Source of the DNA: Promethearchaeota archaeon
GTDB lineage: Archaea; Asgardarchaeota; Lokiarchaeia; Sigyniarchaeales; SOKP01
DNA: 64,000 nt
Reading direction: 5' to 3'
Assembly: GCA_016840085.1 (NCBI GenBank)
Contig: JAEOTA010000004.1
Coordinates: 96,001 to 160,000 of the forward strand
Part shown: piece after piece, positions 1 through 64,000 of the stretch
How the letters are laid out: each line of letters begins with the position of its first letter
How positions within the stretch are numbered: the first letter of the stretch is position 1
Program-made: the position numbers and the translations under genes
Notes under the pieces: model-generated
The model's input: only the letters and a program-made list of their open reading frames with translations
Databases searched by the model: none
Told to the model about the DNA's origin: nothing

Positions 1-501
1 TTTTCTGGAGAAGCAACTGTTCCCGGAGGAAATAAGGAAAGTGCTCTGGACGAAAAAGAAACAAAAACCATCCATCCTAACCGAATTGTGTTTAGAGAAG
101 ATGCTAGCAATAAAGCACATACAATATTCGCACCTGGTGGCGATAGACGTCGTGCAGTTGTCAAAATGGGCATCATTACAATATCTCGTATAGCAACTCA
201 AATAATAGCTGTGTTTTCATGTGATCGGGATTTAGTTCCTCAATTTGAATTCTTTAATGATGTAAGATTCTTCCCTGATCATATATATGTGTGCCTTAAT
301 AAAGTAGATCTGGTTGAAGGAGATAAAGAAAAGATAATTGAGGAGGTTACAAATAAAATAAAAGAATTTTTTGAAAAACGAAAAATTGAGATCAATGAGG
401 TTTTTGTAACCTGTGGTGAAAAAGTTGAAAATTTTGATGAAGTTGAGAAATACAACAATCGTGTTCCAGAAATGATTTTAGAAATCACTACAAAACAGTA
501 A
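1..501 (+). CDS. Small GTPase-like (Ras/MglA/Arf-like P-loop) protein, 5'-partial
   Basis: Frame is open from base 1. LNKVDL matches G4 (NKxD), VTCG resembles G5, and TIFAPGG sits at the G3 position (non-canonical). The P-loop lies upstream of the window. Confidence 0.65.
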   Translation, partial: FSGEATVPGGNKESALDEKETKTIHPNRIVFREDASNKAHTIFAPGGDRRRAVVKMGIITISRIATQIIAVFSCDRDLVPQFEFFNDVRFFPDHIYVCLNKVDLVEGDKEKIIEEVTNKIKEFFEKRKIEINEVFVTCGEKVENFDEVEKYNNRVPEMILEITTKQ

Positions 502-589
502 TATTTTTCTATTTTTTATGTTTTCACTAAATTCATATCTACAATTAGAAAAAAAATAGAAATTTTTTCTCTAACTTGAAGATAAATTA

Positions 590-1303
590 TTAGTGAAGGT
601 TTGCTTTTTTGATATTTTGGTATAAAAGTATAAAAAATAGAACGATGCTTGTTATTCCTAATATTATAAATGGTATAGATAATCCAAATACTATTCTAAA
701 AATGAATATTTCTGGATTGGATATAATTAATCTATCTAGAAGAACACTTAATCCTATATATAAACAAAATATAGATGTCATAATCAATATACTTTTTATT
801 GGTTGAGAGTAAACCCTCCGGATCTTAAATAGTGTATAAATTAATACTGGAAATAAAATTAGAAAGAAGATAGAATAAATAACCATTTCGTTAATTTGAA
901 GTATTTGAGCAATCCAATATTCATCACCACCTTTATATATATTTAACATATTTGGAATATACTCAATTATTTTCATCATAGAATTTATAAATGAGAAGGA
1001 AATTCCAAATATTTTATACTTCTCAGTTTTTTCAACTAAAAAAATTCCAAAATAAGCTAGAATTATAGTGATTAGAGGTCCTATGAATTCAATAATTAAA
1101 ATACTAGTATTATTTAATGGTGTAATAACTTCCCAAGAAAGATAATACATAGTGAATTCTCCTCCTTGAATTATGGTGGCAAAATAATGTCCTAATTCAT
1201 GCAGAAAAAGAGACAAAACTAAGCAGGAAATAAAAATACATATAAAGAATTTAGTTATTAAAGTCTCGACTTTTTCAGTAGGATTGAAATCTTTAGAATT
1301 CAT
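590..1303 (-). CDS. Membrane zinc metalloprotease, M50-like
   Basis: HELGH (HExxH) follows a TM helix; GP motif and GGD motif; multiple TM segments. Confidence 0.65.
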   Translation of the reverse strand: MNSKDFNPTEKVETLITKFFICIFISCLVLSLFLHELGHYFATIIQGGEFTMYYLSWEVITPLNNTSILIIEFIGPLITIILAYFGIFLVEKTEKYKIFGISFSFINSMMKIIEYIPNMLNIYKGGDEYWIAQILQINEMVIYSIFFLILFPVLIYTLFKIRRVYSQPIKSILIMTSIFCLYIGLSVLLDRLIISNPEIFIFRIVFGLSIPFIILGITSIVLFFILLYQNIKKANLH

Positions 1304-1384
1304 TTTTGTTGTTTTTAGTATATATTAGAATATAGGGATTCTCTATTAAATGAATTCTTTTTTCAGATCCTTCAGTTATTAGAT

Positions 1385-1900
1385 CTATTTTTTTAATTTT
1401 AACGCTAATTTTATAAATAATTTTTCAAGATCAAGTTGATATCCTATAAGAGGGGATAATCTAACTTCTCCCAAATTTTTATTTAATTCTAAATATCCCA
1501 TTTTTCTTAATTCATTTAAATCCTCAATAATACCTTTTTTTTTTCTTAATTCTTGAATCTCATGAATTTTACCAACCCCTAAATTCTTCAAACAACAAAC
1601 TAAGGTACAAAATAAGGTTGCAGCTAATCTTGGTTTTCCTTCAAATGGATTTGCTGATATAAAATCCGAAACATCTGAATCAAAGCTAGTAAACCAACGA
1701 GAATTCAACGGATTAAATCGAATTTGAAGCCCTAATGGTTCAATGTAATTTGATAAATTAGTAATTAGATCTTGGAAATGAATTGATTTATTTTTATCTT
1801 TGATATTTAACGTATTTAAAATTTCTTCTTTTGTTGCTCCCATTTCAAATAAATTTAATTTATTACTTAATAATTGCATTAAAATTGTGATTTCATTCAT
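1385..1900 (-). CDS. Tandem winged-helix kite subunit (ScpB/Nse1/Nse3-like)
   Basis: Two wHTH-like halves (EEILNTL...LGLQIRFN; DLNELRKMGYLEL..VRL). Last gene of the SMC operon. Confidence 0.6.
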   Translation of the reverse strand: MNEITILMQLLSNKLNLFEMGATKEEILNTLNIKDKNKSIHFQDLITNLSNYIEPLGLQIRFNPLNSRWFTSFDSDVSDFISANPFEGKPRLAATLFCTLVCCLKNLGVGKIHEIQELRKKKGIIEDLNELRKMGYLELNKNLGEVRLSPLIGYQLDLEKLFIKLALKLKK

Positions 1901-1917
1901 TATTATTTATCAACTCT

Positions 1918-2568
1918 TCACAAGTATAAAAAATTACTTTCTTTCTGATATTTTATTTTTCCTAATTGGAGTAAATGTAAAATATAAACAAATTCTTCAT
2001 AAATTATTATTTGATCATGTTCATCTTCAAAGATGTCATCAAAAGAGCAAGGAAGTTTATACTTGATAGCATTGAAAAAGTCCATCATTTTTTCAGTATA
2101 TTTATGTGTTGGGACTTCTAGTAAAAAGTCTTCTTTTACTTTCAGTCTTTCTATTGCTTCAATACTAAATGAGTGTCTTTTAGCAGAACTTAGTTTATTT
2201 TTAGAACATTCAAGGAAATTGATAGAAAGAGGATTAATATTAAATGGTTGTCTCCAACAATCTTTAAACAAATCATTAATTTCTTTATCTTTTGGTTTTG
2301 ATTTTAAAAATTCTAAGAAGACATTCTCATTATCTAAGTAATTCATTAAAATTTTAAATTCTTCAAATTTTTGCTTTAGAAGTGTAAAAGCACTTTGGTA
2401 TGTTTTCGAATACTTTTCAATATTATATACATTTATTGAGTCCTTTAGATTTTCAAAAATAGGAACCAGTTCTATATCTAATAAAGAAAGATCTCCAGAA
2501 AGAACCTTAGTTCTGATATCCTCAATTCTTTTATTTAGTTCCTTAGAAAAATCTTTTTTCTCAATCAT
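1918..2568 (-). CDS. Kleisin subunit (ScpA/Nse4-like)
   Basis: N-terminal LSLLDIELVPIF and C-terminal EEFVYILHLLQLGKIKYQKE resemble the ScpA N and C motifs. Lies 10 bp downstream of the SMC gene. Confidence 0.65.
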   Translation of the reverse strand: MIEKKDFSKELNKRIEDIRTKVLSGDLSLLDIELVPIFENLKDSINVYNIEKYSKTYQSAFTLLKQKFEEFKILMNYLDNENVFLEFLKSKPKDKEINDLFKDCWRQPFNINPLSINFLECSKNKLSSAKRHSFSIEAIERLKVKEDFLLEVPTHKYTEKMMDFFNAIKYKLPCSFDDIFEDEHDQIIIYEEFVYILHLLQLGKIKYQKESNFLYL

Positions 2569-2578
2569 TTCAATTTTC

Positions 2579-5500
2579 TTATTTCTTTTTTATAATTTTC
2601 GGCTTAAAAACTGAAGAAACTTCATTTTTCCCAACCCTAGCGATTCCGATTACTTTTTCAGCAAGAAGAAATAATGAGGTGGAAGATTTCGGTAAAAACA
2701 TGAATAATTGTATTGGGTTTTGTTCCAATGTTGCTTTTATTAATTGATACGCCACTTCAGAATTTTTTTCATCTAAAAACATCCCCGCTTCATCAAACAT
2801 ACAAAGTGGAGATGGTTTAATCTCTTGAAGAGATAAGATTAAGCAAATTGAAATTAAAGAAACTTGCCCTCCGCTTAATGCAGTAAAAGATTTTAGCTGC
2901 TCTTTTGAGGTAGCCGCTCTTATATTAACACCCAAGTCTTCAAAATTTCCTGAAAGTTCAAGAGAACAATAGGAATTAATCTGAGAATCCTCAAACTTTT
3001 GATTTACCTTAGTCTGGAGACTTTCAAGAACTACACTAAATTTATCATTATAAGTATTTTCTAATTTATTTTCTGCTTTAATAGCTGCTTTAATATCTTT
3101 TTCTAAATCTTTTTGATTTTTTGAGATTTCTTTTAATGAAGCTATAATTTGATCTCTTTCAACTACAATTGAATCATCAACATCGAAATAATTAAGTAAT
3201 TTTTTATCGATTTGTAAGATATCTTTCTCAATTTCCTTGATTGAGCGAAGTTTTATAATTTGCTCAGAAATTAAAGGACCAATTTCAGAATTAATTCTTT
3301 TTAAATCATTCTTTTTAGATTCAAGATCTTGATTATACGAATTTAACTTAACATTCTCTTGTTCTAATTTTAATATAGTTTGCATGTTATTTTTCTCGAT
3401 TTCGCTTTTTTCTTTTTGGAGTTGCATCCTTGTGGCTCTTAATTCTGAAATGGTTTGTTCTATTATATTAATTTCTTCTTCAATATCTTCTAATTGCCTG
3501 TAGGTATTAAAAGCAGATTTATCTGCTTTCCTGAAATCTTCTTTTTTCTTTTCATATTCCGATTTTAATATATTACATTTATTCTTATGCTCGGTTAATT
3601 TATCTTGTACTTCTTTTAAAATATCTAAGTTTTCTTTAAGTTTTAGATCCCACTTTTTCTTTTCTTCATTTAAAAAAGATAATTCATTAGGTATTTCTTT
3701 AACTCTATCATTCCATTTAAAAAATTTAGGATCAGTTTGGGATTGTAAATTTTTAATATTAAAATCTAATTCTTGAATCTCTTTTTTTAAGGATGATTTA
3801 TCTTTTTCAAAATTATGCATTTTTTCATATAATTGATTCTTTTTTGTTGTTATTCTCTGTTTTTGATTGAAATTATATAAAAGGTCGTTGAATGCTTCTT
3901 TTTTTTTAAAAATTTCCTTTTGGTTATTGTCTAAGCTTGATTGTTTAACTTTTAATTCTGAGATCTCATCATTTAAACTCTTAACCTCTGATTCTAAAAT
4001 GCTTGACTGTTCTTTTTGGGTTGCTGCACTTAATAATCCTTTCAATCTCTTAATATAAGGTGTTTCATAGACATACTTATAAGACACTATTTGTTCACCT
4101 TTTAAAGTAACACATTTCCCTCGGAAATTAAGCGAATTATAAAGATTTGTTCCAGAACGATAATCTCTTACAACAATACAATTTTTAACTTTAGAGTAAA
4201 TAACTTTTTTAATATCTACATCATTATTTAAAATTTTTATTAATTCTGCTATGTACCCCACAACCCCCTCCGCAGAAATTTTCATTAAGGGTTGAATATT
4301 TATATTCTTTGGTAGATAGATGTTACAATATGCGCCATATTTCTCTTTTAATCTCTTTAATAAACTTAAAGTATCCCAATCCTTAGCAATGAAACTATAA
4401 AGTAATTTTTCACCTAAAACTGATTCTATAGCATAACTTAACTCATCATCATATTTAAGATAATCAATAATAGGACCTTTAACTCTTAACTCTCTTTTTT
4501 TTATCTCTTCCTTTAAAATAGAAATGGTTGATGGAAGAATAACTCGACGTTCTCTAAGCGAAACTTGTAAAATTTTTAATTTGTTTAGTCTTTTAGATTT
4601 TTCAATTTCTAATTTCTTTATTTCAGAATCAATTTCATAGATTTTTAATGAAGCTTCTCTTAATTGTTTATCAAGTTGTTCTAAAAGGTTTTTAGTAGGA
4701 TTTTCCAAAAACCATTTATTTTTTTCTAATTTATGCTCTATATCCTTAAAACTCTGAAATAACTGATTGATTTCATCATTTATCGTTTTAATTGACTTTT
4801 CATTTTCTTTAACTTTACTGATTTTTTGAGTTTTTTCGGAAATCACTTGATTATATTCATCTAAAAAGAGGTTATTTTGTTTGATTTTCTTTACTAGTTG
4901 ATTTTGCTCTTTTAGTAAATCATCGATTTGAATTTCAAGGTGTTTGATTTCATTCATTATTATTTTAATTTCATTATCTAAGCTCTCTTTCTGCTTTTCA
5001 AAGTTGATTACTAATTTTTCTATTTTATTGATATTTTGAGAATATGCATCTAATTCTTGTTTTACTAATATTTTCTCTTTTTGCCATTTCTTTATTTTTG
5101 CTATTAGGTCTTTTTGTTTATATTTTAGTTCACCAAATTTTTCTGAAAGTTTATTAATGTTTTGTTCCTCAGCATTAATTTCATTTACTAACTCTACTAT
5201 TTTTTTATCATGCTTTCCTTTTTTCTTTTTAATCTCTTCAATAACAAGCGTGAGATTTTTAACTATTTCTTCAATTCTGATAATTTCTTTTTGCAATTTA
5301 TCTCTATTTGCCCATAAAAGTTCATCATGAAACCTGTTTCTAATTACCAATAATTCATTTTTCTTCTTTAGTCGTTCTAATTTAGGTGTCAGAAATTCTA
5401 AACTAATATTTAATGTATTTTTCTTACTCATTAATGATTTAAGGTCATTATTCAAATTACTAACATTTGATTTTTGTTGTAATATCTCATTTCTCAAGTT

Positions 5501-6055
5501 CTTCAGCCCAATTCCTTCTTCAAGGAAAGCACATAACTCTGTTGGCTTTAAATTTTTAATAGCATCAATTTTTCCTTGACTTACAAAAGCAAATTGATTA
5601 TCAGGATTAATATTTAAAGTTCTAATCAATTTTTGAATTTCATATACTTGGATTTTTTTAAATTCTTTATCTTCCTTTAGTTGTATTTTAAAATATGGAG
5701 ATTGCCCTCTGATAACATATCTCCTTATTTTTATTATTTCTTCTTCATGTTGTATATGAATTTCAACCATAGCATGATTTTGACCATTCCTAATGAAATC
5801 TGACCATTTAGTATACCTTTCATCTCTTTCATTGCTTCCTAAAGCAAATTTAATCGCTTGAAAGATCGATGTTTTTCCACTCCAATTAGGACCAACAATT
5901 ATTACAAATTTGGCATCTCCAAAATCCACTTCATCTTTTTGAAAGGATAGAAAATTTTCTAAAATGACTTTGTCGATGAAAATCTTCCGATTTTCTGTAA
6001 AATTCAATTCTTTTTTTCTTGGATTATATCTTGATTGAGAAGCCAAAATTTCCAC
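2579..6055 (-). CDS. smc: SMC family ATPase, Smc5/6-like
   Basis: Walker A GPNWSGKT, Q-loop region LNINPDNQFAFVSQGKI (Smc5-like), long coiled coils, central hinge (VKGPIIDYL...AIESVLG), signature LSGGQ, Walker B/D-loop PLCMFDEAGMFLD. Confidence 0.92.
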   Translation of the reverse strand: MEILASQSRYNPRKKELNFTENRKIFIDKVILENFLSFQKDEVDFGDAKFVIIVGPNWSGKTSIFQAIKFALGSNERDERYTKWSDFIRNGQNHAMVEIHIQHEEEIIKIRRYVIRGQSPYFKIQLKEDKEFKKIQVYEIQKLIRTLNINPDNQFAFVSQGKIDAIKNLKPTELCAFLEEGIGLKNLRNEILQQKSNVSNLNNDLKSLMSKKNTLNISLEFLTPKLERLKKKNELLVIRNRFHDELLWANRDKLQKEIIRIEEIVKNLTLVIEEIKKKKGKHDKKIVELVNEINAEEQNINKLSEKFGELKYKQKDLIAKIKKWQKEKILVKQELDAYSQNINKIEKLVINFEKQKESLDNEIKIIMNEIKHLEIQIDDLLKEQNQLVKKIKQNNLFLDEYNQVISEKTQKISKVKENEKSIKTINDEINQLFQSFKDIEHKLEKNKWFLENPTKNLLEQLDKQLREASLKIYEIDSEIKKLEIEKSKRLNKLKILQVSLRERRVILPSTISILKEEIKKRELRVKGPIIDYLKYDDELSYAIESVLGEKLLYSFIAKDWDTLSLLKRLKEKYGAYCNIYLPKNINIQPLMKISAEGVVGYIAELIKILNNDVDIKKVIYSKVKNCIVVRDYRSGTNLYNSLNFRGKCVTLKGEQIVSYKYVYETPYIKRLKGLLSAATQKEQSSILESEVKSLNDEISELKVKQSSLDNNQKEIFKKKEAFNDLLYNFNQKQRITTKKNQLYEKMHNFEKDKSSLKKEIQELDFNIKNLQSQTDPKFFKWNDRVKEIPNELSFLNEEKKKWDLKLKENLDILKEVQDKLTEHKNKCNILKSEYEKKKEDFRKADKSAFNTYRQLEDIEEEINIIEQTISELRATRMQLQKEKSEIEKNNMQTILKLEQENVKLNSYNQDLESKKNDLKRINSEIGPLISEQIIKLRSIKEIEKDILQIDKKLLNYFDVDDSIVVERDQIIASLKEISKNQKDLEKDIKAAIKAENKLENTYNDKFSVVLESLQTKVNQKFEDSQINSYCSLELSGNFEDLGVNIRAATSKEQLKSFTALSGGQVSLISICLILSLQEIKPSPLCMFDEAGMFLDEKNSEVAYQLIKATLEQNPIQLFMFLPKSSTSLFLLAEKVIGIARVGKNEVSSVFKPKIIKKK

Positions 6056-6068
6056 ATCTTGTTATATT

Positions 6069-7292
6069 TTATTTACCAAAGGCTTGTTTTATACGATCGA
6101 CTCTTTTCTTCGCTTTTTCTAAATTAATTTGTGTCATATTTGGAGAATCATTTAAGATGAAGGGATATTTTGCTAATAACTTCCTATCATTTTCTTCTAA
6201 TGGGTCATTTTTATTCAATTTATCAATAATAATAATAAGTTCATTATAATTTTTTGAAGCAGCATTTTCATATAATTGGTTTAACATAAATTCTGAAATA
6301 CGCATTTCTCGGATATCATCAACAAAATTATCAATATTTTTTATCTGATCGACACTTTCTTTTACTTTTTTTGGATAAACATTTTCACTTTCAACCCCTT
6401 CCTCCCTGATATCTTTAACATTTGTAATTTCTAAAGACTTAGTAGATATGGAGGGTAAATATTCACCTGATTTAATTAAATTAAGTAAACTGTCTGTAAT
6501 TTCATTGCTTGTATTATTTAACTCATAATTTAAAAAATGCCTTAAAATTCCAACTTTTAACAATTGCTTAATATCTTTTACTTCCCAATTCTCTGTATTA
6601 TTTACAATAGCACTAATATCAAATACGACCTTTGGGTTATTTTCTAAGAAATCTCGAAGAACTGTCTCTCGTTCAATTTTATTTAACATATTGATTTTAA
6701 TAAAAAGATCAAATGTATTATATAAATTATTTAAAAGTCCTTTAATTTCTTGAAGATTATAATTAATCCACACTAAAATTATGCCTAATTCATTACAATT
6801 AAATGAAATCTTATTAGTGTGTTGTGCTCTTATAAAAATATCTAATAAATTCTTCTCTTTGAAATTTTGATTATGAAACAGCTTCTGGTCAATTAAAAAT
6901 AATCGTTTTTCATTAATTGTGTCTGCTTTTTCTTCTAAATTATCTCTTAATAGCCTAGAAATTGAATTTAAACTTTTGAAAAAATCATCAGGAGTTTTTA
7001 TTACATCTTTTTTATTAAATTCAATGAAGTCTATATAATAATTGATTGAAATTAGTCTTAAAAAATCTAAAATGTCTGTTCCAGGATTTACATTAATCAA
7101 AATAGCGCCTTTTGGCTCTATATAACCCTTCAAAGTTATATCTTGATTTTTTGTCAATATTAGCTTAATATAATTTATAATGTCATTATATTTATCTCGA
7201 TAGAATATGTCTTCCTTATTAATATTGATTTCGGAAGGAGAAACCGCTCGAAAATACTTTGAAAATTCTGGAACATTATTTAAACCACTCAT
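6069..7292 (-). CDS. Degenerate (catalytically inactive) AAA+ ATPase-like protein
   Basis: EPKGAILINVNPGTDIL aligns to PKGVLLYGPPGTGKT but lacks the Lys. The lid region FDLFIKI...ERETVL...DISAIVNNTENWEVKDIKQL resembles the CDC48/PAN lid. Confidence 0.6.
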   Translation of the reverse strand: MSGLNNVPEFSKYFRAVSPSEININKEDIFYRDKYNDIINYIKLILTKNQDITLKGYIEPKGAILINVNPGTDILDFLRLISINYYIDFIEFNKKDVIKTPDDFFKSLNSISRLLRDNLEEKADTINEKRLFLIDQKLFHNQNFKEKNLLDIFIRAQHTNKISFNCNELGIILVWINYNLQEIKGLLNNLYNTFDLFIKINMLNKIERETVLRDFLENNPKVVFDISAIVNNTENWEVKDIKQLLKVGILRHFLNYELNNTSNEITDSLLNLIKSGEYLPSISTKSLEITNVKDIREEGVESENVYPKKVKESVDQIKNIDNFVDDIREMRISEFMLNQLYENAASKNYNELIIIIDKLNKNDPLEENDRKLLAKYPFILNDSPNMTQINLEKAKKRVDRIKQAFGK

Positions 7293-7637
7293 AGAAGACC
7301 TCTATTTATATGATCAGTGAAATTTATGAACACTATTTACATACCAATTTATACATAAATATTTAGCGGTAATTGTATTTAGCGATAAAAACATCACCGA
7401 CAAAAACCACAAAATATAAATAATAGTATTTTTTTTTATAAACTTTAAAATAATTAATCACACTTTATTTCTTCTTCACATCTAATAGTTAAATCTTTTT
7501 TTTAAATATTTAAATAAAATTCTTAGAGAAAAATTACTTTCTATTCTATATTATAATGTTCTATTGATCTACTTACTTGAATATCTTCTTATTACGAAAA
7601 TCGAAATCTTAATTTTTAAATAACAAATTATTTTATT

Positions 7638-9031
7638 ATGGGTGCTATTAACACACCACGCGAATTGCATGGATCAAGACTTTTAGGGTATGCAATAGGT
7701 CAATTTGGTTTAATTTTGACAAATATGTTTGTTAGCGTGTTTATTTTCCAGTTTTATGTTTATACAATTAATTTAGATTCCATACTTACTTCAATCGGGA
7801 TTTCCATCCAACTTATTTTTTCAGCATTCTCATCAATTTTTTTGGGATTGTAGCAGATAATAAAAAACCTGGAAAATTTGGGAAACGAAGACCATTTATG
7901 CTTTATGGATTACCCCTCTGGATTTTCACAAGCATTATTATATGGTTTCCCCCAAAATGTCCTGAAACGAACCAATTATATCTACCTACAGCAATTTTCT
8001 TATGGGGGATTTTAATTTTAAAAACGATTTCAGGATCATCGATATTAACAGTACATCTATCAATGCTTACAGAACAATCTCAAACTCATAAGAATAGAGA
8101 AAAGATAGCAGCTGTAACTACTATTTTTAGAATAATCTCATCGATTTTTGCTTTATTATTACCATTAATGGTTCAAAGCTTTTTACCAGATCCTGAAAAT
8201 GTGAAATGGTGGGAACCTTCGGGAAAAATTATTCTTTCTTATATACCATATGTAGGGATTGGATTTACACTTTTTGGATTAACTGCCATTATTATTACTT
8301 TCTTCTCAATAGATGAAAGTTTTCATGACATTTCTACTCCTTTTGCAGAGAAAAAAAGTTTTAAATCTCTTTTTCCACAAATGACTGTACCTTTAAAAGA
8401 TAAAAAATATAGAAAATTTCTTGCTGTACGACTATTTAATGCGATGGCAGGTAGAATACTAGGAGTTATCGTTATACCCTTTTTGACCTATACGCTTCTT
8501 TTTAGAGGGAATAGTTTTTATATTTATGTATTAGTCTCAGTAACAAGTAAATTTATAGGTTTTGTTATTTGGCGTAGAATCCTTAAAAAACACGCGGTAA
8601 TAAAAACTTATACAATTTGTATTTTAGCTTCTGCTGTTTCTTCGTTATTAGATTTAATCTTTCTAATTAATAATCTTCCAGCTAGTTTTGAAATAGTTTT
8701 ATTCATAATATCTATCGGTACAATTTTAGGTTCTATGTATGGTTTTGGTCTTTTTAATCCCCCATTAGCTAGCGCATTAGTTTATGAAGCTGCTGAAAAT
8801 AAAAGAGAATTTACATTAGATGAAGCTGTTTCTAATATCTCAGGTGCATATTTTGGATTAAATTCTTTTATTTTATCAATAGGACAGTCAATATCTTCTC
8901 TCCTTATTGGTTTTATTCTTACTGGGGCTAACGCAGAAAACTCAACAATAATAACTCTTACCTTATCATCTATGGGTATATTCTATTTAATTAGTTTATA
9001 TTTTCTTAGAAAACTCAAATTAAAGAAATAG
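7638..9031 (+). pseudogene. MFS transporter (GPH/MelB-like) split by a 1-nt frameshift in a T7 run
   Basis: ORFs 7638-7853 and 7898-9031 join if one T is added at 7837-7843, restoring GIVADNKKPGKFGKRRPF (the GPH motif D..GKFGRRRPF). Confidence 0.85.
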
Positions 9032-9076
9032 AATAGTAAAATACAAGGAGTAAAAAAAAAATAAAAATTTTTCAAA

Positions 9077-9325
9077 TTACTTTTGTTCCCATGGCATACA
9101 GAAAAATCCCTTTTCTAATTCGTATTTTGAGAACAATCCGCAACCGAAACAACTACAACCCTTATTTTTCACTTGATCTCTGGGTTTAGTTGTTTGACCT
9201 CTTGAACAAAATAGGGCATGCGGCTCAAATTCATTGAGTTGATTTGGTTTGAATGAAGGACAAGGTCCACAGAATTTTCTGCATTCATTCATTGACTCTT
9301 CAGTATCTGGTACTGGTTTTGGCAT
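9077..9325 (-). CDS. Small Cys-rich protein, DUF2769-like
   Basis: Pattern CxxxCxxCPS...LFCSRG...CSCxGCxLF...Y.L..GFFC. Confidence 0.7.
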   Translation of the reverse strand: MPKPVPDTEESMNECRKFCGPCPSFKPNQLNEFEPHALFCSRGQTTKPRDQVKNKGCSCFGCGLFSKYELEKGFFCMPWEQK

Positions 9326-9496
9326 TATTTTTCACTTCTCTTTTAAGATTTTAAATTATTTTTTCTATTTTTTTTTCAATTTCCGAAATTAATTTAATAC
9401 CAATTTCGAATTAAGAAAAAGATAAGTAGGTATTCTTTTAAATTTAATAATTATAAACTATTAATTTTGAAAAAAAGTATATTTTAAAATCTAAGT

Positions 9497-9883
9497 TTAT
9501 ATTAATTCTTGATTTAATAAATCGAAATATGAATCAATTTGTTCTTTTACAATGTCATAATGAGTAAATTTACCTTTTTTCCATCCTCTAATTAATCCTG
9601 CATTTTCGAGGATTTTTAAATGATGTGATATTGATGGTTGAGATTCATCCAAGACAGCTTCTAATTCGCACACGCATCGATCTTTTTCTCTTAAGATGTT
9701 TATTATCATAAGACGCTTTATATTTGATAATGCATTCAAAAACGTAATTAAATCTTCAAAATGGGTATCTTGAATTAATCCATCCCCTAGTTCACGTAAT
9801 TTTTTGAAGTGAAGATCTGGATTCTTAACATCTTCACATTTTATCAATTTAGCCTTAATTTCTTCCTCATGCTCGATATTCAT
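9497..9883 (-). CDS. arsR: ArsR/SmtB family transcriptional regulator
   Basis: RCVCELEAVLDESQPSISHHLKILENAGLI is a classic ArsR box with CxC. Divergent from acr3. Confidence 0.9.
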   Translation of the reverse strand: MNIEHEEEIKAKLIKCEDVKNPDLHFKKLRELGDGLIQDTHFEDLITFLNALSNIKRLMIINILREKDRCVCELEAVLDESQPSISHHLKILENAGLIRGWKKGKFTHYDIVKEQIDSYFDLLNQELI

Positions 9884-10048
9884 TTAGAACACTATTCAAT
9901 ATTTAAATTTTTAATTATTCAATAATTATAAAGATAAACAAATTTATATTAGTTTATTCAAATCAATAAACTTTTATTTGAATAAAAATTTTATTATTTA
10001 AGATTGCACATAAATTTCTAAAAATTAACAGATAAAGATTGAAATATC

Positions 10049-11071
10049 ATGAGTGAAGAGGAAGGTAAAACTATCAGCTTTTTCGATAAGTTTCTACCAT
10101 TATGGGTGGCGCTTTGTATCTTTATTGGAATTATTTTTTCTTTGATTATCCCCGGAATAAGTGAAGCTATTAACTCTTTTAGCATTGGGCAGATTTCCAT
10201 ACCAATTGGTATTTGCTTATTTTTAATGATGTATCCTGCAATGTTGAATCTACAAGTTTCAGAATTAAAAAAATTAGGAAAAAATCCTAAACCTATAATA
10301 CTAACAATCGTATCTAATTGGTTAATTGCTCCATTTATAGGATTACTTATGGCCCGCATATTTTTACAAGGTTATGAGCAGTTGATAGTAGCAATTATTT
10401 TATTATCTAGTTCTCCGTGTACTGCAATGGTTTTAGTATGGGGGTGGATGGCAAAAGGTAACCAAGAGCAAAATGTGATGAATACAAGCCTTAACACAAT
10501 AACAATAATATTTGGCTATGTTCCGATGGTAACTTTACTTACAGGGATTCAAAATATACCTATAGATTGGTTATTATTATTGATTTCGACATTAGTATTC
10601 ATAGGGCTTCCATTATTATTTGGTATAATTAGTAAAAAATTGTTGATCCGCTCTAAAGGAGAGGATTGGTTCAACGAAACTTATCGTCCAATTGTTGGAA
10701 AGGTATCAATTATTGCTCTCTTAACAACTTTAGTTGTCCTTTTTTCATTGAATGGAGATGTGCTGATAAATAATCCCGATTTATTATTATTAGTATCAAT
10801 TCCTCTCTTAGTTGGGTTTGGTATTGTCGTTGGATATAATATATTGATTACAAAACTCACTAAATTGAAATACCGAGAAGCCATTATTACAACAATCATC
10901 GGATCTTCAAGTCATTTTGAAATTGCTATTGCCACAGCTATTGCAATCTATGGGATCGGTTCAGTTGCGGCTTTAGGAACAACAATGGGGTTGTTTTGGG
11001 AGGTTCCAGTGATGCTTTCAATTGTCTATTTAGGGAGGTTTCTAAGAAAAAAGGGATTTTGGAAATCTTAA
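10049..11071 (+). CDS. acr3: Acr3 family arsenite efflux transporter
   Basis: FFDKFLPLWV, MMYPAM, SPCTAMVLVW, SSHFEIAIATA and EVPVML motifs; about 10 TM helices. Confidence 0.95.
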   Translation: MSEEEGKTISFFDKFLPLWVALCIFIGIIFSLIIPGISEAINSFSIGQISIPIGICLFLMMYPAMLNLQVSELKKLGKNPKPIILTIVSNWLIAPFIGLLMARIFLQGYEQLIVAIILLSSSPCTAMVLVWGWMAKGNQEQNVMNTSLNTITIIFGYVPMVTLLTGIQNIPIDWLLLLISTLVFIGLPLLFGIISKKLLIRSKGEDWFNETYRPIVGKVSIIALLTTLVVLFSLNGDVLINNPDLLLLVSIPLLVGFGIVVGYNILITKLTKLKYREAIITTIIGSSSHFEIAIATAIAIYGIGSVAALGTTMGLFWEVPVMLSIVYLGRFLRKKGFWKS

Positions 11072-11117
11072 TATTTTTAATTGTTAAAAAGTTTACAATT
11101 TTGGGGTGATTTAAAAA

Positions 11118-11588
11118 ATTAAGAATATCACGTTTAAGATAAGTATAAATTTGAGTGGTTTACAACAAGGTAAGGAATTTATTGTTCAAGTAAAAGACGA
11201 TGCTAATTTTGTTGAAACCTTAGTCATGGTTGATAAATATATATTTAAAAATCCACATGAGTCGATATTTCCTATATTTGAAGGTTATATTCATAATTAT
11301 TTACAACTCTTTTGGAATCCTGAAGAAAATAAAGTCTACGAGGATATAGGGCTAATGCCTTATGGTCCTGATGAAGAAGGTAATTTAAGGAGATTTATGC
11401 CAATTCGAGATGATATCAATTTTATATTATTTCCTGATAGTGTAATAGATTTACAACCAGATTCTGGATGTTGATGAGAAAAAGTGAGAAACCGATTAGA
11501 TATAGCCAAGTTTAAACATATCTTAAGAAAAAGATATGGAAAAGATAACGAAACATTTGCACATTACTTTAAATCTAACGAAAAATAA
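11118..11588 (+). CDS. Putative selenoprotein (beta-grasp/MoaD-ThiS-like domain + Cys-Sec-Sec + 36-aa tail); ORF track gives only 11151-11474
   Basis: GGGGTGA RBS followed by ATT at 11118 (or TTG at 11151). The frame reads ...QPDSGC-TGA-TGA-EKVRNRLDIAKFKHILRKRYGKDNETFAHYFKSNEK-TAA. A SECIS-like hairpin starts just after the TAA. Confidence 0.65.
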
Positions 11589-11590
11589 GA

Positions 11591-11634
11591 ATTGGATGAG
11601 ATCTTTTAATAAATGTTAGTAAAAGATTGACGAT
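11591..11634 (+). ncRNA. SECIS element, eukaryote/Lokiarchaeota type (3' UTR)
   Basis: ATGA core (11596-99); G.U pair plus stem ATCTTTTA (11601-08) / TAAAAGAT (11620-27); apical AAA (11611-13) 11 nt after the core; 3' GA (11629-30); short lower helix ATTG/CGAT giving K-turn geometry. Confidence 0.75.
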
Positions 11635-11700
11635 AGGATTGTTTCCTATGATTTAATAATTATATCAGAATTAAAAAACTTAAACAATTTAAAATTAAAA

Positions 11701-12669
11701 ATGGATATTTTCACACATATAATTATAGGAATTTTAGCATATTTTCCCCTAATACTGACGTTATCTTCAGAAGCAGTTCTTTTTCTGGCTGCTATGGCTA
11801 TCTTTCCTGATATTGATCTATTCTTTGAACCAATCTCGAGAAAATATAAATTATATTACTTATCACATAGAGCAGGCACTCACTCATATATCTTTGGTTT
11901 ATTTTTTACGGGTATTCTTAGTTTGATCATATCGATATTAAGAAATGGGTTATTTCTTGAGATTTGGATTGCTGGCTTCATTGGGTATAGTATTCATGTG
12001 TCACTAGATCTCTTTACTGCTTCAAAAATTCCAATTTTTTATCCAATTTCAAAAAAAGAATTTAGATTAACCGCTGATAGGGCGGTAAATCCTTTATTAT
12101 TCCTTTTTTCAAGCATCAATTTTTTAATTTTATTTTCTTTTTTTCATACAAATCCAAATTACTATTTTTTTAGAACTCTTACCTCAATTTACTCTTACAT
12201 CTATTTAGGTTATTTTGGAGTGCGAGTAATTTTAAGAATATTAGTACAAGTGAGACTACAAAAACATCAACACTATGTTCCAGGCATTTTACCTTTATTT
12301 TACTTTGTTTATGAAAAAATCATAAATGAGGAAGGTATTACTTTTAAATTGAAGAAAAAATTTGTGTTTTCCTCAAAAAGAAAAGAAATTTTGAACCATA
12401 AAATTATAAAAGAATCAGAGAATATGTTATACTATGAATTAGCTGAGAAAGTAAGTCAAGAATACAGATTCTTTCATAAATGGAACTCAATTATACCTTT
12501 TTTCCAAGAAAGTGAAAATTCTATTCATTTTGTGCTAATCTTAGCCGAAAGTTATTCAAATAAATCTTCTTATTTTCTTTCAATAATTTTTGATAAAGAT
12601 ACCAAACAAATTAAATTTAAAAAGGAAGGATTCGGTTCTTTTAAAAAATGGAAAAATGATAATTTTTAG
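11701..12669 (+). CDS. Membrane-bound metal-dependent hydrolase (YdjM-like)
   Basis: MDIFTH, FPDID, HRAGTHS and HVSLDLFT motifs. Confidence 0.85.
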   Translation: MDIFTHIIIGILAYFPLILTLSSEAVLFLAAMAIFPDIDLFFEPISRKYKLYYLSHRAGTHSYIFGLFFTGILSLIISILRNGLFLEIWIAGFIGYSIHVSLDLFTASKIPIFYPISKKEFRLTADRAVNPLLFLFSSINFLILFSFFHTNPNYYFFRTLTSIYSYIYLGYFGVRVILRILVQVRLQKHQHYVPGILPLFYFVYEKIINEEGITFKLKKKFVFSSKRKEILNHKIIKESENMLYYELAEKVSQEYRFFHKWNSIIPFFQESENSIHFVLILAESYSNKSSYFLSIIFDKDTKQIKFKKEGFGSFKKWKNDNF

Positions 12670-13040
12670 ATCAGATCTTTTAAAGCTCCAGCTATATCAG
12701 GAGTTATAAAATGTTCTATTTTACAACAAAGTGTATCTAAAAATGCATTATCTTCTAATTTCAAAATCTCCTTAAAAAATATTTTTAAATTTTCATAACT
12801 TTCGAGAGTATTTTTTGCAATTCCGCGCCCTTTTGGAGTTAACCTAATCTTTTGCCTTGGTTTCCAACTAACTAAACCTCTTTTATTCAATTTATAGAGC
12901 ATATCAGTAACAGAAGAAGGTTTAACTTGGAGATATTTAGAAATATTTGTATTTGAAACCCATCCTCCTTTATTTCTTTTTGAAAGTAGATATATTGTTT
13001 TCAGATAATTTTCATAGCTTTCATTTAATCTATTTTTCAT
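12666..13040 (-). CDS. DtxR/MntR family metal-dependent regulator
   Basis: ENYLKTIY...ISKYLQVKPSSVTDMLYKL...LTPKG...CKIEH. Confidence 0.9.
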   Translation of the reverse strand: MKNRLNESYENYLKTIYLLSKRNKGGWVSNTNISKYLQVKPSSVTDMLYKLNKRGLVSWKPRQKIRLTPKGRGIAKNTLESYENLKIFFKEILKLEDNAFLDTLCCKIEHFITPDIAGALKDLI

Positions 13041-13041
13041 T

Positions 13042-13182
13042 CTATGACATTATGCTTGTTATGAATTGTCTTAAACTAAATAAGGACATACCAATTATGA
13101 AAAATAATATCAACATTAAACTAAAAATTAAAACTTTCTTCAAACCTTGCTCCAAAATTTTAACATTTCTAGAATTTTCCAT
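13042..13182 (-). CDS. Small single-TM membrane peptide (46 aa)
   Basis: MENSRN...VLIFSLMLILFFIIGMSLFSL; stop abuts the start of the DtxR gene. Confidence 0.4.
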   Translation of the reverse strand: MENSRNVKILEQGLKKVLIFSLMLILFFIIGMSLFSLRQFITSIMS

Positions 13183-13244
13183 TCTTACACACACACAAAT
13201 TTTCATTAAATTTTGTTCTAAGTGACTATAACAGATCAACACTA

Positions 13245-13291
13245 TATAAATTTTATTGTGTCGATGACAATTCGACATATCATTTAAATAA
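13245..13291 (+). promoter_or_regulatory. Conserved promoter/operator upstream of TrmB-like gene 1
   Basis: TATAAATtTTATTGTGTCgATGAC...CGaCA..TTTAAATAA closely matches the reverse complement of 21577-21621. Confidence 0.65.
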
Positions 13292-13313
13292 GATGAAAAC
13301 TATAATTTAATTA

Positions 13314-14348
13314 ATGCCGAATGTAAATAAAGAAGAAAAATTTATTCGAGCATTAGAAAAATCAGGTTTAAATTATAATGAAGCATTAGTCTACTTCTCC
13401 CTTATAAAATTAGGCCAAAAAGGCGCAACAGTATACGAATTAGATCATCATTTTACCCCTTTTCTTAAAAGAACTACAATATATTCTGTCTTGCGGAAAT
13501 TAATTGAATTAGGATGTGTAAGAGAAGGTGAGCAGAAACAAGGTTCCAGAAAGGTAACACTCTTTATTGCCAATAAGCCAGAAGAATATTATGATAGAAT
13601 TATCTTAGAAAAAGAAAAGGAGCTTGATATCCTTAAAGACTTAAAGGAGAAATATTCAGATTATTTTGATATTATTTATCAAGAAGGCATGGAATATGTT
13701 CTTGAGGAACTCGATGAACTTATTCAACCTTATCTTAGACCGTTAGTAGAAAAGGGCTGGAGAATTACTTCATATTTAATTAAGAAGGAAGTTCCTTTAT
13801 TTGAATATACAGTTTATGACTGCATGTTAAAATCACCAAATGCTAAATATCTTAAAGAAAATAGCTTTCACCTGTTTTTATTTGATGATAACATAGAAAA
13901 AGATACAACTTCATTGCAATTTTTTATAAAAGGATTGAAAAATAAAACATACGAGATTGTATCTTATTTTAGTGATATTAAAGAGTATAAACTTGAAGAA
14001 AAAATGTTGGAATTCTACAATAAAACTTATCCTGGTTTTAACTTAAGAGTTAAACTTGAGGATTTAAAAAATTCAAAGTTTTTTGATGAAGTTATAGATG
14101 GTATAAGATCATATTGGAAAAAAGGAGATATAGGAGAACATTTAGCCACAAAATCAAAAGATCTTCAGGAACAAGTTGATATTCATGAAAAAGAATTCTT
14201 AACTGATAATTCACTCGATATTTGGAAAGCTGTAATAATTCCAATACAAAATAAATTGTTTTTTCTATGGGCAGAATCTTATGAGATTTTAGAAGAAATG
14301 GTAGAGCCGATCTTTATTATAGAGAAAATTCCTTTTAATACAAAATAA
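13314..14348 (+). CDS. TrmB-family HTH regulator with uncharacterised C-terminal domain
   Basis: LEKSGLNYNEALVYFSL...RTTIYSVLRKLIELGCV; paralog of 20675-21556. Confidence 0.8.
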   Translation: MPNVNKEEKFIRALEKSGLNYNEALVYFSLIKLGQKGATVYELDHHFTPFLKRTTIYSVLRKLIELGCVREGEQKQGSRKVTLFIANKPEEYYDRIILEKEKELDILKDLKEKYSDYFDIIYQEGMEYVLEELDELIQPYLRPLVEKGWRITSYLIKKEVPLFEYTVYDCMLKSPNAKYLKENSFHLFLFDDNIEKDTTSLQFFIKGLKNKTYEIVSYFSDIKEYKLEEKMLEFYNKTYPGFNLRVKLEDLKNSKFFDEVIDGIRSYWKKGDIGEHLATKSKDLQEQVDIHEKEFLTDNSLDIWKAVIIPIQNKLFFLWAESYEILEEMVEPIFIIEKIPFNTK

Positions 14349-14382
14349 CCAAATAGTTAAGCTATAATTTAACATAATAGAG

Positions 14383-15792
14383 ATGGAAGAGGTAAAATTT
14401 AAAGAATTAAGAAAATCACATAAAGGGGTCACTAAACTTTCTTATGAAGTTACTCAGATATTAGAAAGTGATCCAAATAGATCTCCTCTATATGCTTTAA
14501 TGTACGCGATTGAAAAGGGAGAAAATACTCGAGAGAAAATATATAGCTATTTTAAATATTTTTATGTTAATGAATTTGCATATATTAGGCTAAAACAACC
14601 TGAATTAGATGATTTACTATTAAAAGGAATTCATAAAAATTTAATTCAAAAAGAAAATCATATATTTTCTTTAACAGAAAAAGGAAATGAAGTTTTAGTT
14701 AAATCTAAAAAAGTAAATTTAGTCACAAATAAAGCATTAGGATTTTTTTTTAGCAAAAAAGTCATATTGATTTTCTCTTTAATTTGCCTAATCTTCATGA
14801 GCTCTCTTAAAATAATTACTGGATTGAATTCTGGAAGTGACGCATTATTTAATGAGGGTATTGAGAATTTTACAGATATAATTAAGATATTTATAATAAC
14901 CTTAAGTATTAAATTAAAGAAAGATAGATTAGGCGCAATTGTAATAATTTTATTGATGCTAATAACAGGAATAAATTTGATAATTACTTCTGTATTTTCA
15001 TTGATTGAAGCCAATATTGTTACTCCATCATACTTTTCATTCATATTGATGTTTATCTCGATTTTAATAAACTTAATGTTATTGGTTTTAAAGAACTTCG
15101 TTGGAAAATTACAAGCCAATTTTGCTTTGCTTTCTGATGCTAAGGATAATGTAAATAACATCAGATTATCATTAGGGGTAATAGTTGGATTAATATTTGC
15201 ATTATTCGGAATTTATGTGGTAGATTCTATTATTGGTATACTTATTGCTTCTTTACTGATACTTGATGGTGGTGGAACTTTAGTTGAGTTAGTTAAATCA
15301 GGAGATGATATTGATATTGACAGTTTTAAATTGAGCTTAGATAAGGCTTTTGAATTTAAAATAGCACATTGGATACTATTAGTTATACAAGAAGAGAACT
15401 TGTCACAAACGCAACTGAATAATAAATTTATAGAAGCAATCGAGAAAGGATATGACACTTTTGGTGTTTGGGCGATATTTGGACTTGCTAATATTGAAAA
15501 ATTTAACGTTCAAAAAATTTTAAGCCTTATGAAAAAAAGAGTTCTATTTAGTGAACAAAATAATAAAACTTATCTTACAGATAAGGGAAAAGAACAGTAT
15601 CATAATGTTTTATCTCAAGAGATAGCAAGAGTTTCAAGAGATAAGAAAAAATATAAGGATTGGAAACCTCCAAGTACAAAAGTAAAAGTTTTGTGGGGAT
15701 TATTTGGAGTTCTTGTTCCACTTATCTTAGTTTTGTTGATAATTTTTGTTGGGCCAATTATTTATGAATTTATCATTAATGTAATAAAATGA
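14383..15792 (+). CDS. Cation diffusion facilitator-like membrane protein flanked by winged-helix domains
   Basis: The TM core has SGSDALFNEG, ALLSDAKD and VDSIIGILIA (CDF motifs). N- and C-terminal segments end in wHTH wings (FSLTEKG; YLTDKG). Confidence 0.7.
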   Translation: MEEVKFKELRKSHKGVTKLSYEVTQILESDPNRSPLYALMYAIEKGENTREKIYSYFKYFYVNEFAYIRLKQPELDDLLLKGIHKNLIQKENHIFSLTEKGNEVLVKSKKVNLVTNKALGFFFSKKVILIFSLICLIFMSSLKIITGLNSGSDALFNEGIENFTDIIKIFIITLSIKLKKDRLGAIVIILLMLITGINLIITSVFSLIEANIVTPSYFSFILMFISILINLMLLVLKNFVGKLQANFALLSDAKDNVNNIRLSLGVIVGLIFALFGIYVVDSIIGILIASLLILDGGGTLVELVKSGDDIDIDSFKLSLDKAFEFKIAHWILLVIQEENLSQTQLNNKFIEAIEKGYDTFGVWAIFGLANIEKFNVQKILSLMKKRVLFSEQNNKTYLTDKGKEQYHNVLSQEIARVSRDKKKYKDWKPPSTKVKVLWGLFGVLVPLILVLLIIFVGPIIYEFIINVIK

Positions 15793-15802
15793 CAGAACTC
15801 TA

Positions 15803-16393
15803 ATGCTAGATAACAGATTTATTTCAAAAGTAAGGAAATTTGCTATTGAAAATTCTGAAAAAGATGATATTCATGGATTTAAACATGTTGAACGAGTTTA
15901 TGATATATGTATTAAAATAGGAAAAAAATTAAATGCTAACATAGATTTACTGAAAATTTCTGTTCTTCTTCACGATATTGGTAGAATAGATGAAAAAAAA
16001 GATAATTTAAAAAGAAATCATGCAGAAATTTCCGCTGAAAAAGCTTTTAAATTCCTTACTTCTCAGGATTTTAATATTTCCATGGATGAAATTGATAAGA
16101 TTATTCATTGTATAAAAGCTCATTCTTTCTCAAATAATTTAGTTCCAGAAACACTTGAAGCAAAAATTTTATCAGATGCTGATAAATTAGATGCCCTTGG
16201 AGCCATAGGCTTATACAGAACTATTGGATTTACAATCAAAAACAAAGGTGGTCTTGATCAAGTTATTGAACATTTAGAAAACAAAATTCTAAAACTAAAA
16301 AACCAATTGTATTTAGATATTTCAAAAAAAATAGCTGAAGAACGCGAACTAATTATTTATGATTTTTATAAAAAAATATTAAAACAGAAATAA
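15803..16393 (+). CDS. HD-domain phosphohydrolase
   Basis: HGFKHVERV, LLHDIGR, AHSFS, DADKLDALGAIG. Confidence 0.9.
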   Translation: MLDNRFISKVRKFAIENSEKDDIHGFKHVERVYDICIKIGKKLNANIDLLKISVLLHDIGRIDEKKDNLKRNHAEISAEKAFKFLTSQDFNISMDEIDKIIHCIKAHSFSNNLVPETLEAKILSDADKLDALGAIGLYRTIGFTIKNKGGLDQVIEHLENKILKLKNQLYLDISKKIAEERELIIYDFYKKILKQK

Positions 16394-16576
16394 ATTTCAT
16401 AGAAAAAAATGTAAATTCAGACTAATTGATGAAATTTTTCAGCATAAATAATAATCTCTTTTATAATTTGAAAGTTTTTATCCTCTCCATGAATTAAAAA
16501 TAATTTTTAAAAATACAAATAGTGATAACATAGAGACTTTGTTTAAATTAATGTCTTCACATAGAATCAGAAATAA

Positions 16577-17185
16577 TCATATAATCATATATTCTACAAT
16601 AAGATCTAAAAGATTTTCCATAATTTCAGGGAACTTTTTCCTTCCAATATATTCTATAGTCTCATCATCTAATCCAATTGTAAATATAGATTTTAATATA
16701 CCTGCTAAAATTTCAGGATCTTTATTAATCATAATGTCCTGTTTTTGCCACATTTTAATAAGTTGGGGAAGATATTCATATGTTTGTAGTTTTTGTTGTA
16801 ATATCGGATTATTATATAATTTTCTAATAAGATATTCTCTTATATTTTTATCAGCTATTTGTTGTATGATTGGATTATCTTTTGGCGCTTGTATATGAAA
16901 TTTCAAAAATTTTTTAAAAGTCTCTTTTGGACTAGTTTTCATTTTTTGTAAAAGATACTGCATTTCATTGATAAATTTTTTTTCTGCTTGATCGAGTACA
17001 TCTAAAAAAAGTTCTTCTTTAGAATTATAAAAGGAGTAGAAAGAACCTTTTGAGATCCCTACAGCATTCGTTAGATCTTCAACATTTGTCCTTTTTAATC
17101 CATATGATCCAAAAAATTCTGCACCTTTTTCAATTAGACTATTTCTTATGATCTTTTTCTCTTCAGTCGTAAAAGCTTTTGGCAT
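16577..17185 (-). CDS. TetR/AcrR family regulator
   Basis: MPKAFTTEEK...GLKRTNVEDLTNAVGISKGSFYSFYNSKEELF; ATG at 17185 preferred as start. Confidence 0.9.
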   Translation of the reverse strand: MPKAFTTEEKKIIRNSLIEKGAEFFGSYGLKRTNVEDLTNAVGISKGSFYSFYNSKEELFLDVLDQAEKKFINEMQYLLQKMKTSPKETFKKFLKFHIQAPKDNPIIQQIADKNIREYLIRKLYNNPILQQKLQTYEYLPQLIKMWQKQDIMINKDPEILAGILKSIFTIGLDDETIEYIGRKKFPEIMENLLDLIVEYMII

Positions 17186-17220
17186 TATAATAATAATAAG
17201 GATTTTCAAACTTAAAAATT

Positions 17221-17271
17221 TATGACTAAATGACCTAATGACTCACTGACCCAAACATTTAAATAGTCATA
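17221..17271. promoter_or_regulatory. Putative TetR operator array
   Basis: TGAC at 17223, 17231, 17239 and 17247 (8-bp period), plus inverted pair TATGACTA/TAGTCATA, between the divergent tetR and SDR genes. Confidence 0.6.
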
Positions 17272-17312
17272 TAAATTATAATATCTTAACAAAAAGAAAA
17301 AGTGATAATTAA

Positions 17313-18599
17313 GTGTTTATTGAAAAATTAGGTTTAGCAAGGAATTCACTTTCTAATAAAGTTGCGGTTATTACAGGAGCAGGTAGAGGAATTGGCAAAG
17401 AACTTGCAAGAGCTTTAGCTTGGTTGGGAGCAAAAGTAGTTATTGCTGAAATTAATAATTATGGTAAAGATGTTGAAACTTTAATTCGGTCAGAAGGTGG
17501 AACTGCTTTATTTGTAAAAACTGACATTTCTAATGAAGAAGATATCAAGTTTTTAGAGAAAAAAGTTATTGAATCTTATGGAAAAGTAGATATTCTGATC
17601 AATAACGCCTACGCTACTTCAGTGGGTACTCTATTGGAAATTTCAATAGAAGATTGGGATAAAATATATAATGTAAATATTCGAGGCGCTGTTTATGCAA
17701 TCAAAACTTTTTTACCCTATATGATTAAACAAAATGAAGGAGTAATCAACACTCTTACCTCTGCGGAAGGATGGCCATATATGGCACCTTATTTTGCTAC
17801 TAAAACTGCTCTAACATCAATTGCTAGATCTTTAGCGGCCGAATTAGATGATATAAATATTTCTGTATTTGTATTTGGTCCTGGAATGATTGATACACCG
17901 GGATTACAGGAGTATAGTCGTATTTTAGCACCAAAATATGGTATGACTGAGGAAGAATTTAAAAATCAAGGAATTAACCCAGGATATGATGGATTAATGC
18001 CAGCAGATCATTGTGCAGCAGGCTGGGCATATACCATAGTACATGCTAAAGAATATCATGGACAAATAGCTGAACCATTCTCTCCTCTCTTAAAATTGGG
18101 ACTAATTAAGACTAAAAATAATGAAGTTACTTTTAAAAAAAGAATAATAAAAACTCAAGATGAATTGAATAGTTATATCTCAGAAACTATTGGAAATTCA
18201 AAAATTGCACTTAAAATTGTAGAAAAACTTCAACAAGAAACAATTGAATTAGGTTTGTTAGCAAGAAAATGGATGAATCGCACTTTTGCAAATAGATGTG
18301 GAATGAAAATTAATAAATGCGTTGAAATAATATCGGAACTTAACAATGAACTACAAAAATTACCAAATAATGTGCACAATAACAAAATTGATAATTCATT
18401 GCCCGTATTAAAAAAAATGTCTTGGTTTATTCAAGTATTAAAAAATCTAGCAAGTCACTTTCAAAATTGCAAAGATGATGCTAAGGGATGGATAAAAGAT
18501 CCTGAAGAATTAAAAATTGCCTTAGAAGCACTGGATATTAGAGAACATTCAATGCTAAATTTAATTTCGAATCTTATCCAAATTGAAAGTCAAATTTGA
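17313..18599 (+). CDS. Short-chain dehydrogenase/reductase with C-terminal helical extension
   Basis: TGAGRGIG, INNA, YFATK (YxxxK), PGMIDT; about 160 extra C-terminal residues. Confidence 0.85.
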   Translation: MFIEKLGLARNSLSNKVAVITGAGRGIGKELARALAWLGAKVVIAEINNYGKDVETLIRSEGGTALFVKTDISNEEDIKFLEKKVIESYGKVDILINNAYATSVGTLLEISIEDWDKIYNVNIRGAVYAIKTFLPYMIKQNEGVINTLTSAEGWPYMAPYFATKTALTSIARSLAAELDDINISVFVFGPGMIDTPGLQEYSRILAPKYGMTEEEFKNQGINPGYDGLMPADHCAAGWAYTIVHAKEYHGQIAEPFSPLLKLGLIKTKNNEVTFKKRIIKTQDELNSYISETIGNSKIALKIVEKLQQETIELGLLARKWMNRTFANRCGMKINKCVEIISELNNELQKLPNNVHNNKIDNSLPVLKKMSWFIQVLKNLASHFQNCKDDAKGWIKDPEELKIALEALDIREHSMLNLISNLIQIESQI

Positions 18600-18777
18600 A
18601 CTTCTTTTAATTTTAATAGAATTTTTTTGCTTTTTTTTTTCGGAATATAAAGCATTTTCATATTTTTATTATTAACGGATACTTGATTTGATTTTTTACC
18701 AATAATCCTTAACTATATTGCTAAAAAAGTTAATAGAATTAATTTACTTAACTCTCAATAGAATAAGGATAATTTTA

Positions 18778-18803
18778 TACGAAATAACAGTGCTGGGGGA
18801 ATT
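18778..18803 (+). repeat. 26-bp direct repeat, copy 1
   Basis: TACGAAATAACAGTGCTGGGGGAATT; 23/26 identical to 20617-20642. Confidence 0.7.
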
Positions 18804-18896
18804 TTAATCAGATCTAAAAGGAAAATATGAATTAAAAGCTGATCTTTTTGATCTATTAGTTTATAATAAAATTTAATCTAAAAATTGGGTAAAAAT

Positions 18897-19364
18897 ATGC
18901 CACAAATTGTAAAGGGAGGAAAATACTTATTTGGATGGTCAAGAGTGGGAAATCAAGGTAAAATTAAAATTCCTCCCGAAGCTTATGAGGAGTATAATTT
19001 AAAAAAGGATAAATATGCCATCTTATTTTCAGGTAGCAAAACTTCAGGTGGATTTGGGTTAAGTTCTGTGAGGATTTTAAAAAATTCTAATTTGAAAGAA
19101 TTAATTGACAAAAATACTTTATTAGCTAATTATAAGATACCTAAGGGAGAAGTCATCGAATTAAAAAATAAAAAGTACTGTTGGTTAAAAATCTATGAAG
19201 ATAAAAGTATAACTCTGCCAGATAGAGCTTTAAAGGCTTTTGGAATAAAAGAAAATGATAGTTTGCTTTCTGGAAGAGGTAGTCATTTAGCTATAGGATT
19301 TATCGCAAAAGGTCCCATTTTTAATGAAGCGAAGAATCATCCTGAAATTGAAATTTTTGAATAA
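18897..19364 (+). CDS. AbrB-like (swapped-hairpin) duplicated-domain protein
   Basis: FGWSRVGNQGKIKIPPEAYEEYNL and second half DKSITLPDRALKAFGI; ATG at 18897. Confidence 0.6.
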   Translation: MPQIVKGGKYLFGWSRVGNQGKIKIPPEAYEEYNLKKDKYAILFSGSKTSGGFGLSSVRILKNSNLKELIDKNTLLANYKIPKGEVIELKNKKYCWLKIYEDKSITLPDRALKAFGIKENDSLLSGRGSHLAIGFIAKGPIFNEAKNHPEIEIFE

Positions 19365-19387
19365 AGATAGGCAATACATTTAAATAG

Positions 19388-19448
19388 TATGATTCGTATG
19401 ATCATATTAATATGATCATACTAATATGATCATACCAATATGAATTAT
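19388..19448. promoter_or_regulatory. Tandem palindromic operator array (TATGATCATA x3, 14-bp period)
   Basis: Perfect copies at 19397, 19411 and 19425, degenerate copies at 19388 and 19439, directly upstream of the AbrB gene. Confidence 0.75.
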
Positions 19449-19453
19449 GAAAG

Positions 19454-19912
19454 GTGATTAAAATAACTGAATTTCCTGGTAAAAAAGGAAACTACTTTTT
19501 TGGCTCAGTAAAGGTTGGTGAACGAGGTCAAATTGTTATTCCCCTTAAAGCAAGAGAAATCTTTGGAATTGAAGCTAAAGATGACGTATATATTTTTGGG
19601 GAATTAAATAAAGGTTTAGGTCTTACTAAAAGTTTAAAAATTGATACAAAAGAACTAGAGAAACATGAATATTATTTTGGTACTGCTAAAGTCGGTGAGA
19701 AAGGACAGATTGTCATTCCACAAGATGCTCGAGAGACTTTTAAAATAAACTTTGGAGATTTAATCCTCGTATTTGGAGATATTGAAAAAGGACTTGGCTT
19801 TATGAAATCAACCAAATTGAAAAATTTTGCTGTCAAACTGTTTCAAGCATTTGGAGGAGGTTTACAGGATATTCAGGAAAATAATAGAGGTGATATAAAT
19901 GAAGAAGAATAA
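19454..19912 (+). CDS. Tandem AbrB/MazE/SpoVT DNA-binding protein
   Basis: Two repeats: FGSVKVGERGQIVIP and FGTAKVGEKGQIVIP. Confidence 0.9.
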   Translation: MIKITEFPGKKGNYFFGSVKVGERGQIVIPLKAREIFGIEAKDDVYIFGELNKGLGLTKSLKIDTKELEKHEYYFGTAKVGEKGQIVIPQDARETFKINFGDLILVFGDIEKGLGFMKSTKLKNFAVKLFQAFGGGLQDIQENNRGDINEEE

Positions 19913-20432
19913 AAAACAATCAAATATCGATTTTAGGTTTATGTCATTTTTCTTTAAAATTCGTGATAAGTTTCACCCTCCTATAAATAAGATTAGAAAC
20001 GCTAATATTAGAGATGGAGAAATAGTTTTAGATTATGGGTGTGGATCAGGAAGCTATACAATTGCTACTGCACAGAATATAGGATCAAGTGGTAAGATCA
20101 TTGCTGCAGATATTCATCCATTAGCATTAAAAAAGATTAGAAAAAAGGCAGAGAAAATGGGTTATATTAATATTGAGACAATTCAAACAGATTGTGCTAC
20201 GGGATTAGATGATGAGAGCATCGATAAAATAATTTGTTTTGATGTACTTCATAATATTCCTAATAAAAATAAAATATTAAAGGAGTTTCATAGAGTATTA
20301 AAGCCAAATGCGATGCTCTCTTTTGATGATCATCATATGAATGAAGAGGAGATTAAAGAGTTCATAACTTCTAAAGGGCTCTTCGAATTATCTGAGAAGA
20401 AAGATAAACAGTATAATTTTATTAAAACATAG
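19899..20432 (+). CDS. Class I SAM-dependent methyltransferase
   Basis: VLDYGCGSG, AADIH, EFHRVLKP. Confidence 0.9.
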   Translation: MKKNKKQSNIDFRFMSFFFKIRDKFHPPINKIRNANIRDGEIVLDYGCGSGSYTIATAQNIGSSGKIIAADIHPLALKKIRKKAEKMGYINIETIQTDCATGLDDESIDKIICFDVLHNIPNKNKILKEFHRVLKPNAMLSFDDHHMNEEEIKEFITSKGLFELSEKKDKQYNFIKT

Positions 20433-20616
20433 TTGCATAAAAGATATAGAACAAATTTCTGAATATGGATTAAAACTGAAGTATTAAATTGAGTTTTTAT
20501 CTCTTTTTTTTATGATACTTTATAATTTTTTAGTTTTGATTCAACTCTTGGAATCTGAAAAACAATTGTAGAAAAATATACGAATAATTTAAGGAATTTT
20601 TTTCTTTTTGATAATT

Positions 20617-20642
20617 TACGAAATCACAGTGCTTAGGGAATT
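20617..20642 (+). repeat. 26-bp direct repeat, copy 2
   Basis: TACGAAATCACAGTGCTTAGGGAATT. Confidence 0.7.
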
Positions 20643-20674
20643 GTGAGTAAGAATAAATCCGAATGAATAATAAT

Positions 20675-21556
20675 TTATCTTGATATTCTTTCAACATTAA
20701 ATATAGCATATACCATCTCCTTCACAAATTCGTATGTTTCAGCCCATAGAAAAAAAATCTTATCTCCTATTGGTAAAATAACCGATTTTGTTAATTCTTG
20801 GAAATCTTTTGTATTCTCCCATAAAAATTCTGTTTTAAATGAGTGATACATGTTATCATAAAATTCAATTTTACTATCTGAAATTTTGAGATCTTTAACA
20901 CCAATATCTTTATTTAATACTTGCTCTTTTCCAATTCTTTTTAGTAAATTGATAATGAAATTTAGAGTATCTATATCTTTTTCTACTATATGATCAAATT
21001 TTATAATTATAAATCCGCAATCTTTTACAAATTTAGCATTGGGTATTAGAAGTGCACAATCATAAATGTCAAACATATAATTCATTCTACTTTTTTCTAT
21101 GGTGTGTTCAATTACTTTCCATCCTTTATCCATCAAGGGTTTAAAATAAGGTTGAAGAAACTCATCAATATCTTTAAAAGAGTATTCCATACTCTCCAAA
21201 TATACACTTTCTAATTTATTTGCTAAATTAGATCTTATATCTTCAATTATTTTAAGTTCCTTTTTTTTCTTCCTTATTGTTTCATCAATAAATACGGATG
21301 GACTTGTAGCTACAAAAATCTTAGCTTTTTTTGGTGCATCAGATTTTTCAGCTATTTTTACGCATTTTTTCTCAATTAATCTATTTAAAATTGAATAAAT
21401 TGTGGTTCGTTTCAATGGAATATGATAAACTAAGTCTTTTACATAAGTGCCTTTTTTGCCATGACGTGTAAGTGTAAAATAGACTAAACTTTCATCATCT
21501 GTTAAACCAATTTTCTTTAATCCTTCAATATATTCTTCCGTTATTTTATCTATCAT
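20675..21556 (-). CDS. TrmB-family HTH regulator (paralog of 13314-14348)
   Basis: LKKIGLTDDESLVYFTL...RTTIYSILNRL; shares the C-terminal ILPI..K.FFLWAE.YE motif. Confidence 0.8.
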   Translation of the reverse strand: MIDKITEEYIEGLKKIGLTDDESLVYFTLTRHGKKGTYVKDLVYHIPLKRTTIYSILNRLIEKKCVKIAEKSDAPKKAKIFVATSPSVFIDETIRKKKKELKIIEDIRSNLANKLESVYLESMEYSFKDIDEFLQPYFKPLMDKGWKVIEHTIEKSRMNYMFDIYDCALLIPNAKFVKDCGFIIIKFDHIVEKDIDTLNFIINLLKRIGKEQVLNKDIGVKDLKISDSKIEFYDNMYHSFKTEFLWENTKDFQELTKSVILPIGDKIFFLWAETYEFVKEMVYAIFNVERISR

Positions 21557-21684
21557 TAATAATTATATTGTATTAATTATTTAAAAATCTGACGGAAGGT
21601 CATGACACAATAACATTTATAAAGTCATAACACTTAGTCACATTAATAAAATAATAATCAAAAATTAAATAAAGATAAAGAAAA

Positions 21685-22458
21685 ATGAATAAAGAAGAAC
21701 CTAAGTATGGATGGTATGTGAAGAATCTAATTATTGGATTCAATATTGTAGGATTATTAGGGTTGTCTGCATTTGTTTACGGATTTTTAATAGATGGTGT
21801 CGTAAAAATAATTCTAATAATTTCAGGATTAGGTGTTATTTTAGTATTTTTATGGCCAGGTATTGGAATGATAATAATGCATCTACTTTTATTGAGAAAA
21901 ATGCCAAAAATAGATTTAATGGCTAGAATGAAAGCATTAGATGAAATTGATAATCCACAGATTTTAGACGTAGGATGTGGAACTGGAAGAACCGCAATTA
22001 GGATTGCTAAAGCATTAATGAATGGAGGACATTTATTTGGAATTGATATTTATTCGAAATTAGCAATTCCGGGAAACTCTTTAGATACTGTACAAAATAA
22101 TGCTATAATTGAAAAAGTCGAAGACAAAACTACGTTTCAGTATGGATCTGCTACAGATATCCCATTCGAAGAAAATAGATTTGATATTGTTAATGCTTCT
22201 TCAGTACTTCATGAAGTGCATGACCCAAACGGTCAAGATAAAGCAATGCAAGAGCTTTATCGTGTTTTAAAACCGGAGGGATATCTGTACTTAAGCGAGT
22301 GGAACCGAACATCTTGGCAATGTATAGCATTTTGTGGGTTATGTTGTTATGCTTTTAAGAAGAAAGAATATTGGGATAAACTACTGAAAGAAAATAATTT
22401 GAAAGATATAACCTATGAGAATATCACAGGTTTCGGGATTTTTTCTGCGAGAAAATAA
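21685..22458 (+). CDS. Membrane-anchored class I SAM methyltransferase
   Basis: Two N-terminal TMs; ILDVGCGTG; ELYRVLKPEG. Confidence 0.88.
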   Translation: MNKEEPKYGWYVKNLIIGFNIVGLLGLSAFVYGFLIDGVVKIILIISGLGVILVFLWPGIGMIIMHLLLLRKMPKIDLMARMKALDEIDNPQILDVGCGTGRTAIRIAKALMNGGHLFGIDIYSKLAIPGNSLDTVQNNAIIEKVEDKTTFQYGSATDIPFEENRFDIVNASSVLHEVHDPNGQDKAMQELYRVLKPEGYLYLSEWNRTSWQCIAFCGLCCYAFKKKEYWDKLLKENNLKDITYENITGFGIFSARK

Positions 22459-22465
22459 ATTTTTT

Positions 22466-23008
22466 TTATCCTATTTTTTTATATTTAAAAATAATGCCTT
22501 CTTCAATCCAACTCCAATGAAACATTGGTCGTTTAAATTGCTCTTTAAATTCAAAACCAGCTTTTTTTATTTGTGCTTGGACTTTGTTTAAATGAATTCC
22601 ATAAGAACCTATATGAGTAGCAAAATAAGACAGAATCCCATAATTGCTCTTTAAAACTCGATATATCTCGTCCAATAATTTAATTCGATCGTCCTTGTCA
22701 AGTAAATGATAAACATCATACATTAATACTACATCTAGAGAATTGGATTTCAATGGAATCGATATTTTTTTCGAAGTTTTTATGATTTCAATATTCTTAA
22801 TATTTTGAGTTTTAATTTTGTCAGACAATTCCTCTAAAGGATCTTCATCATAATCAAGAGCATAAATTTTACCAGTATTTCCTACAATTCGTGAAGCAAT
22901 TACTGAATATACCCCTGTTCCACATCCAAAATCTAAGATTTTTTGTCCACTTTTTATACCAAACTCTCTAAGTATAATTTCTCCCTTTGAATTTAGCCAT
23001 TCTTCCAT
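22466..23008 (-). CDS. Class I SAM-dependent methyltransferase
   Basis: ILDFGCGTG, YALD, EIYRVLK. Confidence 0.88.
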   Translation of the reverse strand: MEEWLNSKGEIILREFGIKSGQKILDFGCGTGVYSVIASRIVGNTGKIYALDYDEDPLEELSDKIKTQNIKNIEIIKTSKKISIPLKSNSLDVVLMYDVYHLLDKDDRIKLLDEIYRVLKSNYGILSYFATHIGSYGIHLNKVQAQIKKAGFEFKEQFKRPMFHWSWIEEGIIFKYKKIG

Positions 23009-23103
23009 GTTTATTTCTACTTTTTATTATTTATTAAAACAAGGGTTATACCAAATTTCTATAATAAAAAAAAATTAATATATATTTAAATACATTACAA
23101 ACA

Positions 23104-23817
23104 GTGGAAAAAATGCTAAAAGATATTGTTGGAGTGTACTTTGATCTTTTTGGTACATTAATCGATTCATATCATACTCTGACTATTATTTGGTCTCGAA
23201 TTGCTAAGAGGCTAGGTACAGACATTACTCCTGAAGACCCACGTATATGGGAAGGTATATTGAGACAAATTAAAGAAGCAAAACGATTAACTAAACCTTG
23301 GGTGGTTCTGTCTAGTAAGGAAATGCACAAATTAAACATTAATGTTCTGGATGCTATGGGAGTCGATCGAAAGGCATCAAAAGTGATAATCGCCGGAGAA
23401 TTTGAACGTGAATTTCGCAATGGTACGACCTTTCGCTTAAATCCAGGGTGTAAAAAAACATTGGAGAAAATTTATAATTTGAATATGAAAACTGGAGTTC
23501 TCACAAACGCTTCCTCTATGCTTTGTAAAGCTAGAATGGATGAATTAGGAATTATAGAATTCTTTGATCTCTTTATCCATGCTGATGAAGTTGGTTATAA
23601 TAAGTCTCATATAGAAATTTATGAAATTGCCTTGGAAGCAATGAGTACTAAGTATCCAGAGAAAGTATTACATATTGGTGATGATCCACTTATGGATGCC
23701 CTAATGGCACAAAAAGTAGGAATGACTCCAATTCTTTTAGATCCATACAATCTGCATTCATTAGATAATGTTATTAAAATTAGAAAATTACCAGAATTAT
23801 TGCTTTATCTCCAATAG
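23104..23817 (+). CDS. HAD-superfamily hydrolase
   Basis: FDLFGTLID, LTN, K, HIGDD..D motifs. Confidence 0.88.
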   Translation: MEKMLKDIVGVYFDLFGTLIDSYHTLTIIWSRIAKRLGTDITPEDPRIWEGILRQIKEAKRLTKPWVVLSSKEMHKLNINVLDAMGVDRKASKVIIAGEFEREFRNGTTFRLNPGCKKTLEKIYNLNMKTGVLTNASSMLCKARMDELGIIEFFDLFIHADEVGYNKSHIEIYEIALEAMSTKYPEKVLHIGDDPLMDALMAQKVGMTPILLDPYNLHSLDNVIKIRKLPELLLYLQ

Positions 23818-23821
23818 AACT

Positions 23822-24235
23822 CTATAATGAACCCAATGATGATATTACTTTATATTGATCTCCTGATATTTTATCTTTTATTACCTCAAAAAGTTATAGA
23901 AGCACATTGTCAGGAGCTGCTGCCATTACATACTTTAATGGACCAAAACTCTTTATTTTGTTGATAAATTGAAACCCCTTACTTTTCATGTGTGCTACTA
24001 GAACCTCTATATCGTCTGTTTCAATACCCAAATGATGAATTGATCCACGCCTTTGGTCTTTAGGTGGTTGATCATAAAAATTAATCTTTGATGATCCAAT
24101 TGCGATCATTACATTTCGAGCCCCTGCCATCTCTAAATCAAAAAGCACTTTAGCACCAAACATTTCACGATAGAATTGAATACTTTCTTCTATGTTTGAA
24201 GCAAACAGATGAGCATGATGGAGTGAAGTTTTCAT
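23822..24235 (-). pseudogene. VOC/glyoxalase family protein with premature TAA
   Basis: LHHAHL, IHHLGIETDD, APDNVLL-TAA-LFEVIKDK... The stop at 23894-96 replaces the expected Glu, and the frame continues to TAG at 23822. Confidence 0.7.
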
Positions 24236-24287
24236 AATTCTTTCCCATTTAACTTTATTTTTATTTATAAGTTTTTATTTCTACAGG

Positions 24288-24719
24288 TTAATTCTTTTTT
24301 TTTGGTCTAATTAGGATAATATGAATAGAAACTGCGACAGCTATACAAATTAACAAAATTTGGACCCATAATAAATCCATTAGAAATAAAATTGAGATGG
24401 CAATCGTTATCCATAACAATAGCAATGTGATTACTTTAATTTTTAATGGCATTCCTTTACCTTCCTTATAATTTCTAATGTAAGATCCAAGTATCTTATT
24501 GTTTAATAGCCATCTATTAAATTTTTTTGATGATTTGGCAAAAGCAGCTGAAGCAAGTAGCAAAAAAGGCGTTGTGGGAAGGATTGGTAAAACAATGCCT
24601 ATTATTCCTAAAATTAGCGATATAAAACCTCCTAAGAAAATTAAACGCTTAACAAATCTTTTTTCCTGAACATCCTCATTTTCGTTAGCTTTTTGCTTAC
24701 TTTCTTTGTTATTTTTCAT
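24288..24719 (-). CDS. YbaN/DUF454 family membrane protein
   Basis: LGIIGIVLPILPTTPFLLLA. Confidence 0.9.
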   Translation of the reverse strand: MKNNKESKQKANENEDVQEKRFVKRLIFLGGFISLILGIIGIVLPILPTTPFLLLASAAFAKSSKKFNRWLLNNKILGSYIRNYKEGKGMPLKIKVITLLLLWITIAISILFLMDLLWVQILLICIAVAVSIHIILIRPKKKN

Positions 24720-24777
24720 TATATCAAAACATTATATTAAACTTATAAATAAATATCATGGAAGTATAGATGCCATT

Positions 24778-25203
24778 TTATTTACAATCTTCACATTCAT
24801 AATAAATATCAATACGTTGTCCTTTAGGTTTAATTCCTAAATCTGATATAATAACGTTCCATAGCTCTTTGACATTAGCAGCCTTGTAATCATATATTTT
24901 TCCACATTTAGAACATACCATATTTATATGAAGTTCCATATCTGGATCATACCTTATACTTCCTTCATTGAAACCAAGTTCTTGTACTAATCCTAATTCT
25001 TTTAATAAATGTAAGGTCTTATAAATTGTTCCTAAACTTATCGTTGGATATTCATTGCTTAACCCTTGATATATTTGTTCCGCAGATGGGTGATCCTTTC
25101 GTGATAATATAAATTTACATATTGCTAATCGTTGAGCTGTCACCTTATATCCATTTTTTCGAAAAGTTTTGATTATCTCTTGAATATCCAAATTAATCAC
25201 CAT
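24778..25203 (-). CDS. Fur family regulator (PerR-like)
   Basis: KVTAQRLAI, HPSAEQIY, ISLGTIYKTL, two CxxC motifs; divergent from catalase. Confidence 0.9.
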   Translation of the reverse strand: MVINLDIQEIIKTFRKNGYKVTAQRLAICKFILSRKDHPSAEQIYQGLSNEYPTISLGTIYKTLHLLKELGLVQELGFNEGSIRYDPDMELHINMVCSKCGKIYDYKAANVKELWNVIISDLGIKPKGQRIDIYYECEDCK

Positions 25204-25293
25204 TTTAAGCGTTTTTAATATGAATTATTATGTTTTTTTAAAATACTTTTATAATAAAAGCATAAGTATTTTTAAGGATGGTAACAATTTTAC

Positions 25294-25321
25294 AATGATT
25301 CTTATTTAATAATGATTCTTA
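25294..25321. promoter_or_regulatory. Putative Fur/Per box pair
   Basis: AATGATTCTTA at 25294 and 25311, between fur and katA. Confidence 0.5.
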
Positions 25322-25432
25322 GATATTTAAATAAATACTCAATAATCTATAAGAAAAATTGTTAAATATGAATTTAATCGAATTATCATGCCAAATCAAT
25401 AAATTATTATAAAACTAAGAGTCTGAACTATA

Positions 25433-26911
25433 ATGAAAGAAAAAGATAAAGATAAGAAAATACTAACGATGGCAGGTGGCGCCCCTATAGCAGATAATCA
25501 AAATACTATAACTGCCGGGGAAAGAGGACCAGTACTCATGCAAGATGTACATTTACTAGAAAAATTAGCCACTTTTGCTAGAGAGCGTATACCTGAACGA
25601 GTCGTTCATGCTAAAGGAGCAGGTGCATATGGTACTTTCACGGTAACTCATGATATTACAAAGTATACTAAAGCTAAGATTTTTTCAAAAATAGGAAAAA
25701 AAACAGAGCTTATTGTTCGTTTTTCAACTGTAGCTGGTGAAAGAGGTTCAGCTGACACAGTTAGAGATGTAAGAGGCTTTGCAATAAAGTTTTATACGGA
25801 AGAGGGTAATTGGGATTTAGTAGGCAATAATACTCCCGTGTTTTTTGTCAGAGATCCACTAAAATTTAGTGATTTTATCCACACTCAAAAGCGGATGCCT
25901 CAAACAAACCTTCGATCTCAAACAATGTGGTGGGATTTTTGGTCATTAGTTCCTGAATCGTTACATCAAGTAACTATACTTTTTTCTGATAGAGGTATAC
26001 CACGAGGGTTCCCCCATATGAATGGTTATGGAAGTCATACCTATAGTTTTATTAATGCAGATGACGAGCGTTTTTGGGTAAAATTCCATTTTAAAACAAT
26101 GCAAGGTATTAAAAACTTTATGCAAGAAGAAGCAGATAAAATTGCTGGTACTGATCCAGATTGGGCAACACGTGATCTTTTCGAGAGAATTGAAAAGGGT
26201 GATTTCCCAAAGTGGGAATTATCCGTACAAATCATGCCTGAACTAGAAGCTGAATCATATCGTTGGAATCCATTTGATTTAACTAAAGTGTGGCCTCATG
26301 GAGATTATCCATTAATTAAAGTTGGTGTAATGGAACTTAATCGAAATCCTACAAACTATTTTGCTGAAGTGGAGCAAGCTGCTTTTGATCCTTCCAATAG
26401 AGTTCCAGGAATCTCTTATTCACCTGATAAGATGCTGCAGGGTAGACTTTTTTCATATGCTGATGCACATCGATATCGACTTGGAGTTAATTATCAATCA
26501 TTGCCCGTGAATCGACCTAAAGTTGCAGAAGTTAATACATATCATCGTGATGGTTTTATGCGATTTGATGGTAATGCTGGAAACGCAGTTGTCTATGAAC
26601 CAAACAGTTTTGGGGGACCTAAAGAAAATCCTGCCTTTAAAGAACCTCCATTAAAGATTTCTGGAGATGCAGATGCATATGACCAACCTACAACTGATGA
26701 TGATTTTATTCAACCAGGAAATCTGTACAGATTGATGCCTCCTAACGAGCAAGATAGACTTATTAAAAATTTTGTTAATAGTTTAAAAACCGTACCTGAA
26801 TTCATTCAAGAACGAATGATAAAACACTTCTTTAAAGCAGATCAAACTTGGGGCGAAAGAGTTGCAAAAGAATTAGATTTAGAGATTTCTCCAGCAGTAG
26901 CTGCTAAATGA
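25433..26911 (+). CDS. katA: Monofunctional heme catalase (small subunit)
   Basis: [40 protein letters not shown]. Confidence 0.97.
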
Positions 26912-26983
26912 AGCAATTCAATTTTAAATATTTAATTTATTCTTTTTTTTATTATTTCTTCCAAAGTAATTTTCAAGTTAATG

Positions 26984-28024
26984 TCAATATCGCTTCATCT
27001 TTTTAGAATATTGTTGAAAAGGTGTTCTAGGTTCTAGACTAAACCAGTCTGTATTCTTATCTAAATGAGAGAATGTTCTCAATAAATCAAAGGTTAACCA
27101 TCGAGATGCTTGAGGATATAAAGAACATTCCCACATGCCATATTCACCTTGTTCTCCTTTGACAAAATCAACCAATTCTGAAATCCTTTCATCGTCTAAA
27201 GAAGCACCAATTTTCCAACAGAGACTTAAAATGTGAGCTGCATCCATTTTAGGATAATATGTTCTCCATCCTCTTGATTCCTCTAATCCTATAAGACGAG
27301 AAATTACGAAACCCAGTAAATTTTTTTGCTTCGTTTCACATCCTAAGATCAAATCAAGTGCTCTTTTAGCCGCACTACTTCTTCTTCTCTTTGGATGATA
27401 AGCCAAACAATTTAGCACCGCAATTGTAGATGATCTGCAGCCCCAACGAGAGTGTGCAATTCTACGATAACCGGCAACTCTTCCGTAAACACCTGAAGCA
27501 GTCCCTGTAGCCCATGCTCCATCATCAAGTCGTTGATCCATTAACCAATCATAAGCTTTTTCAGCTCGTTTATTGGTGGAATATCCACAAGCTGCTAATC
27601 CTTCTAATGGGGTTGCAACCTGCAAAGGTATCATATCATATCCATGAATTTCTTCAGATGGTCCTTGTTTAATAGTTGGAATTGGCCATGTATAATCTTC
27701 TTCTTGTTTCGAAAACATATAATCAGCAGCTTTTCTGACAAATTTATGATCTTTATCAAATCCAAGATACCCTAATCTCACTAATGCTTGAGAAGTTGCC
27801 TGAAGGTTTCCCGTATTTGATATTTTACCTGAAAGATCTACACTACTCCAAGAGCCATCATGTAGCTGAGTTTTAATGAGCGATTCGACAATTGGGTCTT
27901 TATCACGTAAGATGAGTAATTCTCGTACTTCTTCATCATCCTCCGAGCGGTTTAATAACTTCTTTAATACAAGTAATCTTAAGTTTGGTGAAGGATCAGT
28001 TAATAATAATGGTATCCAAGTCAT
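26984..28024 (-). CDS. Prenyltransferase/terpene-cyclase-like alpha-alpha barrel protein
   Basis: QW-like repeats QLHDGSW, QEEDYTW, QRLDDGAW and QGEYGMW; overlaps the stop of the upstream double UvrA. Confidence 0.7.
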   Translation of the reverse strand: MTWIPLLLTDPSPNLRLLVLKKLLNRSEDDEEVRELLILRDKDPIVESLIKTQLHDGSWSSVDLSGKISNTGNLQATSQALVRLGYLGFDKDHKFVRKAADYMFSKQEEDYTWPIPTIKQGPSEEIHGYDMIPLQVATPLEGLAACGYSTNKRAEKAYDWLMDQRLDDGAWATGTASGVYGRVAGYRRIAHSRWGCRSSTIAVLNCLAYHPKRRRSSAAKRALDLILGCETKQKNLLGFVISRLIGLEESRGWRTYYPKMDAAHILSLCWKIGASLDDERISELVDFVKGEQGEYGMWECSLYPQASRWLTFDLLRTFSHLDKNTDWFSLEPRTPFQQYSKKMKRY

Positions 28025-31000
28025 GCAATCTCCTCCAAGACTTCTTTTATGTAAGGTGCTGTTGGCGTTTTCCCCGCTGCAATCATTTCAGGCGTGCCAG
28101 TTGCAATTAATCTTCCACCATCATCACCAGCACCTGGACCAAGTTCTATTAACCAATCACATGCTGCCAACAAGTGAGGGTGATGCTCAATAACTACTAC
28201 AGTATGGCTATTTTCAACTAATTTATGTAATACATTAATAAGAAGAGAAACATCTTCCATATGTTGTCCTACGGTTGGCTCATCCAAAATATACATCGAT
28301 TTCTTTATACTCTTTTTACTCAGTTCCTTAGCAACTTTGAGTCTCTGTACTTCTCCGCCAGATAATGTGTATGCAGGTTGGTTTAAAACTAAATATCCTA
28401 AACCGACATCCTTTACGAACTTCAATTTTCTTTCAATAGATTCTTCTTCCTTGAACAACTCATAAATCTCATCAATAGTCTTATCATTTAATTCAGGAAG
28501 TGATACACCTTTAACTTTGACTCTCCAAGCATCCATGGAGTAGCCGGTTCCGTTACACACTTCGCACACATCGTAGATGTTTGGTAAGAACCCCATATCC
28601 GTCTTTATTGTACCATCTCCTTTGCAGACAGTACATTTCTTATTAAGAACTTTTTCACTTAAACCTAATGATATTGCATCTTCACTTTCAGCAAATATCT
28701 TGAAGAAATTTTTTCTTAAACCAAGGTAATTCATTGGGCTTGTAACACTGGCTCTGGTTTGGTCAATGATTATGGTTTGAGATAATTCACCTTCGATTTT
28801 ATTATATTTTCCTGGTTTGATGGGCTCTCTTGCCATTGATGTAGTATGTTTTTTTGGAGATAGTACCCTTCCAATCGTATCTATCAATAGCGTAGATTTA
28901 CCCGAGCCTGATACACCGCATATTCCTACTAGAAAACCGTGGGGGATTTCTATTGTTTCTCCTTTCAGATTGTTTTCTTTCGCACCATATATTTTTAACC
29001 ATTTCTTAGGAATTCTCTCTTGCTTAATGAAATTAAATTTTTTTTTACCATTCAACCAATTTGCTGTTATTGTGGTTTTCTTTTTAAAATCTATCGGTGA
29101 GCCTGTCGCAACTATTTTACCACCCTCAATTCCAGCTTTTGGACCTAAATCAACAATGTAATCTGCTGATTTAATAAGAAACATATCATGTTCCACCATT
29201 AGGATAGTATTACCCACATCTCGTAATTCCTCAAGTGCTTCCAATAATGCTTCAAGTTCTGAAGGGTGTAATCCTCTCGAAGGTTCATCCAAAATAATTG
29301 TAAGAGAAGTAAGACCACTACCCAAAACTCCTGCTAATCTGACCCGCTGAGCTTCGCCTGCTGAAAGAGATGCTGCTATTCTATTCAAATGTACATATCC
29401 TAACCCTGTTTTGATTAAGAACTTTAAACGATCTAGGACAGTTTTATGACTATTTTGAATTATAGCGGAAATCTCATGATTTACAGAAATGTCTTCTATG
29501 ACTTTTAACAAATCTACAAAAGGAATTTCACTCAATTGATGCATATTATAACCATTTAAAATGAAAGCTAGAAATTCCGGTCGAAGTTTAGCACCTTTAC
29601 AACTGTCACATGTTTTTATATCAGTATATGTGCCACCAATGTCCCATTCACTTACCCATCCATGGTAAAATCCAATAAATTTCCCTATTCTGGTATATTT
29701 TTCTCCTTTACGGTTCTCATAATGTATTTCCAATGGCTCATCACATCCGTATAAAAATACATCTTGAGCTTCCTTAGATATTTTATTCCAAGGTGTATTA
29801 GCTGGATCAAAATTATAACGTCTTGCAAGTGCTTGAAGAACATAGTATCCCCCATTGAATGGTTTACATAAATATCCCTGTGGAAAAAATCCGGGGGAAT
29901 ACATTGCACCCTTACACAATGGTTTTTCCGGATGAATAATTAACTTATCTGGTTTTGGGACATTAATAGTTCCTATACCATGACACTTTCGACAGGCTGC
30001 TTGATATGATGAAGGATCAAAGTGAACAGGTTTTGGTATTGGTAACCTAATATTACATTTTTCACAAATCCACTCAGTCTTTTTTATCATTGAAGCACCA
30101 CATTCTGGACATATACACTTACCTAGATATGCCAATAAATTCGCAATATGATGGGTAATTTCTGTGGCCTTTCCAATTGTGTTTCTTATGTTGAAATTGC
30201 GTGAATGCATAGCTTTAGTTGATATAACATGAGAAGTAACACCAAGCCCAGATATTTCGTCTACCATTACTTCAGGACCTTCACGGATCCCCTGACGCTC
30301 ATACATGGATAAAGTTTCAAAGAAGCGACGTTTTGCTTCAGCTTCGATTATATCGCTTACTAAACTAGACTTTCCACTTCCAGAAACTCCTGTGACCACG
30401 TTAATTGAATTTTTCGGGAATTCGACATCAATTCCTTTTAAATTGTGAATGTGAGCATTTTTGATGGTGATTTTTTTTGATATTTTATTTTTTCCTTTTT
30501 TTGAGCTTGGTATTATTGATTCATCCAATTTCAAGGCTTTGGCTGTTTGTGAATCTTCACACTCCAATAATCCGTCAACTGGACCGGAATAAATTACGTG
30601 ACCTCCTTCATCACCTGCTCCAGGACCAAGATCAATAACCCAATCTGCTGTTTTGATAACATCCAAATTATGTTCCACAATAATAACCGTCGCCCTTGCT
30701 CTAACTAATCTATCCAAGATTTTTAATAAACCCTTCAAATCCTGAGGATGAAGTCCCGTGCTTGGTTCATCTAATATAATAATCTGGCTTTTTAGGGACG
30801 ATTTTCCTAAATATTTTGATAATTTGAGACGTTGAGCTTCTCCTCCAGATAGAGAGGGTGAAGGTTGCCCAAGAGATAAGTATCCTAAACCTATATCTTT
30901 AAGAGTTCTTATCATTTCTTTTAAATTTTCTAAATCATTTAATGACAAACGGTTTTCTTTTTCCATTAAGTCAGCTATTTCAGATATAGATAGATCATAG

Positions 31001-32910
31001 ATTTCAGCGATAGAATAAGATTTATCATCAAAATCAACTTTAGCGCCAATAATTTCTTCCTTAAATCTTGCTTGTTTGCAGTCTGGACAAGGAACCCAAG
31101 ATGATGGCAAGTGACGCATTTTTATTTCCAGAGCACCCATTCCCTTACAAGTTGGGCAAGCACCTTCAGGTCTATTAAATGAAAAATGCGACATACTTAG
31201 CCCCGTTTCTTTCGCATATAGTTTTCTTAAGATTTCCGATATTTTTGTATAGGTAGCAGGATTTGAACGGGGATTTTTTCCAATAGGACTTTGATCAACG
31301 ATTACTGATTTTAAAGAGGGTCCGATAATTTTCTTACAACCAATAGGTTTTTTCTTTTTTAGTGAGGCATGAAGAACTTCTTCGATCAAAGTGCTTTTTC
31401 CTGACCCTGAAACTCCCGTTATCACAGTTAATCGATTTAAAGGAATTTGAACATTTATCTTTTTTAAATTGTGCTTATTTGCTCCTTGGATTTTTAAGAA
31501 GAGATTAGTTTTTGATCTTAATTTAGGCGTGATAACTTTTTTTCTTAAACTAAAAAATTCTCCTGTAGGAGTATTGGATTCCCATAATTCTGAAGGTAAA
31601 CCTTTAAAAACAATTGATCCACCACTAGATCCCGCTCCAGGTCCTAAATCAATCGCATAATCCGCAGCTGCAGCTGCAATTCTATCATGTTCTACAAAAA
31701 TTACAGGTCCAGGTAATTTGTGAAAAATTGGTAAGAATTTAGTAACATTTGTAACATGTTGACCGATCGTTGGTTCATCGAGTACATGCAAAACATCTTC
31801 CAATTGGTTAATTAAAGTGAGTGCAATCCGTACTCTTTGTGATTCCCCTCGGGATAAAGTAGGAGATGATCGATCTAGCGTTAAATAATCGAGTCCTACT
31901 TCTTTTAACGCGGTTAATCGTTTTGTTATTTCAGAAAGCAAACGATTCGTAGAAGCTGATAATTTGATATTTTCGAAAAGCTTTAGAGCAGCTTTTACTG
32001 AATATCTTAAGAATTCGGTTATAAGTAGCCCTGAAAAATACACAGAAGAAGCCAATGGATGTAACCCTGTATTATTGCAGTGCTTACAACCCTTTCTTTT
32101 ACAGAATGGGCAGCCCATATGAAAATGTTTAGGTTCAACCTGCTTTAACCATGTACCGCATTCCGCGCAAGATGAGATTCCTGTAATCTTCTCGATTCTT
32201 TTACCAATCTTTATTTGAAGTATATTCGAGCCTAATGCTTGACTTTTTATAGTAATATCTCGTATATATTCAATTGACGTTGAACTATCCACTTGAGCTA
32301 TTTTAATTAATAATTTATGGTGATCATGCGGATTGAGTTCAATACCATCCCATTTTTTACCATCTATGTATAAATTCTCTAAAAGAAATTGTTTTGATAA
32401 AAGTTTGAGCAAGGTTTTATGGCTTCCAAACACATTATTTAGCAGTTGACAATAAACAACAACAGAATTTTTAATAGCCAAATTATGAAGATAATCAACT
32501 ATTTCATCTTGGGTTAAGATAACTACATTAGCACCACAATTTGGACATTTTCTTATTCCAAATCGTGCATAAAGCAGTCTAAGTAAAGGATGTAACCCTG
32601 ATGCTGTAGCTAAAGTAGAATTTGGATTTCTATTTAGCAAATTCTGTCCAACAGCAACCGCGGGACCTAATCCTGTTATTGAAGCTACTTTTGCAGGAGC
32701 TAGCTTATAAGAAGATCTCTGACTTGACCATTTTCGACTATAACCGAATAATTCAACTAATCGACGATTTGATTCATGATATAATGTATCGAAAACAAGT
32801 GACGATTTCCCTGAACCAGAAATTCCAGTGACAACAGTTAAACCATCTCTGAAGGTGACATCGATGTTTTTTAAGTTATTTTCTCTCGCTCCTTTAATCT
32901 CTATTTCCAT
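28021..32910 (-). CDS. Tandem-fused (double) UvrA-like ABC ATPase
   Basis: Four GxSGSGKS Walker A motifs, four LSxGE signatures and four DEP Walker B motifs, zinc fingers; 1629 aa. Confidence 0.92.
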   Translation of the reverse strand: MEIEIKGARENNLKNIDVTFRDGLTVVTGISGSGKSSLVFDTLYHESNRRLVELFGYSRKWSSQRSSYKLAPAKVASITGLGPAVAVGQNLLNRNPNSTLATASGLHPLLRLLYARFGIRKCPNCGANVVILTQDEIVDYLHNLAIKNSVVVYCQLLNNVFGSHKTLLKLLSKQFLLENLYIDGKKWDGIELNPHDHHKLLIKIAQVDSSTSIEYIRDITIKSQALGSNILQIKIGKRIEKITGISSCAECGTWLKQVEPKHFHMGCPFCKRKGCKHCNNTGLHPLASSVYFSGLLITEFLRYSVKAALKLFENIKLSASTNRLLSEITKRLTALKEVGLDYLTLDRSSPTLSRGESQRVRIALTLINQLEDVLHVLDEPTIGQHVTNVTKFLPIFHKLPGPVIFVEHDRIAAAAADYAIDLGPGAGSSGGSIVFKGLPSELWESNTPTGEFFSLRKKVITPKLRSKTNLFLKIQGANKHNLKKINVQIPLNRLTVITGVSGSGKSTLIEEVLHASLKKKKPIGCKKIIGPSLKSVIVDQSPIGKNPRSNPATYTKISEILRKLYAKETGLSMSHFSFNRPEGACPTCKGMGALEIKMRHLPSSWVPCPDCKQARFKEEIIGAKVDFDDKSYSIAEIYDLSISEIADLMEKENRLSLNDLENLKEMIRTLKDIGLGYLSLGQPSPSLSGGEAQRLKLSKYLGKSSLKSQIIILDEPSTGLHPQDLKGLLKILDRLVRARATVIIVEHNLDVIKTADWVIDLGPGAGDEGGHVIYSGPVDGLLECEDSQTAKALKLDESIIPSSKKGKNKISKKITIKNAHIHNLKGIDVEFPKNSINVVTGVSGSGKSSLVSDIIEAEAKRRFFETLSMYERQGIREGPEVMVDEISGLGVTSHVISTKAMHSRNFNIRNTIGKATEITHHIANLLAYLGKCICPECGASMIKKTEWICEKCNIRLPIPKPVHFDPSSYQAACRKCHGIGTINVPKPDKLIIHPEKPLCKGAMYSPGFFPQGYLCKPFNGGYYVLQALARRYNFDPANTPWNKISKEAQDVFLYGCDEPLEIHYENRKGEKYTRIGKFIGFYHGWVSEWDIGGTYTDIKTCDSCKGAKLRPEFLAFILNGYNMHQLSEIPFVDLLKVIEDISVNHEISAIIQNSHKTVLDRLKFLIKTGLGYVHLNRIAASLSAGEAQRVRLAGVLGSGLTSLTIILDEPSRGLHPSELEALLEALEELRDVGNTILMVEHDMFLIKSADYIVDLGPKAGIEGGKIVATGSPIDFKKKTTITANWLNGKKKFNFIKQERIPKKWLKIYGAKENNLKGETIEIPHGFLVGICGVSGSGKSTLLIDTIGRVLSPKKHTTSMAREPIKPGKYNKIEGELSQTIIIDQTRASVTSPMNYLGLRKNFFKIFAESEDAISLGLSEKVLNKKCTVCKGDGTIKTDMGFLPNIYDVCEVCNGTGYSMDAWRVKVKGVSLPELNDKTIDEIYELFKEEESIERKLKFVKDVGLGYLVLNQPAYTLSGGEVQRLKVAKELSKKSIKKSMYILDEPTVGQHMEDVSLLINVLHKLVENSHTVVVIEHHPHLLAACDWLIELGPGAGDDGGRLIATGTPEMIAAGKTPTAPYIKEVLEEIA

Positions 32911-32967
32911 TTATTGTCTTGATAATTTTTATGGATACTAACTTAAATATTTTTTAAAATACATAAA

Positions 32968-35469
32968 TTAATTTAAATAAAACCCCGTATTGGAATTTTG
33001 ATTGTTTTTGATTTCTTCAGGAGTTCCACTCGCAATTACTTCTCCTCCCTTTGGTCCTCCTTCAGGACCTAATTCTATAAGATAATCACAATAAAACAAG
33101 ATATCGGGGTCGTGTTCTATGATTATCACACTATTTCCATCTTGTACTAGTTGTTCAAGTAATTCCATCAGTTTTACAGCATCAAAAAATGATAAACCAA
33201 CTGTAGGTTCATCTAGAATATACAAGGAATTTCCCTTACGTGCCTTTCCTAATTCCTTTGCCAATTTTACACGCTGGGCTTCACCTCCACTCAAAGTTGG
33301 AGCAGGTTGTCCAAGCGTCATATATCCCATACCGATCTCATCAAGGATTTTTAATACTATTGATATATTTGGGTGGGATTTAAATAGTTCTAATGCTTCA
33401 CTTACTGTCATATCTAAAACCTCTGAAATTGTATGATCTTTATATTTAACCTCTAAGATTTCTGGTTTATACCTTAGACCTTTACATTCTTTACAAAGGA
33501 TAGTAAAACTACTGAGAAATGAAATTTGCAAATCTTGTTCACCAGTACCTTTACAATTAGGACACCTACCATTATCGGAATTATAAGAAAAATGTCCCGC
33601 CTTATAGTTTCTCTTTTTAGCTTCAGGTGTTTTGGCAAATAAATTTCTAATTTTATCCCAAATACCAATGAAAGAGCATGGCGTCGATGTTTTTACTCTA
33701 GATATTGGTTTTTGATTAACTACAATAACCTCATCCACATATTCCCATCCTTCTATAATCCCAGAATATTCTAAAAGGTCTTCGCCATTTTCTTCTTCTT
33801 CCTCATTGGTATTGTCCTTCTTTTTTTGTTCTTTTTTTGTTCCTCTTTTAAAGTGAGGTTTTAATAAAGGAACCAATGTATCTAATATGAGAGAACTTTT
33901 ACCGGAGCCTGATACACCTGCGATCCCTATCATTACTCCTAAGGGTATTTTTACAGTAATATCTTTTAAATTATTAGTATTAGCATTTCTTAAGATTAAG
34001 TAATTGGTTGTTTTATCGATGATTCGTCGTGTTTCAGTTTCTTTATTTGGTAATTTAATATTCCCCGCTAGAAATTGACCCGTATATGAATTTTTTACTT
34101 TTACAATCCCTTCAAGTGAACCTTGATACACTATTTCTCCACCGTTCACACCTGCGCCTGGACCAATATCAATCACCTCCTCAGCAATATTTATAAAATG
34201 CTTATCATGCTCAACAATAATGACAGTATTTCCTAAATCTTTCAATTTTTTTAATATATTAATTAATGATTCCTTTTCTTGTTCATGTAAACTCATACTG
34301 GGTTCATCTAATATATAAATAAGGGAATCAAGACCACTATCTAAATGTATCATGAGCGATAATCGCTGAAGTTCCCCACCACTCAATGTAGGTAAGGAAC
34401 GATGTAAATGTAGATAGGAAAGACCAACATTTATCATACTTTTTAAACTTTCTAATAGACTATCTAACATTGATTTACCTTGTGGACTTTTCACATGCTT
34501 TTCATCTATGTTTTCTAAAAATTCTTTCAATTCATCAATAGTCATCATTGCTAGTTCTCCTATGTGTTTATCTCCAATTTTTATCTCTCTTGCTTGATCA
34601 TTTATACGATACCCATCACATTCGTCACATTTTTGCTTTACCATGAAATTTTTATGGATCTTATTTTGTCTATAAGTACTTTTACTTTCGATTAAAGCCC
34701 TTTTAATATGTGGAATAATTCCCTCAAATACACGTTCCAACTCTCCACTAAAGGTTTTTGATTCCCATTGAAATTTAAGCTTTCTTCCACTTCCATATAA
34801 AAAAACTCGCTTAACATCCTCAGGTAAATCCTTATAGGATATGTTAATATCAAAATTATAAAATCTCGGTAATTGTTCGACAAATCGAATTTGATCTGCA
34901 AATACTCCTGATCCTGCTCTCGTAATTTGTATAAGATTTCTATTATAATCTTGCACTATCATTTCTTCTGTAATATTTAAAGTATAACCCCTCCCTTTAC
35001 AATTCAAACACATGCCAGAAGGTTCATTAAATGAAAAATGTTTAATTTGCTTTCTTTCTATAATCATTCCACATAAATCACACTCTAAATTATCATTAAC
35101 AGGTTCTTTACAAATCGGACAGATTAAGACTCCTTCAGTAGCATATAGCATTCTCAGTAGTCCATAAATCCCTGTTTTAGTTCCAACAGTAGAACGTGGA
35201 TTAAATACACGTGTGGTTCTCTGTTCCACTGCAACTGTTGGACTTAATCCTTCAATCATATCAAATGGTTTCTCATCCTCAAATTTTGGGGGAAACCCAA
35301 TTGATTGAAGATATCTGTTCATCCCTTCATCGAATATAATATCAAATGCCAAACTAGATTTACCCGAACCTGAGACCCCAGTAATAAGTATTATTTTTCC
35401 TTTAGGTATATTTACGTTGATATTCTTAAGATTATGGATCCTTGCGCCTATAACTTTAATTTCATCCAT
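32968..35469 (-). CDS. uvrA: UvrA-like protein (class II, no UvrB-binding domain)
   Basis: GARIHNLKN, two GVSGSGKSS motifs, two LSGGE signatures, short CPIC..CDLC segment; start at ATG 35469 (MDEIK). Confidence 0.92.
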   Translation of the reverse strand: MDEIKVIGARIHNLKNINVNIPKGKIILITGVSGSGKSSLAFDIIFDEGMNRYLQSIGFPPKFEDEKPFDMIEGLSPTVAVEQRTTRVFNPRSTVGTKTGIYGLLRMLYATEGVLICPICKEPVNDNLECDLCGMIIERKQIKHFSFNEPSGMCLNCKGRGYTLNITEEMIVQDYNRNLIQITRAGSGVFADQIRFVEQLPRFYNFDINISYKDLPEDVKRVFLYGSGRKLKFQWESKTFSGELERVFEGIIPHIKRALIESKSTYRQNKIHKNFMVKQKCDECDGYRINDQAREIKIGDKHIGELAMMTIDELKEFLENIDEKHVKSPQGKSMLDSLLESLKSMINVGLSYLHLHRSLPTLSGGELQRLSLMIHLDSGLDSLIYILDEPSMSLHEQEKESLINILKKLKDLGNTVIIVEHDKHFINIAEEVIDIGPGAGVNGGEIVYQGSLEGIVKVKNSYTGQFLAGNIKLPNKETETRRIIDKTTNYLILRNANTNNLKDITVKIPLGVMIGIAGVSGSGKSSLILDTLVPLLKPHFKRGTKKEQKKKDNTNEEEEENGEDLLEYSGIIEGWEYVDEVIVVNQKPISRVKTSTPCSFIGIWDKIRNLFAKTPEAKKRNYKAGHFSYNSDNGRCPNCKGTGEQDLQISFLSSFTILCKECKGLRYKPEILEVKYKDHTISEVLDMTVSEALELFKSHPNISIVLKILDEIGMGYMTLGQPAPTLSGGEAQRVKLAKELGKARKGNSLYILDEPTVGLSFFDAVKLMELLEQLVQDGNSVIIIEHDPDILFYCDYLIELGPEGGPKGGEVIASGTPEEIKNNQNSNTGFYLN

Positions 35470-35489
35470 TTTTTCATACTTCTCTTCTA

Positions 35490-36161
35490 CTATTTGATTT
35501 TTTGCAATATGTAAGTTACACAATCAAATCCCGCAGGATCTTTCTTGACCATTTCTATTTCCATTACATGACGTTTAATTTCTTCAATATCATCGAGATT
35601 ATCATACTTTTTACGTAAAATATTAATCTTTTCCTCCAAGGGGGAATAATATTGCATCCACCAGCATTCTCTTTCCCAAGGTATTTGCTTGATGAGCTTG
35701 AAGCCAAATTTAGGGAAATGCTTGAGCTTCCTATTTGCCCAGTTATTCGCTTCACCTGTAACCATAAAACCATTCAATTTCAGGACCCTATTACATTCTG
35801 TTAAGGCTCTTGTGAGATCAAGTAAATGTATAACTCCTTCCTCCCAAATGATATCAAAACTCCCATCCTCAAATTTTGTATCATATACTGAACGATTATA
35901 CACTTTGACCCTGTCTGAAAGACCTTCTTGCTTAATCTTAAGATTTAGTTTATCCAAGGCTCCTTGATCAATATCAATTCCAGTTACCTCACCATTACTT
36001 AACTTCGCTAACTCTAAAGTAGGCATTCCCGTACCGCATCCAATATCGAGGATACGAGGTTTGTTTCTCTCTGGAATACTTTCAAATGCTTTTCTCGTAT
36101 ATTTGAGAAAAACTGAGCGAAATCCTTCAGCATCAAGTTCCCTTAATATTTCTTCAGACAT
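35490..36161 (-). CDS. Class I SAM-dependent methyltransferase
   Basis: ILDIGCGTG, GIDID, FDIIWEEG. Confidence 0.9.
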   Translation of the reverse strand: MSEEILRELDAEGFRSVFLKYTRKAFESIPERNKPRILDIGCGTGMPTLELAKLSNGEVTGIDIDQGALDKLNLKIKQEGLSDRVKVYNRSVYDTKFEDGSFDIIWEEGVIHLLDLTRALTECNRVLKLNGFMVTGEANNWANRKLKHFPKFGFKLIKQIPWERECWWMQYYSPLEEKINILRKKYDNLDDIEEIKRHVMEIEMVKKDPAGFDCVTYILQKIK

Positions 36162-36223
36162 TTTCTCTTCATTCTTCCTTTATAATATTATAAATTTTCC
36201 ACTTGTTCCACATATTTTTAATA

Positions 36224-36655
36224 TTAATATGTTTTATTTGGATTAATTCTCTTACTACAATTATAGCATTCCATATCGTGAACGCAAATTTCTCCCCCAC
36301 ATTCAGGGCAAGTATAGAGATCTACTTGCTCTTTTAACCATTTTTCGGTCCCTATCTCTTCAATTCTTTTTAAGTTATTAATCATATTAACATTATATTT
36401 TTCTTGATAATGAAAATTAATTTTTTTTAAATTTTGACAAGGAAATTTATTACATTCATAGCAAAACTCAATTTGCTTGTTTCTTAAAAGTGAACAATCT
36501 CTTCTGATAAAAGCACAGTTTTTATTTCTGATTCTACATCCTTTACATCCTATTTTATAACCTCTCTCTTCAAGCAAATCCTTTTTCCAGAGAAGATATT
36601 GTCTACAAGCTCCACAATATATTCCACATGGAGCTAATAAATTATTATCTACCAT
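36224..36655 (-). CDS. DUF3795 Cys-rich protein
   Basis: LAPCGIYCGAC...CKGCR...FCYECNKFPC...CPECG. Confidence 0.85.
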   Translation of the reverse strand: MVDNNLLAPCGIYCGACRQYLLWKKDLLEERGYKIGCKGCRIRNKNCAFIRRDCSLLRNKQIEFCYECNKFPCQNLKKINFHYQEKYNVNMINNLKRIEEIGTEKWLKEQVDLYTCPECGGEICVHDMECYNCSKRINPNKTY

Positions 36656-36666
36656 CTTAACCTCAT

Positions 36667-37800
36667 TTAAATCTTTATTTTTGATAATATTTTGAATAAA
36701 TCTTCTTCTTTTGAGAGAATGTTGAGGGCTATATTATGTAATTCACTCAAATCTACATGGTTTAAACAATCGTCTTTGTATTCATACGCGGCATATTTTA
36801 AAGTTTCTGCGATCAAAGACCAATTTTTAGCTGAATCATCAATAATGGGAATAGTATCTTCGACAATCTTGAATTCGTCAATTGTCCACGCTCTTGAGCC
36901 TTCTTTTAACTCTGGATGGGTCAATAATTCTTCAAGGTATTTTTTATATAAATTTCTAAATAATGCACCCCCAGTCCCCCAAGTTTCAATATAACCATGT
37001 ATCAATTCAAACATTAATCTTGCACGCGAGATTGTGTTCCCTTCTGGATCCATCGTTTCACCTTGTAATTTGATTTTCCATTCTGGAATTGAACGTGTTA
37101 ATAATTTTAACCCTTGAATACCGTTATTATTCATTGAGGGACGCAACATATTATTTACTACTTTTTGTATTGCAAGTTTAACCCCTGCAGCTAAAGGAGG
37201 ATGCTTTCCATCTGCTCTTTTTTGCATAGAAAATTGAGTGTTTTTCGGGTGCATAAATTTTGGTCCATATTCAGAACTTCGACCTCTCTTTAATTGCTCT
37301 ATCGTAACCTCTTTCAATCCTTCAAATTCAGAATCTCCTACAAAGACAATCCCTTTTTCCTCATCATATCCAGCCAATGTGATTGCATGTCCACCGAAGT
37401 GAAAATTTCCTTCTTGTTCGAAATAAGGTAAATATCCTAAGTCAATTTGAATAATTAATGGTATATCTTGATTAAGTAATTTTTTTGATTCTTCCCATGC
37501 TTTATTAGCACTAGAAAAAGACTGTTTTCTTAATATAATTCCTAGTAAACGGCATGCTAATGAGTTAGGTTCAATAGTACCTTGCTTACCTCCCAAGAAA
37601 AAAGGTACATCTGATTCTGGAATAAAAGATACGCTACTTGTAGTATCCAAAAAACCAAATCCCAATGTGGCATCTAAACCAAATACCATTTGTTCTGACA
37701 TTGGAAAGCTATAAAATTCAAAAAGATCTCTCATTGAGGAAGATTCACAATGATTTCCAACTCGGTGGACAAATCTATTTATCTTGTGTTTTTGAACCAA
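36667..37800 (-). CDS. BtrH-like (papain-fold) protein with DUF4872-like C-terminus
   Basis: GNHCESS, DLGYLPYF..HFGGHAITLAGYD, GTGGALFRNLY. Confidence 0.85.
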   Translation of the reverse strand: MVQKHKINRFVHRVGNHCESSSMRDLFEFYSFPMSEQMVFGLDATLGFGFLDTTSSVSFIPESDVPFFLGGKQGTIEPNSLACRLLGIILRKQSFSSANKAWEESKKLLNQDIPLIIQIDLGYLPYFEQEGNFHFGGHAITLAGYDEEKGIVFVGDSEFEGLKEVTIEQLKRGRSSEYGPKFMHPKNTQFSMQKRADGKHPPLAAGVKLAIQKVVNNMLRPSMNNNGIQGLKLLTRSIPEWKIKLQGETMDPEGNTISRARLMFELIHGYIETWGTGGALFRNLYKKYLEELLTHPELKEGSRAWTIDEFKIVEDTIPIIDDSAKNWSLIAETLKYAAYEYKDDCLNHVDLSELHNIALNILSKEEDLFKILSKIKI

Positions 37801-38356
37801 TATTACCCTCTTCTTTTTTAATTTCTCCTAACACCCAATTCAAAAATTCAATGTCGATTCCTAATATTTTAATAGGATGTACAAAAAGACCTCTTACGTT
37901 TAACGGCATATGGGAATTTTTTTCTAACATATCTTCTAATTCCTTTTTATGCTTCTTTATTTTATTTAAAGAACTATTAATTGCTTCAATTTGCTGTTCA
38001 TTAGTTAATATAGGGAGCAAGGAAAACGCAACGTAAAAGTCTTCGTCTTTCTTTCCTATAAAATCTTTAAGAATATTGTAGACATTCTCCTTAAGAGTTT
38101 TAAATCCATTTTCCGAAATTGAATATACTTTACGAATTCTATTATCAACTTCTTCTCTATAGGACTCAACTAATCCATTTTTTTCTAAATTATTCAAATC
38201 ATTATATATTGATGATTTTCCAATACTAGTCCAATCTCTCATTCCTCTTTCATCAATTCTTTGATTAATACTGTAAGCATGACTGGGATATTCTGCTATC
38301 AGACCTAAAACAACAAATTCGCGATGATTTAATTCATAAATTTCTTCTGAAGCCAT
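37775..38356 (-). CDS. PadR family regulator
   Basis: VVLGLIAEYPSHAYSI...SSIYNDLNNLEKNGLV...RKVYSISENG. Confidence 0.9.
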   Translation of the reverse strand: MASEEIYELNHREFVVLGLIAEYPSHAYSINQRIDERGMRDWTSIGKSSIYNDLNNLEKNGLVESYREEVDNRIRKVYSISENGFKTLKENVYNILKDFIGKKDEDFYVAFSLLPILTNEQQIEAINSSLNKIKKHKKELEDMLEKNSHMPLNVRGLFVHPIKILGIDIEFLNWVLGEIKKEEGNIGSKTQDK

Positions 38357-38388
38357 CTTTATTTAAATTTATTTTTGAATAATTATCC

Positions 38389-38442
38389 AATATTCCATAT
38401 ATAGAATATTATCTAATAGGAATATTATTGAACGAGAATATT
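38389..38442. promoter_or_regulatory. Putative PadR operator array
   Basis: AATATT at 38389, 38405, 38421 and 38437 (exact 16-bp period), including AATATTC-N8-GAATATT, next to a TTTAAA box. Confidence 0.6.
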
Positions 38443-38677
38443 TAAATGTTTTTGAATTGTAAAAATTAATAATTACAAACGTATAATTACTGATTTCTAG
38501 AAATTTATAATTATATCTTATTTGTTGAAAAGTATAGATAAATTTAAAATTCCTTATTCCAAAGTTAACGAAAATAGGCTTTTATTGATAAAAGCAAAAT
38601 GTTATTAACAAATTTGTATTAAATTCTTTAGAGATATTGAATAAATCGTTTTTTAAGCCAATTTAAGGAACTAAATT

Positions 38678-40102
38678 ATGGATACTGAAGCAGAAAAAAT
38701 CTTAGTTAGCATCGCTGAGAGAGCACAGTTAGCTGAAGGCATCGAAGGTATTCGTTCAATTTTATTAACAATGTATCGCTTCCCTTCCCTTAAAAATAAG
38801 ATCTTAGCTCAAAAAACTGGAATTGCAATTCCCACAATTGCCGCTGTTAGAAGTGAATTAGTCAAAGCTGACATTATTGAAAAGAGAAATTTTCTTGGAA
38901 TAAAAGGAAGAGAATGGGTAAGAACAAAATTAAAGTTGATTTTTGATTATGATCCCCTTCCAGGAAACTTCGATAGTGTCATAAAAGAAATACCAGAAGA
39001 ATTTTCTTATTTAAATAAAATTAAAGAATTTATTAATAACCGTCCAACTCCAGAATTTTCTCTTGACCAATCCCATGCAGATTTCCCTACAATTATAAAA
39101 AAAACGTTATATCTACTTAAAAAAGGAGATATTGAGGGAAGAAGGATTATTTTCTTAGGCGATGATGACGTTATTTCATTAGCAGTAGGTATGACTAAAT
39201 TAGCGAAAGAAATAACAGTACTAGACTTAGACAATAGAGTTTTAGATTTCATCTCCCAATCGGCTGAAGAACTCTCTTTAAATAATTTTAATGCTCTATC
39301 TCATGATCTAAGAGAACCAAGTCCTAGTACTATTATTAACAAATATGATCTGGTTGTAACGGATCCCCCTTATACTAATGAGGGATTAAGATTATTTTTA
39401 AAAAGAGCTAGAGAAGTTTTAAAATCGAATGTTAGTATTGATAGTAAAACCTATCCTATAATAGGCAAGAAATGCCTTCTCAGTTTTGGAAATAAACCAC
39501 CCGAAGAAATGCAGAAATTACAAATGTCAATATTAGATCATGATTTCATAATTAATGAAATGATCCCTGATTTCAATCATTACGAGGGTGCAAGTATAAT
39601 TGGCAAATTTAGTCATCTTTATTACCTACAATCAGTAATGAATCCAAACAGTAGGTACACACTTAACCTTACTTCATACCCTATCTACACTTCTGAAATA
39701 AAAAATAAAAGTGAATCACTATTTCGTCCTATTGGATATCACTTTGTAGGAGAAATGCGTTTTAATAATCAAAAATCACTTTTAGAGAATAAACGAATTC
39801 AAAAGATATTTTTGGATTCTCTTATTGATGCAGATTTAATAATACTTGATGTATACCATCATAATTACCATCCTTTTGGCTATAGTATTATTGCTATATT
39901 AGAAACTAGTCATGCTGCCCTTCATACGTGGCCAGAGCATGGCTATATTAGTATAGATATTTTTATATGTGATGAATATTCAAAAGGTTTGAAAGTTATT
40001 AATTATTTAAAAAATCAATTTAATCCTATTAAATCTGACTTTTTCTATATGGAACGTGGTAAAAAATCGAAGATTACATTTGAACCAATCGAAATGCAAT
40101 GA
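38678..40102 (+). CDS. Fusion: branched-chain polyamine synthase (BpsA-like) + pyruvoyl-dependent AdoMet decarboxylase (SpeD/SpeH-like)
   Basis: RP....LDQ, FLGDDD.ISLA and TDPPYT..GL.LFL.R (BpsA). C-terminal GYHFVGE...ILETSHAALHTWPEHGYISIDIFIC (AdoMetDC). Confidence 0.88.
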   Translation: MDTEAEKILVSIAERAQLAEGIEGIRSILLTMYRFPSLKNKILAQKTGIAIPTIAAVRSELVKADIIEKRNFLGIKGREWVRTKLKLIFDYDPLPGNFDSVIKEIPEEFSYLNKIKEFINNRPTPEFSLDQSHADFPTIIKKTLYLLKKGDIEGRRIIFLGDDDVISLAVGMTKLAKEITVLDLDNRVLDFISQSAEELSLNNFNALSHDLREPSPSTIINKYDLVVTDPPYTNEGLRLFLKRAREVLKSNVSIDSKTYPIIGKKCLLSFGNKPPEEMQKLQMSILDHDFIINEMIPDFNHYEGASIIGKFSHLYYLQSVMNPNSRYTLNLTSYPIYTSEIKNKSESLFRPIGYHFVGEMRFNNQKSLLENKRIQKIFLDSLIDADLIILDVYHHNYHPFGYSIIAILETSHAALHTWPEHGYISIDIFICDEYSKGLKVINYLKNQFNPIKSDFFYMERGKKSKITFEPIEMQ

Positions 40103-40271
40103 TATTTTTCTTGAATCTTGAATCTTATTCATTTTTACAAATAAATAAGCAACTTCTATAGATTCTAGTTTAAAAAAAATAAGTTTGGAAAATCATAGAT
40201 ATAACGATATTACCTTCTTTTTAATTAAACATTTCAATATTTATTACAGTATTTATAATCTATTTTTAACT

Positions 40272-40952
40272 ATGCCAAATCATATTGGAACATTACATGA
40301 AAGTTCTCTTCATGCTGCTTTAAAACAGTGGTATAAAGAACCATTTGATCAACTTGAAATGCCAATTGATAATTTTGTAATAGATATTGTTCGAAATAAC
40401 CTTTTAATTGAGATCCAAACAAAAAATTTTTCAATGATTAGAAGAAAACTTGAAAAATTAATACAAAATCATAAAGTTCGTTTAATATATCCTATTATCC
40501 AAGATAAGTGGATTATAAATATAGATTCACAGTGGAATATAATTCGAAGGAGATTGTCACCAAAGCATTGTACCTATATGAATATTTTTAAGGAATTGAT
40601 TAGAATTCCTAATTTGATTTCTAATCCGAACTTCACAATTGAGGTAATTTTAGTTCAAACAGAAGAAATTCGTAAAAATGATGGTAAAGGAAGTTGGAGA
40701 AGAAATGGTTGGAGTATTTATGATCAGAAATTAGTAAACATATTAGACAGAATGGAATTTTGTAATCCGAATGATTTTCTTATGCTTATACCTAAAAAAC
40801 TGTCTAATCCCTTCACTAATCTTGAATTAGCAAAATGTATCAAAAAACCAATAAGTTTAGCTCGAAAAATGAGCTATTGCTTAAGAAAGATGGAATTACT
40901 TAAAGTTGTCGGTAAGAAGGGAAAAACTTTACTTTTTGAATTTGAAGAATGA
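40272..40952 (+). CDS. PD-(D/E)xK nuclease-like protein with C-terminal wHTH
   Basis: ESSLHAALK...E..IDNFVIDIV...IEIQT; ATG at 40272 preferred as start. Confidence 0.65.
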   Translation: MPNHIGTLHESSLHAALKQWYKEPFDQLEMPIDNFVIDIVRNNLLIEIQTKNFSMIRRKLEKLIQNHKVRLIYPIIQDKWIINIDSQWNIIRRRLSPKHCTYMNIFKELIRIPNLISNPNFTIEVILVQTEEIRKNDGKGSWRRNGWSIYDQKLVNILDRMEFCNPNDFLMLIPKKLSNPFTNLELAKCIKKPISLARKMSYCLRKMELLKVVGKKGKTLLFEFEE

Positions 40953-41097
40953 ATCAAAATCAATTAAATTTTTAGTAAATAACTCAGGAACTTCATATAT
41001 CACTTATAGCAACAATTTTTTAATATTTTTAGTTTAAAAGTAATTATTTAGAAATTGAGAGCGATAAGTATTTTAAGATAATTATCATAGTATAATT

Positions 41098-41646
41098 ATG
41101 CGAGTTTTAGGAATTATCGGTAGTCCACGTGTAGGTGGAAACACCGAAATTTTAGTAAATGAAGTGTTAACTGGAGCTGAAGAAGCTGGTGCATCAACTG
41201 AAAAAGTTTTTTTAAATAAATTGGATATTAAACCATGTCAAGCATGCAATAGTTGTTATAAAACAGGACATTGTGCTCAAAAAGATGATATGGAACCTTT
41301 ACTTGAAAAGATGGAACAAAGTGATTTATGGATCTTAGGAACACCAATATACTGGTGGGGTCCAACAGCACAATTTAAAGCTTTTTTAGATCGATGGTAC
41401 CACCCAAAACACCAGAATTTCAAGGGAAAACATGTTATTATTGTTATACCATTAGGAGGAGGACATGAAAGATATGCTCGCCATACAGTTGGTCTACTCG
41501 AGGATGTCTTAAATTACTTAAGTATAGAATTAGTTGAAACTGTACTTGCTCCTGGTTTTAATCGCCGTGGCGAGGTAAGGAATGACACTGATTTATTAAT
41601 TATTGCTCACAATGCTGGAAAAGACGCAATAGAAAATAGTATTTAA
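41098..41646 (+). CDS. Flavodoxin-like iron-sulfur flavoprotein / NADPH-dependent FMN reductase
   Basis: GSPRVGGNT, PCQACNSC....C, GTPIYW. Confidence 0.9.
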   Translation: MRVLGIIGSPRVGGNTEILVNEVLTGAEEAGASTEKVFLNKLDIKPCQACNSCYKTGHCAQKDDMEPLLEKMEQSDLWILGTPIYWWGPTAQFKAFLDRWYHPKHQNFKGKHVIIVIPLGGGHERYARHTVGLLEDVLNYLSIELVETVLAPGFNRRGEVRNDTDLLIIAHNAGKDAIENSI

Positions 41647-41852
41647 TGTTTTATTAAATCACCAATTGAAAGATAATTACATAAAAATTTTTTATTATGG
41701 GAATAAAGATAGCAAGTGAAAACGATAAACGAAAATTAATTGTGGTATGTTAATTTCATTATAAATTAAGTGAAATAAATTTATATAATAAGATTGAATT
41801 TTTCATCTTTAACATTTAAAATTTCTTATAAACTTATAAGGTTGAATTAAAA

Positions 41853-42290
41853 ATGAGTAAAACTGAAAAAAGAGATTCAAACGAATTATTAAATTTCTTA
41901 ATGATTATAATCGGGCTTCTTTTTATCCTTAAAGCGGTTATGGAATTTTTAGCTTGGGCCGGTATTTATACCCCATCATGGTTGGAAGATCCTGATTTAG
42001 CTGATGCGTTAAGTATTTTTGGCGGGAAGGCTGTAGTTTCAATCCTTTTAGGATTCTGGAGTCTAGTCTCTGGAATTGGTATGTTTAAAGAAGAGGAGTA
42101 TGCAATGGGCATGGGATTAGTGGTGCTAAGTATTATGGCGGCAGCAGGTATCATGGCAATTGTTGGCTGGATTACAACTCCAGGAACTTTTGATGCCGCA
42201 TATTGGCCAAACTATGTTGTAATCGTCGCAACTATCGTGGGTGTTCTAGGATTTTTCTGGTTACTCTTCACATATAGAAGATACGACTAA
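41853..42290 (+). CDS. Hypothetical 4-TM membrane protein
   Basis: Four hydrophobic helices. Confidence 0.75.
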   Translation: MSKTEKRDSNELLNFLMIIIGLLFILKAVMEFLAWAGIYTPSWLEDPDLADALSIFGGKAVVSILLGFWSLVSGIGMFKEEEYAMGMGLVVLSIMAAAGIMAIVGWITTPGTFDAAYWPNYVVIVATIVGVLGFFWLLFTYRRYD

Positions 42291-42426
42291 ATTGAATTTT
42301 TATTCTTTATTTTTAATTAAAATTTTTTTTCTTTTTTTCTCAGAAGAACAATTTTAGAAGAATATTAGATTAAGTATTTATAATATTGGTCTATACTATA
42401 AATAAAGATTTAAAGAGCCTACCAAT

Positions 42427-42834
42427 ATGCTGAGAAGAAAGAAGAAAGAGATTCCTTCCGATAATTTTTGTATAATTTGCGGAAGATATACTAACGATAA
42501 AAAATTTCCTCATGATAATTGGACTAACCAATTTTTCGTGTGTCATACATGTAAAAAAGTTTGGTGTGGATCCTGCATGGGACAAATTACAGGTCACGGT
42601 CCTAGAAAAACTTTTAATCTGGGGAAAAAAGGGAAAGTGTCATGTCCAGATTGCGGAAATTTTGCCGCAATGGTTAAATTACCTGAAAATTTACCGTTTA
42701 AACAAACTAAACCTCAAGAATTAGCTTTAATGAACTCTGAAAAGACTGTAAGTAAAAATTATTGTAAATTTTGCGGTGAAGGCATTCCAGAAAATGCTGA
42801 TTATTGTCAAGTATGTGGTGCCAAACAGAATTAA
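42427..42834 (+). CDS. Multi-zinc-finger / zinc-ribbon protein
   Basis: Six CxxC pairs, including a C-terminal CKFCG..IPENADYCQVCG ribbon. Confidence 0.8.
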   Translation: MLRRKKKEIPSDNFCIICGRYTNDKKFPHDNWTNQFFVCHTCKKVWCGSCMGQITGHGPRKTFNLGKKGKVSCPDCGNFAAMVKLPENLPFKQTKPQELALMNSEKTVSKNYCKFCGEGIPENADYCQVCGAKQN

Positions 42835-43171
42835 AATTATTTTTAAATTTATTATATTATAAATTGAACTCTATTAATGGATAATTAATGCCTTTTTTTT
42901 GAACGATAAATTATAAAGAAAAAGATTCTCCCATTTTTAAAGCTAAGATTTCGATATCCGAACAGGATTCTAGAGTATCTTTAAGAAGTTAATTTCCCTT
43001 CTTCATAAGGAACTTTTCAGGATCTTTTATAATTAGTACACCTGCTATTATGTTTAATCCTGCCATTTTAAACTTATGAAAGATCAATGGAAATATGATA
43101 AAATGGAATAAAACCAGTATTTTTAACTCTGGTTTTTTTATCATGGGGATTTTTTGAAAAATTAAAGGAGA

Positions 43172-43348
43172 TCATCCTTCTTGACAATGGGGACGATAAA
43201 AAACTTGCCCTCTTCCTACTCTAAGTTTCTCTATACCCGAATCACAATCAGAACAAGTCTTTCCTTTCATATTGGATCTCATAGCGGGTACATATTGACA
43301 TTTTTTACCGTACAAATCAACAAACTGATATTTACTCCTTATTCTTAT
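43172..43348 (-). pseudogene. Remnant of the C-terminus of an Fpg/Nei DNA glycosylase
   Basis: FVDLYGKK.QYVPAM..NMKGKTCSDC...IEKL..G.GQVFYRPHCQ is an Fpg-type zinc finger with a Cys-to-Arg change; no start or N-terminal part. Confidence 0.6.
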
Positions 43349-43488
43349 CCGTAAAAATGCCTAAAAAAAGAATAATTAAAAATTTTTTAATTTCATTGAA
43401 AAAACGTAAAAGAGATGGTCATTTTTCCAGTTTATTTTTGATATGTACAGCGATCACAGACACCTTTGTTAAATACATATTTAATATT

Positions 43489-44322
43489 TTAATCTAAGCC
43501 TTCCACATCTAATGGTGCACGTGGCGTAGTCCTGATGTATTTGATTGCTGGATAGCCTAATGTCATCGCTCCTAGCACGAGTCCTTTAATTCCTAATATC
43601 TCTAATATTTCTTCCTTTTTTACAGATATAGCTCCTAAAAGAACGTTCATCCAACAAGTTCCTAAACCAAGACTCTCTGCGGCAAGTCTACCATATGTAA
43701 TAGCGATACCAGTATCAACTCCCCATATAGCATACATAGTATTATTTGGAATTTTTCTTTCTAAATAGAGAATTATAACAATCGGGGCTTTATTAAATAT
43801 ATCTTGTCTACCCATAGAATCAAAATATTTCTTTGCTTGTTCATATGAATTAAATCCCCAATATCGATACATTGTTCTTGATATAACATCACCTAATTCT
43901 TTGATTTTTTCTGGATTGGAAAGAACTTTATATTTCCATAATCTTGCGTTACCAGCACTTGGGGCATATCTCATTGCATTAAATACTTTATCAATTAATT
44001 CTCTTGGAACATCCTTCTTTTTATAATTTCTGGTTGAGCGGTTCATTCTTAATAACTGCAATGTCTTTTCATAAGAGACGATCTGTTCTGAATATGTCTC
44101 TACATCATCTTCCCAGTTAAAATTGCGTTTTATTGCATCTTCAGGACAAGCAGCAATACAATGTCCACAAAAAATACAGCGATCGGTGAGATTTTTATAT
44201 ACAATATTCCCAGATGAATCCTCTTGAAAATACCTTCTATCACATACTTTTAAGCAGATTTTGCATTTTGAACATAATTCTTGATTGATCCCTGCAATTA
44301 ACATAGTTATTATAGAACTCAT
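43489..44322 (-). CDS. Nitroreductase family protein with N-terminal 2x[4Fe-4S] ferredoxin
   Basis: CSKCKICLKVC, CIFCGHCIAACP, RSTRNY, APSAGN, SLGLGTCW. Confidence 0.92.
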   Translation of the reverse strand: MSSIITMLIAGINQELCSKCKICLKVCDRRYFQEDSSGNIVYKNLTDRCIFCGHCIAACPEDAIKRNFNWEDDVETYSEQIVSYEKTLQLLRMNRSTRNYKKKDVPRELIDKVFNAMRYAPSAGNARLWKYKVLSNPEKIKELGDVISRTMYRYWGFNSYEQAKKYFDSMGRQDIFNKAPIVIILYLERKIPNNTMYAIWGVDTGIAITYGRLAAESLGLGTCWMNVLLGAISVKKEEILEILGIKGLVLGAMTLGYPAIKYIRTTPRAPLDVEGLD

Positions 44323-44644
44323 AAGAATATAAAATTATTTTTCAAATTTCTGATTTTTCAAATCAAGGTTTATATAGAAAAAAAGGTATCAAATCTTACT
44401 TAGTCGATAGAGGATATAAATGAAAAGATCAATAAATCTAAATAGTTTTTTTTTTAATTTAGATAAATCCCGATCTGTCAATTATTTATAACACATTAAG
44501 CAATCCGACATAGAGGTTTAATCTCATGTGATGGAGTCTCCTTGTTAAAAAATTCTAAGATTTAGGTTAATAGTTCAATTTCATTAAATTATAATCAATT
44601 AACTATTAAGTCATCAATCCATTATTTTTATAATAATTTAAAAT

Positions 44645-45151
44645 TTGATGACAATGGCTGTAAAAAAAGGAGAATGGATAAAAGTCGAATACATAGGGAC
44701 TTTTGATGATGGGACAATGTTCGATAGTACAAAATTAAACGGAGGGAATCCTTTAAAATTTCAAGCAGGAATGGGACAATTAATTAATGGATTCGATGAC
44801 TCTGTTATAGGTAAAAATCTTAATGAAGAATATGCGATTAGACTTGAACCATCCGAAGCCTATGGTGAATATAAGGAAGATATCACTCAAGAAATTCCAA
44901 AAGATCAATTTCCTAAAGGTCCTGAGCTCCAACCAGGTTTGATGTTGATGATTATGGGACCACAAGGTCCAATGCCTGCCACAATAAAGTCAATTGAAAA
45001 GGATCATGTTGTTATTGATCTAAATCATCCAATGGCAGGTAAGGTTTTAAATTTTAAAGTTAAAATTATTGACACCAATTGTGAGCCTGATCCACCCAAC
45101 ACATGTGATTGTGGGCACGATCATAACCATGAACATGGTGGATGTTGTTAA
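44645..45151 (+). CDS. slyD: FKBP-type peptidyl-prolyl isomerase, SlyD-like, with His/Cys tail
   Basis: VEYIGTFDDG.MFDS, AYGE, DLNHPMAGKVLNF; tail CDCGHDHNHEHGGCC. Confidence 0.92.
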   Translation: MMTMAVKKGEWIKVEYIGTFDDGTMFDSTKLNGGNPLKFQAGMGQLINGFDDSVIGKNLNEEYAIRLEPSEAYGEYKEDITQEIPKDQFPKGPELQPGLMLMIMGPQGPMPATIKSIEKDHVVIDLNHPMAGKVLNFKVKIIDTNCEPDPPNTCDCGHDHNHEHGGCC

Positions 45152-45214
45152 TTTTTTTAGGAATTCAAATTTTTAGCATTACATTTTTTTTGTTTTTTAT
45201 TATTTATTCTGATT

Positions 45215-45547
45215 CTATTCAGGTAAACCTTTAAGGAAATCGTCCATCTTTTGTCTATAATCTCGAAATGCATTTCTACCTTCATTCGTTAGACTAAGGA
45301 GAGTGCGAGTCTTCTTACCAACAAATTCCTTTTTAACATTTACATACCCAGCATCTTCGAGCTTAGTAATATGGGAAGATAAATTTCCCCAAGTCATACC
45401 AGTTTGATTTTTCAAGAAAATAAAATCAGCTCCTTCAACTACATAGAGATAAGACATAATCATCAAGCGAGCAGGCTCATGTATTATCTTATCTATTTCT
45501 ACAGGATAAGGAATATCATCGCTAATTTTTTTTGCGTCCTTAGCCAT
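45215..45547 (-). CDS. Winged-helix transcriptional regulator (ArsR/MarR-like)
   Basis: IHEPARLMIMSYL...TWGNLSSHITKLEDAGYV...LTNEGR. Confidence 0.9.
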   Translation of the reverse strand: MAKDAKKISDDIPYPVEIDKIIHEPARLMIMSYLYVVEGADFIFLKNQTGMTWGNLSSHITKLEDAGYVNVKKEFVGKKTRTLLSLTNEGRNAFRDYRQKMDDFLKGLPE

Positions 45548-46205
45548 CTGTCACCTCCTGTTTTGGTATGTCTTTTGGTAAAGGAAATTGTTTTAAGAAA
45601 CGAATAAAATAAATTAAACCAATTATAAGTATTACTCCTCCAATGCCGCCAAAGATGAGAATAGTATTCAAAGGATTACCTAAGGTCGGTTCTAGTAAGT
45701 AAGTCAAAAACAGTCCTATTCCTAATGAGAAAGCATAATAATATAATCTTGTGAAATCCAAAAAGTATGCTACTACGCAAAAAGGAAACGTGAAAAATCC
45801 AAATCCTAATAAAAGAAATATAATATATTGTTCGATTTGAATATAGCTTGTTATCCCCGAAAAAGGCAGAATGAATAAGATAATGTTTACAATAAATACA
45901 ATAAATAGAAACAATTTCAATTTTTTTTGTTTTGCCTTGCGCTTTGGTCCAAATTTTACAAATCCAATACGTGGGACTGTGATGTATTTTTTACCAAAAT
46001 AGAATATCAGAAAAGCAAGAATATTCACTCCTAAAGCTGGAATAATATCATTCCAAGGATCTGGTATATTGAGAAGTAAGCTAAATAATGGTGCAACTCC
46101 TATACTTAAAATAATCAATGAAAGAAATATGTCCCAAAGACCATCTTCAAAATAACGTTGGTACACTTTTTTCTCGAGTACTTTTAAATCAATATCTTCT
46201 GTCAT
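45540..46205 (-). CDS. 6-TM membrane protein (paralog 3)
   Basis: IDLKVLEKK...EDGLWDI...KKYITVPRIGFVKFG...RLYYYA...RFLKQFPLPK. Confidence 0.8.
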   Translation of the reverse strand: MTEDIDLKVLEKKVYQRYFEDGLWDIFLSLIILSIGVAPLFSLLLNIPDPWNDIIPALGVNILAFLIFYFGKKYITVPRIGFVKFGPKRKAKQKKLKLFLFIVFIVNIILFILPFSGITSYIQIEQYIIFLLLGFGFFTFPFCVVAYFLDFTRLYYYAFSLGIGLFLTYLLEPTLGNPLNTILIFGGIGGVILIIGLIYFIRFLKQFPLPKDIPKQEVTDG

Positions 46206-46208
46206 GAT

Positions 46209-46847
46209 CTATGCCATCTCCTCTTTTAGTAGTGGATATTTTTTAAGAAAACGCACAAAAATTACTAACCCCATAAAAAAAATGATACATCCAATGATTC
46301 CAAATGAGAAAAGCCATCTAATTCTATAATCAGTGGAAGTATAAAATAGTTCATTGATGAAAATAGCAACCCATATTAGCATTCCTATTAAATATAATCT
46401 TGGATATTTAAGTAAATAAGCGATTATAATGAAAATAGGCATAAAAAATAAGCCTATAAGTAATATAAAAATAATTCCTCCTACTTGTATTCCAGAACCT
46501 ATACCTATAAATGGTAAAATAAAGATAATTAATAAAAGTATAAAATGTATTAAAACAACTACGAATATTTTCTTTCTAATAGATCTTAGTGTGGGACCAG
46601 GTTTGGCAAACCCCATTCTTGGTTGTATAATGTATTTAACAACAGTGAAAACTAATATATTAGCTATAATAATAAGGATTAGTGGCCATAGAAAATATTT
46701 ATATGGTGCAGGTAAACTCTCACGGAAAATAGGACCAAACGCCATTCCTCCAACAACAAAACCGATTATCATATCAAAAAAACCGTGTTGGTGAGCTGTT
46801 TTAAGTACGTTTTTCTCAATAGTCTTCAAATCAATATGTTCTGACAT
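46209..46847 (-). CDS. 6-TM membrane protein (paralog 2)
   Basis: IDLKTIEK...GFFDM...IIQPRMGFAKPG...YPRLY...RFLKKYPL. Confidence 0.8.
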   Translation of the reverse strand: MSEHIDLKTIEKNVLKTAHQHGFFDMIIGFVVGGMAFGPIFRESLPAPYKYFLWPLILIIIANILVFTVVKYIIQPRMGFAKPGPTLRSIRKKIFVVVLIHFILLLIIFILPFIGIGSGIQVGGIIFILLIGLFFMPIFIIIAYLLKYPRLYLIGMLIWVAIFINELFYTSTDYRIRWLFSFGIIGCIIFFMGLVIFVRFLKKYPLLKEEMA

Positions 46848-47489
46848 CTATTCAGTCATCTCCTCTTTTGGTAATGGATATTTTCGAATAAATTTAATCA
46901 AAAATACAACTCCTAAGAATATAACAATACCACCTATAGTACCGAAGGTTATTATCGTGTCTAAAGGTTCTGGTATAAAAATTGCTAATAATTCAGACAA
47001 AAAGAAACTTATCCCAAACAAAATCGCGTAAAAATATAATCGGGGATATTGCAAGAAATAAGCAACAAAGAATAAAGGAGCTGTTATAAATAATAAGCCA
47101 ATTATTAATCCATCTAAAATTCCTGGAAACCTAAGTATTGAATCTGGATTTGTAAACCTTATTAAATTAATAATTAATAAAACAATAAAATTGATCGCTA
47201 ATATAATAATAGTCTTTATCTTGCGAACTTTTTGTTGGAATCCAAATTTAACAAATCCAAGTCGAGGTTGGGTAATATACTTTTTCCCTAGAATAAAGAA
47301 GGTTAACCCAATTCCAAGAAAAATTGCTACTATTATAAAATCTAAAGGATCAGGTAAAATATGACTTAAGGTCATGCCCATACCAATTCCTAAAATTACT
47401 ATACCAAAATAAATGTCTAAAATTCCATCTTCAAGTGTAGATCTCCATGTTTTTTTCTCAATTTCCTTTAAATCAATATTTTTTTCTAT
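46848..47489 (-). CDS. 6-TM membrane protein (paralog 1), probable ATA start
   Basis: The frame extends 36 codons beyond the track start to ATA-EKNIDLKEIEKKTWRSTLEDGILDI, matching the paralog N-termini; GGTGA RBS upstream. Confidence 0.75.
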   Translation of the reverse strand: MEKNIDLKEIEKKTWRSTLEDGILDIYFGIVILGIGMGMTLSHILPDPLDFIIVAIFLGIGLTFFILGKKYITQPRLGFVKFGFQQKVRKIKTIIILAINFIVLLIINLIRFTNPDSILRFPGILDGLIIGLLFITAPLFFVAYFLQYPRLYFYAILFGISFFLSELLAIFIPEPLDTIITFGTIGGIVIFLGVVFLIKFIRKYPLPKEEMTE

Positions 47490-47709
47490 TTTTTTTCACC
47501 TTTGAATTAACACTAGGATATTCATTTCAAATACAGCATAAGAAACATTACAAAAGTTGATATAAATATAATGATTATAATGAATCTAATGAGTAAATCC
47601 TTATCCTCTTTTCTCCTCCCTTTCATTTATTTTTTTTTATTCTTTAATTGATAACATATCAGAAAAAAAAAAGAAAAAAAAATGTATATATTTTTCAGCT
47701 TAGATTTTA

Positions 47710-49392
47710 TTATTCCAATTTATTCAATTTTTTCATGCCAACGTACATCAGTGGAATGCCAATACCAAGATTATAGAGAAATACAGGTCCTAATAGAATA
47801 AGTCTAGCTAGCACCATTGAATTTGGATGAAATACAATTAGCAGAAATATAGGCGCAAATATTACAGGTTGCATTATAAGCATTGAAATCATTGCATTTC
47901 CTTTCATATTCGAATCTTTTTCTCCAAAGGCAGGTGATCTACATTGTAGACCTACTGCTTGAAGCATGCAAATTTCCATGTTTGCCAAGAATAGGAAAAA
48001 GAAAATCAAGGTCTCTATAATATCAATAGTAATGAAGAATGAACGTAATACCGTTATGAATATAGTTATAATAATACTAAGTATGAAAATGCTTATTAAG
48101 TAGGAATAGACAGCTCCTTTTATACCTCGTGGTGATCTCTTGTAAACCCAGACGATATCCTTTGAATCTATGAATATAAGATGTCCTAAGATTATGCTTG
48201 CCATTGCCCCTCCTATTATTATTAACATTGATGACCTCATCATTAATGCTCCTACATCCTCATCCATTCTTGACATAAACCAGGTCATAAATCCAAGAAG
48301 ACCAACTACGTAAGCAATTCTAGCAATATTCGACTTTTTCCTGAAAAACCTCTTTAATTGCATGACGGTTAAGCCTCCATATTTACGACCAGATATTTTT
48401 CTTATGAATCTGTACAATATATTTTCAGGTTTAACAATCGTTATGCTACTCTTTTCAATACTACCTTCTAAAGTATAAAAAGATTCAGCTTTTTTATATG
48501 AAATGTATAATGTAGCGACAGGGACGCCAATTGCCAGTAATATATTAATCCATATATTTAAAATGAAGGGTTCAATCAAAGCTGCATCGATACTATATAA
48601 GATAATATTTGAAAACCAAAGAGATGGGTAAAATGCCAACCAATTTTTTAGTTCTGGATGTGCCATTAATTCATTCAGGAAAAATATCACTGCGTACATT
48701 GTTGCTACCATAGCAATTGTTATAATCCATATTAATATCTTCCCTAGCTCCCTTGCTTTTTCGCTTTTAGAAATTTTATGTTCAATCCAACTTACCATAA
48801 TTGAGCCGACTAAATTAGCAAAATATACAAAGCCAAAAATAGTCCCATAAATTATAAGGTATTGAACAAATGTTAAACCAACGATAGGATTTATCATTCC
48901 AATTACAATTGGAGCAAAAATTAAAACAGCTATCGTATAAATAGGAGCCTTTCCTAAAAACTCGCCAAGGAATATATCATTCATTTTAACAGGTGTAGCT
49001 AACAATGTTTCTTTGGATCCTAATTCTTCTTCCCCTTTATATACATTGTTTAAAGGATATACTATCAGTATTAAAAACAATGTCATCATGAAAGACTCGA
49101 TGAGTATTGCGACAACAGGTTTGAAAACATCGGAGAATTGAGCGGCTAATGTTGGTATAAATAAATCAAAAAGAAGGGGAGCAAAGATGAAAGCCCACAA
49201 AGCTAGGATGCCATATAACACAACGAAAAATAATATTCTATGATTTCTAGTCCAACTTGTTCTAAGCCTAATCTCATTCTTAGCAATTACCTTCCATAGA
49301 CTCTTTTCCATAGACTTTGTCTCAATTAATTTGTCCTCCACAATCTCTTTAACAGATGACTCAAATCTTTTTTCAGTTGTTAAAACTGTCAT
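47710..49392 (-). CDS. ABC-2 type exporter permease (duplicated membrane domain)
   Basis: LLATPV...IFLGEFLGK and a second RSPRG repeat; about 12 TMs; ATG at 49392 with GAGG RBS. Confidence 0.8.
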   Translation of the reverse strand: MTVLTTEKRFESSVKEIVEDKLIETKSMEKSLWKVIAKNEIRLRTSWTRNHRILFFVVLYGILALWAFIFAPLLFDLFIPTLAAQFSDVFKPVVAILIESFMMTLFLILIVYPLNNVYKGEEELGSKETLLATPVKMNDIFLGEFLGKAPIYTIAVLIFAPIVIGMINPIVGLTFVQYLIIYGTIFGFVYFANLVGSIMVSWIEHKISKSEKARELGKILIWIITIAMVATMYAVIFFLNELMAHPELKNWLAFYPSLWFSNIILYSIDAALIEPFILNIWINILLAIGVPVATLYISYKKAESFYTLEGSIEKSSITIVKPENILYRFIRKISGRKYGGLTVMQLKRFFRKKSNIARIAYVVGLLGFMTWFMSRMDEDVGALMMRSSMLIIIGGAMASIILGHLIFIDSKDIVWVYKRSPRGIKGAVYSYLISIFILSIIITIFITVLRSFFITIDIIETLIFFFLFLANMEICMLQAVGLQCRSPAFGEKDSNMKGNAMISMLIMQPVIFAPIFLLIVFHPNSMVLARLILLGPVFLYNLGIGIPLMYVGMKKLNKLE

Positions 49393-49399
49393 TTTAAAT

Positions 49400-50239
49400 C
49401 TACCTCGATTTTTTGGTTTTCTTTTTTCTTTTTGTTTGCTCTTTATTGTTATATTCGTAATTATTAGAGTTTCCATTTCTCCAAGCTAATAAATCATCGA
49501 TATGAGACGCCCCAGTAATTTTCAAATATGCATCTTCCAAATCTTTCGCACCAACCGAATCGATTATTTCTCTTGGAGTACCTTCAGCTTTTAATTCACC
49601 ATTAATGATAATACCGATTATATCACAGAGTTCTTCAGCTGTATCGAGAAGGTGGGTGCAAATGAAAACAGTTTTGTCTGCCTTTTTAACAAGTTCCGAG
49701 ATAAGATCTTTTACCATTCTGGCTGCAGCAGGGTCTAAATTTGATGTGGGCTCATCCAAAAAGAGTATATCTGGATCTTGAATCAATGCCGCGCATAAAC
49801 AGACTTTCTGCTTCATACCTCTGGAATAACCTTCTAAAAGATCGTTTTCTCGACCCTCTAAATCAAATATCTCTAATAATTCATCAATACGAGTTGAAAT
49901 CACATTTTTTGGCAAATAATATAACTCTCCGATAAACTCTAAGAATTCTCGTGCTGTGAGTTTAGAATACAAACCAGGTGATTCCGGTAAAAACCCACAA
50001 ATCATCTTTACTTTCTGACTTTCTGCTACAATATCATACCCTCCTACCGATGCATTTCCTGAAGTTTTAGAAATTATAGCATTAAGCATCCTGACAGTTG
50101 TAGTTTTCCCAGCACCATTTGGTCCTAATAACCCATAAGTTTTTCCATAAGGAATTTGTAAATTTAATCTATTCACTGCGTGAATATTACCAAAATTCTT
50201 GCTAAGATTTTGAGCCTTAATTGCGTATGCTTTACTCAT
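49400..50239 (-). CDS. ABC transporter ATP-binding protein
   Basis: GPNGAGKTT, YSRGMKQK, FLDEPT, CTH. Confidence 0.95.
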   Translation of the reverse strand: MSKAYAIKAQNLSKNFGNIHAVNRLNLQIPYGKTYGLLGPNGAGKTTTVRMLNAIISKTSGNASVGGYDIVAESQKVKMICGFLPESPGLYSKLTAREFLEFIGELYYLPKNVISTRIDELLEIFDLEGRENDLLEGYSRGMKQKVCLCAALIQDPDILFLDEPTSNLDPAAARMVKDLISELVKKADKTVFICTHLLDTAEELCDIIGIIINGELKAEGTPREIIDSVGAKDLEDAYLKITGASHIDDLLAWRNGNSNNYEYNNKEQTKRKKKTKKSR

Positions 50240-50281
50240 ATTTTTTTACCTCTTTTTTTTTTGTTTTTCTAAATTTTTGTA

Positions 50282-50497
50282 TTATTTTTTTTTTAGATTA
50301 TGATTAAAATTTTGATTTTTTTCTTTAGAATATATAATTAAATATGTTAAATTTGTAGTAAGAGAAAGCCCAGTAAAAAGACCTTCAAAAAAATCCATGA
50401 TTGGCAATTCTAAATTAATTATTCTTAATATCAACATAATTACGAGTGAAAACGTGCCGATGGCAAGCATGATTTCTTTTCGTCCTTTAACCAGCAT
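50282..50497 (-). CDS. Small 2-TM membrane protein
   Basis: Two hydrophobic helices; coupled to the upstream ORF. Confidence 0.6.
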   Translation of the reverse strand: MLVKGRKEIMLAIGTFSLVIMLILRIINLELPIMDFFEGLFTGLSLTTNLTYLIIYSKEKNQNFNHNLKKK

Positions 50498-50498
50498 T

Positions 50499-50735
50499 TT
50501 ATTGTACCTCCTCCATTTGTCTTTTTAATTCCTTTTGTCTCATTTTTTCATCTAATCTTTTCTGAGAGATAATAGGAATACATATTACAGCCCAACTTGG
50601 GATAAAAATAACAAACGGAAAATCCGGGTCAATAATTCCAGCAATAATAGCTATAAGATATATGACACTCGACAATACAGCTATTATAATTATGGCTAAT
50701 ATCAGCCTTTCATATTTATCCATATTTTTCATCAC
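50499..50735 (-). CDS. Small 2-TM membrane protein
   Basis: Two hydrophobic helices; AGGAG RBS. Confidence 0.6.
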   Translation of the reverse strand: MMKNMDKYERLILAIIIIAVLSSVIYLIAIIAGIIDPDFPFVIFIPSWAVICIPIISQKRLDEKMRQKELKRQMEEVQ

Positions 50736-50847
50736 TCCTTTTATTTAAACCTAAATTGAACTAATCCATATATTTTTAAATTTTATTATTTTGGTTCCTT
50801 TGGGGCTTTCCTGAGCCCCAATATTAAAATAGGTTACTTAGTATTTA

Positions 50848-50899
50848 AACTTTGCGATACAAAGTTGTGCCTATAACAAAGTAAAATTCAATACAAAGT
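50848..50899. promoter_or_regulatory. Operator: AACTTTG-N5-CAAAGTT palindrome plus ACAAAGT repeats
   Basis: Perfect inverted repeat at 50848-50866; ACAAAGT at 50859, 50876 and 50893 (17-bp period). Confidence 0.65.
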
Positions 50900-50968
50900 A
50901 TAATAATTTCATTTTAAATCAACAAATTTACCATTAAACCTTAATTTTAGATTTAATTATTTTATAAT

Positions 50969-52258
50969 ATGAGTGATAATGTTTATATTATAGGAGTCGG
51001 TCACATCAAATTCGGTAAGAACCCTGACAAAACTATGAAAAGCATGACTGGTGAATCAGTTGAGTTAGCGTTAAAAGATTGTGAGCTGGATAAAAAAGAA
51101 ATTCAGGCGGCATGGTTTAGTAATTCTGGTTGGGGTCAATCAGAATTCCAACATTGCATACGTGGGCAAGTTGCTTTAAGTGCAAATGGTATTGACAGAA
51201 TCCCAATAATCAACGTGGAAAATGCTTGTGCGGGGGGGACTACTGCATTCCATGGGGCATGGACAGGAATTAAAGCAGGATTATATGATCTTACCTTAGC
51301 AGTCGGAACAGAAAAAATGTATTTTGAAAAACCTCCTTTAGGTGCTCGTGCTAGTGGAGGTGGACCTTTAGGTGGTCGAATGAGTGGATTTATATCCGGA
51401 ACAGATGTTGAAGCCACTTTAAAAATGATAGAGCAATTGAAAAAGCAAATTGCAGAGGGGAATAAGCAAGCTACAAAGGAAAAAGCTGGAAAAGATGAGA
51501 AATCAAAAAAGAAGGATCACAGTATTTTTATGGATTTCTATGCAATGGGCGCTCGACATCATATGCAAACATATGGAACTACTCAACGACAAATTGCAAT
51601 CATTGCAGCGAAAAATCATAATAATTCTACAATGAATCCCTTAGCGCAATATACATTCCCTCAAACTGTAGAACAAGTTATGAATGATTATGAAGTAGCT
51701 TATCCTTTAACAAGAGCCATGTGTGCTCCCATTGGTGATGGATCTGCTGCGGCTATACTATGTTCTGCGAAATACTTAGAAGAGAATCCACATTATAAAG
51801 AAAGAGCTGTTAAAGTACGTGCTTCTATTTTGAGATCTGGTTCATGGCAAAGATATGATGCAGTCAAACTTGCTTCTACTGCTGCTTATGAAATGGCTGG
51901 TCTTGGACCAGAAGATATAAATGTAGCAGAAGTTCATGATGCTACAGCTTATGCAGAACTAGATTTAATTGAAAGGTTAGGGTTCTGTCCAGTTGGGAAA
52001 GGGGGTCCATTTGTAGAAAGTGGTGCAACTGAATTAGATGGAAAAATTCCTGTTAATACTAGTGGTGGTTTATTAGCTCGGGGACATCCAATTGGAGCTT
52101 CTGGTCTTGCTCAAATATATGAAATGATTACGCAGCTACGTGGAGAAGCTGGTAAGAGGCAAGTTAAAGATCCTAAAATAGCTTTAACTCATAATGGAGG
52201 AGGTAATTTAGGTCCTGGAGAAGCAGCACTTTGTGTCCATATTTTTGAGAAACTCTAA
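50969..52258 (+). CDS. Thiolase family protein (SCP2/type II-like)
   Basis: NVENACAGG, AEVHDA, NTSGGLLARGHPIGASG, HNGGG. Confidence 0.93.
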   Translation: MSDNVYIIGVGHIKFGKNPDKTMKSMTGESVELALKDCELDKKEIQAAWFSNSGWGQSEFQHCIRGQVALSANGIDRIPIINVENACAGGTTAFHGAWTGIKAGLYDLTLAVGTEKMYFEKPPLGARASGGGPLGGRMSGFISGTDVEATLKMIEQLKKQIAEGNKQATKEKAGKDEKSKKKDHSIFMDFYAMGARHHMQTYGTTQRQIAIIAAKNHNNSTMNPLAQYTFPQTVEQVMNDYEVAYPLTRAMCAPIGDGSAAAILCSAKYLEENPHYKERAVKVRASILRSGSWQRYDAVKLASTAAYEMAGLGPEDINVAEVHDATAYAELDLIERLGFCPVGKGGPFVESGATELDGKIPVNTSGGLLARGHPIGASGLAQIYEMITQLRGEAGKRQVKDPKIALTHNGGGNLGPGEAALCVHIFEKL

Positions 52259-52390
52259 GTAATTTCTTTTTTATTCTTTTATATCTAATTTTACGAATTT
52301 TATCTATTTAAAAACTGAAAATAATTTTTCATGTATCTTGTTTCTAATTCTTAATACTTACCAAGAAACTCTGTATTATTTAAAAGGTAG

Positions 52391-53224
52391 TTATGTTCGA
52401 GCAATAGGAACCAATAATTTCTTTTCTTTTTTACTTCTAATTTTTTTCCCTAAGAAGGGTAATACTTCTTTTTGAAGTATATATAAATAAGGAGTCCCTT
52501 GATTGAATAAGAAGAATAACTCAAAAACAAAATATATTAATCCCATTGGGCGTATTTGAAAGATGTAAAGTGGTAATACCATGAATAATGATTCAAGGAA
52601 ACCAATTAAGAAAACATAACCAAACAGCTTGTAATCTCTCTTTCTTAACTTTCCACTTCCATATATTATAAAAAATAAAATATAACCTGCAATAACGTTT
52701 ACAATCCACGCGATGATCTGGGTGTCCATATATCTGATAGTATACACTTCTGTATCATTGATGGGAAATAATTTTGAAAGTAGAGGTATAAGCATCCAAG
52801 AACCAAAGAATAAACTTGTATATAAAGCCATCTCCTTGTAATTTTTCTTATCATAGTTCTCAAACATTATCCAGACCCATCCAAAAGCAAAAAACGAATA
52901 AGAAAAGCACATCATGAAATCTGCCCCAAATTTTACCCAGAAATATTCCCCAATAGGGTGAGGCATCTTAATATCTCCGATCCAGTATTCTCGAATTGTA
53001 GTACCTGGAGGATAATTAGGTCCAGCAGGAGCATTCCACCAAATTATGACATCTATAAAGTAAACAATAATACCAGTGAAAATACCATATTTAATTGGAT
53101 TCCATTTTTTCTGCTTTATAAGAACGCTTAGCCAAATTGCAAGAAAGATCGCATCAAAATAAATATAATCATATTCGAATTTTCTTGACGCTTGATTTAA
53201 AGATTCAAGAAGAGTATTTAGTAT
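52391..53224 (-). CDS. Multi-pass membrane protein, probable ATA start
   Basis: The frame is open 86 codons upstream of the track ATG (two more TMs), with no ATG/GTG/TTG before the in-frame stop. AGGATGA RBS precedes ATA at 53224. Confidence 0.7.
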   Translation of the reverse strand: MLNTLLESLNQASRKFEYDYIYFDAIFLAIWLSVLIKQKKWNPIKYGIFTGIIVYFIDVIIWWNAPAGPNYPPGTTIREYWIGDIKMPHPIGEYFWVKFGADFMMCFSYSFFAFGWVWIMFENYDKKNYKEMALYTSLFFGSWMLIPLLSKLFPINDTEVYTIRYMDTQIIAWIVNVIAGYILFFIIYGSGKLRKRDYKLFGYVFLIGFLESLFMVLPLYIFQIRPMGLIYFVFELFFLFNQGTPYLYILQKEVLPFLGKKIRSKKEKKLLVPIART

Positions 53225-53345
53225 GATACTATCATCCTTCTCTTTTTATAAGGCGATAGATTGAATAAATATTAAAACTATATAAAATATATGAATTTTA
53301 AAATAAAATGAAAACTAGCTTTTATATCGCTTTTATCTTTCTTTT

Positions 53346-53426
53346 ATAATAAGTTAAATTAGAAATAGAGTAAAAAAATTTTTAATTTCTTTAAACGTAA
53401 GCTTTTAATTCTTTTTTTAGCTTGTA
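53346..53426 (+). repeat. Left copy of ~81-bp island-bounding direct repeat (att-like)
   Basis: Matches 62828-62909 with 6 mismatches and 1 gap; encodes YKLKKELKAYV* on the minus strand. Confidence 0.85.
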
Positions 53427-53574
53427 GAAAATTTTCCTAATCTTTAAAAATTAAGATTTTCTCAGACTATATAAAAATAAAAATCAAATCAATTTAATTA
53501 AATGATCAACAATAATTAATTAGAGAATTAAGTTTTGTTTTAATTCTCATTTATTACCAAAATAGGATTAAATA

Positions 53575-54366
53575 ATGCATTTCAAAAAAAGGCATGATTT
53601 TAGACACAAGGTTTTCAAGAATCCCCCTATAATTGAAGCTCTATTTGAACTTAGATGGAAAGTCAGAGAAGAAGGAGAACCTCCAATTATGTTAATAGAT
53701 AAAAAATTTAAGTTTTTTCCTGGAAGATTCTACGAATATATTAAAAATGATTATCCAGAAGTTGAGGTTCTTCAAAATTCTAGAATACCTGATGATGTAG
53801 ATGAATTTTTACCACGATTTAGATTCAGAAAAAAACCAAACTCATATCCTTTGATACAAATTGGACCTGGTATAATTACTATTAATTTTGATAAAAACTT
53901 TACTCAAGAACGGTTTTTTAACACTTGTCTGGAAGTATTAAAAATTCTTTTTGAAGTTTTAACAGACATTGAATTAAAGGAGGTCATTTTACATTATATT
54001 GATGGTTTTATATTTGATTATGAAAGAAATAATGCTTTTCATTATCTCGAAGAAAATTTGTCAACTTACTTTAAATTTAATGAAGATTTATTCGAAAACA
54101 CTAAAATTAATTCAATACCCATCAAGTTTCATCTTGAAGCTAATTTCCATGTAGAAGAACCTCCTGGATATTTTATGTGTCAATTTAGAAGTGGAAAGAA
54201 AAGAATTGAAAAAGAAAAAATTCTATTAATGGATACAATCTTCCGAAGTTTTGGTGAAGATCTTCCAAAAAAAGAAGAGCTTGATAATTGGTTATATAAT
54301 GCTGATGAATTAATCCATAATTGGTTTTTAAAAATGATTGATAAAATTAAATATAAATTTGAATGA
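53575..54366 (+). CDS. TIGR04255-like protein
   Basis: FKNPPIIEALFELRW...RFRF...LIQIGPGIITIN...LHYID...LMDT...H.WF. Confidence 0.75.
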   Translation: MHFKKRHDFRHKVFKNPPIIEALFELRWKVREEGEPPIMLIDKKFKFFPGRFYEYIKNDYPEVEVLQNSRIPDDVDEFLPRFRFRKKPNSYPLIQIGPGIITINFDKNFTQERFFNTCLEVLKILFEVLTDIELKEVILHYIDGFIFDYERNNAFHYLEENLSTYFKFNEDLFENTKINSIPIKFHLEANFHVEEPPGYFMCQFRSGKKRIEKEKILLMDTIFRSFGEDLPKKEELDNWLYNADELIHNWFLKMIDKIKYKFE

Positions 54367-54369
54367 AAA

Positions 54370-54864
54370 ATGAATAGTCCATTGTTGAAAATATCGGATG
54401 AAGGAAAAACCGTCTGGGATACAACAACCAGTGAATTTGAAGAACCGAAAGAAGATATATCTTGGATAAAATCTAGTTATGTCCTAAAAGATCTTATTGA
54501 AAATTGGGAACTAATCAATGAATTTAAAGAATCGAAAGAAGATATATCCTGGATAGGAACTAGTTATATCTTAAAGGATCTTATCGAAGATCGGAAGCCA
54601 TTCAGGATCAATAAAGAAATCTTAAAATTTGCTTGTATACTGCTTACATCTTCATTTGTTGCTCTTGGATTTGAAGATGACGCTTTTCAAACATTAGTAA
54701 AAGAAAATCCTTTAAAGAATGTATTACCTAAAATTATACCTACTCAAATTGCATTAATTAAAATCAAGGCATATAAAGAAGAGGTCAAAAAAAAAATAGA
54801 AAAACGAAATAAAGAAGAATACGAAAAACTTGAAAAATTATCATTAAAACCTTTTGATGTTTAA
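54370..54864 (+). CDS. Hypothetical protein with a 29-aa tandem repeat
   Basis: EF.E.KEDISWI..SY.LKDLIE occurs twice (87-bp period). Confidence 0.7.
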   Translation: MNSPLLKISDEGKTVWDTTTSEFEEPKEDISWIKSSYVLKDLIENWELINEFKESKEDISWIGTSYILKDLIEDRKPFRINKEILKFACILLTSSFVALGFEDDAFQTLVKENPLKNVLPKIIPTQIALIKIKAYKEEVKKKIEKRNKEEYEKLEKLSLKPFDV

Positions 54865-55474
54865 AATGGTATATGATTCGGTATCATTAGAAGATAATTT
54901 AAGACAAGGTGACATATTTTGGAATCTACCTTATGTATATTTTAATTTGGATGAATTATTCGTATTTTATAATGAATCTTTGTTTGAGGAAACTTCTTGG
55001 ATAGATTTGAAAAAAGAAGAGGTTCAAATTTTAGCTAGTGCTGAAAGAACCTATGCAATAATCTTATCCCAAGATTGTGATTGCATAAGAGAAGAATTTA
55101 TCTCATTATTTATAGTCTCAGATTGGGACAAAGCATATACATCTAGTAAAAAATGGATGCTAGAAATTATCAATCTTAATAGATCGAGCCCTTCAAAAAT
55201 GTATTTACCACATGACAAGAATTTTAATATTGAAAAAAAAATGCATATTGATTTTTGTCAGATTTTTCAAATAAAACGAGAAAATCTTGAAAATCTTAAG
55301 AATCTAAGGATTTGTCGGTTAAATGAGGAAGCTATGGAACATTTTCGTGAAAAAGTAGCATATTATTTTCATAGGTATGCTTTTGATGAATATTATCCAT
55401 TAGATAAGAATGAAATGGATAAATATGAGAAATGGCGAAATGAGAAATGTGAAAGAAGAATATATCAAAAATAA
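54854..55474 (+). CDS. Hypothetical protein, QGDI...SQDCD family (PemK/MazF-like fold suspected)
   Basis: LRQGDIF, AIILSQDCD, IDF.QIF.I, RICRL....EHFR.K...YF.R. Confidence 0.65.
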   Translation: MMFKMVYDSVSLEDNLRQGDIFWNLPYVYFNLDELFVFYNESLFEETSWIDLKKEEVQILASAERTYAIILSQDCDCIREEFISLFIVSDWDKAYTSSKKWMLEIINLNRSSPSKMYLPHDKNFNIEKKMHIDFCQIFQIKRENLENLKNLRICRLNEEAMEHFREKVAYYFHRYAFDEYYPLDKNEMDKYEKWRNEKCERRIYQK

Positions 55475-55779
55475 AATTATATTTATTTTAACTGATACCA
55501 ATTGTGTTTGTCTTTAATTAATATTCTATTTCTAAGAGTAGATTATTAGTTTTACTCAAATATAATACATTTTCCTTAATATTTAAGAGATATCGAGTTA
55601 AATATTTAATATTCTAACTTCTCTAATTATTTTAGAGTCAAATTACATAAAGGATCAATAGAATCTCCAAAATGGGGGTCTAGGATTAATAACTCTTAAA
55701 TTAACCAACCAATTTTTTATATGTTCTATTTGTTTCTATTTATCTTATCTTCTCTAAGATTAAAAATTTTTTTTATCGT

Positions 55780-56060
55780 TTTTTAACTTTTTTTACACTT
55801 TTAGCTCTTTCTTCTCAAAAATTAACTAATTTTATTAAATCAGAGTAGAGATTTTGAATCTCTTTTTTATTAAAACCGAGTTATCTTAGGATTAACTCAT
55901 CCATTTTTAACCTATTTTCATTATTAATTTCATCTTCAATATTTTTTGGCTTATCTTTAAATAATTCGTCAATAACTTCAAGAAAATCTTGTAAAATACC
56001 ATCTTTTTCTAAATTTTTTTGAAGCCATATTGGATCTATAATGGGTACTTTTTCATTTTA
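55780..56060 (-). pseudogene. Remnant of the C-terminus of a type IIG/Eco57I-like restriction-modification enzyme
   Basis: KVPIIDP...NRLKMDELILR*LGFNKKEIQNLYSDLIKLVNF / RAKSV, with a stop and a frameshift. Confidence 0.45.
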
Positions 56061-56474
56061 TTTTCAAGAAATTGAAATATTAATTCTAAATATTTCCTTG
56101 ATTCCCTAAATATACCCCATTTGCCAAAAATTTCTTCAATTTTTATCAATAAATCACCGAATTTGTAAAAGGTTATTTAGAATTAACTGAGGATATGGCC
56201 TTTGGTCTCTTGGTTATAAGTACACAAATCTCTCAAATGCGTAATATACCACTAGAATAATATTTAATCTCAAAATAAGCTCATAAAGGATTAAAACACT
56301 ACAATAATTCTTCTTTATTTAGATTCTGATTTTAATTTGCTCCTATTATTCTATTGATTGGTAGTACTATAGATTATTTTATATAAATGTATATACTAAT
56401 TATAATAAAAGATAAAAAACTTACATTTTTGTTTAGTCAAATTGGTTAAGTTATTTATAAATATTATAACAAGA

Positions 56475-56615
56475 ATGTCCAGACAAATTGAAATGCAATT
56501 ATCAAATGACCAAAAATTACTTCTTCCCGTCGAGTTAAGATACTTATTAGACAACCATGTTCAGGAAATAATAAGATTTTATGAAATCATCGAAAAAAAT
56601 CCTAGGACAAAATGA
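56475..56615 (+). CDS. Small ORF (46 aa), possibly a TPR fragment
   Basis: MSRQIEMQ...IIRFYEIIEKNPRTK*, directly upstream of the TPR gene. Confidence 0.3.
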   Translation: MSRQIEMQLSNDQKLLLPVELRYLLDNHVQEIIRFYEIIEKNPRTK

Positions 56616-56650
56616 ATGTTAATTATTTATAAAAAAAAGGGAAACAAAAT

Positions 56651-57406
56651 ATGAGAAATGAAGCTGAAAGGTGTTTTGAAGAAGGGCTCGTTTATATTGA
56701 ACAAGAGGAATATAACAGTGCTATCTCAAGTTTATGTAAAGCTGTTGAGATAAATCCAAATTTTTTCGAAGCTTGGTTTAGGCTTGGGGTTGCCTATAAA
56801 TATAAAAGAGACTATGAAAAAGCACTGATATGTAATATAAAAGGCTGGGAAATAAATCAAAATTCGCCTATTGAAAATGATATTTTTGAATGTTATAATG
56901 AACTAATAGAATTAAACTCGAAGAATTTTAAAGTTTGGTATAAAATGGGGGATTTTCAATCTAAAATAGGAATGTATGAGAAAGCAATTGAGTCTTATGA
57001 TAGAACTATAGATATATTAAGACGATCAAATAGTTCAATTAAACTTAATAAGATACATACAAAGAAGGGAATTGCTTTTTATAATATTGGAGAACTTGAT
57101 TCTGCTATTAATTGTTATAATAGAGCACTAGAAATAGATAGTACTGATGATATTGCTCGCAAATATAAAATAGAACTACTTAAAGAACTAAAGAAAAAGA
57201 AAAGATGTTCTAAATGTGGAGCACCATTAAACTTTAAGGTTGGACAGTTAGTTGGCAAACGATTGTATGTAATCATGGATATTGATGATTTAAGATTTTT
57301 AATGCTGAAAGTGAAAAGTACCGTGGATTCTAAACCTTCCTACGAATACGAGAAATTTAAAAAGATTGAGGAAAAGTACAAAAAAATAAATGATGAAGTG
57401 TATTGA
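56651..57406 (+). CDS. Tetratricopeptide repeat protein
   Basis: Repeats such as AISSLCKAVEINPNFFEAWFRLG and AINCYNRALEID; CSKCG near the C-terminus. Confidence 0.85.
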   Translation: MRNEAERCFEEGLVYIEQEEYNSAISSLCKAVEINPNFFEAWFRLGVAYKYKRDYEKALICNIKGWEINQNSPIENDIFECYNELIELNSKNFKVWYKMGDFQSKIGMYEKAIESYDRTIDILRRSNSSIKLNKIHTKKGIAFYNIGELDSAINCYNRALEIDSTDDIARKYKIELLKELKKKKRCSKCGAPLNFKVGQLVGKRLYVIMDIDDLRFLMLKVKSTVDSKPSYEYEKFKKIEEKYKKINDEVY

Positions 57407-57920
57407 GATGAGTGAAACTACATTTTATTTTATTCTTGGGGGAATCATTTTTGTAGTATTTTTCATACTTATAGCTTTTGGATTAAATAAGCTAAAAAAA
57501 TTTCTAATAAAAAAAGGAAAAATTAAACGTCCGACGAGTTTTATATGTATTGATGGAGATAAAGTTAGGTCTAAAGGAGAATTAATTATAGACAATCACC
57601 TTCATCGATTAGGTATCCAACACATTTACGAAGGAAAAATAAAAGTCCGTGGAAACCCTATTAAATACGACTGGTATTTACCAGATTATAAAGTATATAT
57701 CGAATACTGGGGTTTTTATGGTAAATTATATCAGAGAAGAAAACAAGAAAAAATGAAATTATATCAGAAAGGAAAACTTAACTTAGTTTCTATTGAAGAT
57801 ATTATGTTTACTGATATTTACCCAAATTTAGAAAATGAGCTAAAGAAACATATAAACTTGAAAGAAATTAACATACGGCATTGTCCAAATTGTGGAGAAC
57901 AATTAGATGAAAGATTTTAA
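57390..57920 (+). CDS. N-terminal TM + PD-(D/E)xK-like nuclease domain + zinc knuckle
   Basis: DGDKVRSKGELIIDN.L...YE...DWYLP...YIEYWG...K..LY; CPNCG at the C-terminus. Likely start ATG ~57408. Confidence 0.75.
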   Translation: MMKCIEMSETTFYFILGGIIFVVFFILIAFGLNKLKKFLIKKGKIKRPTSFICIDGDKVRSKGELIIDNHLHRLGIQHIYEGKIKVRGNPIKYDWYLPDYKVYIEYWGFYGKLYQRRKQEKMKLYQKGKLNLVSIEDIMFTDIYPNLENELKKHINLKEINIRHCPNCGEQLDERF

Positions 57921-58035
57921 GTACCGAATTTTATCCGAACGATAAAATCGAGTGATTACACAGAAAAAAATAATCTTTATATTTATATCAATATACTAAC
58001 AATATAATTTATTTTACAAAAAAGGCGAAGACAAA

Positions 58036-58716
58036 ATGGTATGGTATTATTGCGAATTTTGTAATAGAAATGTAAATATACCTTCAAATCGGCCTCCCAC
58101 TTGCAAGGATTGTGGCACATTTTTAAGCAGATTTACCATTACTAAAGAAGAAAAAAAGATAAAACAAAAAGAAAGAACAACTTATTGCAATAATTGTAAT
58201 ATGATGGTATTTAGTGTTCCAATTCATTTAATATGCGACACTCTTACTAAAGGATCACAATTACAAATCTCTACTATTCTCACACGCCCTAAAACAGTTT
58301 ACTTTAAGGAAGATAGACGTTATAAATCAGGATATAAAATGACCGCTGAAGGTCAAGAGCAGTGTTTTAAATATTGTCTCTATACGTTTTTAGTTATTAT
58401 AACCTTTGGAATTGCCCTTATTCCAATCCTTTATTATAGTAGCAAACAAAGAAAAAAAAGGGAACAGGCAGCTCAAGGCATTTATGAAGTTACTCAAAAA
58501 TCTATAAATACCTTTCTAGCATTACAACAACAAGGATTTCAATTTGTTTGCAGACGTTGTTACAATGGAGTAAAATTAGGGAAAAAATATCCATCTGATA
58601 TTATAGAAAGCGAAAAACCAGAGGCAGAAGTTCTTATTTGTGAATTTTGTGGAACTCAAATTAAAAAAGATGCAAAATTTTGTATTGGATGCGGAGCTCG
58701 TTTTTTTACCAATTAG
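58036..58716 (+). CDS. Zinc-ribbon membrane protein
   Basis: Multiple CxxC motifs, one TM, C-terminal CEFCG...FCIGCG. Confidence 0.75.
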   Translation: MVWYYCEFCNRNVNIPSNRPPTCKDCGTFLSRFTITKEEKKIKQKERTTYCNNCNMMVFSVPIHLICDTLTKGSQLQISTILTRPKTVYFKEDRRYKSGYKMTAEGQEQCFKYCLYTFLVIITFGIALIPILYYSSKQRKKREQAAQGIYEVTQKSINTFLALQQQGFQFVCRRCYNGVKLGKKYPSDIIESEKPEAEVLICEFCGTQIKKDAKFCIGCGARFFTN

Positions 58717-59313
58717 GTACTTAAAAAGTTTTTCAAAAAAACCTGATCCTTTCCCTCTTATTTTTAATTAATGAGACTGGAATCTTAAATATTCAAGTAT
58801 TCTGACAAAAATATAGAATCTTATAACGAATTATTAAAAATGCCTAGAATCTAAACACTTCAGTATAAAGAATTGGAAATTCCTGTGAGTTTTAAGAAAT
58901 TTTCTCGAGACACATTATATGGAAAAAGTACAGTAGAAAAGAGGGGAGAGGGAAATTATATCATGTGGACATGATATAACATCATGCAAGTCATGCCAAT
59001 AGGACATCAATTCTATATATCTTTCTATCTATTAAATAATGAAAATTCTTATTTTTTTTTTATATAAAAATTTGAAAACCAAGACCCTCTGCTATTTAAA
59101 TATAACTCTCGATTTTTAATATTTCACTCAATATTATCTTAATTTAAGGTTAAGTGCACATTTTTATATATAGAGAATAATATATTAAATTGTAATTTAA
59201 AATTCATTAGATAATATATTACAATTATCGAATTAATACATAGAATCATAAGATTTAAATATTAAAAAAATGAATTATTTAATTAAATATTTAACAAAAG
59301 AGTACAATTCATA

Positions 59314-60393
59314 ATGTCGACAAGGAATTTTATCGAATTTTATAGGGAAAAGCGTGACTATCATAAATATCAACTTGAAATTAACAATTATCTTAATAAA
59401 ATAGTCCATGAATTCACCATAGCTTATAAAGGAATCACAAATTGTCGAATACGTGAAGTATTCTGGGATTTAGTCGATAATAGAATTAATTATGACCCAC
59501 GAAATTGGTATCATGTGTTCGCGAATCTCATGGGAAAATTGACTGTTTTTGAAATATTATTTGTTGAAAAAAAAATAAATAAATTTCATAAAGATGCCCG
59601 TAATGAATGGGTAGGATACTTAGCAAAATTACTCATACCATACGAACCTATGATACCCAATAAATTCTTCGTTGACTTAATTCAGAACATGCCCATCCCT
59701 GATTATGAATCCGTGATAGAATTATATGAGGAGGGAATGATCTTGTTTAATGAAAATCTTAAAGAAATATTGTCTGATCCAGTTATTTCACCTCATGAAA
59801 AGATCTTGAAATTTAAAGCATATTTTATGAATTTATTTGATGTTTTCTTAGGGAAGTGTTCATTTCTTGATCTAGAATTATCCAGACATGGAGAGACTAC
59901 TCACATAAACAGTCTACATGAAATTTTTCAATTAAATAACTCTAATAAAAGAACACCACCTAAATTATTAAGCGAAATGTTAATTGTGTTGAATCACATT
60001 AGAAATGCCATTTCACATGGATCTAAGGCAGGGATTGTACATTTTAAGGAAAAAGGAGTAAGAGTAAAGGATTTCAAGAGAAATGGAAAATTATCATTTG
60101 AGCACTTTTTTTCATTTGAAGAATTGTATGACTATTATTACCTTCTATTAATTTTTTTAATGGAATTCGAATTAATAGCATTGATGCTGTCTTTGCATAG
60201 AGTTATAAGAGAGTTGAATATTAAATATAATAAAAGATTTAAATGTAGTAAATGTGGCTATGAAAATGTGGTCTTTGTGTACCCCAATAGGACAAATGTA
60301 GTCTGTGATAAATGTAAAACACGTTATCGCATCATTGATAATGATAAAGAAATTAAAGTACCAGAAGAAGAATTAGGAGGCATAACAAAGTAA
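59314..60393 (+). CDS. HEPN-motif protein with C-terminal zinc ribbon
   Basis: IRNAISHG (RNxxxH) in a helical domain; CSKCG...CDKC. Confidence 0.6.
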   Translation: MSTRNFIEFYREKRDYHKYQLEINNYLNKIVHEFTIAYKGITNCRIREVFWDLVDNRINYDPRNWYHVFANLMGKLTVFEILFVEKKINKFHKDARNEWVGYLAKLLIPYEPMIPNKFFVDLIQNMPIPDYESVIELYEEGMILFNENLKEILSDPVISPHEKILKFKAYFMNLFDVFLGKCSFLDLELSRHGETTHINSLHEIFQLNNSNKRTPPKLLSEMLIVLNHIRNAISHGSKAGIVHFKEKGVRVKDFKRNGKLSFEHFFSFEELYDYYYLLLIFLMEFELIALMLSLHRVIRELNIKYNKRFKCSKCGYENVVFVYPNRTNVVCDKCKTRYRIIDNDKEIKVPEEELGGITK

Positions 60394-60418
60394 GGTTTGT
60401 TTAAGTTAAAATTTTAGA

Positions 60419-60670
60419 TTACCGTATATATCTAATTAAAAAGTCCTTAATTTTTTTTATTAATTCATCTCTACATTTAGGATTAGACCATTCTTCTGCT
60501 TTGAATAGATTCTCTTCTTCTGCTTTTATGTGGAGCCATAAATGAGCAAGTACGACATACGTCCTACTTCTAAGATCGCTAAAGTTCCGCGTCCTACAAA
60601 TTTTATTGAGAGTTTGTTGGATTAACTCCCTTCTGGCTTGTTCACACTTATAGCTTTTACTAACCATCAA
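60419..60670 (-). CDS. Small hypothetical protein
   Basis: 83-aa ORF with protein-like composition, convergent with the HEPN gene. Confidence 0.55.
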   Translation of the reverse strand: MMVSKSYKCEQARRELIQQTLNKICRTRNFSDLRSRTYVVLAHLWLHIKAEEENLFKAEEWSNPKCRDELIKKIKDFLIRYIR

Positions 60671-60866
60671 GTGTATCTAATATTTTAACATGATTTAAAT
60701 TAGATGGGTATTGTAAATTATGAATAAAAACGGGATCTAAATTTATTAATTCAAATCCTTCCTTTTTTAGAGAAGTATGAATGAATAGTATTCCCGCTTG
60801 GACAGATCATGTCAATTATATTCTTTAATATTTTGATGTAAGCATATTCTCTTTTAATCGGAAAAG

Positions 60867-60989
60867 GTGACTCCTATCAGCAAGACCTAATGGAAGGTCC
60901 AAACTAACATAGGGGGAGTAGGGCGAAATCAGCGTGTAAGAATTTACACTACCAAAAGACAAAAATCCAGGGTGTCTGATAGGAGTCAT
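60867..60989. ncRNA. Structured non-coding element (RNA or MITE-like), ~120 nt
   Basis: 13-bp perfect terminal inverted repeat TGACTCCTATCAG/CTGATAGGAGTCA; internal hairpins GACCT/AGGTC and GTGTAA/TTACAC; locally raised GC. Confidence 0.5.
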
Positions 60990-61123
60990 GGATTTGGGTT
61001 TTATCTCTCCTATTACAAAAACGTAACTTATTTTATATTTAAACTTTTTTGTGATAGTTAAATTTGGAATATTTAAAGAAAAAAGAAAATATAACATACC
61101 AATTATAATAAAATTGAGATGAG

Positions 61124-61834
61124 ATGGGATTTAAAACATATTCTGAAAATGATATATATCAAAAGGCCATAAGTGAACAGTGGAGCGGAAAAGGAACATC
61201 AGAAGATCCTTTTATAATCGAATCCTCTCACTCCTTTCCGCACCAAACACTTCTCAAAGATTCTGCGCTCTTTATATTAGTGAAAAATTGTACATTTAAA
61301 TATTTAGCGTTAAAAAGATGTAAACATGTGAGGTTTGAAGGGTGCGTTTTTGCTGTATTACAACTATTAAAATGTTCTGAAATCATTATTACAAATTGTA
61401 CGTTTAAAATGAGGTTAGATCTTATCACTAGTCACGATTCATATATTCGAGATTCTCTTATTCCATTTCTACGGTTTGGTAAGTCTTATAAAAATCATTT
61501 TAAAGCATGTACAATTACTCAAATCGCTAATCATTTTAGCAGGGCAAATATATTCGAAGATATTAATACACCTATGCAAGATTTTAATAATATTATGAGT
61601 GAAACACCGTACAAATATTATTTACGGCACATAGGTTTTATAGGAGGCGGAGTGATCTCTTTAATCTCAGCTTTTTCGTTGTCTTTTAATAGTTATTCCG
61701 ATTTAATTTATTGGTCGTTAATACCAGGTCTATTTGTTATGGCTTTTGTTTTTTTTGTTAGTGCCACAGCTATTTTCTACGATTATAAAAAAATGGCGCG
61801 TTATCCAGATAATCAAATAAAAGAAAAAATTTAA
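61124..61834 (+). CDS. Right-handed beta-helix protein with two C-terminal TMs
   Basis: GKGTSEDPFIIE followed by repeated I.NCTF...L.. units. Confidence 0.7.
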   Translation: MGFKTYSENDIYQKAISEQWSGKGTSEDPFIIESSHSFPHQTLLKDSALFILVKNCTFKYLALKRCKHVRFEGCVFAVLQLLKCSEIIITNCTFKMRLDLITSHDSYIRDSLIPFLRFGKSYKNHFKACTITQIANHFSRANIFEDINTPMQDFNNIMSETPYKYYLRHIGFIGGGVISLISAFSLSFNSYSDLIYWSLIPGLFVMAFVFFVSATAIFYDYKKMARYPDNQIKEKI

Positions 61835-61980
61835 TTAAAGCTAATCATCAAAAACCATTTAAGTTAAAGTTCTAATTTCAAAATTTAATACAGTAGAAAT
61901 GACTAAATTTCAACGGTCCTTAAATATAAATAGTATAACGGGTTATATAATTATTAAATAAAGGGTATAAAAAGACAAAG

Positions 61981-62784
61981 ATGCTAGACAACAACAATAA
62001 TGAAGAATTTGTATTATATAAAGAGGAGAGAATTGCAGTAAAAAACGGGGAATTAGAACTCCCATTTCATTTGGAACGATTTGATGAAATTGAAGGGCTT
62101 GATAAGCTTACAAATTTGAAGAAATTACATTATGAGGGATTCGAGCTAAAAAAAATAGACCATATTGACCCCCTAACAAATTTAGAATCCTTAACGCTTC
62201 TTGGCAGTCATCAACTCAGCAAAATTGAGAATCTTGACAGCCTTACAAAGTTAAGGGTACTCGACCTTTCCGATAGCAATATTGCGGAAATAGAAAATCT
62301 GGTAGCGCTTACGAACTTGGAAGTTTTGCGATTAGGAAAATTTTATGAATTGTCCGAAAATCGCATTACAAGGATCAAGGGACTCGGAAATTTAAGCAAG
62401 TTGAAGGAATTAAACCTTGAACACAATCAAATCACGGTTATTGAGGGACTTGAGGCGCTTACCAACCTTAAAATCCTGAATCTTTCATATAATCAAATTA
62501 AAGAAATTGAAGGGCTTGACAATTTAAGTAATTTAGAAGAATTACATCTGAGAGGTAATAACATAACAGAGATTAAGGGACTTGACAATTTAAGTAAATT
62601 AGAAGCTTTAAATCTTGAACAAAATAACATAACAGAGATTAAGGGACTTGACAATTTAAGTAATTTAAAGGAATTATGGATTAGAAATAATGGCCCTTTT
62701 AAATCCGATTCCATCAAAATCTTAGAAAGTATGAAAAAAAGTGGTATTAGAGTTATATTTTATTTCAAGATGATGGAACACTAA
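61981..62784 (+). CDS. Leucine-rich repeat protein (SDS22-like)
   Basis: About 9 repeats of L..L.L..N.I.EI.GL..L; near-identical 66-bp DNA repeats at the 3' end. Confidence 0.92.
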   Translation: MLDNNNNEEFVLYKEERIAVKNGELELPFHLERFDEIEGLDKLTNLKKLHYEGFELKKIDHIDPLTNLESLTLLGSHQLSKIENLDSLTKLRVLDLSDSNIAEIENLVALTNLEVLRLGKFYELSENRITRIKGLGNLSKLKELNLEHNQITVIEGLEALTNLKILNLSYNQIKEIEGLDNLSNLEELHLRGNNITEIKGLDNLSKLEALNLEQNNITEIKGLDNLSNLKELWIRNNGPFKSDSIKILESMKKSGIRVIFYFKMMEH

Positions 62785-62827
62785 AAATCTTTACTGTTAT
62801 CTCGAAGATAATTAAATATTTAAATCC

Positions 62828-62909
62828 ATAAAAAGTTACATTAAAAATAGAGTAAAAAAATTCTTTAATTTCTTTAAGCGTAAGCTTTTAACTCTTTTTT
62901 TAGCTTATA
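62828..62909 (+). repeat. Right copy of ~82-bp island-bounding direct repeat
   Basis: Covers the last 11 sense codons, stop and T-rich terminator of the small gene 62874-63014. Confidence 0.85.
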
Positions 62910-63014
62910 AGCTTCTTTTTCCTGAACATAATTTGGGTTCAGTTCAAGTTTATCTTTTAGCTCTTTCATTTTACGCTTACTTATCTCAGGTTTGAACATA
63001 TTAAATAATGACAT
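62874..63014 (-). CDS. Small basic protein (46 aa), below ORF-track cutoff
   Basis: MSLFNMFKPEISKRKMKELKDKLELNPNYVQEKEAYKLKKELKAYA*; GTGA RBS. The duplicated copy differs mainly at synonymous sites. Confidence 0.65.
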   Translation of the reverse strand: MSLFNMFKPEISKRKMKELKDKLELNPNYVQEKEAYKLKKELKAYA

Positions 63015-63137
63015 TTTTTTTATTCACATCTTTTTTTGTGTACTAAATTATATAAGTATAAATTGATGTATAAACTTTGTGTTTATAGTATATATACAAA
63101 AAGAAAAGTATATATTATTTTAATCTATATTTTAATT

Positions 63138-64000
63138 ATGGAGAGAACGTATAGAAAACTGCAAAAGATAGGAGGCTCATTAGTTATAAGTTTACCTAAA
63201 AAATGGACTGAGCATTATACGTTAAAAGCGGGCTCAACCGCAGCTATTGAGGTTCGAGATGATGGTACGCTGTTAATTTTGCCAAAAATGGAAGCAGTAA
63301 GCGATAAAATAAGTAAGGATGAGGTAATCTTAGAAGCAAATGAGTATGTAATCTGGGAATTATTAAAAAAAAGTCTTGCAGGTCAAACAAATATAACCAT
63401 ATTATCTGATACAAATACAGAAATTAACAAAGTCTTGAGAAATTATATTAGGAAATATGTTAATAGACTTCCAAATACAGAGATAATTGAGGAGACTAAC
63501 CACAAAATAATTATCCAAAACTTTGGGTACAAAGAAATACCTACTAAAAAATTAATCCAACGTTTATTATATTTAGTGGCAAATATGTTTGAAGATTTAA
63601 AAAATAAATCAATTGATGATTTAAATGATAATTTCGAGCAACTAAGGAAGTTTTATTTTATTCTGGTTATCCATATTAGAACTTATCTCAGAACAGGAGT
63701 CTATATTTCATCAAGTAGTGAATTTACTCCTCTTGAAGCAATGGATTATAGAATGTTCTGCGAAAAGATTGAAGAAATAGGTGAGATCTTAAAAGACCTA
63801 AGTTTAAACAATAAAGTATTAAATTTTTACAATGAGGTTCAGCAATATTTTAATGAGGTTATGAATGCCTTTTTACAAAAAGATGATAAATTAGCATTTA
63901 TTGTATGGATAAAAAAAGATAAACTCTTCAGTAAAGCAAATCATTTGCTGAACAATCTAAATTATAATGATAAGGACAACATTAGAAAAATAATGAGAAT
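63138..64000 (+). CDS. AbrB-domain / PhoU-like phosphate uptake regulator, 3'-partial
   Basis: MERTYRKLQKIGGSLVISLPKKW...; ORF runs off the end of the window. Confidence 0.8.
   Translation, partial: MERTYRKLQKIGGSLVISLPKKWTEHYTLKAGSTAAIEVRDDGTLLILPKMEAVSDKISKDEVILEANEYVIWELLKKSLAGQTNITILSDTNTEINKVLRNYIRKYVNRLPNTEIIEETNHKIIIQNFGYKEIPTKKLIQRLLYLVANMFEDLKNKSIDDLNDNFEQLRKFYFILVIHIRTYLRTGVYISSSSEFTPLEAMDYRMFCEKIEEIGEILKDLSLNNKVLNFYNEVQQYFNEVMNAFLQKDDKLAFIVWIKKDKLFSKANHLLNNLNYNDKDNIRKIMR

Follow-up and report, generated by a model that had tools for sequence, protein, structure and literature searches.

Two adjacent selenocysteines on a predicted ubiquitin-like carrier: an apparently unpublished selenoprotein family of Lokiarchaeia and its possible role beside Acr3

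What lies immediately downstream of the arsenite efflux gene acr3 in this Lokiarchaeial genome, and does its coding sequence really end where gene callers end it? Within the window, by which we mean the whole stretch of 64,000 nucleotides analysed here, an ORF was called on the plus strand at 11151-11474, terminating at a TGA after Ser-Gly-Cys. The preliminary description of the window took this ORF to be the truncated front of a selenoprotein of ~156 aa carrying two adjacent selenocysteine (Sec) residues, and every sequence feature that it listed is present: the codons TGT (11469-71, Cys118), TGA (11472-74) and TGA (11475-77), together the putative Cys118-Sec119-Sec120 motif (11469..11477, + strand), are followed by a tail of 36 sense codons (11478..11585, + strand) and TAA (11586-88). 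Counted from an ATT at 11118, the read-through frame comprises 156 aa, and the CDS of what is called here the Sec-pair gene runs from this non-canonical start to the TAA (11118..11588, + strand). The anticipated truncation by gene callers is seen both in the ORF call and in the database, where entries for this protein are either cut at G-C or, under translation table 4, read G-C-W-W plus the tail.

The ATT at 11118 is probably the start of the gene, judging from the sequence, because an in-frame TAA sits two codons 5′ of it. A Shine-Dalgarno-like GGGGTGAT precedes it (11103..11110, + strand) and a motif of this kind is found in 77/113 homologues; at the homologous start position 65 genes have ATT, 18 have ATG and 6 have ATA. 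Starts found where other homologues have ATG include ATT, ATA, ATC, GTT and TTT, mostly behind a strong SD motif, and these non-canonical starts could be a translational control point of the family; a genome-wide test gave a slight excess at most of AUU starts behind SD motifs. Scans for sigma-70 promoters and terminators at the locus stayed at chance level, and Rfam, which is uninformative for Loki elements, reported there neither a SECIS nor any other family. The metatranscriptome contigs matching the gene come mostly from relatives at <90% identity, in small shares, and are too short to bridge genes.

Is the TGA pair a double stop or a pair of Sec codons? TGA-TGA occupies the site in 119/119 distinct homologous genes and is never replaced by TAA or TAG, whereas the terminal stops of these genes vary (TAA 78, TGA 31, TAG 8); a genuine stop would drift to TAA or TAG just as the terminal stops do. 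Over the 31 codons that follow the pair, in-frame stops are found in 0/112 genes, against 106-107/112 in each other frame. The pN/pS of the tail in frame is 0.27 in type A genes and 0.23 in type B genes (the motif types are described below), the same as in the core, and 0.9-1.3 out of frame; the pairwise values are not mutually independent, but the contrast between frames is large and points to codon-level selection on the tail in this frame only. A homologue search with the read-through protein, as suggested in the preliminary description, aligned TGA to TGA and found the tail conserved at the protein level: 51/61 relatives were matched, and almost all of the matches, even those at 20-25% identity, contained two TGA; nearly all full-length matches hold 2-3 internal TGA. 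The tail is also translated in homologues devoid of Sec, which is an independent sign that it belongs to the protein. With the pair constant and the tail under purifying selection, the proposed product of ~156 aa with two adjacent Sec is upheld.

A candidate lokiSECIS lies just behind the terminal stop (11596..11630, + strand), made up of ATGA (11596-99), G 11600, an 8-bp stem (11601-08/11620-27), T 11628 and GA (11629-30). The eight Watson-Crick pairs and one G-T pair (G 11600, T 11628) give a 9-bp stem, and the apical loop (11609-19) is 11 nt long, with an A-rich start and an AG end. By its published definition, a lokiSECIS opens with AUGA, continues through a stem of 9 bp to a loop of 11 nt, which has adenines on its 5′ side and G, mostly preceded by A, as its last base, and closes with GA (PMC4989117); the window element agrees with this definition at every point. 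A strict descriptor demanding 8/8 inner pairs has six matches on the two strands of the 4.68-Mb genome, four of them behind VhuD/MvhD genes, one behind the Sec-pair gene and one at a further candidate, and the PrxL SECIS is recovered once one mismatch is allowed. Using a looser descriptor, an element was detected ≤70 nt from the stop in 106/117 Sec-pair genes versus 57/3435 ordinary ORFs (1.7%), and compensatory changes are seen among homologues at stem pairs 1, 2 and 7. The hairpin that had been described as a kink-turn core with an 8-bp stem and an apical AAA is thus confirmed, and so is a second hairpin just 3′ of the SECIS core (11633..11649, + strand), kept in homologues with varying arm sequence. 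Both the Sec-pair family and the VhuD SECIS elements on C9, C44 and C82 carry such an additional small hairpin 3′ of the GA core, a feature absent from the published lokiSECIS description (PMC4989117).

Eleven of the 117 genes have no SECIS detected within 70 nt. Three of these are upstream members of tandem pairs, ending in TAA, and such genes can, by analogy with HdrA-VhuD, share the downstream SECIS; the other eight are unexplained by sharing and count in favour of the double-stop view, several of the SECIS-less genes having a divergent element or one further from the stop. The copy in G055 carries the motif P-M-C-U-U and an atypical SECIS. Separately, a second candidate selenoprotein was noted on G000 contig C82 (+ strand, ORF end ~24436, SECIS 24457-24491), with ~75-80 aa, one transmembrane stretch, the motif D-T-Q-U-P-S-A-C and a perfect lokiSECIS 20 nt past its stop.

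Could this genome insert Sec at all? The machinery whose presence the preliminary description proposed to check was found: SepSecS and two SelD genes score over the cut-off, each selD with one in-frame TGA and the two lying in tandem (G000 C78:5990-8158), and a SelB-like gene on the SepSecS contig (E 1e-69) and a PSTK-like gene (E 6e-40) score below it. ARAGORN and Rfam reported 7 tRNAs in the genome and no tRNA-Sec, missing an intron-bearing gene; a pattern search found a tRNA-Sec candidate between SelB and SepSecS, ~5 kb from SelB (G000 contig C32, ~24373-24530, + strand), with a UCA anticodon arm, a T-loop interrupted by an intron and an apparent second insertion in the D-arm region. The known Loki tRNA-Sec has a T-loop intron and is encoded ~6 kb away from EFsec, on the other strand (PMC4989117), and the candidate agrees with it in the intron and in the closeness to SelB.

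Because several separate lines support recoding, we are close to certain, on sequence evidence, that the Sec-pair gene is a real, unannotated selenoprotein gene whose UGA pair is recoded as Sec. No homologue ends in TAA or TAG at the site, the Sec machinery is present and the hairpin is conserved, so none of the findings that the preliminary description named as fatal to itself has turned up. That TGA-TGA is a double stop with tail and hairpin kept for some other reason, or that UGA stands for another residue, is exceedingly improbable: the database forms ending at G-C have a plausible C-terminus and a short form may coexist if double UGA recoding is inefficient, but the pair does not drift, the tail is selected in one frame and translated in Sec-free homologues, and UGA ends many ordinary genes here, including the 31 Sec-pair genes with terminal TGA.

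How widespread is the family, and what in its motif is invariant? A profile search found it in 138/161 genomes of the class Lokiarchaeia, about 86%, which makes it near-core there; close homologues are labelled mostly Promethearchaeota/Lokiarchaeota, and in a phylum-wide draw the sole match from beyond the class was an ordinary MoaD/ThiS protein. The 119 genes fall into three motif types: type A, G-C-U-U (69 genes, all families of the class); type B, A-D-U-U-A (46 genes), with Sec at 118-119, shifted by one residue; and type C, U-G-U-U (4 genes). Position 119 is the only one that is always Sec across the three types, and the alignments put Cys at position 118 in type A and the Sec-free homologues, and Sec there in type B. 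The C-U-U core of the preliminary description consequently stands for type A and fails as an invariant, since 46/119 genes have D-U-U-A and 4 have U-G-U-U. The U-G-U-U paralogues (L115:4961-5456, L116:2616-3102, L117:4374-4860 and L118, minus strand), with three Sec in four residues, are often in tandem with a type A copy, and one is directly divergent from arsR.

The profile search also found the Sec-free homologues, from Bathyarchaeia where named, which HHalign joins to the Sec-pair family over the domain and the first tail helix (prob 99.8, E 1.3e-27). These single-Cys proteins of ~125-140 aa (G-G-C-I-S/T-E/D-W-E-E) share the residue Cys118, their only invariant Cys and the single Cys of 106/119, but differ from the Sec-pair protein in having no UGA, a shorter tail and, in the loci examined, no ars context: they sit by DUF1786, radical SAM or housekeeping genes. 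Opposite Sec119 and Sec120 they have Ile, Ser or Thr, not Cys. One Bathyarchaeia genome, searched for SepSecS, yielded a weak match of no diagnostic value. A few Loki-like members are also without the Sec pair (L154:1274-1747, that is P0095, and P0143 and P0164), with C-V-S or a deleted motif and the tail kept; P0095, with C-V-S and a full tail, adjoins a NifU-like gene. The tree of the family was a quick, midpoint-rooted one with long branches, and no direction of origin was drawn from it.

Sequence searches of Pfam and PDB with the Sec-pair protein were blank, and its fold has to be judged from models. The AlphaFold model, with Sec modelled as Cys, has a pLDDT of 90 and a pTM of 0.86 and shows five strands, one long helix and a helical tail (helices 120-124, 129-140 and 148-151); residues 1-114 (11118..11459, + strand; mean pLDDT 90) form a predicted beta-grasp domain like those of SAMP, CysO, Urm1 and MoaD. 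The best structural matches of the model are CysO, SAMP1, Urm1 and MoaD. Foldseek gives SAMP1 a probability of 0.99, but with an E of 5.7e-3; VIA gives middling Z scores of 7.0 for CysO and 6.8 for SAMP1, and 8.8 and 8.6, respectively, with a Sec-free homologue; HHalign links the family to a ThiS/MoaD protein with a probability of 91.5; ESM Atlas feature matches stay below 0.9 and offer ThiS and Urm1 as leads only. The scores are middling, but four methods agree on the predicted beta-grasp fold, as the preliminary description had supposed in speaking of a MoaD/ThiS/ubiquitin-type domain. The register of the Gly-Gly site can be refined: the HHalign alignment to the MoaD/ThiS protein ends with Gly117 on the residue preceding that protein's Gly-Gly, and residue 119 is the last one aligned in structural comparisons with MoaD, MOCS2A, Urm1 and one SAMP1; these end points together place Cys118-Sec119 at the Gly-Gly site. 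Cys118 is the sole Cys of the protein. What is common to the Sec-pair protein and SAMP1, CysO, MoaD and Urm1 is the beta-grasp whose last strand terminates in a reactive chalcogen; in contrast to them, it matches neither Pfam ThiS nor Urm1, has ~12% identity, and bears Cys-Sec and a helical tail in place of a terminal Gly-Gly.

What might such a protein do? The neighbourhood offers a clue. The gene acr3 (10049..11071, + strand; Pfam SBF; TIGR00832 E 9.6e-84, just below the cut-off) ends 46 nt before the Sec-pair gene on the same strand, the spacing given in the preliminary description, and arsR, with a C-V-C-E-L motif (9497..9883, - strand; Pfam HTH_5), diverges from it. Between the two lies a 14-nt inverted repeat, 93% complementary and in an AT-rich region (9953..9986), which is a candidate operator; its arms recur in L056, and inverted repeats upstream of other Sec-pair loci are inconsistent. 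The order here is thus a minimal arsR, acr3, selenoprotein, the usual order in the genus being arsR, acr3, a CAC-motif protein, the Sec-pair gene and a YdjM-type membrane gene. With the queries used, ArsC, the CAC protein and a methyltransferase-HgcA fusion were not found in this genome, which leaves the Sec-pair gene as the only small soluble partner downstream of acr3. A small, Cys-rich DUF2769 protein is encoded downstream of arsR (window 9077-9325, - strand) and also in several related ars loci.

Among well-flanked loci, acr3 lies within 5 kb in 19/22 of the genus and 22/32 of other genera in the same taxonomic family, and any ars gene nearby in 21/22 and 26/32, respectively, versus 2/13 (acr3) and 3/13 (any ars gene) in other families, most of whose genomes carry acr3 elsewhere. 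Counted together, acr3 or arsR is near the Sec-pair gene in 41/54 loci of the host's taxonomic family versus 2-3/13 elsewhere; since genomes with the ars linkage are kin, this synteny may reflect few events, and acr3 or arsR appears again near the gene in 3 loci of a second family. The arsenic role put forward in the preliminary description is in this respect well founded in the host's taxonomic family and weakly so in the others. Further neighbours at some loci are ArsC, an ArsM-like protein, the CAC-motif protein and DUF166, and, in other families, AOR with ferredoxin (3/20 loci), a CDF/cation-efflux gene (one genus) and unrelated genes. The gene acr3 is itself near-core in the class (54/61 genomes), and presence and absence of the two genes are weakly informative (of 61 genomes, 4 lack both, 6 have acr3 only and 3 the Sec-pair gene only); G048, G049, G052 and G054, of another family, have acr3 and no Sec-pair match. 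The CAC protein (L056:5659-5952 and ~45 other loci; 90-100 aa, C-A-C-E/Q-W, no Pfam/NCBIfam match) usually lies just upstream of the Sec-pair gene, is fused to an ArsM-like protein in L144 and is a candidate ArsD-like partner.

It is this ars operon context that leads us to favour an arsenic clamp. The ribosome would start at AUU 11118, and the 3′ lokiSECIS would recode two consecutive UGA as Sec. The product would be a beta-grasp of the SAMP/MoaD kind, with G-C-U-U closing its last strand and the helical tail coming after. The fold would expose a vicinal selenolate pair where sulfur carriers present a thiocarboxylate. In this genome the gene is probably co-transcribed with acr3 under ArsR. 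In the cytosol the protein would act as a clamp and buffer for trivalent arsenicals, either arsenite or methylarsenite, and hand them on to Acr3, an ArsD-like job done with selenium. The pair alone would suit a two-coordinate ligand such as methylarsenite, with Cys118 as a possible third donor in type A.

Known arsenic sites bear on this geometry. Described ArsR sites bind As(III) through three Cys, two of these sites combining a vicinal pair with a distant third residue, whereas SpArsR binds MAs(III) through a vicinal Cys pair alone (PMC13236881); from these geometries the conserved Sec pair would fit a two-coordinate ligand no less well than arsenite, three consecutive donors not being among those described (PMC13236881). 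The earlier appeal to vicinal Cys clusters as As(III) ligands holds for the pair; the third Cys of such sites is remote rather than consecutive. ArsD and the ArsR sites (AfArsR, CgArsR, SpArsR) resemble the Sec-pair protein in the vicinal chalcogen pair and the ars operon location and differ from it in fold, in sulfur rather than selenium and in the remote third Cys that it lacks; no ArsD domain was matched in it by Pfam with E ≤0.1. CC and CU motifs are a mark of heavy-metal proteins, and the bacterial CU-motif selenoproteins (SaoL, SaoB, SaoC, HgcA, MbdU, KCU-star; bioRxiv 10.1101/2022.07.06.499078; PMC13188914 Table 1) have in common with the Sec-pair protein the Cys-Sec dipeptide, database truncation at Cys and a heavy-metal context, whereas theirs are in-gene SECIS, other folds and bacterial hosts. 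Taken whole, the reading as a recoded Sec protein that would serve Acr3 as a selenolate clamp for trivalent arsenicals is tentative and falls somewhat short of probable.

Most characterised selenoproteins are oxidoreductases, and the motif could instead be a redox relay in which G-C-U(-U) cycles between selenol and selenenylsulfide or diselenide, regenerating the thiols of ArsC, ArsM or HgcAB or reducing pentavalent arsenicals for Acr3, much as the tail of mammalian thioredoxin reductase carries Gly-Cys-Sec-Gly. In favour of it, ArsC, MsrB (SelR), ferredoxins, DUF166, a thioredoxin-domain protein and a membrane protein of the DsbD type do occur as neighbours, and the query used detected no ArsC in this genome. 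Against it, no dedicated reductase is consistently linked. The protein has neither a thioredoxin fold nor CxxU spacing, and the register shift of the pair between types A and B is ill-suited to a fixed catalytic geometry. We regard such a relay as unlikely, though it fares best among the alternatives to the arsenic clamp.

Rather less likely still is a housekeeping carrier of chalcogen or metal derived from MoaD/SAMP ancestors, serving AOR, Fe-S assembly or selenium storage, with the ars linkage a later recruitment in one family. The near-core distribution would fit it, as would the fold closest to CysO, SAMP1 and MoaD, the ferredoxin and AOR beside the gene in the 3/20 loci outside the host's taxonomic family, the NifU next to a Sec-free Loki-like member and the DUF1786 or radical SAM genes beside single-Cys homologues. 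However, acr3 is near-core as well, so that a wide distribution is no argument against arsenic, and none of the at least 7 AOR-like genes of this genome lies beside the Sec-pair gene. Thiocarboxylate chemistry is excluded by the want of a free C-terminal Gly-Gly, and E1-type activation or conjugation is impossible since Sec119 is encoded and internal.

Within the Lokiarchaeia, some arsR-acr3 operons contain, beside the Sec-pair gene, a methyltransferase-HgcA-like fusion (NVWCAAR) and an HgcB-like ferredoxin (L124, L125, L127, L128, L130, L131, L136, L137, L139, L141, L147, L148, L151, L122, L117 and L063). It is conceivable, if improbable, that the Sec pair serves such an HgcAB-like system by binding Hg(II) or a methylated metal(loid) from the fusion: in other genera of the host's taxonomic family the CdhD/HgcA-like fusion (16/32) and the HgcB-like ferredoxin (14/32) lie just upstream, CU motifs occur in HgcA and SaoL, and hgcAB is under ArsR control in a bacterial methylator, but the fusion is at 1/22 loci of the genus and 0/13 of other families and was not found in this genome, and the HgcB match is below the cut-off (52.9 of 99 bits).

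Returning to the arsenic clamp, is the family new? Seven Asgard selenoprotein families have been listed with known families as queries (Huang 2024, PMC11227280), a 2016 study that also sought novel families in one metagenome reported none (PMC4989117), and a 2024 soil Asgard study has only known families. A 2026 review counts 119 prokaryotic families, 11 of them in archaea, none of which is a beta-grasp carrier or has a UU or CUU motif (PMC13188914). The Sec-pair family is absent from these Asgard and prokaryotic lists, in line with the initial impression that it was no known family, although, literature coverage being incomplete, an earlier report is possible, as are precedents for adjacent Sec, e.g. 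in animal SELENOP. Its recoding system is of a known kind: as in the Lokiarchaeal selenoproteins SelD, VhuU/FrhA, VhuD/FrhD, HdrA, PrxL, AhpF-N and DsbA-like (PMC4989117, PMC11227280), a 3′-UTR SECIS of the same geometry lies near the stop, the machinery is the same, several Sec may depend on one SECIS and tandem genes are able to share one. It differs from them in fold and motif, its Sec codons being directly adjacent, and with no Pfam family and a predicted beta-grasp fold it shows no homology to SelD, FrhA, FrhD, HdrA, PrxL, AhpF-N or DsbA. Family, fold and motif therefore appear to be new and unpublished. The broader reading, in which this is a class-wide eighth Asgard family, a ubiquitin-like carrier with Gly-Gly replaced by encoded adjacent Sec that would use selenium to clamp arsenic or methyl-metalloids on behalf of Acr3 and HgcAB-like enzymes, comes near to an even chance in our estimation.

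Searches can easily miss such a gene, which starts with AUU, carries two UGA in a row and, at two of its three sites, has no Cys counterpart among homologues. One more family would join the short archaeal list of 11, present in ~86% of the Lokiarchaeia genomes searched and, if true, about as prevalent in the class as the commonest known selenoprotein families. It would bring >100 new lokiSECIS sequences, roughly fourfold the 25 behind the original model, and offer a natural setting in which to ask whether the Asgard system, which lacks SBP2, can decode consecutive UGA from one SECIS. The family may also connect the use of selenium with arsenic and mercury chemistry in sediments.
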